Below are positions 1 through 64,000 of a stretch of DNA of 64,000 bases, piece by piece (position 1 is the stretch's first letter; each line of letters begins with the position of its first letter). A model generated the notes under the pieces. The model was not told where the DNA came from, did no database searches, and was given only the letters and a program-made list of their open reading frames with translations. The DNA comes from Desulfobacterales bacterium (GTDB taxonomy: Bacteria; Desulfobacterota; Desulfobacteria; Desulfobacterales; UBA2245), in assembly GCA_040771865.1 (NCBI GenBank), contig JAXGZF010000006.1, positions 310,001 to 374,000 on the forward strand. The letters run 5' to 3'. Made by a program: the position numbers and the translations under genes.

Positions 1-545
1 ATGAAAACCTCATTAAAGATGCCGGCGAGGATGTCAACGAGGACGGCGTACTGACCCCGCCGAATTCGGCCGGAGGCGGCATCAACGCGCTGGGCGGGCA
101 GATCACCGTGGTCACCGGTGAAAACGGGGTTGCCGATTTCGATCTGGTTTACCTGAAAAATTCGGCTGTCTGGATTGCGGACCGGGTCCGGGCCAGCACC
201 ATGGTTCAGGGCACGGAAATATCTACCTCTCAGACCTTTGTTCTGCCGTATGCAAGATCCGAAGGCGAAGCAGGGCTTCTGGATGACTCTGCCTGGCCGG
301 TCACCCTGAAGACGGCGGCCGGCAGTTACGCTACCTACCCGTTGCCGGCGTTTGAAGGCGGTGTGACAAACTCATACAGAACTGCCTCACTTTATTCCAC
401 GATTGACGCTTTAACGGGTGTTTACACGTTTGACGCCAGCAGCTTAGCGCCAGGCGTCTATTGGGATGACGTGACGATCTCCGATCCAACGTATTATTGG
501 GATGCGGTTTATGTCACCGTGCCCATTCGCATCATTGTTCAATGA
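1..545 (+). CDS. 3' part of a probable secreted or surface Ig-like (beta-rich) protein, truncated at the window start
   Basis: Frame is open from position 3 (ENLIKDAGEDVNEDGVLTPPNSAGG...) to TGA 543-545. It has a DxNxDG Ca-binding-like loop and Thr/Val/Tyr-rich beta-strand composition, and a terminator follows. Confidence 0.55.
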   Translation, partial: ENLIKDAGEDVNEDGVLTPPNSAGGGINALGGQITVVTGENGVADFDLVYLKNSAVWIADRVRASTMVQGTEISTSQTFVLPYARSEGEAGLLDDSAWPVTLKTAAGSYATYPLPAFEGGVTNSYRTASLYSTIDALTGVYTFDASSLAPGVYWDDVTISDPTYYWDAVYVTVPIRIIVQ

Positions 546-564
546 TTCAGGCTGTTCAATAACT

Positions 565-599
565 AAAAAAGGCCGCGTCCGGTTGGGCGCGGCCTTTTT
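565..599 (+). terminator. Intrinsic terminator, probably bidirectional
   Basis: AAAAAA-GGCCGCGTCC-GGTT-GGGCGCGGCC-TTTTT. Confidence 0.85.
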
Positions 600-741
600 C
601 ATGTTGTAAACAAAGCCGATGAAAATTGAAAATCCTTGACTAATTTTGTTCAATTGGTCACCATGCCTTTTTAAATTGAGTTCGGCTCATTTCAAGCAAA
701 ATGCACATCAATTTCATCAAAATTCACGCAGGGAAGAGATC

Positions 742-2175
742 ATGGAATTTGAACCGGTCATCGGGCTTGAGGTTCATGCGCAGCTGAAAACGCAAACCAA
801 GATTTTCTGCGGATGTTCAACCGCCTTCGGAGCGCCGCCCAATACACATACCTGCCCGGTGTGCTTGGGCATGCCCGGCGTGCTGCCGGTGCTCAACCAG
901 AGCGTGGTGGATTTCAGCCTTCGCATGGCGCTTGCCACGCATTGCGCCATTGCCGGGGAAAGCCGATGGGCCCGCAAAAACTATTTTTATCCGGATCTGC
1001 CCAAGGGGTATCAGATCTCCCAGTATGAGCTTCCCATTGCCGAAGGCGGGTACGTGGACATCGAGATTTCCGGCGAGCTCAAACGCATCGGAATCAACCG
1101 GATTCATATGGAGGAAGACGCGGGAAAACTGCTCCATGATTCAAACCGGCCGGTCTGCAGAGTGGATCTGAATCGTGCCGGAGTGCCGCTGATCGAGATC
1201 GTCAGCGAGCCGGACCTCGGTTCGCCGGAAGAGGCCGGGGCCTATCTCAGGCAGCTGCGGTCGATCCTCCGGTATCTGGATATCTGCGACGGCAACATGG
1301 AGGAGGGCAGCTTCCGGTGCGACGCCAATGTGTCGATACGGCCCAGGGGCGAGAAAAAACTGGGCACCCGCACGGAATTGAAAAATCTGAATTCCTTTCG
1401 GCATGTGGAAAGGGCCATCCAGTACGAGATTGACCGTCAGCGTGATGTGCTGCTCGAGGGCGGAAAGATTGTTCAGGAAACCCGGCTGTGGGATCCGGAT
1501 TCCCAGCGTACCCAGTCGATGAGAAGCAAGGAGGAAGCCCACGATTACCGGTACTTTCCGGATCCGGACCTGCTCCCCCTCGTGGTGGATGTAAACTGGA
1601 TCGAGGATGCCCGAAAAACGCTTCCCGAGCTTCCGGAGGAAAAGCGCAGGCGGTTTATCGATCAGTACGGCCTTTCTTTTCAGGACGCCGAATTTCTGAC
1701 GGCAGGCCGTCCACTGGCCGATTATTTTGAAGCCTGCGTTTCCCTGTTTCCCAATCCACGGCAGGTGAACAACTGGGTGACGGGAGAGCTGATGCGGGTT
1801 TTGAATTCGGCCGGAAAATCCGTTGAAGAGACCCCCGTTGCAGCGGAAAGTCTTGCCGAACTGCTCCGGTTGATGGAAGCCGGCGTGATCAGCGGCAAAA
1901 TCGCCAAAACCGTGTTTGATGAAATGGCCGATACCGGTCGAAGCGCATTCGAGATCGTTGAGAAAAAAGGCCTGAAGCAGGTGACGGATTCATCCGCCAT
2001 TGAAGCGGTTGTGGATCAGGTCATTCTGGAAAACCCGAAGGAGGCGGAGGCGTTTCGAGGCGGGAAAACCAAACTGATGGGTTTTTTTGTCGGCCAGGTG
2101 ATGAAGGCAAGCCGGGGAAAGGCCAATCCTCAGATGGTCAACGAACTGCTGGCCAAAAAATTAAAGAGCTCGTAA
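742..2175 (+). CDS. gatB: Asp-tRNA(Asn)/Glu-tRNA(Gln) amidotransferase subunit B
   Basis: [15 protein letters not shown] start; [45 protein letters not shown] motifs; C-terminal [12 protein letters not shown] 742 preferred over ORF-track start 646. Confidence 0.97.
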
Positions 2176-2211
2176 AAAAGACGGAAGCGGACCGGCAATG
2201 CATCGCCGCAC

Positions 2212-2359
2212 CGGCAGAGTTATGAAAACCGGTTTCTGAGGCCGCCATTCAGCGTTGCACGGCTCTCGCCAATGCTCACATGTGCTTGAATATGCTGCGC
2301 TTGTCGAATTGCCGCGCGCCTTGCCTGACGGCCTGATTCTTGTTTTCAACAACCTGCTA
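2212..2359. repeat. MITE-like dispersed repeat, copy A
   Basis: Shares GAGGCCGCCAT.CAGCGTTG...CAATGCT.ACAT.TG...GCGCTTGTCG...GCCGCGCGCCTTG and the ...TTTTCAACA.CCTG.TA end with the copies at 36342 and 39631. Confidence 0.8.
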
Positions 2360-2424
2360 AGGCTTCATGGCCGCCTGAGTCATTGAGGGTCCGTTCTGAC
2401 AGGCCCGCTCTGCGCGTCTGTTTT

Positions 2425-2907
2425 TTATTGTTTGTAGCCGAAGGTTCGCAGCAGTTTCTTGCGTGCGGTAATATCGGCTTCGCCCTCGATGCCCCTGGAT
2501 GCAAAACCGTCGATCACGCCCAGAATGCCCCTTCCCTGTTCGGATTCCGCAATGATGACCTCGACCGGGTTGGCCGTGGCGCAGAAAATGCGGCACACCT
2601 CAGGCACGTTTTTGATGGCGTTGAGCACGTTGACCGGAAAGATGTCCTTCATGAAAACGATAAAGCTGTGTCCCGCGCTCAGGGAACGGGCATTTTTTTT
2701 CGCCAGTTCGGTCAGAGCGTCGTCTGTGCCGCTCCAGCGCACCAGGCAGGCATCCGAGGCCTCGCAGAAGGCCAGGCCGAATTTGGCCATGGGCACCGCG
2801 TTGACCAGGGCTTCATGGACATCCTCGACGGTTTTGATGAAATGGGACTGACCCAGAATCAGGTTGAGCTGATTCGGATTTTCGATTGCAATGGTTTTAA
2901 GTTCCAT
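2425..2907 (-). CDS. Adenosine-specific kinase family protein
   Basis: NLILGQSHFIKTVED, FGLAFCEAS, PEVCRIFCATANP, GRGILGVIDG, RKKLLRTFGYK. Confidence 0.88.
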   Translation of the reverse strand: MELKTIAIENPNQLNLILGQSHFIKTVEDVHEALVNAVPMAKFGLAFCEASDACLVRWSGTDDALTELAKKNARSLSAGHSFIVFMKDIFPVNVLNAIKNVPEVCRIFCATANPVEVIIAESEQGRGILGVIDGFASRGIEGEADITARKKLLRTFGYKQ

Positions 2908-3103
2908 GACATTCCTCCCAACTTTCGCACTTCTTGCCCGATTGTTAAGAAGATCGAGCGGAAATAAACGGATAGCAAAACATTTCTAAAGGCATCAGAG
3001 GTGGTTTATACCATTTTTCTCCGGAATAAGGCCAGCAGGTTTTCTCTATCGATTCCTTCGGTTTCATCGAGCAAACACCATCTGCGGAATACCGCCAAGG
3101 CGG

Positions 3104-4321
3104 TTATACGGCTTGGAGTGCATCCGGATCGATGTCGGCAAGCGCACGTTTGATCTGCCGAAGTGCCTGGCGGATTCGATTTTCGTTTTCCACCAGCGCC
3201 AGCCGCAGGTAGCCCTCTCCCTCCTGACCGAATCCGATGCCCGGCGCCACCGCCACGTTGGCCCGTTTCATCATTTCCACGGCGAACTGCATCGAACCCA
3301 TTCGATCGTAGGGTTCCGGAATCTTGACCCATACGAACATGCCGCCTTTAGGCTTGGCGACCGGCCAGCCCATGCGCTGAAGTCCGCGGCAAAGCAAATC
3401 CCGGCGCTGTTGATAGATGGCTACCTGGCGCGATATGTCCTCATCGCATTGGCGCAGGGCGACGATGCCGGCAATTTGAATGGCCGAGAAGATGCCGTAG
3501 TCGTAATATCCCTTGACCTTGGCAAGCCCCTGAATCATCCGCCGGTTGCCGACGCAGTATCCCATCCGCCATCCGGCCATGTTGTAGGACTTTGAAAAAG
3601 AGCCGAACTCCACTCCCACATCGATGGCGCCGGGCGCCTGAAGAAAGCTCGGGGCCGTATAGCCGTCAAAGGTGATCTTGGCGTAGGCGAAGTCATGGAT
3701 CACCATGAACTGGTATTTTTTGGCCAGAGCAACGACTTCACGGAACAGTTCCGGTTCGGTCACCGTGGAGGTGGGATTGTGGGGATAGTTGAGCATCAGC
3801 ACCTTGGGGCGCGGGTACAGAGATTCGCATATATCGCTGATTCGCCGGAGCAGCGATTCCGAGGAGGTTTCCAGGGGAATGCCGATAACATTTCCGCCGG
3901 CGATGATCGATGCGTAGATGTGGATGGGGAAAGCCGGCGTGGGGACAATCACTGTGTCGCCCGGACCGATCAGGGCCAGGCACATGTGGGAGATGCCTTC
4001 CTTGGAACCGATGGTGACGATGACCTCGGCGTCTTCATCGAGGTGAACGCCGTAGTCTCTTTCGTAGGATCGTGCAATTTCCCGGCGAAGGTTTTTAAAA
4101 CCAGCGGCTACGGGATACCGATGGCTTTTCGGATCTTTGACCACATCGCACAGTTTTTCAATAACCGGTTCCGGGGTAGGGTCAATGGGGTTTCCCATGC
4201 CAAGATCAATGACGTCCAGTCCCTCCCAGCGCTTCTGCATCTTGATCTGGTTGATGGTTCCAAAAAGATAAGGCGGCAGCTGCGCCATACGGCTGGCAAA
4301 TCGAATCGGACTGTTCTGCAT
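3104..4321 (-). CDS. alaC: PLP-dependent class I aminotransferase, AlaC (glutamate-pyruvate aminotransferase)-like
   Basis: LPPYLF, IDLGMGNP, VTIGSKEG, PAFPIHIY, NYPHNP, HDFAY, SFSKSYNMAGWRMG, EGYLRLALVENENRIRQA closely recall E. coli AlaC/YfdZ. SD AAGGAG at 4335-4330 precedes ATG 4321. Substrate specificity is inferred. Confidence 0.75.
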   Translation of the reverse strand: MQNSPIRFASRMAQLPPYLFGTINQIKMQKRWEGLDVIDLGMGNPIDPTPEPVIEKLCDVVKDPKSHRYPVAAGFKNLRREIARSYERDYGVHLDEDAEVIVTIGSKEGISHMCLALIGPGDTVIVPTPAFPIHIYASIIAGGNVIGIPLETSSESLLRRISDICESLYPRPKVLMLNYPHNPTSTVTEPELFREVVALAKKYQFMVIHDFAYAKITFDGYTAPSFLQAPGAIDVGVEFGSFSKSYNMAGWRMGYCVGNRRMIQGLAKVKGYYDYGIFSAIQIAGIVALRQCDEDISRQVAIYQQRRDLLCRGLQRMGWPVAKPKGGMFVWVKIPEPYDRMGSMQFAVEMMKRANVAVAPGIGFGQEGEGYLRLALVENENRIRQALRQIKRALADIDPDALQAV

Positions 4322-4354
4322 ATAATTCACTCCTTGCCGACTGCCGGGTCGAAC

Positions 4355-4384
4355 AAAAAAACCCCGGGTTTTTTGGACCCGAGG
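4355..4384 (-). terminator. Second leader terminator-like hairpin (T2) upstream of the alaC-like gene
   Basis: Minus strand CCTCGGGT-CCAAAAA-ACCCGGGG-T7. Confidence 0.6.
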
Positions 4385-4385
4385 C

Positions 4386-4421
4386 AAAAAAAAGCCATGG
4401 GCCTTGTGGTCAGCCCATGGC
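4386..4421 (-). terminator. Attenuator terminator (T1, 3:4 hairpin)
   Basis: Minus strand GCCATGGGC-TGACCACAAG-GCCCATGGC-T8; perfect 9-bp stem. Confidence 0.85.
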
Positions 4422-4446
4422 GTACCCGACAGATCAGATCAATAGG

Positions 4447-4512
4447 TTATCTTCTGTCAACGGCCGCATGGACTCTCGAATCCGCGGCCGCTGCGTTGCT
4501 AAATACGTTCAT
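4447..4512 (-). CDS. Putative alanine-rich attenuator leader peptide MNVFSNAAAADSRVHAAVDRR
   Basis: ATG 4512 to TAA 4447; 6 of 21 codons are Ala (GCA GCG GCC GCG ... GCG GCC); stop lies 25 nt before T1; no clear SD. Confidence 0.7.
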   Translation of the reverse strand: MNVFSNAAAADSRVHAAVDRR

Positions 4513-4561
4513 AAGGTAAAATTTTGCCGCACTCGTTGTTTTCGGGCGGTCTGGCGTTTCT

Positions 4562-4750
4562 TTATTTACCGGATTTGGCTGATGAATAGCCGTCGGCATA
4601 CCATCCGCTGCCTTTGAGTTCAAAAGAGCAGGCGGACATGATTTTTTTGGCTTTTTGTCGACATTTGGGGCATTCAATTTCCTGAGTGCCCATCTTGACC
4701 CATTTCTCAGTGATTGTGCCATCGGGGCATTCGAATTCATAAACAGGCAT
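4562..4750 (-). CDS. FmdB-family zinc-ribbon regulatory protein
   Basis: MPVYEFEC...CPKC...KIMS...FELKGSGWYADGY; SD GAGAGG upstream. Confidence 0.88.
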   Translation of the reverse strand: MPVYEFECPDGTITEKWVKMGTQEIECPKCRQKAKKIMSACSFELKGSGWYADGYSSAKSGK

Positions 4751-4899
4751 GATACCAACCTCTCATAATTTTTTTGAAACTGTATTATAGAAGAATATTC
4801 AAAATTTAATCGAAGTCAAGAAAAAAGATCGTTCAATGCAATCTTCGGCTTTCCCAAAAATTCTTGAAAATGCATGCCGCTTGGGGTATAAGCGCGACA

Positions 4900-6186
4900 A
4901 TGAAATCTAAATTTCTGCATTCAAACTGGATATGCTTGGCCCTTTTGCTGATTTTGTTGCCTGCCTGCAAGCTGACCTCCGCGGAAAAATCAAAAACCCA
5001 CAATTTTCAAGCTGCCAAGAGATCGACTCAACCGTCCAAAGCCGAATTTCGCTATGGAATCGATGTCAGCAAGTATTCCCTCGAAACCGGCACGGTCGTG
5101 AACGGAGAGAACCTGGTCTCCATTCTCGGCCGTTTTCGAGTTCCCGATTCGACGGGATGCGCCGCGGCTGCCGCGGCCGCCTGCGTCTTTGACGTTCGAA
5201 GCATTCAGGCGGGAAATTCCTACAGTATCTTTAAAGACCCGGAAAGCAGCGCCCGGTATTTTGTTTACGAGGAAAACCCCATAGATTACGTTGTGTTTGA
5301 CCTTGGCGATCCGATTCATGTGTCCACCGGCAAAAAACCAGTGGAAGTTCGCATTCAGACAGCTTCAGGCATAATCGAAGATTCTCTTTACCAGGCCGTC
5401 ATGGATCAGGGGCTGAATTACGATTTGCTGATCCAGCTTTCGGAAATTTATGCCTGGTCTTTTGATTTTCATCACCTGCAAAAAGGCGACAGTTTTACTG
5501 CATTGTTTGAACAAAATTGCGTGGACGGGAATCCGGTGGGCCTGGGGAAGGTTCTGGCCGCGCGTTTCACTTACCGTGGAAGCGATTACAGCGCTTATTA
5601 TTTTGAATCGGACAACCATGGCGACTACTACGACGAAGAAGGTCGGTGCCTTCGAAAAACTTTTTTGAAAGCGCCGATCCGCTATAGCCGTATCAGCTCC
5701 GGTTTCAGCCGCTGCCGGCTGCATCCGGTACTCAAGGTCTACCGGCCGCATCTGGGCACCGACTATGCGGCGCCCGCCGGAACTCCGGTGATGAGCGTGG
5801 GAGACGGGGTGGTTGCGGAGGCCGCTTATAACAACAGCAATGGCCGCTATCTGACAATCCGGCACAACGGCACATACAGCAGCCAGTACCTGCATTTTTC
5901 CCGTTTTGCCAAAGGTATCCGCCCTGGAACCCGGGTGCGTCAGGGCCAGATTATCGGTTATGTGGGAAGTACGGGTCTTGCGACCGGCCCGCATCTGGAC
6001 TTCCGTCTGCGCAAAAACGGCAAACTGGTGGATCACCGCAAGGAAAAAAATCCTTCGGTCCAGCCGCTGAACGACAGGTTGCTTCCCTTGTTCGCCCGCT
6101 ATATCGAACCGCTTAAGTTGCGCTTGGATGAAGCAGCCATCTGTGCGGGTTATGCAAATGATCCCGTATCCGATACCAGGGGATAA
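4900..6186 (+). CDS. M23 family peptidoglycan DD-metalloendopeptidase (MepM/Csd3-like)
   Basis: N-terminal hydrophobic segment, FLKAP, RLHPVLKVYRPHLGTDYAAP, YLHFS, VGSTGLATGPHLDFR. Start ATG 4900 chosen. Confidence 0.9.
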   Translation: MKSKFLHSNWICLALLLILLPACKLTSAEKSKTHNFQAAKRSTQPSKAEFRYGIDVSKYSLETGTVVNGENLVSILGRFRVPDSTGCAAAAAAACVFDVRSIQAGNSYSIFKDPESSARYFVYEENPIDYVVFDLGDPIHVSTGKKPVEVRIQTASGIIEDSLYQAVMDQGLNYDLLIQLSEIYAWSFDFHHLQKGDSFTALFEQNCVDGNPVGLGKVLAARFTYRGSDYSAYYFESDNHGDYYDEEGRCLRKTFLKAPIRYSRISSGFSRCRLHPVLKVYRPHLGTDYAAPAGTPVMSVGDGVVAEAAYNNSNGRYLTIRHNGTYSSQYLHFSRFAKGIRPGTRVRQGQIIGYVGSTGLATGPHLDFRLRKNGKLVDHRKEKNPSVQPLNDRLLPLFARYIEPLKLRLDEAAICAGYANDPVSDTRG

Positions 6187-6383
6187 TCCGCCGGCCCGGC
6201 AGAGCAGCATGGCAGCGGCAGCCGCTTTATCCTTCTCAATAGCAGCTGTGTTTCAGGGTTGCCACGAAAGCGCTATATTTTCTGAGGCGGCCTTTCTTCT
6301 GTTCTGCGGGGCAGAAGGTAAACGGGTTTTGGCGCATTGAAATAAAATGCAACCGTCGTGTTCCAGGTTGAAGTGCTTCGAGT

Positions 6384-6872
6384 ATGAAAATGAAACTAAC
6401 GCTGTTCGGACTGATTCTGCTCTTTCCGGCCATGTGTTCGGGCATGGAAAAAGCGGATTTTGTCGTGGTGAAAAAATCCGAATCCAGACTCTACCTGATG
6501 ACCGAGGGAAGGGTAATTAAAAAATTTCCGGTCTCGTTCGGTTCAAATCCAAGGGGCCATAAGCACAGGAAAGGCGACAAACGTACGCCGGAGGGCTTTT
6601 ACTTTCTGGATTATAAAAAGGAAGACAGCGCTTTTTATAAATCGATTCACATCTCATATCCAAATGAGACGGATATCAGACAAGCCACCCAGCGGGGCGT
6701 TGACCCCGGAGGAATGATCATGATTCACGGTCAGCCGAAAGATCATATTCGATTGTCCATTGACAGCCACAAGTACAACTGGACCGATGGATGCATTGCC
6801 CTGTCCAATAAAGACATGGACGTAGTCTGGCAGGCGGTTGAGGATGGAACGCCAATCAGGATTCTGCCCTGA
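6384..6872 (+). CDS. L,D-transpeptidase (YkuD) family protein
   Basis: Signal peptide, GDKRTPEG, ISYPN, IMIHG, WTDGCIALSN, GTPIRI. Confidence 0.9.
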   Translation: MKMKLTLFGLILLFPAMCSGMEKADFVVVKKSESRLYLMTEGRVIKKFPVSFGSNPRGHKHRKGDKRTPEGFYFLDYKKEDSAFYKSIHISYPNETDIRQATQRGVDPGGMIMIHGQPKDHIRLSIDSHKYNWTDGCIALSNKDMDVVWQAVEDGTPIRILP

Positions 6873-6922
6873 CGGAAATTTTGAAAGACACGGGTAAAAC
6901 CGACTTTCATGCCAGCCGCTTT

Positions 6923-8575
6923 TCAGCTGCCGGCCGAATTCAACACCTCAGCGATGATCTCTCGGGCCTCCTGCTGAATCTGTTTCAGATGATCCTTTCC
7001 GGCAAAACTTTCAGCATATACCTTGTAGATATTTTCAGTGCCGGATGGTCTTGCGGCAAACCACCCGTTTTCACTTGAAATTTTGATTCCACCGATCGGC
7101 GCCTGATTTTCCGGAGCATGGGTGAGCTTTTCCAGAATCTTTTCGCCAGCCAGGGTATTCCGGCGGATCTGATCCGCGGACATTCCGGAAAGGGCGGCTT
7201 TTTCCAGCGGATTGGTCGGTACGTCGATTCTTTCGTATACAGGGCGACCCAGCGTTCGGGTCAGTTCCTCGTAGAGCTGGCCTGGATCTTTTCGGAGTTT
7301 TGCGGTGATTTCGGCAGCGAGAAGATCCATGATGATGCCGTCTTTGTCGGTGGTCCACACGCCTCCGTCTTTCCGGACAAAGGTAGCGCCGGCGCTCTCC
7401 TCGCCGGCAAATCCAAAGACGCCCTCAAGAAGGCCGGGTACGAACCATTTGAAGCCTACGGGAACATGGGCGACGCGTCTGCCCAGATGTTTTGCCACCC
7501 GGTCGATCATGCTGCTGCTGACCAGGGTTTTGCCGATGGCAAAATGCCCAGGCCATTCCGGACGGTTCCCGAACAGATACCAGATGGAAAGAGCCAGGAA
7601 TGCATTGGGATTCATCAGCCCGCCTGACGGGCCGACGATGCCGTGACGGTCTCCGTCGGGATCATTGCCGAAGGCGATGCCATATGTGTCTTTCAAATCA
7701 ATCAAACCGGCCATGGCATAAGGTGAGGAGCAGTCCATGCGGATTTTTCCGTCCCAGTCAAGGGTCATGAACCTGAAGGTCGGATCCACCGCCGGGTTGA
7801 CCACATCGATGTTCACACCGTATTTTCTGGCGATGGGTTCCCAAAAGGGCAGAGTGGAGCCTCCCATGGGATCGACGCCGATACGGATGCCGCTGGATCG
7901 AATAATCTTCATATCGATGATGTTCCGAAGATCGTCCACATAGGGTTCGATGTAGTCGTAATGCTCCGTAGTTCGAGCGCGCAAGGCCCTGGCATAGTCC
8001 ATTCTGTGAACGGATTTCAGGCCGTCTCGCAGAATGGCGTTGGCGCGCTGTTCGATCCATCGGGTGGCGTCCGTGTCCGCGGGTCCCCCTTCGGGGGGGT
8101 TGTACTTGAATCCACCGTCTTCAGGGGGATTGTGAGAAGGGGTGATCACGATGCCGTCGGCCAGAACCGGCTTCTTCCGCCGGTTGTGAGCCAGTATGGC
8201 GTGAGAGATCACCGGGGTGGGGGTGTAGCCCTGTCCGCTTTGAATGACGGTTCGGACATCGTTTGCGGCAAGTACTTCCAGAGCGGAGATAAAACTGGGT
8301 TCGGACAATGCGTGAGTGTCCATGCCCAAGAACAGCGGACCTTGAATTGCTTTGATCTTGCGGAATTCACAGATTGCCTGAGTGATGGCAAGCACATGGT
8401 TTTCGTTGAAGCTGTTTTTCAGAGAGGTTCCCCGGTGGCCCGAGGTTCCGAATGCGACCTGCTGACTTGTATCGGTGGGGTCCGGCTTGAAGGAATAGTA
8501 GGCGCTGACCAGACGGGCAATGTTGGCCAGCATGGAATTCAAAGCGGGTTTGCCTGCAAGTTCGTGCAGCGTCAT
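6923..8575 (-). CDS. pgm: Phosphoglucomutase
   Basis: [50 protein letters not shown] before ATG 8575. Confidence 0.95.
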
Positions 8576-8803
8576 GGAATAAACCTCCTCTGTATTCAAA
8601 CGGAGTGCTGAAGTAAATTTTTGCTGAAAAGAGCAAACGGTATTGATGCGATCCGCTATAGCCACTGGATTTTTAACATCATAGCGGACGGCTGTTTGTC
8701 GCGTCAAGTATTATGGATGTCTGCGTAATGAGCTGGAGCAGGTGATTCTTTGCTCTGAAAATCCGTCCTGGTGCAAGAAGAGGCCGCTTCCAGACCGGAG
8801 GGA

Positions 8804-9562
8804 CTATAATGCGGTTTCGCCTTTCCGGCGCCTTTCTGTCTGTTTCCGGCGTAATTCTTCCTCTTCCGCCAAAAGCAGTTTTTCAATCGTGTCCACGTAA
8901 TAGATGGAAATTTCGTAAATCAGTATTCCGGAGCGATCCATGGCCTCAGACAAAAAAAGCATGTTTGTTTTTTCCTGCCACCAGAGCGTTCTACCGTTTT
9001 TGGACTTCCATTCAAGCGTTTGAGCAGGACCGTATTTCTGGGTCAGGGTTTCGGCCAGATCCAGTCCGCCCTGTCTGGTTCTGACTTTCAGAATCGCCGG
9101 TGTGCGGGAATAACCGGAAAAGATCATTTCAATATGATCAAAGGGAACGTTCTTTTTCCGCGCATAACGGTAAGAAAACTTCAAGGCGTTGTGCTCGACC
9201 CTCGCTCTTCCCGGAGGGTTGAGCTTCTGGTTCAGGGCATGCAACTCATTGAAACTTTCTTTTAGAAAACCTGAATAGTTCAAGGACAGATCGATTGGAA
9301 CCCGTCGCTCAACTGCATGGGATCCCAGCTGACTGTCAAGACGATTCAACAGCGACTGACTTAAAGGCGTCCGATATCCGACATCGAAAAGCGTAAATCC
9401 CTCGGCAGCAACCGACTCGGCAGGGGCCCGCGGAATTTCCGGAATTTTTTCGGTCTGACGCCACAGGAGCAGCAGAGCAAGTCCGATTACCAGCACAGCG
9501 GCGATTCCGCCGAGAACGGCATTTCTGAATTGAGGATTTAGAGGGCTCATTCCTTTGAACAA
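8804..9562 (-). CDS. Hypothetical membrane-anchored protein
   Basis: 252-aa ORF with one N-terminal hydrophobic helix; promoter upstream; start uncertain (9562 or 9550). Confidence 0.7.
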   Translation of the reverse strand: MFKGMSPLNPQFRNAVLGGIAAVLVIGLALLLLWRQTEKIPEIPRAPAESVAAEGFTLFDVGYRTPLSQSLLNRLDSQLGSHAVERRVPIDLSLNYSGFLKESFNELHALNQKLNPPGRARVEHNALKFSYRYARKKNVPFDHIEMIFSGYSRTPAILKVRTRQGGLDLAETLTQKYGPAQTLEWKSKNGRTLWWQEKTNMLFLSEAMDRSGILIYEISIYYVDTIEKLLLAEEEELRRKQTERRRKGETAL

Positions 9563-9636
9563 ATCGTTTTAATATTCAAAATGAAGTTCGGAAGCATTCC
9601 GCCTTTACACGACGTTGAATCACGCGGTCCGGCTTC

Positions 9637-9665
9637 TATATAGCTTTCCGGAGCGGCAAGGTCAA
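9637..9665 (-). promoter_or_regulatory. Sigma70-type promoter
   Basis: TTGACC-17 nt-TATATA on the minus strand. Confidence 0.5.
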
Positions 9666-9670
9666 ATAGA

Positions 9671-9703
9671 TTGACGGGGGGGGTAATTCATCCCCCCTGT
9701 TGA
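9671..9703 (-). terminator. Hairpin downstream of htpX
   Basis: G-run/C-run inverted repeat GGGGGGGT-AATTC-ATCCCCCC directly after the stop; no strong U tract. Confidence 0.45.
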
Positions 9704-9711
9704 ATGAGCGC

Positions 9712-26979: not shown

Positions 26980-29418
26980 TTACATCATCGCAAACGGATC
27001 TACGTCCACGGAGATTCTTGCCTTGCGGGAAGGCGCTGAATCGGCATCCTCATAAACAAGCTGCCGGACAAAGGCATGCAGCCGGCTCGCCTGCGCGCTT
27101 TTCACCAGAATCTGCCATCGATACCGTCTGGCCACCCTGGACAACGGCGCTTCGATGGGTCCGAGCACATCAATGCACCGACGATAGCTGTCCTGGCTTT
27201 CAAGCGCTTCGCACCGCTTGGCCAGACTCAGAGCACATGATTGGACTGCGTCTTTTTCCGTGCCGGATATCCGTATCTGTACCATTCTGGTAAATGGTGG
27301 ATATTTCAGGGCTCTTCGAAATTCGATTTCCTTTTGGTAAAATGATCGAAAATCCTGTATTCGGGCCGCCTGAATGGTAAAATGAGTCGGATTGTAGGTC
27401 TGAAGAATCACCTGGCCGCTTTTCCGGCCACGGCCGGCGCGGCCGGCGACCTGTGCCAGAAGCTGAAAAGTTCGCTCACCGGCTCTGAAATCAGGAAAAT
27501 TCATGGAAAGATCGGCGCATATCACGCCGACCAGCGTGATGTCGGGAAAATCATGACCTTTGGCCACCATCTGCGTTCCGATCAGAATATCGATGGAACG
27601 GTTCTGAAGCGACTTGAGAATATGGAGTACAGCGCCCTTTTTCTGAGCCACATCCTGATCCAGTCTGGCCACCCGGGCTTGGGGAAACAGAGACCTTACA
27701 GCGGCTTCGACCTTTTCGGTCCCCAGGCCGAGTTGAAGGATGCGCGGCTCTCCGCAATAGGGACACGGCGATGATGCCGCCTTGGAAAATCCGCATAAAT
27801 GACATTTGTAGGCATTGGCCTGCTGGTGCAGCGTCAGGGTTATATCGCAGTTTTTACACCGAATGGCCTCGCCGCAGGCGCTGCAGACCGGATAGCTGGA
27901 AAATCCCCGACGGTTGAGAAACAAAAGAACCTGTTCTTTCCTTTCCAGGGTTTCCTTCATGGCTGCAAGCAAAGGCGGGGTGATGAAGCGGAAGATTCCA
28001 CGGGCATCCCGTGTTTCGCGAAGATCCACCAGAGTGATTTTCGGGAGATCCATCTGGTTGATCCGTGAATTCAGGCAAAGCTCCACAAAATTTTTATTCT
28101 TCACATTATAGAAAGACTGCACCGAGGGTGTGGCGGATCCCAGCACCGCTACGGTACCATGCATGTGGGCTCTGACCACGGCCAGATCTCTGGCATTGTA
28201 ACGAAGCCCGGTATCCTGCTTGTAGGAACCGTCATGCTCTTCGTCGACTACGATCAGCCCGATGCGCTCCAGTGGCGCAAAAACGGCCGATCGGGCGCCG
28301 ATCACGATACAGGCCTCCTTGCGGACGATACGCATCCACTGGTCATAGCGCTCGCCTGAGGATAGAGCACTGTGGAGAACGGCAATCGATGAGCCGAAGC
28401 GCGCCCGGAAGCGCTTCTCCATCTGGGAAATCAGGGCGATCTCCGGAACAAGAATCAGGACCGATGTGCCTCTTGAAATCGTCCTCTGCGCGGCGGCCAG
28501 ATATACCTCGGTCTTGCCGCTTCCCGTGATGCCGGCCAGCAGGCAGGTTCCGAACCCTTTTTCAGAAAGTGCTTCGATGCGCTCCAGAGCGGCTTCCTGT
28601 TCCTGTGTCAGAACCGGCGCTCGGTCCGGTTCAATCGGTTCTCCGAAAGGATCGCGGAAAACCTGTTTTTCGGTTTTCTTGAGGAAACCGCGGTTCACCA
28701 GAAAAGGCAGAAAACCGGCGGCATTCGGAAAATGCATCCTGAGGAATTTTACGGACATTTCTCCGTGCGTGCCGACAAGATTTAAAATCCGGCTGCGGGT
28801 TTCCTGATACCGATCTTCGGGGAGATCGGTCCGCAATACGGACAAGAACGTTTCCATCCTAGGCCGGCTGTTTCCGGACTGAATTTTTCGAAACAGATGA
28901 ATCCATCCGCGCCGGACAAGCGATCGAACAAGGAGCCGGGAAAAATTCCACCCGGTTCCGGCATACAGAGACCGAAGGCCGCAATCCTTCTGATTCAAAA
29001 TTTCCAGTAGTTTTCGCTCCGAATCCGTCGGTATATTCAGGATCATGGCGCGCCTGCCTTCGTCGGTGATTTCTGCTGCAGCGACATCCAGAGCGTTGAT
29101 GCCTCCGGGAAGCGCCGTACGGATCACCTCGCCGATCGGATGCATGTAATATTCGGAAGTCCAGCGGAAAAACCGGACCATATTCGCCGGAAACAGCGCC
29201 ACGTCATCCAGGATATCCGATATCGGTTTGATCGACGCCGTATCAGAGGGCCGCGCCTCTCCAAGAACATATCCTGCGACATGGCGGGCTCCGAACGGTG
29301 CCCACACCCTTTTGCCGACCTCGACCGATTCCATCAGATGATCCGGCGTCTGATAGGTAAACGTCTGAAACACCGGCAGGGCCACGGCGACCTCAATATA
29401 TTTCCAGCATTGCTTCAT
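26980..29418 (-). CDS. priA: Primosomal protein N' (replication restart helicase)
   Basis: GITGSGKTEVY, LVPEIAL, VDEEHD, LNRRG, Cys-rich zinc motifs, GTQMVAKGHDFP, QVAGRAGR; ATG 29418 chosen. Confidence 0.96.
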   Translation of the reverse strand: MKQCWKYIEVAVALPVFQTFTYQTPDHLMESVEVGKRVWAPFGARHVAGYVLGEARPSDTASIKPISDILDDVALFPANMVRFFRWTSEYYMHPIGEVIRTALPGGINALDVAAAEITDEGRRAMILNIPTDSERKLLEILNQKDCGLRSLYAGTGWNFSRLLVRSLVRRGWIHLFRKIQSGNSRPRMETFLSVLRTDLPEDRYQETRSRILNLVGTHGEMSVKFLRMHFPNAAGFLPFLVNRGFLKKTEKQVFRDPFGEPIEPDRAPVLTQEQEAALERIEALSEKGFGTCLLAGITGSGKTEVYLAAAQRTISRGTSVLILVPEIALISQMEKRFRARFGSSIAVLHSALSSGERYDQWMRIVRKEACIVIGARSAVFAPLERIGLIVVDEEHDGSYKQDTGLRYNARDLAVVRAHMHGTVAVLGSATPSVQSFYNVKNKNFVELCLNSRINQMDLPKITLVDLRETRDARGIFRFITPPLLAAMKETLERKEQVLLFLNRRGFSSYPVCSACGEAIRCKNCDITLTLHQQANAYKCHLCGFSKAASSPCPYCGEPRILQLGLGTEKVEAAVRSLFPQARVARLDQDVAQKKGAVLHILKSLQNRSIDILIGTQMVAKGHDFPDITLVGVICADLSMNFPDFRAGERTFQLLAQVAGRAGRGRKSGQVILQTYNPTHFTIQAARIQDFRSFYQKEIEFRRALKYPPFTRMVQIRISGTEKDAVQSCALSLAKRCEALESQDSYRRCIDVLGPIEAPLSRVARRYRWQILVKSAQASRLHAFVRQLVYEDADSAPSRKARISVDVDPFAMM

Positions 29419-29467
29419 CGGATCTCCGATTACCCCAGTGTTTCTTGATGCTTTCGCTGAGTAATGA

Positions 29468-29496
29468 TTGACAAGAAATAGGGTAAAGCTTATATA
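29468..29496 (+). promoter_or_regulatory. Sigma70-type promoter
   Basis: TTGACA-17 nt-TATATA. Confidence 0.55.
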
Positions 29497-29629
29497 AAAA
29501 ATAACTATCAAAAAATCCAGCAAGATGCAGAAAAATTTATTCGAAAACTTCAATCAAAACCAGCAATCAAAAATCTTTTTCCCGTTCAGAGGCTTTTAAT
29601 AATGGGAAAAGTAAACCAATGGAGGCCTT

Positions 29630-29938
29630 ATGCATTCAATATTTAAACGATTTACGGTCTATCTCGTCGTTTTCTGCCTGTTTGCCGCCCCTCTGGCATC
29701 GGGCGCATTTGCTCAAAGTTCTGTAAACGACCAGGATGAACAGGCTGCCACAGAAGAAATGGTGTTTGATGCGCTCGTTGTTCGACCTGTCGGAATCGTA
29801 GGTACGATTTTCGGTTGCGGCGTTTTTATTGTTTCTCTACCCTTTTCCGCTCTTGGCGGCAACACCAAAGAAGCCTTTAATACACTGGTGACTCAGCCGG
29901 CCAAATTTACCTTCGAAAGACCACTGGGAAATTTCTGA
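29630..29938 (+). CDS. Small exported/membrane hypothetical protein
   Basis: SD GGAGG; signal peptide; DALVVRPVG...SLPFSALGGN...PAKFTFERPLG pattern. Confidence 0.85.
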   Translation: MHSIFKRFTVYLVVFCLFAAPLASGAFAQSSVNDQDEQAATEEMVFDALVVRPVGIVGTIFGCGVFIVSLPFSALGGNTKEAFNTLVTQPAKFTFERPLGNF

Positions 29939-30029
29939 AATCAAGACGTCAGAGCCGCTTAATAAGGGGTGCCGCTTACTCCCCGAGGCCGCAGAAAACT
30001 TAACGGACGTTTTTAATCTGAATCAGGCC

Positions 30030-31007
30030 TTGAATACCCTTGAAGGGAAAAAAGCGCTGCTCATTTGTCTGCATGATGATCCGGATCCCGACGCACTGGC
30101 GGCAGGCTGGGGGTTGTCAATTGCTTTGGCTGAAGCATTGGGCATTGAAACGACCCTCGGGTTTGAGGGGATTATCGGACGGGCGGAAAACCGGGCCATG
30201 GTTCTTGAACTCGGTATTCCTGTCAAGCGGATTCGATCATTGGACACATCCCGGTTTGATGGCGTATTTCTGGTCGATACCCAGCCTGGGGCGGAAAATC
30301 ATTCAGCTCCTGGGGAACTTAAAATTCTGGGCTGTATTGACCATCACCCGGTGCTTACCCCTGCAAACGCCATTCCGTGGTTCGATGTTCGGCCGAACGG
30401 GGAAACCAGTTCGGCCATTGTTCTGCAATACCTGATTTCACTTGAAATCGATGTCCATCCGAATCTTGCCACGGCCATTTTATATGGCATTAAAACCGAC
30501 ACGCGGGATCTATCCCGTAAACCCACGCCGCCGGATCTTCACGCATACGCCTATGTACTTTCAAGGGCCAACTTTCCCGCGCTGGGCGCCATCGTCAATC
30601 CCCGGCTGGATCCTGAGTATTTCCGAATGCTTCACCGGGCGCTGGATGCCGTCCGGCTGCATGACCACGCAACGGTACTTTTTCTGGGGGATCTTCCCTA
30701 TCCGGATCTGGTTGCTGAAATGGCGGATCTGTTTGTCAGGCGACGGGAAATGCAATGGTGTTTATGTGGCGGGGTTTACAACTACGTCTTGCGTTTTTCG
30801 TTAAGAACTGAAACAGATCGGCCTAATGCCGGAGAGGTCGCCCGAAACCTTGTCAGAAGACATAGAGGATCCGCCGGTGGCCACGACATGATCGCTGGCG
30901 GCTATCTGCCACTGGCGCATCAGAATCTGTCGGCAAGCGGGCTCTGGAATGTCCTGGTTCAGGATTTTTTAAGGGCCGTGAAAGCAGCACCCGTTGGCAA
31001 ATCCTGA
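30030..31007 (+). CDS. DHH-family phosphoesterase (NrnA-like)
   Basis: HDDPDPDA, LVDTQP, IDHH, GIKTDT, AGGH. Confidence 0.9.
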   Translation: MNTLEGKKALLICLHDDPDPDALAAGWGLSIALAEALGIETTLGFEGIIGRAENRAMVLELGIPVKRIRSLDTSRFDGVFLVDTQPGAENHSAPGELKILGCIDHHPVLTPANAIPWFDVRPNGETSSAIVLQYLISLEIDVHPNLATAILYGIKTDTRDLSRKPTPPDLHAYAYVLSRANFPALGAIVNPRLDPEYFRMLHRALDAVRLHDHATVLFLGDLPYPDLVAEMADLFVRRREMQWCLCGGVYNYVLRFSLRTETDRPNAGEVARNLVRRHRGSAGGHDMIAGGYLPLAHQNLSASGLWNVLVQDFLRAVKAAPVGKS

Positions 31008-31056
31008 AAACGATGGTTCGGTATGCTGCGGGTGATCGCCCGATGTCGCAGAAACA

Positions 31057-31806
31057 TCAGTTCTGGCCGGCAAGACCCGTCAGAAGAGCCTTGACGTTTT
31101 TCCCCAAAACCGAATGGCTGTATCCGCCTTCCAGAACTCCGAAACATCCCCCTCCGTTCCGCTGAGCAGACTGCCGGACCCACTGGCCGATCTGGAAGTA
31201 ATCCTCAGTTTTCAATACTCCGCCCCAGTCGTCCTCATGAAGGTCAAAACCTGCGGAAATACCGATCATGTCGAACCGACACCGTTCCATGGCTTTACGT
31301 ACCTCCTCCAGATATGCATCACGGCTGGCGGCGCTTACATTGTGAAGGTCGATGTTTCCATACCGCTGCAGAATATTGACGGTTCCGTCGCCGTAGTGCA
31401 GATCGATGTCGAGCACATAGGCGGTTTTGATTTTTCCATGATTCAGCAAATATTTCAACGCCACGGCCATATTGTTGAAATAGCAGAATCCCCAGGCTGA
31501 TGCTTCGGAAGCGTGGTGGCCAGGAGGCCGGATCAGGGCGAAGCTGGGAGACTCAAGTCCCAGCAGGGCGGCCTGAATAGCTCCACCGGCTGCCAGTGAA
31601 GCGATCGGATAAAGCCCCTGGGAACGGACGTGTTCGACGTGATCGTCCGTGTGCACCGCCAGAATGTCCTGAACATCGGCGGGCCGGGCAGAAACCAGCT
31701 CGACCCAGGAAGGAAGTTCGGCGACAATGGATTCCATTCGGCCGGCCAGAGCGGCCGGATCCGAGGTATATACCTCGTAAAAGTCTTCATGAAATACGAC
31801 CTTCAT
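31057..31806 (-). CDS. Histone deacetylase family protein
   Basis: RPPGHHA, GFCYFNN, DIDLHYGDGT, SAGFD, LEGGY. Confidence 0.93.
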   Translation of the reverse strand: MKVVFHEDFYEVYTSDPAALAGRMESIVAELPSWVELVSARPADVQDILAVHTDDHVEHVRSQGLYPIASLAAGGAIQAALLGLESPSFALIRPPGHHASEASAWGFCYFNNMAVALKYLLNHGKIKTAYVLDIDLHYGDGTVNILQRYGNIDLHNVSAASRDAYLEEVRKAMERCRFDMIGISAGFDLHEDDWGGVLKTEDYFQIGQWVRQSAQRNGGGCFGVLEGGYSHSVLGKNVKALLTGLAGQN

Positions 31807-32256
31807 TTCAACCTCCTTTTCGAATGGTATTCCCGAAATTTATTAAAACAAAGGAGCGGGTCAAAGCCGCAATGCGATCCACCTGTTCGTGGGGTCAGAA
31901 AACTACCTGATTCTGCCGATTAAAACCACAGACCAGATGGTTTGGATTTATTGTAACCCATGACGTCGCCATATCTTTTTGCAGAGGCCGGCGGTACTTG
32001 ACCATTTGGAATTTTGATGCTTCGCGCGAAGTCCCGTTTCTGCGTCGAACTTTGTATTTCAGATCCTGATATTTCATGCATATTGGAATGCACAAAACGG
32101 GTCAAGACAAAAAAGGCTCGTAATTTGAAAGGTTGTCATTGAAATAATTCGAATGATTATTTAAATAACGAATCGAAACTCAAAATACGCCCCGTTGACG
32201 AAAACAGCTCAGGGGCTTTACCGGAAAGCCAGTATAAAAGAATATTCGCCGCTTCG

Positions 32257-32970
32257 ATGGAAAAAGTCAAAGTCGAAACCTACGACAAATACCTTAGAGC
32301 CTTGATGCGCATCAGCCGTGCCATCACCTCGGATCTTTATATCGAGGATATTCTCAAGCTGATCGTGATGGTTACGGCCAAGGTGACCGGAGTCGAGATC
32401 TGCTCCTTATGGCTCGTCGACGACAGTGAAAATCCCAGACAGATCACCCTGAAAGCCACCCAGTCCTTTGACCCGGACTATATCAAGGACCGCGCTCTTG
32501 GCATGAACGAGGGCGTCGTCGGATTAATTGCAACCCAAAAACGTCCTCTGGCTGTGATGGACGTTTTGCAGGAACCTCGTTTTAAAGAGAAGGAGATGGC
32601 CCGGAAACTCGGGCTGGTTTCCATGCTCGGAGTTCCCCTGCAGGTCCATGAGGATAAGGTCGTCGGGGTGCTGAACTGTTTTACCACCGAACCCCATGAA
32701 TTTTCCGAGGCCGAGGTCAACCTGATCACCACCGTGGCCAATCAGGCGGCCGTAGCCATTCTCAACACAGAATTGATGGTTAAAACCCAGGTGGTTCAGG
32801 AGGAACTCGAAACCCGCAAGCTGGTGGAACGCGCCAAGGAAGTGCTGGTCCGCCGGCGCGACATGAAAATGGACGAGGCTTACGAATGGATACGGAAACG
32901 CAGCATGGATACCCGTAAATCCATTCGGCAGGTAGCCGAAGCCATTCTGCTTTCCGAAGAATTTGTCTGA
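32257..32970 (+). CDS. GAF-ANTAR RNA-binding antiterminator
   Basis: GAF (EGVVG...SMLGVPL...VGVLN...ANQAAVAI) followed by ANTAR (LETRKLVERAKEVL...EAYEWIRKRSM..RKSI..VAEAI). Confidence 0.93.
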   Translation: MEKVKVETYDKYLRALMRISRAITSDLYIEDILKLIVMVTAKVTGVEICSLWLVDDSENPRQITLKATQSFDPDYIKDRALGMNEGVVGLIATQKRPLAVMDVLQEPRFKEKEMARKLGLVSMLGVPLQVHEDKVVGVLNCFTTEPHEFSEAEVNLITTVANQAAVAILNTELMVKTQVVQEELETRKLVERAKEVLVRRRDMKMDEAYEWIRKRSMDTRKSIRQVAEAILLSEEFV

Positions 32971-33039
32971 ATTCCACCTCAGTTTGTTTTCGATTTTGCG
33001 CTTGACAATTCAGGTAAAATTATTCAAATATCCAAAACC

Positions 33040-33117
33040 GGTTTGTACAAGGGCGTGCAAACCCCTTTAAAACAGCTATGCCGCACAGGGTTGTGCGGAA
33101 CAAAGACAAAGACGTCT
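33040..33117 (+). promoter_or_regulatory. ANTAR-binding RNA element (three hexaloop hairpins)
   Basis: GGTTTGTAC-AAGGGC-GTGCAAACC; CCGCAC-AGGGTT-GTGCGG; AGAC-AAAGAC-GTCT. All loops have A1 and G4. TTGACA at 33002 lies upstream. Confidence 0.85.
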
Positions 33118-33153
33118 GAATTCCGAATTTCGGGATAAAGACGTCTTTTTTTT
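33108..33153 (+). terminator. Leader terminator upstream of gdhA
   Basis: AAAGACGTCT...AGACGTCTTT followed by a T run; 5' arm overlaps the third ANTAR hairpin. Confidence 0.85.
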
Positions 33154-33226
33154 ACATTCATGACCAGGCAGAAAGGAAATGTTTCGCGCTGTTCAATTTT
33201 AAGTTTACAAAACAGGAGACTATGTA

Positions 33227-34576
33227 ATGAAGGACATTCTGGAACGAATCAAACAAAAAGATCCCGAGCAGAAAGAGTTTCACCAGGCGGTGGGCGAGGT
33301 TTTTGAGTCTGTCAAGCCAGTGCTGGACCGAAATCCGGAATACAGAAAAGCCAAGATTCTGGAAAGAATCGTCGAACCCGAACGGGTGATCATGTTTCGG
33401 GTTCCCTGGCTTGACGATCGGGGGGAAATTCAGGTCAACCGGGGCTTCCGTATACAGATGAGCAGCGCCATCGGACCCTACAAGGGCGGGCTGCGATTTC
33501 ACCCCTCGGTGAATCTCGGCATTCTGAAGTTTCTTGCCTTTGAGCAGGTGTTTAAAAATGCGCTGACCACCCTGCCCATGGGAGGCGCAAAGGGCGGATC
33601 GGATTTTGATCCCAAAGGAAAATCCGACAATGAGGTGATGCGATTCTGCCAGAGTTTCATGTGCGAGCTGTTCCGGCATATCGGCCCGGACACCGATGTG
33701 CCTGCCGGCGATATCGGCGTGGGCGCCCGGGAGATCGGATATCTGTTCGGCATGTACAAAAAACTTCGAAATGAATTTTCCGGCGTTCTGACCGGTAAAA
33801 ACCTGAACTGGGGAGGAAGCCTGATTCGGCCCGAGGCCACTGGATATGGATCGGTTTATTTTGCCGTCGAAATGCTGGCGGCCAAAGGTAAAACGATTGA
33901 AAACAGGACCTGCCTGGTCTCCGGTTCCGGAAATGTGGCTCAGTATACCGTTGAAAAACTTCTGGATTTTGGTGCCAGGGCGGTCACGGTTTCCGATTCT
34001 TCCGGATATATTTATGACGAGCAGGGAATTGATCGGGAGAAACTGGCTTATATCAAAACGCTGAAAAACGTTCGAAGGGGTCGCATCAAGGAGTACGCCG
34101 ACAAGTACCCGAATGCGGTTTATACGCCCTTGGATCCCGGGCTGGATTACAATCCGCTATGGAACCAGAAAGCCGGCTGTGCATTTCCCAGCGCAACTCA
34201 GAACGAGATCAACCAAAAGGACGCCCAGAATTTAGTCAACAACGGCGTTATGCTGGTATGTGAGGGCGCCAACATGCCGACTCTGCCCGAGGGCATCGAA
34301 GTTTTTCTGCAAAACGGAATTCTGTATGCACCCGGAAAGGCATCCAATGCCGGTGGCGTGTCGGTATCCGGTCTTGAGATGAGCCAGAACAGCATGCGGC
34401 TTGGCTGGACCAGCGAAGAAGTGGACAAGCGGCTGAAAATGATCATGCACAGCATACACAAGGCGTGCCTGGATACCGCTGAACAGTACGGAACTCCCGG
34501 AAATTACATGAATGGCGCCAACATCGCCGGATTTGTCAAGGTCGTGGATTCCATGATCGACCAGGGACTGGTATAA
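33227..34576 (+). CDS. gdhA: NADP-specific glutamate dehydrogenase
   Basis: GPYKGGLRFHPSVN, GGAKGGSDFDPKG, DVPAGDIGVG, RPEATGYG, GSGNVAQY, EGANMP, KASNAGGV. Confidence 0.97.
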   Translation: MKDILERIKQKDPEQKEFHQAVGEVFESVKPVLDRNPEYRKAKILERIVEPERVIMFRVPWLDDRGEIQVNRGFRIQMSSAIGPYKGGLRFHPSVNLGILKFLAFEQVFKNALTTLPMGGAKGGSDFDPKGKSDNEVMRFCQSFMCELFRHIGPDTDVPAGDIGVGAREIGYLFGMYKKLRNEFSGVLTGKNLNWGGSLIRPEATGYGSVYFAVEMLAAKGKTIENRTCLVSGSGNVAQYTVEKLLDFGARAVTVSDSSGYIYDEQGIDREKLAYIKTLKNVRRGRIKEYADKYPNAVYTPLDPGLDYNPLWNQKAGCAFPSATQNEINQKDAQNLVNNGVMLVCEGANMPTLPEGIEVFLQNGILYAPGKASNAGGVSVSGLEMSQNSMRLGWTSEEVDKRLKMIMHSIHKACLDTAEQYGTPGNYMNGANIAGFVKVVDSMIDQGLV

Positions 34577-34937
34577 AAAAAGAAATCAAAGAATCACCAG
34601 TGCAATCAGATAAACCCATGAAATTCCACTAGACATTTTGAAACCGTTCCAGGCTGAAGGCGATTCTGAAGCTCGCAGGGAAATCATCGGCTCCGGTCTG
34701 GAACGGTTAAAATCCGGAAACTGAAGTCAGTCGATTGCCTCAGTTTGTTTTCATCCGCTCGATAATGCCGCTCAAGACGGTTCGCCATTTTTTTCGTCCG
34801 TGTTCATTCAGAAAAATACTATATTCCTGAGATGGTTCGTGATATTGTAGCAATTTAAATTGCTTTGAAAGCGGACGAGTCGGGCTATGGTATTGTGACT
34901 TTTTAAAGCGACATTTTCGGCGAAAGGAGCGATTCCG

Positions 34938-35399
34938 ATGGAAATCCTTTTCTGGCACTGGCTGGTTTTCGGCATGGTGCTGATTATTGCCGAGATATTC
35001 ATACCCAGTTTTACCATTTTCTGGTTCGGACTTGCCGCAATCGTTGTTTCCGGATTTCTGTGGTTTTCCCCCGGCATGTCCCTGAGCTGGCAACTGTTCA
35101 TCTGGGCCCTTGCTTCTGTGGCATTTACCTTTTTCTGGTTCCGATTTTTCAAGCCATTGATGATCGATCGCACCAAGGCCGGAATTTCCCGGGAGGCCGT
35201 AGTAGGAGAAACCGGGCATGTGATTCAAGCTCCCCAGGAAGGAAAACGGGGTATGATCCGGTTTGCTACTCCGCTTCTGGGCGATGACGAATGGCCTTTT
35301 ATCTGCCATAAACAGGTGTCTGTCGGCGATCGTGTCGTTGTCAGGGATATTTCGGGAAATACGCTGATCGTCGAAAGGCAAAATTCCCTATCATCTTAA
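34938..35399 (+). CDS. NfeD-like (YbbJ) membrane protein
   Basis: WHWLVFG..AEIFIP, hydrophobic N-terminus, OB-fold-like C-terminus; adjacent to the SPFH gene. Confidence 0.9.
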   Translation: MEILFWHWLVFGMVLIIAEIFIPSFTIFWFGLAAIVVSGFLWFSPGMSLSWQLFIWALASVAFTFFWFRFFKPLMIDRTKAGISREAVVGETGHVIQAPQEGKRGMIRFATPLLGDDEWPFICHKQVSVGDRVVVRDISGNTLIVERQNSLSS

Positions 35400-35424
35400 T
35401 ACCGTTGGTTAAAGGAGGATTCTT

Positions 35425-36282
35425 ATGTCCGGTGGTCTGTTTGTGGTATCGGTTTTTGTCGTCCTAGTATTTGTCACCATCGCCCTAGGCGTCCGGATCG
35501 TTCCGCAGGGCAGCAAACACGTCGTTCAAAGACTGGGAAAATTTCACAAAACCCTCGGCCCGGGACTGAACATCATCGTTCCATATATCGATCGGGTGGC
35601 CTACAGGATTACCACCAAGGACATTGTCATGGATATTCCCTCCCAGGACGTCATTACCCGAGACAACGTCGTCATCATCGCCAATGCTGTGGCCTACATC
35701 AATATCCTCTCCCCGGAAAAAGCCGTTTACGGGGTGGAAAACTACCGCATCGCCATTCAGAACCTGGTGCAAACCTCCCTGCGTTCGATCGTAGGAGAAA
35801 TGGACCTTGACGACGCCCTCTCATCCCGGGACCAGATCAAGGCCAAGCTTAAGACAGCGATTTCCGACGATATCGCCGACTGGGGAATCACCCTTAAAAC
35901 CGTTGAAATTCAGGACATCAAACCTTCGGATACCATGCAGAGCGCCATGGAAGAACAGGCGGCCGCCGAAAGGCAAAGACGGGCCACGGTTACGCGGGCT
36001 GAAGGAGAAAAATCGGCCGCAGTTCTGGAGGCCGAAGGCCGGCTTGAGGCTTCCAGAAAGGATGCCGAGGCAAAGGTGGTTCTGGCCGAAGCCAATCAGA
36101 AGGCCATTCAGAAAGTAACCGAGGCGATTCAAAACAACGAGTTGCCCGTCATGTTTTTGCTGGGCGAAAAATATGTGGAAGCGGTAAAAACTTTATCGTT
36201 ATCGGACAATTCAAAGGTCATTGTACTGCCTGCCGATATTCCGGCAGCCGTCAGAGGAATTTTAGGCACCATCAACAAATAG
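35425..36282 (+). CDS. SPFH/band 7 (QmcA-like) protein
   Basis: RLGKFHKTLGPGL, QDVITRDN, LRSIVGEMDLD, AERQRRA. Confidence 0.93.
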   Translation: MSGGLFVVSVFVVLVFVTIALGVRIVPQGSKHVVQRLGKFHKTLGPGLNIIVPYIDRVAYRITTKDIVMDIPSQDVITRDNVVIIANAVAYINILSPEKAVYGVENYRIAIQNLVQTSLRSIVGEMDLDDALSSRDQIKAKLKTAISDDIADWGITLKTVEIQDIKPSDTMQSAMEEQAAAERQRRATVTRAEGEKSAAVLEAEGRLEASRKDAEAKVVLAEANQKAIQKVTEAIQNNELPVMFLLGEKYVEAVKTLSLSDNSKVIVLPADIPAAVRGILGTINK

Positions 36283-36341
36283 AAGGTGCTTTTGGAATTC
36301 AACGCCGCCACAACTCAGGAAAATATGCAGTATACTGTCTT

Positions 36342-36470
36342 TAACAGGGAGTTGAAAACCAGAATCAGGCCGTCAGGCAAGGCGCGCGGCGATGCGACAA
36401 GCGCGGCATATTCATGCATATGTGAGCATTGGGAGTGCCGCGCAACGCTGACTCAGACGCTAAATTCGGG
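36342..36470. repeat. MITE-like dispersed repeat, copy B (opposite orientation to A)
   Basis: TAACAGGGAGTTGAAAACCAGAATCAGGCCGTCAGGCAAGGCGCGCGGC... is nearly the reverse complement of 2290-2359; distal end decayed. Confidence 0.85.
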
Positions 36471-36636
36471 GAACGGCAAAATCCCGCCAATACAGCTCCG
36501 TGAATCAATTTCAGAATTTTAAGCGATCTGTCTATGACTTGTTTAATATCGGAATTTGTCCGTTGACTCCTTGGAGATTTACGATGTTTGCAAGCATCGG
36601 GAAATTGGAAATGGCCCTGAATTAAATGGAGAAACG

Positions 36637-37032
36637 CTAGATTTTTTTGTACCATTCCCGCCAGCGGTCCAATTTTTCGAAAGCCTCGGCTATCGACTTG
36701 TACAGCATGTCCGGGTCAATTGGCTTGGTGAAATAGTCGTCGAAACCGGCTTCACGGCATTCTTCGATCTCAAATAAAGCTCTCCAGCCGGTAATGGCGT
36801 TAATAATCGCAAGGGGATGAAATTTTCGTATCTGCCGGCAAAGCTCGATCCCGTTGACACCGAAAAGCTTCAGATCCAGAAAAATAACGTCTATTTTTTC
36901 TTTAAGAAGGATTTCCAGAGCCCTCTCCGCGCCGTCGGCGTCAATGACCGTATATCCTGCATCCGTGCAAACGTCTTTAAAAAATTCCCGGGTTGACGCC
37001 TCGTCGTCGACAATTAAAATTTTTCTCTCCAT
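36637..37032 (-). CDS. Single-domain response regulator receiver
   Basis: ILIVDDE, FLDLKL..VNG, AITG, GFDDYFTKP; ATG 37032 after AAAGGGG. Confidence 0.9.
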   Translation of the reverse strand: MERKILIVDDEASTREFFKDVCTDAGYTVIDADGAERALEILLKEKIDVIFLDLKLFGVNGIELCRQIRKFHPLAIINAITGWRALFEIEECREAGFDDYFTKPIDPDMLYKSIAEAFEKLDRWREWYKKI

Positions 37033-37165
37033 TGACTGCCCCTTTATCGGTTGCTTCGGACCTGTCAAATGACGACTGTTAAAAATTCCGATTTCGGTGT
37101 TAAACGGCAACCCACATTACGATACCGTCAAATCAAGCGATTTCAAAACCCTTATGCAAGCTGTT

Positions 37166-37242
37166 GGCAGGCTGTTGAAAACTCGCGCCTCGGGCCGCAA
37201 TGCAGCGAGCGGCTTCCGCCAATGCGTGCAGTATATGCTTGC
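37166..37242. repeat. Partial MITE-like repeat, copy E
   Basis: GGCAGGCTGTTGAAAAC end followed by GGCCGCAATGCAGCG..CGGCT...GCCAATGC, matching the left part of copies A and C. Confidence 0.55.
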
Positions 37243-37435
37243 CGCCAAAGATTTTTATCCTAAAATAGATTGAGTTTACCGGTCAACAAATCTTTTCGAA
37301 ATCCACCGCCTTGTTTGAAAACACATGAATCAACCTGGTGCACAAAAAGAAAACGGCCGCCTGAATTTAGATTCGGTCGACCGTCGTGTTTACCGGAGTT
37401 TACCGGACAGAATATTTTATCAGGATTCTGAGCAA

Positions 37436-37939
37436 TTATCGATTACGGGGAATTTCAATGCGAATCATGTCGCCCTTGATCCTGGCCCGTATTCTTCTTT
37501 TGCGGGCCGAATCGGGAATAAAGAAAACCTTTCTGAAACACCGATAACAGCTACCATCGACAAACCCGTGGGGCGAAATCATATCGGCGGCCATTGAGCG
37601 CTCACCTTCAACGGTCAATCGATTACCCCGAACCCCGACATAAATGCTTTCCTTTCTCACTCCTGGGATGTGAGCGCAAATGACAATCGCTCCATGATAC
37701 TCAAAAACCTCTTCGGACTTTTCAAACGCCATGATTCCAGCATCATTCATCGTTTTGAGCGATTTCCAGCCGCAGAGCAGCTCCTCCTCATTTGCATCCT
37801 GCAGAAGTGGCTTCCATCCGTAAAGCGTCAATTTATTGTATCTTTCGATGTCCCCATAAAATGCTTCGGTAAAAGTTCGTTTCAGCCTGTCCTCGTATGA
37901 ACCCTCGGAATTGAGAATATCCCACCGCACATGCGCCAT
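37436..37939 (-). CDS. Hsp20/alpha-crystallin family protein
   Basis: AHIPGVRKESI.V.V.GNRLTVEGER...FRKVF.IP...IRARIKG...IEIP; SD GGAGG before ATG 37939. Confidence 0.8.
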   Translation of the reverse strand: MAHVRWDILNSEGSYEDRLKRTFTEAFYGDIERYNKLTLYGWKPLLQDANEEELLCGWKSLKTMNDAGIMAFEKSEEVFEYHGAIVICAHIPGVRKESIYVGVRGNRLTVEGERSMAADMISPHGFVDGSCYRCFRKVFFIPDSARKRRIRARIKGDMIRIEIPRNR

Positions 37940-37991
37940 ATTCACCTCCCATTTTTCCCATTAATGGTTCAACAGGTTTCGTCAATGATCA

Positions 37992-38008
37992 AGCAAAGCG
38001 CATGCCAG
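37992..38008 (-). promoter_or_regulatory. Sigma54 (-24/-12) promoter candidate for the Hsp20 gene
   Basis: CTGGCATGCGCTTTGCT on the minus strand; GG-N10-GC spacing correct. Confidence 0.65.
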
Positions 38009-38159
38009 ATACCGATCGGATTTTAGTGCCATTTCCGAACGCCTGGATGCACATCATGACGCGTTATCCAGAACATCAGGCTTTTCCTCTGTTTTATTCC
38101 GAAGTGAGACCTCAGATAATGAAAGCGTTTGAAAAACAGTTCACTTGTTTTGAACGGGG

Positions 38160-39614
38160 TTATTTGCCGTATGATTCCAGCAAGGTCGCCAGGAATCGCC
38201 ACACCTTTTCGACTGAGGGAATGAAGAGTCTTTCCGAAGGCGAATGGGGGCATTTCATGGTGGGGCCAATGGAAATCATGTCCATGCCGGTAAATTTGGC
38301 GCCGATGATGCCGCATTCCAATCCGGCGTGAATCTCCTCGATCCGGGGCGGTTGGAAAAAGACTTCCTGATAGACAGCCTTGCTTCGAGCCAGAAGCGCC
38401 GATTGCATATTCGGTTGCCAGGAAGGGTAACCGTTTCCGTTCTGGACCCTCCCGCCGGCAAGAAAGGCGATCGCTTCAATTTTGCGGGTCAGCGCATCGC
38501 GCAGAGACATGACGGAGCTTCTCTGGCTTGTGACCGCAACCAGTTCATCGCTATTCAGTTCGACCACTGCCAGATTGTTGGAGGTCTCAACGATTCCGGG
38601 ATCTGATGTCGATCTGCGGGCTACGCCGTGCGGCAGGGCAAGCAGAAAGGCGATCACGCGGTCGGTTGCGTCCGGAGTCAGAGGGTAATTTCCGGGTTGG
38701 CCGTCGTTATGAAAATCGATGATGATTCGTAGATCGGGTTCTTCAGCGGCATGCTCGTTTTTGACGGTTTCGGCGAAGGCAGTGATGCATTCCTGAAGAC
38801 GGCCCGAATCCGCGCGTGAACAGGCCAGCACAGCCTGGCAATCCCGTGGAATCGCGTTATGGGCCTTTCCTCCCTTTAAGGAGATCAGTTCAATCTGAAC
38901 GTGTTCCCGGCATGCGGCCAATGCCCTGACGGTCAGCGAAACGGCATTTGCCCGCTGGCGGTGAATATCGATGCCTGAATGTCCGCCCTTCAACCCCCTA
39001 ACGCGGATAATTCCGTACAGGGGGTCGTTTGTCGCCGTTTTTTCTCTCTGGACCGGAATACGGATTTTTGTGTCCATCCCTCCGGCGCATCCCACGGTGA
39101 ATACGCCCTCGTCCTCCGAGTCCAGGTTGATGAGAATGCGACCCTGAATCATTTCAGAAGAGAGCCGCTGGGCCCCCGTCAGCCCGGTTTCCTCGTCCAC
39201 GGTGAAAAGCAGCTCCAGGGGAGGGTGCCGGAGGTCTGCATCGGCGGCCAGCGCCAAAGCGATTGCCATGCCGATGCCGTTGTCGGCGCCCAGAGTCGTC
39301 CGGTCAGCTTTCAGCCAGTCTCCGTCGTATATCAGACGGATGGGATCCGTGGTAAAATCATGATCTGTTTCCGGAAGTTTTTCGCATACCATGTCCATGT
39401 GACTCTGAAGAACAACACCTGGAAGTGTTTCAAAGCCAGGGGTTGGGGGAATCCGCATGACCACATTTCCGGCCGGATCCGAGACGGTCACAAGACCGCG
39501 GAAACGTCCCCAGTCCTGAATCCATCGGGAAATTCCGGCTTCCTGTTTGGAGCAGCGGGGTATGGCGCTGATCTGTTCAAATAAATTCAGAATCTGCCGG
39601 GTATTCATATCCAT
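38160..39614 (-). CDS. pepD: Aminoacyl-histidine dipeptidase (M20C)
   Basis: LQSHMDMVCEK, TTLGADNGIG, TVDEETG, INLDSEDE, GGHSG, IHAGLECG, HSPSE; ATG 39614 is 6 nt after AAGGAG. Confidence 0.95.
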   Translation of the reverse strand: MDMNTRQILNLFEQISAIPRCSKQEAGISRWIQDWGRFRGLVTVSDPAGNVVMRIPPTPGFETLPGVVLQSHMDMVCEKLPETDHDFTTDPIRLIYDGDWLKADRTTLGADNGIGMAIALALAADADLRHPPLELLFTVDEETGLTGAQRLSSEMIQGRILINLDSEDEGVFTVGCAGGMDTKIRIPVQREKTATNDPLYGIIRVRGLKGGHSGIDIHRQRANAVSLTVRALAACREHVQIELISLKGGKAHNAIPRDCQAVLACSRADSGRLQECITAFAETVKNEHAAEEPDLRIIIDFHNDGQPGNYPLTPDATDRVIAFLLALPHGVARRSTSDPGIVETSNNLAVVELNSDELVAVTSQRSSVMSLRDALTRKIEAIAFLAGGRVQNGNGYPSWQPNMQSALLARSKAVYQEVFFQPPRIEEIHAGLECGIIGAKFTGMDMISIGPTMKCPHSPSERLFIPSVEKVWRFLATLLESYGK

Positions 39615-39630
39615 TCGCATCTCCTTGCGT

Positions 39631-39782
39631 TAACAGGTCGTTGAATTACTGTACCTGAGGCCGCCATGCAGCGTTGTGCGGCTCCCGCTGCAATGCTTAC
39701 ATATGAGAAGTATATTCTGCGCTTGTCGCATCGCCGCGCGCCTTGTCGGTCGACCTGGTTCCTGTTTTTCAACACCCTGTTA
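39631..39782. mobile_element. MITE-like element, most complete copy (C)
   Basis: 152 bp; terminal inverted repeats TAACAGGTCGTTGAA / TTCAACACCCTGTTA (13/15 match); TA ends; no credible ORF. Confidence 0.8.
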
Positions 39783-39818
39783 ATCCCTTGTTGCCAAAGC
39801 AATATACGGTATCCGCCC

Positions 39819-40361
39819 TCAAGGCTGCAGGCCGTATTTTTCCCGGATCTGTTGAATGTTTTCTTCGGTTTTGAGCCGTTCCCTTCGCATCTGACGACGA
39901 ATCCTTCGAATAGCGCCCTCGTAGTCGTATACGCTGGTCCAATAATACAGATGCCGGTTATCCATAAGTCTTTGAAGACGCTGATCGAGAATGGCGAGTT
40001 TTTCTTCAAGTTTTTCCCGTTCAACGGCGATCAGTATTTCAGCTTCCCTGCGTTTCTCTTCCGCGGCCCTCCTTTCCAGTTCCCGCTGTTGCGTCTTTTT
40101 GAATGCCTCCTCTTTTTCCTCGGCCTCACGTTTTTCCCGATACTGTTCAAGTATCCGGTCCTCCTGAAGCATCCGATCTTCGTCGGCCTGTCGGTCATAG
40201 GGCAGGGCATCTTTACTCTGAACATCCCCGGCAGAAACCTCAGGCGGCATATCGCTGAAGTGCCGGACCCCTTGTTCATCGGTCCATTGATATATCTGAG
40301 CCCATGCTGCTGCCGTCCATAAGATCGCGATGCCAAGTCCCATATGCATACGCATTTTCAT
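39819..40361 (-). CDS. DUF4124 domain exported protein with coiled-coil tail
   Basis: Signal peptide then QIYQWTDEQGVRHFSDMPP. Confidence 0.88.
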   Translation of the reverse strand: MKMRMHMGLGIAILWTAAAWAQIYQWTDEQGVRHFSDMPPEVSAGDVQSKDALPYDRQADEDRMLQEDRILEQYREKREAEEKEEAFKKTQQRELERRAAEEKRREAEILIAVEREKLEEKLAILDQRLQRLMDNRHLYYWTSVYDYEGAIRRIRRQMRRERLKTEENIQQIREKYGLQP

Positions 40362-40505
40362 ATGTGCCTCTCGCCCTTTATGCCGGGTGCGGAAAGATCA
40401 TTTATTGTCATCATCATACGCCGAATAAACATGCGATGTCAAAAACCACTCTTCTTGAATCAAACCCCAGACGATTCAGAATTCAGAACCCGTGGAAACG
40501 GACGA

Positions 40506-40534
40506 TTGACAGAAAAAACCGCTTCTGTTAGTTT
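40506..40534 (+). promoter_or_regulatory. Sigma70-type promoter
   Basis: TTGACA-17 nt-TAGTTT. Confidence 0.5.
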
Positions 40535-40647
40535 CCTGAAAATTTGATTTGCATTAAACAGTGGTCAGTCGAATTCTGAATACCTTCCGTCGTTTGTGCG
40601 GGTTTTATCTGAACCAGGTCAGCAGAACAATGATCAGTATGTAATGT

Positions 40648-41217
40648 ATGGAAAAGGATAAAGAACGAACCCAATTATACGGCAGAGATAAAGGCCTGCT
40701 GGACTATCTTCGCAAACCCTACGATCGCTTTCTCAAAATAAAAGGAGATCCACGGGAAATCGCGCTGGGTATGGCGCTGGGACTGTTTGTGGGCATGAGC
40801 CCGTTCATGGGCATTCAGATGGCCGTCGCGGTTTTTCTGGCGGCCATTTTCAAGTGGAACAAAATTTCAGCCGCCATCGGCGTCTGGATATCCAACCCTC
40901 TGACCGCCCCCTTTATCTATCCGCTGACATATCTGGTCGGATCGAAACTCTTTGGTTATCAAAAGCCCTTCAAGCTTCCCGAGGAATTCAATTTTGACTA
41001 CATTCTCATGATTATCCGCAGCACGCCGGATATCCTTTTCATTCTGATCGCCGGCGGCATGGTTGTCGGTCTGCCTCTGGCGGTCGTCGGCTATTATTTT
41101 TCCTATGCGGCCATCACGGAATACCGAAAGAAGATTAAGATCAAACTCAAACTCGGCAGAAAAGCGGACCGGCAGAAGAGCGCCTTCCGAAAACTTCGAA
41201 GAAAACAACGCAAATAA
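40648..41217 (+). CDS. DUF2062 membrane protein
   Basis: PREIALGMALGLFVG..P..G, WISNPLT.PFIY. Confidence 0.9.
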   Translation: MEKDKERTQLYGRDKGLLDYLRKPYDRFLKIKGDPREIALGMALGLFVGMSPFMGIQMAVAVFLAAIFKWNKISAAIGVWISNPLTAPFIYPLTYLVGSKLFGYQKPFKLPEEFNFDYILMIIRSTPDILFILIAGGMVVGLPLAVVGYYFSYAAITEYRKKIKIKLKLGRKADRQKSAFRKLRRKQRK

Positions 41218-41336
41218 ACCTGCTTCAGAACTGTTGCCCTTTTGAAGAGTTAAATTTTTGACAATTTTCCGGTTTTTTGTTACGGAAAAGACAAAATTAA
41301 CTTGAACAGTATTGAGAAATTGAGAAATTCTTTAAA

Positions 41337-41750
41337 ATGCTGGCATACCGTTTCATAATCCGGCCCGTTGACAGGGAGATTCATCAGATCATCAAATTGT
41401 ACCGAAAAGCCGGATGGTGGAAGGAACCGAAGGACGGACCGGATCGATTGCAGCGAATCATAGCCGGAAGCCATTGTTTCCTGACGGTCGAATTCGAAGA
41501 CCAGATCATCGGCATGGGCAGAGCGATCAGCGACCGGGCCAGCGATGCCTATATTCAGGATGTCACGGTGGATCCGGCCTTTCGAGGCCGGGGTATCGGA
41601 ACGCAGATCGTTGCCGGCATCGTTTCCCGTCTAGAAAATGACGGCCTCGCCTGGATCGGTCTGATCGCGGAAAAGAATTCTCACGCCTTTTATGAACAGC
41701 TCGGTTTCAAACCGATGGGCCGTTCTGTTCCGATGTTGCGATTGTCCTGA
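41337..41750 (+). CDS. GNAT acetyltransferase
   Basis: IGMGRAISD, IQDVTVDPAFRGRGIG, FYEQLGF. Confidence 0.92.
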   Translation: MLAYRFIIRPVDREIHQIIKLYRKAGWWKEPKDGPDRLQRIIAGSHCFLTVEFEDQIIGMGRAISDRASDAYIQDVTVDPAFRGRGIGTQIVAGIVSRLENDGLAWIGLIAEKNSHAFYEQLGFKPMGRSVPMLRLS

Positions 41751-42673
41751 TGAATTTTCAAGAAATCAAGGTGGATGACTATTCGCGGCTGAAACCTTTT
41801 TTTGAAAACCAGAAATACCCGCTTTGCGTTTATTCCCTGTCATCGATCATCTGCTGGAGTACGGAAGCGTATCAGCCGTATGGAACGATTCACAACGATT
41901 CGCTGATCGTCTATGCCAATTTTAAGTCCGATCCGGGCAAGCGCTATCTGCTTCTGCCCATATCGGCGACCCGGGAGTTTGATCCCGGGCAACTCGCCGA
42001 ACTGGCCCGGAAAACGGGAATTTTCTCTTTCAGCTTTGTGCCGGAAACCTATGTGCAATATTATGGACAATCTCGAATTCAGGCGCTCTTTAATATCGAG
42101 GCTCAGGAAGAGTTTCATGATTATGTTTTCCTCACAGAGGATCTGGCAAAGCTCAAGGGAAACCGCTATGCCAAGAAAAGAAACCTCATCCGCCAGTTTG
42201 AACGAAATTATCTGGTAAGCCCGGATCGTGTATGCATCGATCCGATTTCCGCGCATACGAAACAGGGCTGTATTGATTTTCTCGAAGAGTGGTGCCGGGA
42301 ACGCAACTGCGATAAGGATCCGAATGAAGATCTCGCCTGTGAGAAACAAGCCCTGATCAATGCACTGAATAACATGGACCGCCTTGAAATGCGCGGAATT
42401 TTACTTCAAATCGACGGAAAGATCTGCGCTATCGCCATTGCCTCCGGTCTGACCGACACGATGGGTCTGCTTCAATTTGAGAAGGCTTTTGCCGGGATCA
42501 AGGGACTCTATCAGTATTTTGACAATCAATGCGCCAGGCGTCTCTTTCCTGAATACGCTTACATCAACAAGGAAAGCGACATGGGGGATTCAGGACTTGC
42601 CAAGGCCAAAAAATCATACCATCCGGTCATGATGATTCATTCATACCGTCTGACGTTGCGCTGTCATTCATAG
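41750..42673 (+). CDS. DUF2156 (aminoacyl-phosphatidylglycerol synthase C-terminal-like) domain protein
   Basis: DYVF...L..LKG....KKRN...F, FEKA....GLYQ, YINKESDMG..GL.KAKKSYHP; TGATG coupling to the GNAT gene. Confidence 0.85.
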   Translation: MNFQEIKVDDYSRLKPFFENQKYPLCVYSLSSIICWSTEAYQPYGTIHNDSLIVYANFKSDPGKRYLLLPISATREFDPGQLAELARKTGIFSFSFVPETYVQYYGQSRIQALFNIEAQEEFHDYVFLTEDLAKLKGNRYAKKRNLIRQFERNYLVSPDRVCIDPISAHTKQGCIDFLEEWCRERNCDKDPNEDLACEKQALINALNNMDRLEMRGILLQIDGKICAIAIASGLTDTMGLLQFEKAFAGIKGLYQYFDNQCARRLFPEYAYINKESDMGDSGLAKAKKSYHPVMMIHSYRLTLRCHS

Positions 42674-42896
42674 AGGGCATGTCCGCCGTCAGGGCAAACA
42701 AAAGCTGGTTCCGGTCGGTCAATAGCCTTCACCGCCTTAACAAAACCGGCGGTGCCGGCGCTGTTCATATAATTCCCGATATGCTTTGCCCATTCGCCTT
42801 GATTTTTAAATATAATAATGGTTATATGTCGTCTTGATAAACGCCGGTAAGCACGTTTGGAGAGGCGTATTTTTCTTGACAAGGAGACAGAATGAC

Positions 42897-44093
42897 ATGC
42901 CGAAGCTGCGCCATGCAATTCTTCTGGTGATGCTGACCGCGTTTTCGGCCTCGTCGCTGATGGCTGAAACCGCTGATTTAAATGCCTGGAATTCCGAAGC
43001 GATTTCAAGGGAATTTGATTATCTTTCGAACTTCATGAATCCGGACACTCCGGAGACCTTTAATCCGGATAAAATTCCGAACATTCTGAACTTTCAATTG
43101 TCCCCTCCGGCTGCACGGAATCATTTCAATCTGGAAAATCGAAACAGTCAGACAGCCGCCTGGCATGTAGTGGAACTTGAAAAGGGTCTGGACCTGATTC
43201 TGCGGTACGCGTTCAATCCGGAAATTCCAAGCCACATCTTTTCGCCGGCCTCGGTTCGATTCTCTGCCTGGAATGAAAGCCTGAGATCCGGTCTGAATTC
43301 CACCCGATTGTGGGAACAGCTGAAAAACCAGGAAGCTCCCGTGGTCATTCGGGGCCAGCAGCAGGTGGGGATTACACCGGATGTGTTTACCGGCGCCTAT
43401 TACACGTATGATGAAGACAAAACCATTATACTGTTCAAACACAACGGTAGAAATGTTCTGATAAATCTTTCCAAACAGAAGGACATTTCCGATGTCGGCA
43501 GAAAGGGTCTTGTCGTCGGCCCGGATGAAGACTGGAATTATTTTTATTCGGGTTTGCCGGGCCTGACCAAACCCGGACTGGGCTGGGTCAAATCCTATAT
43601 GTATGATTCCTTTTCGGTTTCCATTTTCTATGAAACCGATTCCAACCGAGTCACGCTCGGCATTTATAAATGGCTTCGGGCCGGATGGGCCGGCGCCAAT
43701 ATGGTGAAGAGCCGGCATATTCAAAACGGCCTGATTCGATATGCCAGGACTTTTGAAGAGATTATGGAATCTCCAAAGCTTCCGGATCCGATACAACTGG
43801 CCGGAATATCCCAAACATTGGGCGGGCTTTCCGATTCCGAGCTCAGACGCCGTATTGAATCGCATTATAAGATTCTTTACCAGGAGCAGCTTCAGGCGGA
43901 AAATAAATCGCTCAAAGAATTCTCAAATCTGATGGATTCGGATGACTATATCGATCATCTGAGCCGGCAGGAAATTGTGGCCATTCTGACCGTCGAATGC
44001 ATGAAATCCCTGCTGGGCAAAAAAGACATGGATGAATCCGGAATTTTGATCGGACAGAGCCAATCCGTATCAATCGAAAAGAACCGGCCATAG
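42897..44093 (+). CDS. Exported hypothetical protein
   Basis: Long ORF with signal peptide MPKLRHAILLVMLTAFSASSLMA; AAGGAG upstream; family not recognised. Confidence 0.8.
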   Translation: MPKLRHAILLVMLTAFSASSLMAETADLNAWNSEAISREFDYLSNFMNPDTPETFNPDKIPNILNFQLSPPAARNHFNLENRNSQTAAWHVVELEKGLDLILRYAFNPEIPSHIFSPASVRFSAWNESLRSGLNSTRLWEQLKNQEAPVVIRGQQQVGITPDVFTGAYYTYDEDKTIILFKHNGRNVLINLSKQKDISDVGRKGLVVGPDEDWNYFYSGLPGLTKPGLGWVKSYMYDSFSVSIFYETDSNRVTLGIYKWLRAGWAGANMVKSRHIQNGLIRYARTFEEIMESPKLPDPIQLAGISQTLGGLSDSELRRRIESHYKILYQEQLQAENKSLKEFSNLMDSDDYIDHLSRQEIVAILTVECMKSLLGKKDMDESGILIGQSQSVSIEKNRP

Positions 44094-44142
44094 CCCTGTT
44101 CCGTTGAATAAATCCTTGTGCATGCGAAATTCAGAAACCCAC

Positions 44143-44631
44143 ATGATGCCGGTTGTCGTCTTTGCTGGAAAATCCGACTCAGGGAAAACCACCCTGCTTG
44201 AAAAACTCATCGCAGAAATTAAAAATCGCGGTTATCGCATCGGCGTTATCAAGCATACGGCTCACGGTTTTGATATGGATCAGCCGGGTAAGGACAGCTG
44301 GCGCCATCAGAAGGCCGGCGCCGACACGGTTCTGCTGGCTGCTCCGGACAGCCTGGCCATGATCAAGAAACAAGCATCGGCGTCTCTGGATGATCTGCTT
44401 GCGTATTTCGAAGGAATGGATCTGGTCCTAGTTGAAGGATTCAAGCTGGCCGAAAAACCTAAAATAGAAATTTTGCGCGCTGCCAGTAACGCCGTTTCTT
44501 TTTGCCGGGGAGACCGGAATCTTATTGCCCTGGTTACCGATACCGACACCGATCTGGGCGTTCCGCGGTTTGACCTCGACGACATCAGCCGTCTTGCCGA
44601 CTTTCTCGAAGAAAAATTTTTACAGAAATGA
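44143..44631 (+). CDS. mobB: Molybdopterin-guanine dinucleotide biosynthesis protein B
   Basis: GKSDSGKTTL, IKH..HGFDMDQPGKDSWRH..AGA, DLVLVEGFK...PKIE. Confidence 0.93.
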   Translation: MMPVVVFAGKSDSGKTTLLEKLIAEIKNRGYRIGVIKHTAHGFDMDQPGKDSWRHQKAGADTVLLAAPDSLAMIKKQASASLDDLLAYFEGMDLVLVEGFKLAEKPKIEILRAASNAVSFCRGDRNLIALVTDTDTDLGVPRFDLDDISRLADFLEEKFLQK

Positions 44632-44720
44632 TTTTTTGCTGCTTGGACTATATTCACAACCGCAAAAGACGCCGACAATATAGATTTTGAGTCGTCCGAG
44701 CTTCATTCAGGAATTGGCGC

Positions 44721-44888
44721 ATGACAGAATTGGTTTTCATTCTGATTTTACTCGTTGTTTGGCTTGTGCTTCAGGTATGGATTTTACCTGGACTCGGTAT
44801 TTCCACCTGACTCAAAGACGCTTGTCAGTTGACAAGCCAGACTCGGCCTGCCAAAAAATCCGGCGCATCCAAAAAACAGGGTCCGTGA
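44721..44888 (+). CDS. Small single-pass membrane peptide with in-frame TGA (candidate selenoprotein, UxxxxC); 29 aa if TGA is a stop
   Basis: MTELVFILILLVVWLVLQVWILPGLGIST-U-LKDACQLTSQTRPAKKSGASKKQGP; AGGA 8 nt upstream; TGA 44808-44810; not in the ORF track. Confidence 0.65.
44820..44837 (+). promoter_or_regulatory. SECIS-like hairpin
   Basis: GCTTGTC-AGTT-GACAAGC; perfect 7-bp stem; loop contains GU and starts 16 nt after UGA. Confidence 0.6.
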
Positions 44889-45060
44889 TTTCGAACCGAT
44901 TGCGAGAGTCAACTTCAAAACAAGACGCTTTTCCAGAAAGCTCAAGCCCTTCCGGCCCGATGAGCAGCCAATGGCGATTTGATTATGCTTTTGCAAAAGT
45001 TCGGCCCATCTGATAAGCAGCACGTGCAGCAAATAACAAGATATCCGCGGCAAGACTTCC

Positions 45061-46362
45061 ATGGCACAGATTCAAACGCTGATCCTGCTAATGCAATCGT
45101 TGAAGGCACCGCTTCAAACCTGTATGCGTTGCGGCACCTGTCAAACGCTCTGTCCGCTTTTTGCCGTCACTGGCCGTGAACAGGACGTAGCCCGCGGAAA
45201 ACTGGCACTGCTTACCGGCCTGAGCCAGGAAATGTTTCGGAATCCGAAGGGTGTTTTCGATAGGCTCAACCGATGCCTCCTGTGCGGCGCTTGCGCTTGG
45301 GGGTGCCCCAGGGGGGTCGATACCCTTGAAATTTTTTTAAAAGCCCGTGCGATCATCGCCGGTTACATGGGACTGCCCTTCATTCAGAAAGCGCTGTTCA
45401 GGCTGCTTCTGGCCCGACCCGACAACTTGGATAAGGTCTTGAAATGGGTTTCTTTTCTTCAGAACCGGATGCGGTTCGGAAAAAGAGTGCTTCCAGAAAG
45501 GCCGAATCCGGATTTTTTCCCGGCGCTTCAAAATGCGCTGCGAATCCCTCTTTCCGACCGGCCATTTCATGCCCGGATTTCAGCATATTCCAATGCTTCA
45601 GAAACCTCGCCGTTTCGCGTGGCATTTTTTGTCGGGTGTCTGATCGATAAAATTTTTCCGGAAATAGCCGAAGACAGCCTCAAGGTTCTGGCGTACCACG
45701 GGATCTCGGTTCATCTTCCGAATCACCAGGGATGCTGCGGAATGCCGGCCCTGGCCGCAGGCGATCTGGTCGTTTTTGACCGCCTGATGCGCCATCATCT
45801 GAAGCAGTTTGATCCATCCGACTGGGATTATCTCGTCACCTCGTGCGCCACCTGCGCTTCGGCCATCAAAAAGTTCTGGCCCCTGATGACAAAAGACCCG
45901 GACATGAAAAAACAGGTCCTGATGATCGCCGACAAGACCATGGATATCAGCCGGTTTATCGTTCACATTCTCGGTGTTTGCCCGTCGGTGCAGATAACGG
46001 GCCAGCCGCCTTGTCGAATCACCTACCATGACCCGTGTCATTTGAAGAAATCCCTTGGAATCAGCTCCGAACCCAGATCCTTGATCCGCGCCAACCCGGC
46101 CTATGAACTTGTCGAAATGTCCCGGGCGGATGCCTGCTGCGGCTTCGGAGGGGCTTTTTATCTAAAGCACCACGGTCTGTCATCGAGCATCGGAGATGAG
46201 AAAATTGCCCATATTCTTGAAACCGGCGCTTCTGCGGCAGCTACGGGATGTCCGGCGTGCATGATACAGATCGCCGAAAAATCAGCCGCCGCCGGCCGAA
46301 GCATTCGAGTCTGCCATCCGGTTCAGATTTACGCAGAGAGTCTCTTAGCATCAAAACACTGA
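45061..46362 (+). CDS. (Fe-S)-binding CCG-domain protein (GlcF/HdrD-like)
   Basis: CMRCGTC...CP, CLLCGAC...CP, two CCG motifs, YHDPCHL, TGCPAC. Confidence 0.9.
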   Translation: MAQIQTLILLMQSLKAPLQTCMRCGTCQTLCPLFAVTGREQDVARGKLALLTGLSQEMFRNPKGVFDRLNRCLLCGACAWGCPRGVDTLEIFLKARAIIAGYMGLPFIQKALFRLLLARPDNLDKVLKWVSFLQNRMRFGKRVLPERPNPDFFPALQNALRIPLSDRPFHARISAYSNASETSPFRVAFFVGCLIDKIFPEIAEDSLKVLAYHGISVHLPNHQGCCGMPALAAGDLVVFDRLMRHHLKQFDPSDWDYLVTSCATCASAIKKFWPLMTKDPDMKKQVLMIADKTMDISRFIVHILGVCPSVQITGQPPCRITYHDPCHLKKSLGISSEPRSLIRANPAYELVEMSRADACCGFGGAFYLKHHGLSSSIGDEKIAHILETGASAAATGCPACMIQIAEKSAAAGRSIRVCHPVQIYAESLLASKH

Positions 46363-46374
46363 TAGCCAATCAAC

Positions 46375-47253
46375 TCAGGAGGGATCGGAAGATGTTTGAA
46401 CCTTCAGAGCTTCAGCATAAATCTGTTTTTTCGAAAGGCCGGTTCGGGAGGTCAGAATCCTGACGGTTTCCGAAATGCTGCTGCCGGCTTCAAGCATTTC
46501 CTGAATTTCTTCCCGGATCGCTTCAATATCGGCTTTTTCGACAGGGCATCCCGAAACCAGAAGGGTGCATTCCCCTTTTACCACCGGTCTATTGCTCAGC
46601 GTTTTTGCCATGCTGGAAAGGTTTGCACGAATGATTTCTTCATGAATCTTGGTCAATTCGCGGGCAAGAACCGCATGCCGGTTCCCCATGGTCTGTATCA
46701 GTTCATCGATCAGCAAAAGGAGTCGCTGGGGGGATTCGTAAAAAATCAGGGTGCGGGAATCGGCTTTCAGTGCTTCAATCTGTTGAAGGCGCCGATTCTT
46801 TCTTTTGGACAAAAAACCGACAAAAACAAAGGCGTCCGTGGGAAGGCCTGAAGCGCTCAGCGCGGCGACCGCAGCCGATACCCCTGGAATCGGCACTACG
46901 CGGATACCGGTTTCGGCGGCTTGTCTGATCAGACGATAGCCTGGATCAGACACCGAGGGCGTGCCGGCATCGGAAACCAGGGCGATGGACAGGCCCTGTC
47001 GAAGTTGTTCAATCAAGCCGGCGGCCCGGCGCTGTTCATTATACTCGTGAAAAGACGTCAGCCGGGTTTTGATTCCGTGAAAGGAAAGCAGCCGGGCGGT
47101 ATGACGGGTATCCTCGGCGGCGATCAGATCCACCTGCCGAAGTACCGCTAAAGCCCGTAAGGTGATATCCTGCATGTTTCCGATCGGCGTTGCCACCACG
47201 TACAGGATTCCCGGAGATACTCCGGAATTTTCAGGCGGGGAAATTGAAGGCAT
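46375..47253 (-). CDS. rsmI: 16S rRNA C1402 2'-O-methyltransferase
   Basis: LYVVATPIGN..DIT.RA, AAEDTR, VSDAGTP.VSDPG, FYESP, ARELTKIHEE. Confidence 0.96.
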   Translation of the reverse strand: MPSISPPENSGVSPGILYVVATPIGNMQDITLRALAVLRQVDLIAAEDTRHTARLLSFHGIKTRLTSFHEYNEQRRAAGLIEQLRQGLSIALVSDAGTPSVSDPGYRLIRQAAETGIRVVPIPGVSAAVAALSASGLPTDAFVFVGFLSKRKNRRLQQIEALKADSRTLIFYESPQRLLLLIDELIQTMGNRHAVLARELTKIHEEIIRANLSSMAKTLSNRPVVKGECTLLVSGCPVEKADIEAIREEIQEMLEAGSSISETVRILTSRTGLSKKQIYAEALKVQTSSDPS

Positions 47254-47608
47254 TTTGATACAGTTCGATGTGCGGGGGGCTCTGGCACAGCACGGTCGCT
47301 ACGTCAAACCGCGCCCTGGCCTGGCTCTGACGGGTAGTTTTTAAATAGTAAAGGGCGGTCCTGGCGATGCGCCGCTGTTTTTCAGGAGTTATGGCCCATT
47401 TCGGATCGATGTAAGGATCGGTGAAAGGGTCGGTTTTTCTGGCTTTGACCTCGACGAATACAATCACATCCCGGTGCAGCGCGATGATGTCGATTTCTCC
47501 GAACCGGGTGCGGTAATTATGCTCAACGATTCGATATCCTTGTTTTTTCAGATATCCTGCGACCATGAGCTCGGCCTGGCTGCCGAATTGCTGGCTGGGG
47601 CTGGGCAT
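47231..47608 (-). CDS. yraN: YraN family protein
   Basis: NYRTRFGEIDII, VFVEVKAR, RFDV. Confidence 0.93.
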   Translation of the reverse strand: MPSPSQQFGSQAELMVAGYLKKQGYRIVEHNYRTRFGEIDIIALHRDVIVFVEVKARKTDPFTDPYIDPKWAITPEKQRRIARTALYYLKTTRQSQARARFDVATVLCQSPPHIELYQNAFNFPA

Positions 47609-47610
47609 GC

Positions 47611-48222
47611 TTATACTCCTGTCAGGACGCCTCTGAAACTGCGCCGGTGAATCGGGCAGATGCCGAACCGTTCGATCGCCGTTCTGTGATTCTGAGTTGG
47701 ATACCCCTTGTGATGGTCAAATCCATAGTCCGGGTATTCCAGATGATAACGCATCATCAGCCTGTCCCGGGTCACCTTGGCCACGATGGAAGCGGCGGCC
47801 ACGGATATGCTTCTGCTGTCTCCGGCCACGATGGTTTGCTGGGCAACGGCGCAGGGAATGGGAAAACAGCCGTCAATCAGCAGAAAATCCGGACGCGGAT
47901 AAAGATTGTCAGCCGCGGCCGCCATTGAGGCAAGCGCGGCCTTCAAGATATCGGTCCGGTCAATCTCGATGGAGTCCACAATTCCGATCCCTACGGAAAC
48001 AGCCTTCCTGTAAATCAGGTCGTACAGCGCTTCGCGTTTGCCAGACCTCAGCTTCTTGGAATCGGTGATTCCGGAATCACCCAGATCGTCTAGCTTCAAA
48101 ATTACGGATGCGGAAACAACCGGGCCGGCCAGGGGACCCCGGCCGGCCTCGTCCACGCCGGCTACCGTTTTATAGCCGTTTGCATAGGCCTGTTTTTCAA
48201 ATATCCACAGATCCGGCTGCAT
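47611..48222 (-). CDS. rnhB: Ribonuclease HII
   Basis: GVDEAGRGPLAGPV, DSKKL, AAASIVAKVTRD, HKGYPT, HRRSF. Confidence 0.97.
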   Translation of the reverse strand: MQPDLWIFEKQAYANGYKTVAGVDEAGRGPLAGPVVSASVILKLDDLGDSGITDSKKLRSGKREALYDLIYRKAVSVGIGIVDSIEIDRTDILKAALASMAAAADNLYPRPDFLLIDGCFPIPCAVAQQTIVAGDSRSISVAAASIVAKVTRDRLMMRYHLEYPDYGFDHHKGYPTQNHRTAIERFGICPIHRRSFRGVLTGV

Positions 48223-48239
48223 TTGACCAGACGCCGGGG

Positions 48240-48587
48240 TTATCGGTCGAGACGTTCCTTGATTCGGGCGGCCTTGCCTCTGAGCTTGCGCAGATAGTAA
48301 ATTTTGGCCCGACGTACCCGGCCCTTGCTCACCAGTTCGATCTTGTCGATTGCAGGGGAATGCAGCGGAAAAATTCTTTCAACGCCCACGCCGTAGGAAA
48401 CCTTTCGAACGGTAAAAGTCGCAGCGGCAAGCGCACCGCGTTTGCTGATCACAACGCCCTGAAAAGCCTGGATTCTCTCTTTTTCGCCTTCTCGAATTTT
48501 TACATGCACCTTGACGGTATCTCCCGGGGAAAAATCCGGAATATCCAGGCGCATCATTTCTCTTTCCAACTGTTTGATCGTATCCAT
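48240..48587 (-). CDS. rplS: 50S ribosomal protein L19
   Basis: [48 protein letters not shown]. Confidence 0.97.
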
Positions 48588-48616
48588 AATCTCTTTCTCC
48601 AAAAATCTATTTGCCG

Positions 48617-49213
48617 TCAAGCGCGGCCGCTGTTTGTCAGTGAGGTCGGCCCCATGAGCCTGTCCAGAATAATGGCAACCGCGGATCTGACGGAAAGATG
48701 ATTGTATGCCGTCGATCCGGCCACTGGTTCTAAGACATAATCGGCCTGGGCGAATACTTCTTCACATAAGCCCCATGCTGTTCCAAAAACCAGAATGTAA
48801 GGGTTTTCGGTTTGTATCATTTCCCTGAGCTCGCCATAACCCAGGCAATCCGGTTTTCTGCGCGCACAGGTCATCACCGTTCGAGGATTCAACCCGCATT
48901 GCATTCGAACATCGTCAGCAACCTGTTCCAGTGTATTCCGAATCCGAATCAGTTCCATGGCGTCTCGCCGGATGGGATTGTACGCGGCGCCGTTTCCCCG
49001 GGTCCAGTGATCGACGATATCTTCCACCAGTTCTTTCTGATCCTCGAGCGGAGTTACCACATAAAATGATTGAACTCCGTAAGTTTTGGCTGCCCGCGAT
49101 ATGTCGTGCAGATCCAGATTAGTCACCGCCGACGCGATGACCGTTCCGTTCTTATTGACCACCGGATAATGCATCAGCGCCACGTAGAGATTGGGTGTCG
49201 ATGATTTTTTCAA
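48617..49213 (-). CDS. SPOUT-class RNA methyltransferase (TrmD-associated domain)
   Basis: [50 protein letters not shown] start overlaps trmD. Confidence 0.88.
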
Positions 49214-49940
49214 TATCCAGGCACCATTTTCTTAAAATTTTGATCTCCTGCATGTTGAGCTTGCGTCGTGTCAATAAATCCGGACGTTTTAAAAAGGTCC
49301 GGATCAGGGATGTTTCCTGACGCCAGCTTTCAATGGCCTGATGATTGCCGGAAAGCAGTACGTCAGGCGCCACCTCGCCCTCAAAAACCGGCGGCCGGGT
49401 ATAGTGGGCATGCTCGAGCAGGCCCGAGCTGAAAGAATCTTTTTCCGCGGATTCCGCTCCGCCCAAAGCCCCGGGCAGTAAACGGGTTACCGCATCGATG
49501 ATTACCATGGCGCCCAGCTCTCCGCCGGTCATCACATAATCCCCTATGGAGATCTCCTCGTCAATGCATCCATTACAAACACGCTCATCCACGCCCTCAT
49601 AACGGCCGCAGACCAGAATCATGCCTTCGGTTCGGGCCAGCCGGTCGGCCTGTCTCTGATCGAAGACACGGCCCTGGGGGCTTAAAAGAACCGTGCGGGC
49701 ACATGGATATTTTTCCCGGGTCCATCGGATTGCCCTTACCAGAGGTTCGGGCTTCATTACCATTCCACACCCGCCGCCATAAGGCCGATCATCCGTCGTT
49801 TTATGACGGCCTTCGGCAAACGTCCGGATATCCACCGCTTCCACTTTGATCAGTGCGCTTTCGATGCTGCGCCGGATAATCCCGTGGTTCCAGAAAGCGT
49901 CAAACATTTCCGGGAAAATGGTCAGCACCGCAAAATTCAT
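49152..49940 (-). CDS. trmD: tRNA (guanine37-N1)-methyltransferase
   Basis: [46 protein letters not shown]. Confidence 0.97.
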
Positions 49941-49949
49941 AATCACCCG

Positions 49950-50462
49950 CTACAATCCCTCGGGCAAATCCACTCGAACCGTTCTGCCCTCCAGATCCAC
50001 ATCGACGACCACGGAAGCCAGCGCGGGAATCAGAATTTCCCTGTTTCCGTCCTTTACCACGAACACATCATTACTTCCCGTGGGAAAGATTGAATGAATC
50101 CGCCCCAGATATTCACCGCAAACAGCAAACACCGAAAGCCCGATCAGATCCACCCAGTAATAGGTGTCTTCCTCTTCAAGTTCGGGCAAACATTCTCTCT
50201 GGATCCAGATTTCGGTGCCGATCAAGTTTTGGGCTTCGTCCATGGTTTCGATTCGTTCCAGAGCCATCCGCAATATGCGCTTGTATGGTTCTGCCCATTT
50301 CACAATCCAACTTGTCCTGCCGCCCCGCGGATCAATGGTTAGAATCTCTTCTCCGGGATGAAAAACGGCAAAGGATTCCACATAAGGGCATACTTTCAGC
50401 ACACCTCGGATTCCATGGGTTCCAACAATCTTTCCGACCGAAACAAAACCGGAGTCGTTCAC
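49950..50462 (-). CDS. rimM: Ribosome maturation factor RimM
   Basis: VGKIVGTHGIRG, YYWVDLIG, TGSNDV, LIPA. Confidence 0.95.
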   Translation of the reverse strand: MNDSGFVSVGKIVGTHGIRGVLKVCPYVESFAVFHPGEEILTIDPRGGRTSWIVKWAEPYKRILRMALERIETMDEAQNLIGTEIWIQRECLPELEEEDTYYWVDLIGLSVFAVCGEYLGRIHSIFPTGSNDVFVVKDGNREILIPALASVVVDVDLEGRTVRVDLPEGL

Positions 50463-50466
50463 GCTG

Positions 50467-50697
50467 CTATTCGATGATTTCCAGAACCGTCCGCTTTTTT
50501 ACCTTTGCCGAAGCCGCGCTTAAAATGGTTCGCATGGCTCTGGCCGTTTTTCCCTGCTTTCCGATCACTTTGCCCAAATCCTCTTTTGCCACCTTAAGCT
50601 CCAGTACAGAGGTCTGATTTCCCTCCACCTCCGAAACCACTACCTGTTCAGGATTATCCACCAGCGCCTGTGCAATGTACTTGATCAGATCTTTCAT
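50467..50697 (-). CDS. khpA: KH-domain RNA-binding protein (KhpA/YlqC)
   Basis: [24 protein letters not shown]; conserved position after rpsP. Confidence 0.92.
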
Positions 50698-50749
50698 AGC
50701 GAAATCTCCTTTGTTGGCTTTTGAGAATTAGGGTAAGAGGGCATCTAAC

Positions 50750-51004
50750 TCACGCAGGATTTGCGAAAAAGCCTTGTTTTTTCAAAAGACTCTGAACGGT
50801 ATCGGTCGGAGTGGCGCCTTGCTCCATCCAGTATTGCACCCGGTCGGTTTTCAGAACGACCTCAGCCGGATCCAGAAGGGGGTTGTAGGTGCCGACGTTC
50901 TCAATAAAACGCCCGTCTCTCGGCGCATCCGCATCCGTTACGACAATTCGATAAAAAGGCCGCTTTTTTGCGCCGTGCCTTGCCAATCTGATTCTTACTG
51001 CCAT
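50750..51004 (-). CDS. rpsP: 30S ribosomal protein S16
   Basis: [32 protein letters not shown]. Confidence 0.97.
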
Positions 51005-51020
51005 ACTGTTCGGTTCTCCT

Positions 51021-52352
51021 TCAAAACGGCAACATACCGCGGCCAAAACCGCGCATGCCGCCTTTGTTGATCTTCTTTAATACCTGTAATATCTGTGTAT
51101 AGTTTTTCAAAAGCCTATTTACATCTTGTACACTGGTCCCGCTGCCTTTAGCAATCCTTTTCCTGCGGCTGCCATTGATAATCGTATGCTGACGCCGCTC
51201 CTGCATTGTCATGGAGTTGATGACCGCCTCAATTCGAACCAGTTCCTTTTCATCCACCTGCAGATTTTTCATCTGTTTGATCTTCCCCATCCCCGGAATC
51301 ATGCCCATCAGATCTGCCAGGGAACCCATTTTCCGGATCTGAAGCATCTGATCCTTGAAATCTTCCAGGGTGAACTGATTTTTCTTGAGCTTTTTCTCGA
51401 GATCAGCGGCCTTTTCCTCATCCACCACTGACTGGGCTCTTTCGATGATGCTCATAACATCGCCCATGCCCAGAATTCGTGATGCCATGCGATCCGGATG
51501 AAAGGCCTCCAGATCCGTGAGCTTCTCTCCCGTTCCGGCAAACTTGATGGGTTTTCCGGTGACCGACCGGATTGAAATCGCGGCCCCGCCCCTGGCATCC
51601 CCGTCCATCTTAGTCAGAATAACGCCGCCGATGTTCAGGGCATCGTCAAAGGCCTTGGCAATATTCACCGCATCTTGGCCCGTCATCGCATCTGCAACCA
51701 GCAGAATATCCGATGGCTGAACCGCATCCCGAATCCGGGAAAGTTCGCTCATCAGGTTCTCGTCGACATGGAGACGGCCGGCGGTGTCGAGAAGCAGCAG
51801 GTCGCAGCCCTGCTGCTGGGCGGACACACGGGCCTGTTGACAGATCCGGACCGGGTCCATGTCCTGAGTCGAGGCAAAAACGGGAACATCCAGCTGACCG
51901 GCCAGCTTTTTTAACTGGTCGATTGCCGCCGGTCGATAAACGTCCGCCGGAACCAGAAAAGGCTTGTGTCCCTTTTTTCTTAACAGGATGGCCAGTTTCC
52001 CGGCGGTGGTGGTTTTCCCTGAACCCTGCAACCCGACCAGCATCACTGATACGGGTTTGGCGCCCGACACATTAACGGACTCATTCTGATCGCCCATCAG
52101 GGCCGCCAGCTCATCGTGGACAATTTTTACCACCTGCTGGCCAGGAGTCAGGCTTCCCATCACCTCGCGGCCCAGCGCGCGCTGCCTGACGTCGGCAACG
52201 AACTGCTTGGTCACGCGGTAATGCACGTCTGCCTCCAGAAGCGCCATGCGCACTTCCCGAAGCCCGTCCTCGATGTTTTTTTCGGTTAACTTGCCCTGCC
52301 CCTTAAGTTTTTTAAAAACCGAGCCGAGCCTGTCCGTCAGGTTGTCAAACAT
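51021..52352 (-). CDS. ffh: Signal recognition particle protein
   Basis: [31 protein letters not shown], Met-rich M domain, [11 protein letters not shown]. Confidence 0.98.
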
Positions 52353-52442
52353 ATTGTATCCAGCTGATCAATTAAATTCTTGAAAATAAAATTTGTAAAA
52401 TGTTATGTCAAGAAAAATCCAGAATACAGAGAAAACAGCCTC

Positions 52443-53492
52443 ATGTCCCAAACGGAAATCAAAAACCTCAGCCGAAACCAGCTCGCGTCGCTGCTTGAGA
52501 CCCGCGGCATTCAACCTTATCGCGCTGCACAGATTCTCAGATGGATCTACCTTCGCCAGACGGACAGGTTCGAGGACATGACCGATCTGAGCAGGCCGAT
52601 TCGAAGCGGACTTTCGGACGAGCTGATCAGCCGGCGGCTTGAGATTTCCCGGATGGAAATTTCCATGGACGGATCCAGAAAATTTCTTTTTACCCTCGAA
52701 GACGGCAACCAGATCGAAAGCGTCCTGATTCCGGAAAAAGAACACCACACCCTTTGCATTTCCAGCCAGGTCGGCTGCGCCCAGGGATGCCGTTTCTGTC
52801 TTACCGCTCAAGGAGGCCTTATTCGGAACCTGTCTCCGCACGAAATCATATCCCAGATTCGGGACATTCAGAATCGAATGACGGATTCCGACAGGATCAC
52901 CAACATTGTCGTCATGGGCATGGGAGAGCCTCTGGCCAACTACGAAAATCTCATTCAGGCGCTGAACATCATTACCGACTCTGAAGCCGGTCTGGGATTT
53001 TCCAGCCGGCGGGTTACGGTTTCAACGGCCGGTCTGGTTCCCCGCTTCTCTGATCTGGCCCGAAATACCAGCATCAACATTGCCGTATCATTAAACGCAT
53101 CGGAGAACAAGACCCGCGACCGTCTGATGCCGATCAATCGAAAGTATCCCATCGAAACGCTTCTGCAGGCCTGTCGCGACTATCCGCTTCGGCCGCGCCG
53201 GCGCATCACTTTCGAGTATATTCTGATTCAGGGGGTCAACGATTCGATCGAGGATGCGTGCCGTCTGACCCGCCTGCTTCGCGGAATCAAGGCGAAAATC
53301 AATCTCATACCCTTCAATCCGCACGAGGGGAGCGAATTCAACCGGCCTGAACTCCCGGATATTCTGCGATTTCAGAAGGTTCTGACCGACGCCAATTACA
53401 CGGCCATCATTCGATTCAGCAAGGGGCAGGACATTTCGGCTGCCTGCGGGCAGCTTCGCTCTGGTTGCCTGCCCGTTACGCAGACAGTGTAA
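52443..53492 (+). CDS. rlmN: 23S rRNA A2503 C2-methyltransferase (radical SAM)
   Basis: CISSQVGCAQGCRFC, MGMGEPL.N, TVSTAG, TFEY, NLIPFN, DISAACGQL. Confidence 0.96.
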   Translation: MSQTEIKNLSRNQLASLLETRGIQPYRAAQILRWIYLRQTDRFEDMTDLSRPIRSGLSDELISRRLEISRMEISMDGSRKFLFTLEDGNQIESVLIPEKEHHTLCISSQVGCAQGCRFCLTAQGGLIRNLSPHEIISQIRDIQNRMTDSDRITNIVVMGMGEPLANYENLIQALNIITDSEAGLGFSSRRVTVSTAGLVPRFSDLARNTSINIAVSLNASENKTRDRLMPINRKYPIETLLQACRDYPLRPRRRITFEYILIQGVNDSIEDACRLTRLLRGIKAKINLIPFNPHEGSEFNRPELPDILRFQKVLTDANYTAIIRFSKGQDISAACGQLRSGCLPVTQTV

Positions 53493-53526
53493 GCGGCTTC
53501 ATTCTGTCACGATGCATGCGTATCCT

Positions 53527-54537
53527 TCAGAGCATGAACTTTTTCAAAAGCGAGGGAGCAATTCCCAGAACTTTTTCGCATCTTGCCTGACCGGAATTTT
53601 CCAGCAGAACCTGCGCCGCCGAATGGTCTGAAAGCCTGCTGTATCCAATGCAAAGCGAGGCGGCCAGCAAGAGAGTTTCCGGTCTTGACGGCCCGGGAAC
53701 CAGCACCACGGGGCCTGCCTGGTTTTGCAGGCGAATCAGGGCGTCTTTGAAGGAATCGCTGTATTTCACAATGGCTTCATTGTCGTTTTGGTTGCGGCCG
53801 ACAATTACCTTGTCCTGGTTCTGAAGGCGATAATGGCGGCCGAACTTCAGCAGGTGCAGCTCAGACTCGCTGCATTCAGCCTGATGATCAAACAGATCCC
53901 TCAAACGCCTGGAATAGCATGGATCCGTCAGCAGGCACCCGCCGGCCGGCGCTGGATAATTCGCCACTCCGAATTCCCTGGCCAGCTGAATCTGGGGCTT
54001 GCGGGATCTTCCGGAAATGGCCAGGAGCCGATTCCGGTCGATCAGACCGGTTTGTTCGGCAATGGTTTCCTCCAGAAGCCTTGCGCTCAGGGGTCGCAGA
54101 ATGCGGCCCGCATACCCGGAATGTTTCTCCACGTAGCGAAGCGAAGGTCGGGTCTGCGACATGGGGCGCTGTCCCAGGACCTCCCCGCTGAAAAGAAAAT
54201 CAAATTCCTCCCGCACCATCATGTCTCCGGCCAGCCGGAACATCAGCGCATGGCAGTCCATGCACGGATTCATATTCTGACCGTATCCGCAGGGAGGCTT
54301 TCTGAGCATTTCAAGATAAATTTCCGTAATATTTCGAACCGTCAGCGGAATCCCGTGAGCTTTTGCCGCATTCCGGGATTTTTCCGAAGAAAAGAACGGC
54401 GTCTCAAAAGCGATCCACTCGACCACTATCCCCTGACGGCGGAGAACCAGCGCCGCCAGAATACTGTCAAGACCTCCGGAGCAAAGCCCCAAAGCCCGAA
54501 TCTGTTTGTTTTTCAATATGCTGTCCATATTTTCCAT
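53527..54537 (-). CDS. ThiI/MnmA-like PP-loop tRNA-modifying protein
   Basis: SGGLDS, NPCMDCH, GEVLGQRPMSQ, LRPLSA, GRSRK.Q, PAGGCLLT, GRH.R. Confidence 0.85.
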   Translation of the reverse strand: MENMDSILKNKQIRALGLCSGGLDSILAALVLRRQGIVVEWIAFETPFFSSEKSRNAAKAHGIPLTVRNITEIYLEMLRKPPCGYGQNMNPCMDCHALMFRLAGDMMVREEFDFLFSGEVLGQRPMSQTRPSLRYVEKHSGYAGRILRPLSARLLEETIAEQTGLIDRNRLLAISGRSRKPQIQLAREFGVANYPAPAGGCLLTDPCYSRRLRDLFDHQAECSESELHLLKFGRHYRLQNQDKVIVGRNQNDNEAIVKYSDSFKDALIRLQNQAGPVVLVPGPSRPETLLLAASLCIGYSRLSDHSAAQVLLENSGQARCEKVLGIAPSLLKKFML

Positions 54538-54844
54538 TATTATCTGCGAAGCCGGGGTATTTACCGTAACGATCAAAGTCCAACAGGGATAAGGCCCCAG
54601 GAACGGGCGACTCAGATGAAATTCAAATTCGCGTAAGGTCGAATACTTTGTTCATTTTTCGGAACATTCCCCATCCTGAAACGGCGGTATAGCACAAAGT
54701 CGTTAAAATATATAATAATTTTGATCTGATCGGCAATAGCCCAGACAATACCGTATTTTTCCCCGGTCCTGTATGTCCATTGCCGGAAAGATTGGCGGTT
54801 TCTTCTACAGTCAATTTTCTGATGGCAACGAAAAATATAAGTTT

Positions 54845-55542
54845 GAGCCCATCCACGGCAATAACTAACTGTAATTTATGAAGAAAGCGCATTTTGCTGC
54901 GGACTTTCTATGCTTTCCGCAGTATAACGAAAGTCTCCAACCAATCGATATTGCTGCAAAAATAAAGAAAGGGGCCACCGCAAAATGCGCGAAAAGAGCA
55001 AAAAACAATTGCCGCCGATGAATCCGACAATCGATCATCCGCAAGCCAGGGAACTGGACAGAATCAGTTGGATTCTCGATCAGGAAACTACCATATTGGA
55101 AGAGGCCAAACAACGCCGGATCAAGGATGTATGCTTTGCCAAAAAGCGGGGACTGACTGTGGATAAAATGTGTCGCAGCCAGTGGGTTTACAATCGCCTG
55201 AGGCGATTCCGGGCCGGTGTGGAGTCGATCATCTCCTGGATAAAGCGCTGCTTCGGATTTGACCGTTGCACGTGGAGGGGTCGGCGATCGTTTGAAAGCT
55301 ACGCATGGCTGTCTGTAGTGACAGCCAACCTGATTACGCTGGCCAGAGCTAAACCGGCGTAACCTGAATCTGAAAATATGAAATCGGCGTTTCAAAGGAA
55401 CAGCCATGCCCTATAAATAGACAAAATTGAATATAGTTGCTCTCTGTAACCAAAATCAATATCGAACTGGACAAGTCTGACACGAACAGGTGGTATGTTT
55501 CGCAACCCAATAAACTCAAATGGCCCGTTTATGGATGGAAAG
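54845..55542 (+). mobile_element. Internally deleted IS remnant (DDE, IS5/ISNCY-like)
   Basis: Short transposase-like ORF flanked by decayed inverted repeats CCATCCA (54849-54855) / TGGATGG (55532-55538). Confidence 0.6.
54985..55362 (+). pseudogene. Transposase N- and C-terminal remnant
   Basis: C-terminal Y..LRRFRAGVES.IS..KR.FG.DRC.WRG...F......V...NL is the Y-(x)-R-E-K type signature of DDE transposases; 125 aa is too short for a full catalytic core. Confidence 0.7.
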
Positions 55543-55737
55543 AGGTTTGTGGCAAGGCTGATTCCGGGAAATCCAGCGTATCCGGCGGACGCGCTGCATT
55601 AACCAGATCAAATTCCGTCAGAACCCGCATTTCTGCTTGACGCTGCAACGGATTTATCGATAGGAAGAAATTATATGTTTGAAACCGATATTTAAAACCC
55701 GATTCAATGCGGCTTTCTGGAAAAGACAGGACGGAAA

Positions 55738-56076
55738 ATGTCAAATCAGATTGATCTTTATTGGGAATCGACTGCCGGGTGGGCAGCCATCGAAAGAACC
55801 ATTCGCTCCACTTTACAGGAAGCGGGGGCGCCGGTTGATATCACGGATACGCTATGTGCAAAGATGAAAGATGTTTTTGAACGTTACAGCATGGCTCTGG
55901 GTTTTGATTTGTCTATTGATCTCCCTTCGGATTTAAGCCCGGAACAAAAGGACGATATCGCAGCCGAACTGGCAAACAAGATCGGCAAACTGGCTGAAAG
56001 AATTCATGCGTTCAAGAACCGGGTGCTTCTGGACCGCCTGATTCTTGAAATCGAACTCTGCGGAGCAAATCCGTAA
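55738..56076 (+). CDS. Hypothetical protein
   Basis: 112-aa ORF, AGGA upstream, followed by a strong hairpin. Confidence 0.65.
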   Translation: MSNQIDLYWESTAGWAAIERTIRSTLQEAGAPVDITDTLCAKMKDVFERYSMALGFDLSIDLPSDLSPEQKDDIAAELANKIGKLAERIHAFKNRVLLDRLILEIELCGANP

Positions 56077-56098
56077 AGAGCCGCCCAAGACATTCATT

Positions 56099-56140
56099 TG
56101 CGCGCCTTCATTCAACAGAATGAAGGCGCGCACGAATTTT
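56099..56140 (+). terminator. Strong hairpin / probable terminator
   Basis: TGCGCGCCTTCATTC-AACA-GAATGAAGGCGCGCA, perfect 15 bp; weak U tract. Confidence 0.6.
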
Positions 56141-56557
56141 CAGATCCTTCTTGAATAAACCGAGACGCTGCAGTTCAATTCCCGTTGTTGTATCAAAAAG
56201 CCGGAGCTGGTGAAAAAATGAGAAACCCCGTCAAAAAAACGCTTCGGTGTAATTGGTCTCCTCATGCAAACTCACGCGATCACGCACAGAAAAAATAAAC
56301 CCAAAGATCTGCCCCAGGGTGGGCGACCCTGAAATCGGCTCCGCTGATCGAATTAGACGTGCTTGGATAGGGCTTTTTCACAACGCCCCGAAACGATTCT
56401 CGTGTGATGATCGGGAATATCTCCTATCAAATTGAAGTTGCGAACCTATGGACAAACCACGTTGAAATGCGGATAAAGAAAACGATTGTTGAAGCGGTCT
56501 GCCATTCATTCCTGCCGCTGATAACTCCATGTTTTGATTGTCAAAAGGAGGTCTTCC

Positions 56558-56782
56558 ATGTTCACAGGAACCGTCAAATGGTTCAATCATAAAGCCGGCT
56601 ACGGTCATATAAAAGCGGAAAACGGAGAGGACATATATGTCCACATTTCCAATGTGCTTCCCTATGATGTATTGCATATCGGTGAGGGGGACCCGGTCAG
56701 ATTTGAGCTTCGATACGGCATTCAGGGCGTGGAAGCCAAAAATGTCGTCAAGGCGTCCCAAAACATGTTTCATTCGGTTTGA
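56558..56782 (+). CDS. Cold-shock domain protein
   Basis: GTVKWFN..AGYGHI, DIYVHIS, GD.V.F, AKNV; SD AAGGAGG. Confidence 0.92.
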   Translation: MFTGTVKWFNHKAGYGHIKAENGEDIYVHISNVLPYDVLHIGEGDPVRFELRYGIQGVEAKNVVKASQNMFHSV

Positions 56783-56944
56783 CGCGGCTAATGTCCTGAA
56801 AATAATATTCGCCTTATTGAGTCTCTCCTTTGAATTGACCGTGTAAAAAATTTTGGCACGGATTTTTTAAACACTCAAATCAAGTTTACCGCATTTGCGT
56901 TCACGTCCCTGAACCGCTCCATACCACGGGTGCTGTTGAATCTG

Positions 56945-56973
56945 TTGACAAAAATACGGCAGGTTCATATTAT
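56945..56973 (+). promoter_or_regulatory. Sigma70-type promoter upstream of ppiD
   Basis: TTGACA-17 nt-TATTAT. Confidence 0.65.
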
Positions 56974-57139
56974 AACCCATTTTTTGCAGGTAATTACTGA
57001 ACTCGTCTGCCATATTTTATTAAAGTATTCGGGCACTTCAAGCCAAATTTTTTAAATCTTTGAAACACACGAACATAAGGCTATGCGGCGACGCGTTTGG
57101 AAAAATATAAATTTTGCGTACTGATATCGAGGAATAAAT

Positions 57140-59032
57140 ATGCTCAGAACAATGAGAAAAAACGCCGGTTCTTTTTTTATTAAAGTTCTTTTGGGTGCGA
57201 TCGTGGTCGTGTTTATTTTCTGGGGTGTTGGAAGTTTCCGCTCCCAGCGTGCAGGGCGCATTGCCGTTGTAAACGGCCAGGTTATTACATTCGAAGAGTA
57301 TCGGGATGCATACAATAATTTGATGGAACAGCTGAAACAGAGATTCGGCAATGCCTTGACGGAGGATATGATCAAGGCCCTTCGGGTAAAGGAGCAGGCT
57401 TTAGACCGGCTGATTGATCGGGTATTGATGAGTCAGGAGGCTGAAAAGTTAAAACTTCGTGTATCCGAGGAAGAACTGATAGCCGCCATTGGACAGATTA
57501 AAGCTTTTCAGCAGGCTGGCCAATTCGATGTTCGAACCTATCAGAAAGTTTTGAGCCTCAACAGAACGACTCCCGAGGCTTTTGAGGCAACCCAGCGCGA
57601 TATGATGCTCATCGAGCGATTACAGGCCCTTATTGCAGCCCATGTCAAGGTTTCTGAGCAAGAGGTGGCAGAATGGTACAACTGGGTTCATTCGGAGGTT
57701 GATATCGACTTCGTTTTGTTTGATCCTGAAACATATGGTGGTGTCCAGTCATCTGATGAAGCATTAAAAGCCTATTTCGATGAGCATAAGGAGCAATATA
57801 AAACAGATCCGCAGATCAAAGTGAGATATTTGAGGTTTGATCCGAATACCTACAAGGGGCAGGTCAGGATCGACGAAAATGAGGCACGGAATTTTTATGA
57901 GGCCAATATTGAGACATACAAGAAAGATAAGACCGTCGAGGCCCGTCATATCCTGATAAAGGTGGATGAAAATGCGGGTTCTGAGATTTCGAAGAAGGCT
58001 CGTCAGAAGGCGATTGATGTGCTGAATCTGATTAATAAAGGGGGGGATTTCTCCAAACTTGCTCAAAAATATTCCGAGTGCCCCAGCAAGAACGATGGCG
58101 GCTATCTGGGCGCATTTAAAAGACAGGACATGGTGGAGCCTTTTTCTGAAAAGGCTTTTTCGATGAAGCCGGGTGAAATCAGTGAACCGATTCTGACGCA
58201 GTTTGGCTGGCATATAATTAAGGTCGAAAAAGTGAATGAGGCCACCGTTGTTTCCTTTGAAAAAGCGATGGAAAATATCAATCAGAAACTAATGGTTGAA
58301 AAATCCCGTGCGCTTGCCTATGATGCTGCTGAAAGCGCCTATGATGCTTCTTTTGGGGGTGATGATCTGACCCAAATCGGCAAGCTCCATAATGTTGCGG
58401 TGGAAACGACCGATTTTTTCTCCCGCGATAAAGGCCCAAACCTGAACATTAAAAATCTGGAGCGCTTCCGATCGGAAGCTTTTGCATTGGTAGACAATGC
58501 CATCAGCGAGATTCTGGATCTTGAAGACGGTTATTATCTCCTGCAGTCAATCGAAAGCAAAGATTCAATAATTCCCGAACTTGCCGAGGTTAAAGGGATG
58601 GTGGAGAACGATTTCCTCGATCAGTTGCGGGGTGAAAAAGCGAAGCTGGATGCCGAAACGCTTCTGGCTGAGATCAGGTCCGGCAAGCAGTTGGATGTTC
58701 AAAGCAGGAAGTTCAATCTGAAACCAACTCGAACGGGTTATTTCAAGCGAAACGACCCGATTCCAAATATCGGATATGAGCCGGCGGTGTCCGAAGCGGC
58801 TTTCAAGCTGACGAAAGCATCCCGATATCCTGAAACCGTTATCAAAGGCGCCAAAGGATATTTTTTGATCGCCTACAGAGATAAAAAAAATCCGGAATCT
58901 TCCCTTTTGGATAGCTTGGGAGCTCAAACGAAGGAGCAACTGCTGCAAAAAAAGGAATCCAAGATATTTTCGGACTGGCTGGCGCAACTTAAACAAAAGA
59001 GCGACATTCAAGTTGAGCGGGATTTGCTTTAA
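57140..59032 (+). CDS. ppiD: SurA N-terminal / parvulin peptidyl-prolyl isomerase (PpiD-like)
   Basis: N-terminal TM ending FIFWGVG, VNGQVI, ARHILIK, F..LA.KYS, GGYLG, FGWHIIK; 630 aa. Confidence 0.9.
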   Translation: MLRTMRKNAGSFFIKVLLGAIVVVFIFWGVGSFRSQRAGRIAVVNGQVITFEEYRDAYNNLMEQLKQRFGNALTEDMIKALRVKEQALDRLIDRVLMSQEAEKLKLRVSEEELIAAIGQIKAFQQAGQFDVRTYQKVLSLNRTTPEAFEATQRDMMLIERLQALIAAHVKVSEQEVAEWYNWVHSEVDIDFVLFDPETYGGVQSSDEALKAYFDEHKEQYKTDPQIKVRYLRFDPNTYKGQVRIDENEARNFYEANIETYKKDKTVEARHILIKVDENAGSEISKKARQKAIDVLNLINKGGDFSKLAQKYSECPSKNDGGYLGAFKRQDMVEPFSEKAFSMKPGEISEPILTQFGWHIIKVEKVNEATVVSFEKAMENINQKLMVEKSRALAYDAAESAYDASFGGDDLTQIGKLHNVAVETTDFFSRDKGPNLNIKNLERFRSEAFALVDNAISEILDLEDGYYLLQSIESKDSIIPELAEVKGMVENDFLDQLRGEKAKLDAETLLAEIRSGKQLDVQSRKFNLKPTRTGYFKRNDPIPNIGYEPAVSEAAFKLTKASRYPETVIKGAKGYFLIAYRDKKNPESSLLDSLGAQTKEQLLQKKESKIFSDWLAQLKQKSDIQVERDLL

Positions 59033-59175
59033 CTGGGTGTTGAGCAGATAGAATCAGGCCGCCAGACAAGGCGCTCGGATATTCGATAAACCAGTATATG
59101 TCCAATACGGGGAGCATTTGCGAGAGTCGTTTAACGCCGCATGGCGTCTATAGGTACAGTATTGACAGCTTTATA
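59030..59175. repeat. MITE-like repeat, diverged copy D
   Basis: TAACTGGGTGTTGAG...AGAATCAGGCCG.CAG.CAAGGCGC...CGCCGCATGGCG...AGGTACAGTA matches copy B and the reverse complement of copy C. Confidence 0.7.
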
Positions 59176-59236
59176 GGGAGCCGTACTCTGGTTTTTGTGC
59201 ATGTAGCCATAACAGGATTCATGATAGGACTTTTGT

Positions 59237-59470
59237 ATGGAAATGTTTCAATCCCGAACAACCGGCGTTATTTATACCACCAAGAAATGTCCCGAATGTT
59301 TTGAGCCACTTGCACTGAGTGCCGTGCGTTGCACTTCATGCAAACGGAGGGTAGGTCCGATCGATAAATTTGGAATGGCCGAGAAGCCGATTGCGTGGTG
59401 GAAGTATGGTTTATGCTTTTTATCGTGGCTGGTTTTTTTTCTTTATATGTGGTGGGCTTTTTTCCGGTAA
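59237..59470 (+). CDS. Small zinc-ribbon protein with C-terminal TM helix
   Basis: CPEC...CTSC then a hydrophobic Trp/Phe-rich tail; AGGA upstream. Confidence 0.75.
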   Translation: MEMFQSRTTGVIYTTKKCPECFEPLALSAVRCTSCKRRVGPIDKFGMAEKPIAWWKYGLCFLSWLVFFLYMWWAFFR

Positions 59471-59499
59471 GCTGAATAATAACGTGCAGAGGATAACAG

Positions 59500-60096
59500 A
59501 TGGCTTCCTTGAGCGCCCAGGAAAAAAGATATTTGCTTGATTTGGCCAGGCACGTGATCGCAGCGTCGCTGCATATAGCGCCGGTCGCCGAAAAACCTGA
59601 AAACATTTATCCGGGGCTTTTGGAAAAGCGCGGCGCGTTTGTAACCCTGCATAAAAAGGGTGCGCTCAGAGGCTGCATCGGAACCATTGAGCCTGTTAAG
59701 CCGCTGGTCAATTGCGTCGAGGAAAACGCCCGGAATGCGGCTTTTAAAGATCCGCGATTTGCCCCCCTTTCGGCAGAGGAATTTTCGAATATCGACATCG
59801 AAATCAGTGTCCTGTCATTGCCTGAAATATTGTCATTTGAAGATGAGAATGATTTGAAACGGCAGTTGATTCCATCGGTTCACGGTGTGATCCTGTCCAA
59901 AGGATGGAAGCGGGCGACATTTCTTCCGCAGGTTTGGAAGCAGCTGCCTGATAAGGATTTCTTTTTGCAGCAGCTTTGCTTGAAAGCAGGTCTTGAGCGT
60001 GATTGCTGGCGAAAACCCGGAGTCGAAGTGCGCGTTTATCAGGTAGAATTTTTTTCGGAGATATCCGAGGCCGCTATGAAAGAACGGCCCGCATGA
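59500..60096 (+). CDS. AmmeMemoRadiSam system protein A (AMMECR1 domain)
   Basis: GAFVTL...LRGCIG, AAFKDPRF, IEISVLS, HGV, ATFLPQVW..LP, LCLKAG. Confidence 0.93.
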   Translation: MASLSAQEKRYLLDLARHVIAASLHIAPVAEKPENIYPGLLEKRGAFVTLHKKGALRGCIGTIEPVKPLVNCVEENARNAAFKDPRFAPLSAEEFSNIDIEISVLSLPEILSFEDENDLKRQLIPSVHGVILSKGWKRATFLPQVWKQLPDKDFFLQQLCLKAGLERDCWRKPGVEVRVYQVEFFSEISEAAMKERPA

Positions 60097-60736
60097 TGTC
60101 CCCGGCGTTTTCGGCGTGATCGGCTATGGAGCCGATGATTTCAGCAAGGCGTATCAGATAGTAAATCTCGGTTGGGTCTTTTATGTTGTGAAATATTTCG
60201 TGTTTGATCTTGTCTTCCACGATATCAGCTTCATCTTCCTGCACTTGCAGGCTTCGTATGATTTCCCGGATTGCTTTTTTTTGTTTTTGATTGCCGGTTT
60301 TGAAAAATAAAGCAGCTTCTCCCGCCATTTTGCTGAGTTCTTCGATCGGATCGATGACGGAGTCGACCAGAAGAAAAAAATCTTTTTCCAGGCTTTCCGG
60401 AATGCAGGGTTTTCCGCGGCACGATATCCAATCCAGTGCATCTTCAACAGCATCAATGACATGATCCTGTTCCTGGAGATATCGAACCAGATGATAACGG
60501 ATATTTGATGGAAGCATGAACCTCTGAGGTATGCCGTCGTATAGTCGGCGCTTGATTTCATCGGCTTCGCGTTCCTGTGAAATGACCTGCTTTCGCAGGT
60601 CTTCGAACCGTTCAACCGAAACATGGGATTCAACGGCCTGCTGAAAAAACCAGACGCATTCCTTAACCTTTTCGGCATGCTCTTGAAGCCCGGTCAGGGG
60701 TGACTGCATGAATCGCGACAAAAGAGGTATGCGCAT
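60074..60736 (-). CDS. DUF47 / PhoU-like phosphate transport regulator
   Basis: SP...LQEH, EREADEIKR, QD...D, EDEAD, IGSIADHAENAGD. Confidence 0.88.
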   Translation of the reverse strand: MRIPLLSRFMQSPLTGLQEHAEKVKECVWFFQQAVESHVSVERFEDLRKQVISQEREADEIKRRLYDGIPQRFMLPSNIRYHLVRYLQEQDHVIDAVEDALDWISCRGKPCIPESLEKDFFLLVDSVIDPIEELSKMAGEAALFFKTGNQKQKKAIREIIRSLQVQEDEADIVEDKIKHEIFHNIKDPTEIYYLIRLAEIIGSIADHAENAGDIMRAVLS

Positions 60737-61105
60737 TTTTAATTCCTGTTTTGCAGAATAAAAAACCAAAAGACCCACGGAACAGATCGAAGCTTCGAGC
60801 GGCCACATACCATGAGCCCTTGGGGCAAATCAATGAAAAACAGACAATCCATATGCATTGCTTTGAGTCCTGCCGTGTTACTCATTTTTTTATAGCATGA
60901 TTGCGCTGATGCCTGCCTGTTTATTTTTTATGATAAAATATTTTTAAAATACAATCGGTTATTAAGTTTGCGCTGATTCAAAACTTGCTTAAAATCCAAA
61001 CAGGCCTTAAATTGATTGCCATCAATACGGCGATTTGATTGAAATTCCGGACCTGGCCGGGTTGCGTGACTGCGGATGATGGATGCAAAGGGGGCGTCTG
61101 GTGTG

Positions 61106-63958
61106 ATGAAAAAATTCTGGATCGGTTTTTTTGTCTTTTTGAATATTCTGTCAGGTGTGTGCGTATCCGCATCCTGCCAGATCTCCTTCCGTGTCTGGCC
61201 CCATTCGGGCAGCGATCTGAAGCCTGATCCGGCTCTGGTCTTCGGGGCGATGCCCAACGGTTTTCGTTATGTCCTTATGGAAAACAACCGGCCGGAAGGC
61301 CGGGTTAGCCTTCATCTCGCCATCAATGCTGGCTCTCTGCATGAGGAGGAGCAGCAGCAGGGAATCGCTCACTTTCTGGAACACATGATGTTCTGCGGAA
61401 CCACCCACTTCAAGCCGGGAGAACTGGTATCTTATTTTCAATCTCTGGGAATGCAGTTCGGGCCGGATGCCAATGCCCATACGGGATTCAACGGAACCGC
61501 CTATGATCTTTTCCTGTCCGACGGAACTTCCCAAAGCATTGAAAAGGGTCTGCTGGTTTTAAAAGATTTTGCCTGCGGTGCTTTACTGCTTGCCGAGGAA
61601 ATCGACAGGGAACGCAAGGTGGTGCTGGCCGAACAGATCAGCCGTGATTCGGCGGATTATCGGACCTATGAGGCCTCGCTGAGGTTTGAGTTCGCCGATG
61701 CTCGGATCAGCCGGCGCCAGCCCATCGGCATTCGAAGTGTGATTCAGTCCGCCGGCCAATCCTTGTTGAAGGAGTTTTATAATGCCTGGTATGTGCCGGA
61801 AAATATGACACTGGTCATGGTGGGCAATTTCAAGCCTGACGTGGCGGCGTCTATGATCGAAAAAGAATTTGGGGACCTTGCCAGGCGAACTCCTCTTGAA
61901 GCGCCGAAGGAAGGCGGCTGGGTGGGACGGTTTGAACACAAGGGCATCAAGCCTTTTTACCATCATGAAAAAGAGCTCGGAAATACGACAATCAGCCTTG
62001 AGACCCTTCGGAAAATCAATTTTACTGGCGATTCCAAGTCGTTGCGCCAGGAGCTGTGGACGGCGTCGGTGGCTGACCGCATGCTGCAGAACCGGCTGGA
62101 TTCGGCTGCGCGGGCGCCGGATGCTCCTTTTACCGACGCGGTCGCGGGGTCGGGCATTTATCTGAAGGAAGTCGCTTATGCGGAAGTATCGGCTCAAACA
62201 AGTCCTGAAAACTGGGAAAGAACGTTATCTCTTCTGGAAATTACCCTGCGAAGCGCTTTGACGCATGGATTTGCCGAAGCGGAACTGCAGCGGGTGAAAA
62301 AGGACATTATTTCCGAACTGGATCAGGATGTTCAAAAAGCTTCTACGCGCAGCAGCCGCGATCTGGGGCCCCGGATTATCCGGTATTTAAACAGCGGGCA
62401 GGTGCTTCAGTCTCCGGCGCAGATTCAAGCGCTTTTTGCGCCGTTTATTGAATCTCTGGACATGGAGTCCGTTATGAAGGTCTTTCGCAGGAACTGGGCC
62501 GATGATCATCTTCTGGTTCTGGTGACGGGAAACGTTGAATTGGAAGGCAAAGGCAAAACACCGGAAGATCTGATTCTTAACATATTTGAAAACAGCAGAG
62601 CCCGGAAGACGATGCCGCCCGCGCCGCCGGAATCGGCAGGATTCCCCTATTTTCCCCTTCCCCTGGAAGGAGGAGGAATTCAAAAGGCAAAAGAGATTCC
62701 AGATCTTGGCATCACGATGGTTGATTTTAAAAACGGATTCCGATTGAATCTCAAACAAACGGATTTCCAGACCGGTGAAATTCTGGCGGATTTGTCCTTC
62801 GGCCAGGGAGATGTCTCTCAACCATTGGATAAGCCGGGCCTTTCTGCTTTATCACAGCAGGTCGTCAATGAAAGCGGTTTGGGACACCTGGACAGGGATC
62901 AGTTGAACAGGTCCATGGCAGGTAAAATGACCCGACTGGAGTTTCAGGTAAGAGAGGATCGGTTTTCATTTTCAGGCCAGACCGTTCCTGGCGAGATTGA
63001 AGTTCTGTTTCAGCTTCTTTACGCGCACCTGACGGATCCAGCGTATCGGCAGCAGGCGTATGATCTGGCGATGAATCGTTTTTCCCAGGAGTACCGGGAA
63101 ATGGAACGCACCGTCGAGGGGGGAATGCGCCTTTACGGGAAAAGGTTTCTGGCCGGCGGCGATCCGCGCTTCGGAATGCCTTCCTACGCCGAATTCACCC
63201 AACTTTCCCTGGAGGATGTGAGATCGTGGATCGATCCTTCTATCAGAAACGCATCGATGGAACTTTCCGTTGTGGGCGATTTTCAGAGCGAGCGGGTGAT
63301 CGATCTGGCATCCCGGTATTTCGGATCACTTCCGCCAAGAGAAGACTTGGGTGAAACGAAAAAAACCTCGAATCTTCCGGTTTTTCCGTTCGGGAAGAAG
63401 TTAACGATTCAGGTTCCAACCCAGATTTTCAAAAATCTTTTGATTGTGGCCTATCCTACGGAAGATACGTGGAATATCGAAAGAACCAGATGTTTTTCGC
63501 TGCTGGCGGAAATTTTTTCGGATCGATTGCGCCAGCAGGTTCGTGAAAACATGGGAGCTGCGTATTCTCCCTTTGCATTCAACCGTTCCTTCCGGGCATA
63601 TTCAGGCTACGGTCTGTTTCAGGTGATGGTGTACGCGGAACCGGAAAAAATCGATGCCATTATTTCCGAAATTCGAGGGATTGCCGAAAAACTGGCATCT
63701 GATGGGATTGAGATAGACGAGCTTGAACGCGTCAGGACCCCTGCCGTCAATCGAATTCAGGATATGGTTCGAAGAAACGAGTACTGGCTCAATTCGGTTC
63801 TTTCCGATTCCAGGCGGTATCCGCAACAAATCGACTGGAGCCGGAGCCTGGTACAAACCTATGTGTCGGTCCGACCCGAAGACCTGAATCAACTGGCCCG
63901 AACCTATTTGAATGCGCGGAAGGCAGCTGTTTTTATCGCCGGACCGGAAAGGTTTTAG
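61106..63958 (+). CDS. M16 family zinc peptidase (PqqL-like), exported
   Basis: PNGFRY, GIAHFLEHMMF (HxxEH), FGPDANAHT, ERKVVLAE, LRQQVRE..G..YSP. Confidence 0.93.
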   Translation: MKKFWIGFFVFLNILSGVCVSASCQISFRVWPHSGSDLKPDPALVFGAMPNGFRYVLMENNRPEGRVSLHLAINAGSLHEEEQQQGIAHFLEHMMFCGTTHFKPGELVSYFQSLGMQFGPDANAHTGFNGTAYDLFLSDGTSQSIEKGLLVLKDFACGALLLAEEIDRERKVVLAEQISRDSADYRTYEASLRFEFADARISRRQPIGIRSVIQSAGQSLLKEFYNAWYVPENMTLVMVGNFKPDVAASMIEKEFGDLARRTPLEAPKEGGWVGRFEHKGIKPFYHHEKELGNTTISLETLRKINFTGDSKSLRQELWTASVADRMLQNRLDSAARAPDAPFTDAVAGSGIYLKEVAYAEVSAQTSPENWERTLSLLEITLRSALTHGFAEAELQRVKKDIISELDQDVQKASTRSSRDLGPRIIRYLNSGQVLQSPAQIQALFAPFIESLDMESVMKVFRRNWADDHLLVLVTGNVELEGKGKTPEDLILNIFENSRARKTMPPAPPESAGFPYFPLPLEGGGIQKAKEIPDLGITMVDFKNGFRLNLKQTDFQTGEILADLSFGQGDVSQPLDKPGLSALSQQVVNESGLGHLDRDQLNRSMAGKMTRLEFQVREDRFSFSGQTVPGEIEVLFQLLYAHLTDPAYRQQAYDLAMNRFSQEYREMERTVEGGMRLYGKRFLAGGDPRFGMPSYAEFTQLSLEDVRSWIDPSIRNASMELSVVGDFQSERVIDLASRYFGSLPPREDLGETKKTSNLPVFPFGKKLTIQVPTQIFKNLLIVAYPTEDTWNIERTRCFSLLAEIFSDRLRQQVRENMGAAYSPFAFNRSFRAYSGYGLFQVMVYAEPEKIDAIISEIRGIAEKLASDGIEIDELERVRTPAVNRIQDMVRRNEYWLNSVLSDSRRYPQQIDWSRSLVQTYVSVRPEDLNQLARTYLNARKAAVFIAGPERF

Positions 63959-63983
63959 AATTAACCCGTCAAAGACATCGCCC

Positions 63984-64000
63984 AGGTGTTGAAAAACAAG
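63984..64000. repeat. Probable start of another MITE-like copy, truncated by the window end
   Basis: GGTGTTGAAAAACA matches the end of copy C (reverse complement GGTGTTGAAAAACAGG). Confidence 0.45.

Follow-up and report, generated by a model that had tools for sequence, protein, structure and literature searches.

Textbooks describe leader-peptide attenuation for Trp, His, Leu, Thr, Ile/Val and Phe, and its classical examples are the trpL, hisL, leuL, thrL, ilvL and pheL attenuators of E. coli and Salmonella. Attenuators of the trpL type are treated as classical in passages of PMC10274678 and PMC1183508. For alanine, no description of a cis-acting attenuator was found in the literature. The preliminary description of the locus reported here had known of no alanine leader peptide, which our literature search bears out for cis-acting leaders, but passages of PMC10274678 describe an indirect 'Ala leader', the Ala-enriched upstream open reading frame (uORF) of mycobacterial whiB7, which is the nearest case that we found. 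A second system to be considered is the aspC motif, a strong riboswitch candidate, which according to passages of Narunsky et al. 2024 (PMC11109978) stems mostly from environmental DNA and is proposed to sense an amino acid.

Here we analyzed a stretch of 64,000 nucleotides from a Desulfobacterales genome (referred to as the window), in which a short Ala-rich ORF and two chained hairpins precede an aminotransferase gene. This element is likely a ribosome-mediated transcription attenuator with Ala as the regulatory codons, which controls an AlaC-like aminotransferase most likely making alanine.

Anatomy of the leader and its neighboring genes

All features of the element are located on the minus strand:

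4792..4819, minus strand: promoter-like site TTGACT-16-TATTCT, a consensus match only, preceding the zinc-ribbon gene
4562..4750, minus strand: FmdB-family zinc-ribbon gene, 62 aa (Pfam PF09723, NCBIfam TIGR02605)
4447..4512, minus strand: leader ORF of 21 codons plus stop, reading MNVFSNAAAADSRVHAAVDRR (ATG 4512, stop TAA 4449-4447)
4483..4494, minus strand: four consecutive Ala codons, GCA GCG GCC GCG, proposed to be regulatory
4479..4493, minus strand: segment 1, 5' strand of the 1:2 hairpin in the minimum-energy fold, overlapping the Ala run and the following codons
4458..4474, minus strand: segment 2, partner of segment 1, or of segment 3 via AGUCCAU..GGC at 4474-4463
4429..4457, minus strand: small hairpin around the leader stop codon in the minimum-energy fold (ACAGAAGAU / AUCU..UCUGU)
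4412..4421, minus strand: segment 3, 5' arm of hairpin H1 (GCCAUGGGCU)
4386..4403, minus strand: segment 4 and U8, the first terminator (H1 3' arm 4403-4394, U8 4393-4386)
4377..4385, minus strand: segment 5, 5' arm of hairpin H2 (GCCUCGGGU), resembling segment 3 and able to pair with segment 4
4355..4369, minus strand: segment 6 and U run, the second terminator (H2 3' arm 4369-4361, U7 4361-4355)
3104..4335, minus strand: regulated gene, a 405-aa class I/II aminotransferase of the AlaC/DapC-like group (Pfam PF00155; ATG 4321)

The preliminary description had reported a 21-codon ORF with four consecutive Ala codons and two more, which ends 25 nt before a terminator, as well as three competing stems and a U8 tract. 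All of these are present where it had placed them. The two further Ala codons are located at 4467-4462, the distance of 25 nt is borne out by the 10-pair stem of 4421-4412 with 4403-4394, and the H1 terminator corresponds to GCCAUGGGC/GCCCAUGGC-U8. The 1:2 hairpin (4493-4479 with 4474-4458) is part of the minimum-energy fold, and its domain has a folding energy of -23.1 kcal/mol (z = -4.7). The 2:3 pairing also exists, but in a register only close to the one proposed earlier, with AGUCCAU(GC)GGC (4474-4463) opposite GCCAUGGGCU (4421-4412). What had been taken for a single terminator is a pair of chained hairpins: H1 with its U8 is real, but a second hairpin, H2, which had been missed, occupies 4385-4361, just beyond the range covered by that description, and is followed by a T run at 4361-4355, and this hairpin is conserved along with the rest of the element. 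The folding energy of the 212-nt leader is -77.2 kcal/mol (z = -4.22), a stability that none of 200 dinucleotide shuffles reached. The small hairpin around the stop codon pairs 4457-4449 with 4439-4429 and, within the extended antiterminator stem, makes up the inner portion. Analogous stop-codon hairpins were seen in relatives, as judged by eye and without a count. In a genome of the same genus the leader ORF is kept, as MTMYSKAAAADPRVHAAVDRR.

The aminotransferase gene has the Shine-Dalgarno (SD) sequence AAGGAG (4335-4330). Its product is best matched by the NCBIfam model for alanine transaminase (NF006033), with 501.4 bits and thus under the cut-off of 647, and it misses both models for LL-diaminopimelate aminotransferase (NF006604, 475.9 bits, cut-off 648; TIGR03540, 449.1 bits, cut-off 593). 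The alanine transaminase model gives a higher score (627.7 bits) to a paralogue encoded in this genome. The earlier label 'AlaC-like' is as far as the assignment goes: the best match stays below its cut-off, and the paralogue comes closer. Because the best family match is alanine transaminase, the regulated enzyme most likely makes alanine.

The zinc-ribbon gene stands between the promoter-like site and the leader, an arrangement seen only in the window's genus. It is linked to the aminotransferase only in the two genomes G000 and G001, and none of its homologues at 11 loci in 10 other genomes is followed by the aminotransferase. A second promoter-like site was detected at 4778-4749, while the window scan revealed none between the zinc-ribbon gene and the leader (4562 to 4512) and no SD-like sequence before the ATG at 4512. 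The weakness admitted in the preliminary description, a leader ATG without visible SD or promoter, thus holds in the window. The site at 4819-4792 is the likeliest promoter of a leader-bearing transcript in this genus. Four metatranscriptome runs from one study yielded low-depth contigs over the zinc-ribbon gene that continue into the leader; one of them spans 4757-4433 and three stop near 4492-4495, and such contigs tell neither transcript ends nor levels. One contig lies inside the aminotransferase gene, and the uncovered terminator region carries no information. The contig 4757-4433, which crosses the zinc-ribbon gene and the leader, is a weak hint of a shared transcript. In a DNA search of 41 relatives, only the zinc-ribbon gene was alignable outside the genus, so that nucleotide homology alone was insufficient for a comparison.

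Conservation of the element among relatives

An RNA model, R1, was built without the columns of the Ala run. It matched before 55 of 107 orthologous aminotransferase loci, representing 52 distinct sequences (19/27 and 36/80 in the two sets of orthologous loci, with 8/27 and 44/80 lacking the element), and at 0/3 paralogue loci. When 151 genomes of the order were searched with R1 on the RNA level only, 14/14 strong matches were located directly upstream of this aminotransferase group, and the window's own genome contained one match. The genes upstream of the element differ between lineages. For example, genome G017 encodes a 78%-identical aminotransferase behind a different upstream gene, yet both hairpins and a short ORF (MNKLKQIISAAAAAMDSVQATIGSV) are kept there. 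The element travels with the aminotransferase and not with the upstream zinc-ribbon gene. Candidates for carriers available in culture are Desulfosarcina widdelii PP31, Desulfosarcina alkanivorans PL12, Desulfobulbus elongatus DSM 2908 and Desulfogranum japonicum DSM 18378.

The preliminary description had suggested looking for Ala codons in orthologous leaders, and these are conserved: 49 of the 52 distinct elements (52/55 loci) contain four to seven consecutive Ala codons in frame with a start and a stop. The run comprises four codons in 13 leaders, five in 25, six in 10, and seven in one, whereas the remaining three elements have degenerated (to ATAT, to AASA, and by an in-frame TGA). All four bases occur at the third codon positions of the runs (G112, C76, A37, T19), giving 31 distinct Ala codon strings. 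As these positions vary, the run is not merely a fixed GC-rich stem. The start codon is ATG in 47 and GTG in two of the 49 distinct leaders, an in-frame start together with a stop between segment 2 and H1 was found at 52/55 loci, and the leader peptide is unconserved outside the Ala run. In favor of leader translation are the three-base periodicity of the variation and the conservation of the frame. SD sequences were not enriched before the leader starts (duplex ≤ -6 kcal/mol in 6/49 leaders versus 51/392 control windows), which speaks against efficient initiation. A strict scan identified a TTGACA-type promoter in 23/49 leaders, and more were judged by eye. Scanning 3900-5000 of the window against Rfam 15 with E-values up to 10 gave only sRNA matches at chance level, driven by the two terminators (best score 20.4 bits versus a gathering score of 70), and the same scan of six related loci retrieved tRNA only.

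Pairing, folding and U runs were quantified for 41 sequences (alignment A2), as hairpin parsing omitted eight of the 49 leaders (L019, L027, L053, L054, L064, L068, L074, L088), all of which are found by R1. The Desulfosarcina-type leaders L047, L049 and L093 were kept in A2 and are misaligned in H1, where they count as unpaired cells. For H1 and H2 together, 90.4% of the cells are paired and 87 cells are changed on both sides, compared with 25-53% paired in slid controls. H1 by itself is 86.6% paired, and H2 is 94.9% paired with changes on both sides in 7/10 pairs. The rival pairings 2:3 and 4:5 are paired in 80.9% of the cells, with 67 cells changed on both sides (slid controls 24-45%). Of these two helices, 2:3 shows 82.9% paired cells and changes on both sides in 5/12 pairs, and 4:5 shows 78.7% paired cells and five pairs changed on both sides (covarying columns 137:169 and 140:166). 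Since the sequences in A2 are related, all these covariation counts overstate the number of independent events. From a MAFFT alignment, RNAalifold recovered no more than H2, the H1 core and, within the Ala run, a stem of two pairs (columns 19-20/25-26). The covarying hairpins sought on the advice of the preliminary description are thus present in orthologues, for H1/H2 as well as for 2:3/4:5. That terminators and rival pairings are both kept with compensatory changes suggests a six-segment relay which would disable both hairpins. At least six U were found among the eight bases following H2 in 32/41 sequences, following H1 in 22/41, and following at least one of the two in 38/41; many relatives have a good U run behind the second hairpin only. 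The 1:2 stem, strong in the window, is weak in most relatives, with z < -2 for the 1:2 domain in just 5/41, and segment 2 was mostly paired upstream in 36/41 truncated folds.

Folds that mimic ribosome positions, as had also been proposed earlier, gave a divided picture. When a ribosome mask was placed on any of the Ala codons in truncated folds, segment 3 paired upstream in 41/41 sequences, compared with 34/41 without a ribosome and 33/41 with the ribosome at the stop codon. Segment 5 paired with segment 4 in 37/41 when segment 3 was masked and in 3/41 when it was free, and in the window the probability of this pairing was 0.75 and 0.00, respectively. The window switched from 0.06 (free) to 0.89 (stalled) in the truncated folds. 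In contrast, the full-length equilibrium folds retained H2 in 35/41 sequences with the mask on the second Ala codon versus 39/41 without a mask. As they mostly do not switch, the switch would have to be kinetic; for a kinetic device such folds are uninformative, and we did not count them as support.

Proposed mechanism and alternative explanations

The interpretation as an alanine-sensing attenuator, put forward in the preliminary description, is supported by the conserved Ala runs (49/52), the linkage to the gene, and the kept antiterminator pairing. Transcription would start upstream of the leader, probably at the zinc-ribbon promoter in the window's genus and, in most relatives, at a promoter of the TTGACA type immediately ahead of the leader. 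With ample Ala-tRNA, the ribosome would pass the Ala run and cover segment 2, so that 3:4 (H1) and 5:6 (H2) could form and transcription would terminate at one or both U runs. If charged tRNA-Ala is scarce, the ribosome would stall in the Ala run and hold segment 1, leaving segment 2 free for segment 3. Segment 4, left partnerless, would then pair with segment 5, the mimic of segment 3, and with neither H1 nor H2 formed the polymerase would read into the aminotransferase gene. As the 5' arm of H2 mimics that of H1, one stall would disarm both terminators in turn. The switch thus very probably turns the aminotransferase gene on when alanine is short.

Both in the phylum and in this genome, the same two-hairpin chassis is also found with leaders rich in Trp, Phe/Tyr or Ile/Leu/Val that precede cognate genes. 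Leaders with tandem hairpins and WWWW, FFYFYF or Leu-rich runs were found in other genomes of the phylum, and in the window's genome a DctP-family gene is preceded by a WWW leader, a DeoC-family aldolase gene by a YFWYYYF leader, and ilvD by one rich in Ile/Leu/Val. These sister leaders are weak R1 matches (32-49 bits), and none of the Phe/Tyr-, Trp- and Ile/Leu/Val-rich leaders was found in Rfam. One of their targets is an aminotransferase 28% identical to that of the window; the trpB2-, trpE- and leuA-like ORFs behind other sister leaders were named by eye only. A scan of the window's genome for a codon-run ORF followed by a terminator and a gene returned 65 candidates, four of which were judged credible attenuators, while most others look like chance. 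With less confidence than in the attenuator itself, we lean toward a broader interpretation: the element would be a representative of a modular six-segment relay of the Desulfobacterota in which the codon run sets the specificity, the first cis-acting Ala attenuator, and its aminotransferase a starvation-inducible alanine synthase.

Among the alternatives, an untranslated structured leader RNA (a riboswitch, or a protein- or tRNA-binding RNA), in which the GCN run is one strand of a G+C-rich stem and the reading frame incidental, would fit the lack of SD enrichment before the starts, the position of the Ala run within the 1:2 stem, often with the palindrome GCGGCCGC, and the existence of a published riboswitch candidate, the aspC motif, before aminotransferase genes (passages of PMC11109978). 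We nevertheless regard it as improbable, considering that within the run each third base varies and can be any of the four, that 52/55 loci have a start in frame and a stop that falls between segment 2 and H1, that the peptide is otherwise unconserved, that W, F/Y and I/L/V runs on the same chassis precede matching genes, and that no Rfam family matches. A leader peptide sensing a general slowing of translation in the manner of ermC or whiB7, and not alanine in particular, appears marginally less probable again. Segment 2 would become free upon a stall anywhere in the leader, and the whiB7 uORF answers to many amino-acid shortages and antibiotics (passages of PMC10274678), but the sole conserved codon feature here is the unbroken run of four to seven Ala codons just before segment 2, the sister elements carry runs that match their genes, and the best family match of the regulated aminotransferase is alanine transaminase.

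Ordinary tandem terminators of the zinc-ribbon gene, with the short ORF arising by chance in the 3' UTR of that gene, would account for hairpins that follow this gene by 140 nt in the window with no promoter between, and for RNA-library contigs that continue from it into the leader; tandem GCCAUGG-type hairpins also serve as plain terminators elsewhere, e.g. after a tRNA in L134. This explanation is very improbable and was rejected, as the element stays with the aminotransferase and not with the zinc-ribbon gene: zinc-ribbon homologues at the 11 loci in 10 other genomes have no aminotransferase behind them, whereas the ORF and hairpins accompany the aminotransferase in lineages that have different upstream genes and promoters of their own.

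Comparison with known systems

If the alanine-sensing attenuator is confirmed, alanine, one of the most abundant amino acids, joins those sensed by leader-peptide attenuation. Sequence models do not tell alanine from LL-diaminopimelate enzymes among these aminotransferases, and confirmation would provide regulatory evidence as to which one of the two similar enzymes is the alanine source of sulfate reducers. It would also establish a two-terminator relay design, seemingly reused for several amino acids, in a phylum with little-studied RNA regulation, and show that a short ORF may be a conserved regulatory frame even if it lacks a clear SD, a point relevant to annotation.

The aspC motif and the present element are both conserved RNAs upstream of genes for (putative) amino-acid aminotransferases. 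The passages of PMC11109978 on the motif mention no uORF, whereas the present element has highly conserved arms, two U-run hairpins and an Ala-run ORF; the two may nonetheless overlap. With the whiB7 uORF (passages of PMC10274678) the element shares an Ala-enriched ORF, stalling that favors (here, would favor) an antiterminator over a rho-independent terminator, and as final output more alanine aminotransferase, which is aspC in the mycobacterial case. There, however, the leader controls a transcription factor that activates aspC, whereas the present leader lies directly before the aminotransferase gene; and the whiB7 uORF is longer, of mixed composition and responsive to many stresses and antibiotics, in contrast to an unbroken run of four to seven Ala codons. 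We claim no likeness in sequence or structure.

The Phe/Tyr-, Trp- and Ile/Leu/Val-rich leaders have in common with the element a promoter, a short codon-run ORF, and two successive G+C-rich U-run hairpins of the GCCAUGG type whose 5' arms resemble each other, and they differ from it in their codon runs and target genes. The classical attenuators share with it a short ORF with a run of regulatory codons, competing 2:3 and 3:4 stems, and an intrinsic terminator ahead of a biosynthetic gene; a 1:2 stem that excludes 2:3, strong here in the window, and a stalled ribosome that favors the antiterminator belong to the classical scheme and would have their counterparts in the present element. In contrast to them, the SD of the present element is weak or absent, its hosts are Desulfobacterales and Desulfobulbales, its regulatory codons specify alanine, its target is a single aminotransferase gene, and it has two chained hairpins with a 4:5 alternative instead of one terminator.

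The leader region and its linkage to the aminotransferase gene

The spacer in front of the AlaC-like aminotransferase gene contains a leader ORF with a run of Ala codons, followed by two hairpins (H1 and H2). The preliminary description had reported the ORF, the Ala run, a hairpin over this run, a hairpin around the stop codon and a terminator with eight U, all of which are present. The terminator stem has ten pairs, and a second hairpin with a U run directly behind it had been overlooked.

Features of the aminotransferase locus in the window
4750-4562, minus strand: FmdB-type zinc-ribbon gene, 62 aa (Pfam PF09723, TIGR02605)
Between the zinc-ribbon gene and the aminotransferase gene, minus strand: spacer, 240 nt
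4512-4447, minus strand: leader ORF MNVFSNAAAADSRVHAAVDRR
4494-4483, minus strand: four consecutive Ala codons in the leader ORF
4493-4479 with 4474-4458, minus strand: strong hairpin over the Ala run
Around the leader stop codon, minus strand: small hairpin
25 nt past the leader stop, minus strand: H1, 10-pair stem GCCAUGGGCU/GGCCCAUGGC and eight U
4385-4361, minus strand: H2, directly after H1, with a U run at 4361-4355
ATG at 4321, AAGGAG at 4335-4330, minus strand: class I/II aminotransferase gene, 405 aa

The folding energy of the 212-nt leader (-77.2 kcal/mol) lies 4.2 SD below that of dinucleotide shuffles, none of which reached it (0/200), and an Rfam scan of the leader region found no family near its threshold. 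The leader frame is open upstream to an ATG within the 3' end of the zinc-ribbon gene (4520-4600, minus strand), which would extend it to 50 codons. The sole spacer indel between the window and the same-genus genome G001 (locus L002) is 3 nt long and thus leaves this longer frame intact in both, which may be chance.

The weakness conceded in the preliminary description persists, as neither SD-like pairing before the leader start nor a promoter-like site directly before the leader was found in the window. Across 49 distinct leaders, SD-like pairing before the start was no more frequent than in control windows (6/49 vs 51/392), and a strict scan detected a TTGACA promoter upstream of the leader in 23 of the 49. 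An RNA-library contig (4757-4433) spans the zinc-ribbon gene and the leader; it fits co-transcription of the two, but is of low depth, belongs to a single study and could partly derive from DNA.

Outside the genus, DNA similarity was limited to the zinc-ribbon gene, and the order of zinc-ribbon gene and aminotransferase gene occurs only in the window's genome and G001. A short DNA match pointed to G017, a genome from another family of the order, where a 78% identical aminotransferase is preceded by a small lipoprotein-like gene. Between the two are a TTGACA-type promoter, the ORF MNKLKQIISAAAAAMDSVQATIGSV and both hairpins. Searching the proteins of 201 genomes of the order yielded orthologues of 66-100% identity in 27 genomes, and a near-universal paralogue group of ~50% identity that is also represented in the window's genome. 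Scanning species-representative genomes added 80 orthologous loci, which are labelled as Desulfobacterales, Desulfobulbales and, in one case, a Syntrophobacteraceae MAG. When 151 genomes of the order were searched by RNA only, each of the 14 strong matches (≥58 bits) was located immediately 5' of a gene of this aminotransferase group. In one case (G095, locus L145), this gene is a copy that aligns only as two fragments (residues 5-118 and 365-401) and is absent from the orthologue set of the protein search. The window's genome contains a single copy of the element.

Conservation of the Ala-codon run

The covariance model of the element (R1) was built solely from the part 3' of the Ala run in order to avoid circularity. 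It matched 19 of the 27 and 36 of the 80 orthologous loci and none of the paralogue loci. A short ORF with at least three consecutive Ala codons at a constant distance before the gene was found at 17/27 and 35/80 orthologous loci and at 0/3 paralogue loci, and was present in 52 of the 55 R1-positive loci. Two further matches (L050 and L100) were rejected as unrelated frames. The three R1-positive loci lacking the Ala-run ORF look like decayed copies, with YATATEK (L023), IAASAMN (L033) or an in-frame TGA before RAAAAKA (L115) in its place. In L115 (999-1119 and upstream, plus strand), the full hairpin element is retained and the leader frame MKIH*RQKRAAAAKALRVR* is interrupted four codons in, because the leader is decaying or the sequence contains an error.

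According to the preliminary description, a lack of conserved Ala codons in orthologous leaders would have marked the run as a by-product of a G+C-rich stem; the codons proved to be conserved. The 49 distinct leaders, obtained after three duplicate species were dropped, encode peptides of 11-30 residues with runs of four (n = 13), five (n = 25), six (n = 10) or seven (n = 1) Ala codons. These runs are spelled in 31 ways, with G (112), C (76), A (37) and T (19) in the third position. Because the third positions vary and the peptides are dissimilar except for the Ala run and a Val-His that segment 2 (the 3' side of the hairpin over the run) encodes, the conserved feature is an in-frame run of Ala codons rather than one specific G+C-rich strand.

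About half of the orthologues are leaderless. Five such loci (L078, L082, L097, L101 and L105, two of them labelled Desulfopila) share a TGATTGGCAAG...GAAAATGGTACGAT motif ~80-120 nt before the start codon. This motif is the promoter-like TTGGCA-N17-TACGAT, which suggests that these loci control the gene in another way, at the promoter.

Rival pairings and folding models

The element was divided into six segments, with 1:2 the hairpin over the Ala run, 3:4 H1 and 5:6 H2. Two rival pairings were defined by sequence, segment 2 with the H1 5' arm (2:3) and the H1 3' arm with the H2 5' arm (4:5). Pairs were counted in A2, a MAFFT alignment of 41 leaders, as automatic hairpin parsing failed on 8 of the 49; three Desulfosarcina-type rows that are misaligned in H1 were retained. 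H1 and H2 were paired in 90.4% of cells, 87 of which had changed on both sides, and the rival pairings in 80.9% (82.9% for 2:3 and 78.7% for 4:5), with 67 changed on both sides; since the rows are related, these counts overstate independent events, and the slid controls (25-53% and 24-45%, respectively) are the fairer yardstick. In both sets, 0/500 shuffles reached the covariation score. Individual column pairs swapped between AU (23) and GC (12) at 42:125, UA (21), UG (11) and CG (8) at 44:123, UA (21) and CG (15) at 137:169, and AU (16) and GC (14) at 140:166.

Because 4:5 pairing is conserved, the H2 5' arm is kept similar to the H1 5' arm; the two read, for example, UGGACU/UGGACC in the Desulfobulbus type and UGGGCU/CGGGUC in the window, whereas the Desulfosarcina type has GGGCCGG in each. 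This likeness matters because part of the family has an H1 without a usable U run: three or fewer U occur among the next eight bases after H1 in 11/41 leaders and after H2 in 0/41.

Full-length equilibrium folds of the 41 sequences revealed no switch. Both hairpins were retained in most sequences under every ribosome mask, and H2 was formed in 39/41 free transcripts vs 35/41 when the second Ala codon occupied the A site; any switch must therefore be kinetic. Here, as in the trp attenuator, the terminator is more stable than the alternative fold. In transcripts cut at the H1 loop, the H1 5' arm paired upstream in 41/41 leaders with a ribosome on any Ala codon, in 34/41 without a ribosome and in 33/41 with a ribosome at the stop codon; the window itself behaved cleanly, with corresponding values of 0.89 stalled, 0.06 free and 0.54 at the stop codon. 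When transcripts were instead cut at the H2 loop, 37/41 leaders paired segment 5 with segment 4 if segment 3 was unavailable, and 3/41 did so if it was free. Since the 1:2 domain, with z = -4.7 in the window, is unusually stable in only 5/41 leaders, termination in most relatives would depend on ribosome passage over segment 2, not on a strong 1:2 stem.

Related leaders, enzyme identity and known systems

Weak R1 matches elsewhere in the phylum and order revealed further leader ORFs, each with two GCCAUGG-type hairpins behind it. Leaders containing WWWW or WIWWW precede trpB2-like ORFs and one WWW leader a trpE-like ORF (both named by eye), an FFYFYF leader precedes an aminotransferase 28% identical to that of the window (tblastn), aldolase-like ORFs are preceded by F/Y-rich leaders, and a leuA-like ORF, likewise named by eye, by a Leu-rich one. 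When the genome containing the window was crudely scanned for such leaders, 65 candidates emerged, of which four look real, the Ala leader and three others. At L136 (C6:170240-170287, plus strand), MNAERQKYYWWWRGF with three consecutive Trp codons precedes two hairpins, both with U runs, and, ~156 nt past the leader stop, a DctP-family (TRAP transporter solute-binding) gene; it is likely a Trp attenuator on a transporter gene. At L137 (C10 ~46445-46528, minus strand), the leader MDDQMTQNFSGGYFWYYYFTRGLPLVR (YFWYYYF) and two GCCGUGGGC-type hairpins precede a DeoC/LacD-family aldolase gene; this leader is likely an aromatic amino-acid attenuator, and similar F/Y-rich leaders precede homologous-looking ORFs at L153, L154 and L158. 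At L138 (C5 ~37511-37603, minus strand), the Ile/Leu/Val-rich leader MKNMNWIIINLISLILISVVGVVLDHGKAG and one terminator lie 89 nt before ilvD (dihydroxy-acid dehydratase, Pfam). None of the related loci tested matched an Rfam family. Indirectly, a regulatory role of the Ala codons is best supported by the finding that codon runs matching their genes share one scaffold.

Some tandem pairs of G+C-rich hairpins that resemble each other and have U runs are plain terminators: one such pair follows a tRNA gene in L134 (G217), another a protein gene in L132 (G307). The phylum seems to favor terminators in pairs.

The best curated match of the aminotransferase was alanine transaminase (NF006033), at 501 bits and thus below the cut-off of 647; LL-diaminopimelate aminotransferase models scored close behind, and the closest solved structure is a 'probable aminotransferase' (2x5d). 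A second AlaC-like aminotransferase in the genome (C7:345173-346342; L125:574-1743, plus strand; 389 aa, 52% identical) reached 628 bits on the alanine transaminase model vs 501 for the leader-bearing enzyme, and R1 had no match in the 2.3-kb stretch around it. We infer, partly from the Ala leader itself, that the leader-bearing aminotransferase makes alanine.

The element is real, conserved and well beyond chance. The attenuator interpretation of the preliminary description is supported by the conserved Ala run and pairings, and needs corrections such as the addition of the second hairpin. Judged from sequence, the element is very probably an alanine-codon ribosome-mediated attenuator, with translation and alanine response as predictions; the specific six-segment relay is somewhat favored.

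Full-text literature searches found no cis-acting alanine attenuator, and the excerpts available from general papers on leader genes and attenuation (PMC4833913, PMC2965389) do not mention an alanine case. The 'aspC motif', a riboswitch candidate before aminotransferase genes, is portrayed by Narunsky et al. 2024 (PMC11109978) as a three-stem junction that directly precedes the start codon and has few conserved nucleotides, and, compared by this description only, fits the element poorly. The nearest known case is the mycobacterial whiB7 uORF (PMC10274678), termed 'Ala leader' by its authors, which raises the alanine aminotransferase AspC indirectly via WhiB7. With the classical leader-peptide attenuators, the element would share the mode of action and appears to agree in anatomy, whereas it differs from those described in the amino acid that it would sense, in having a single aminotransferase gene as its target and in the proposed two-hairpin relay.
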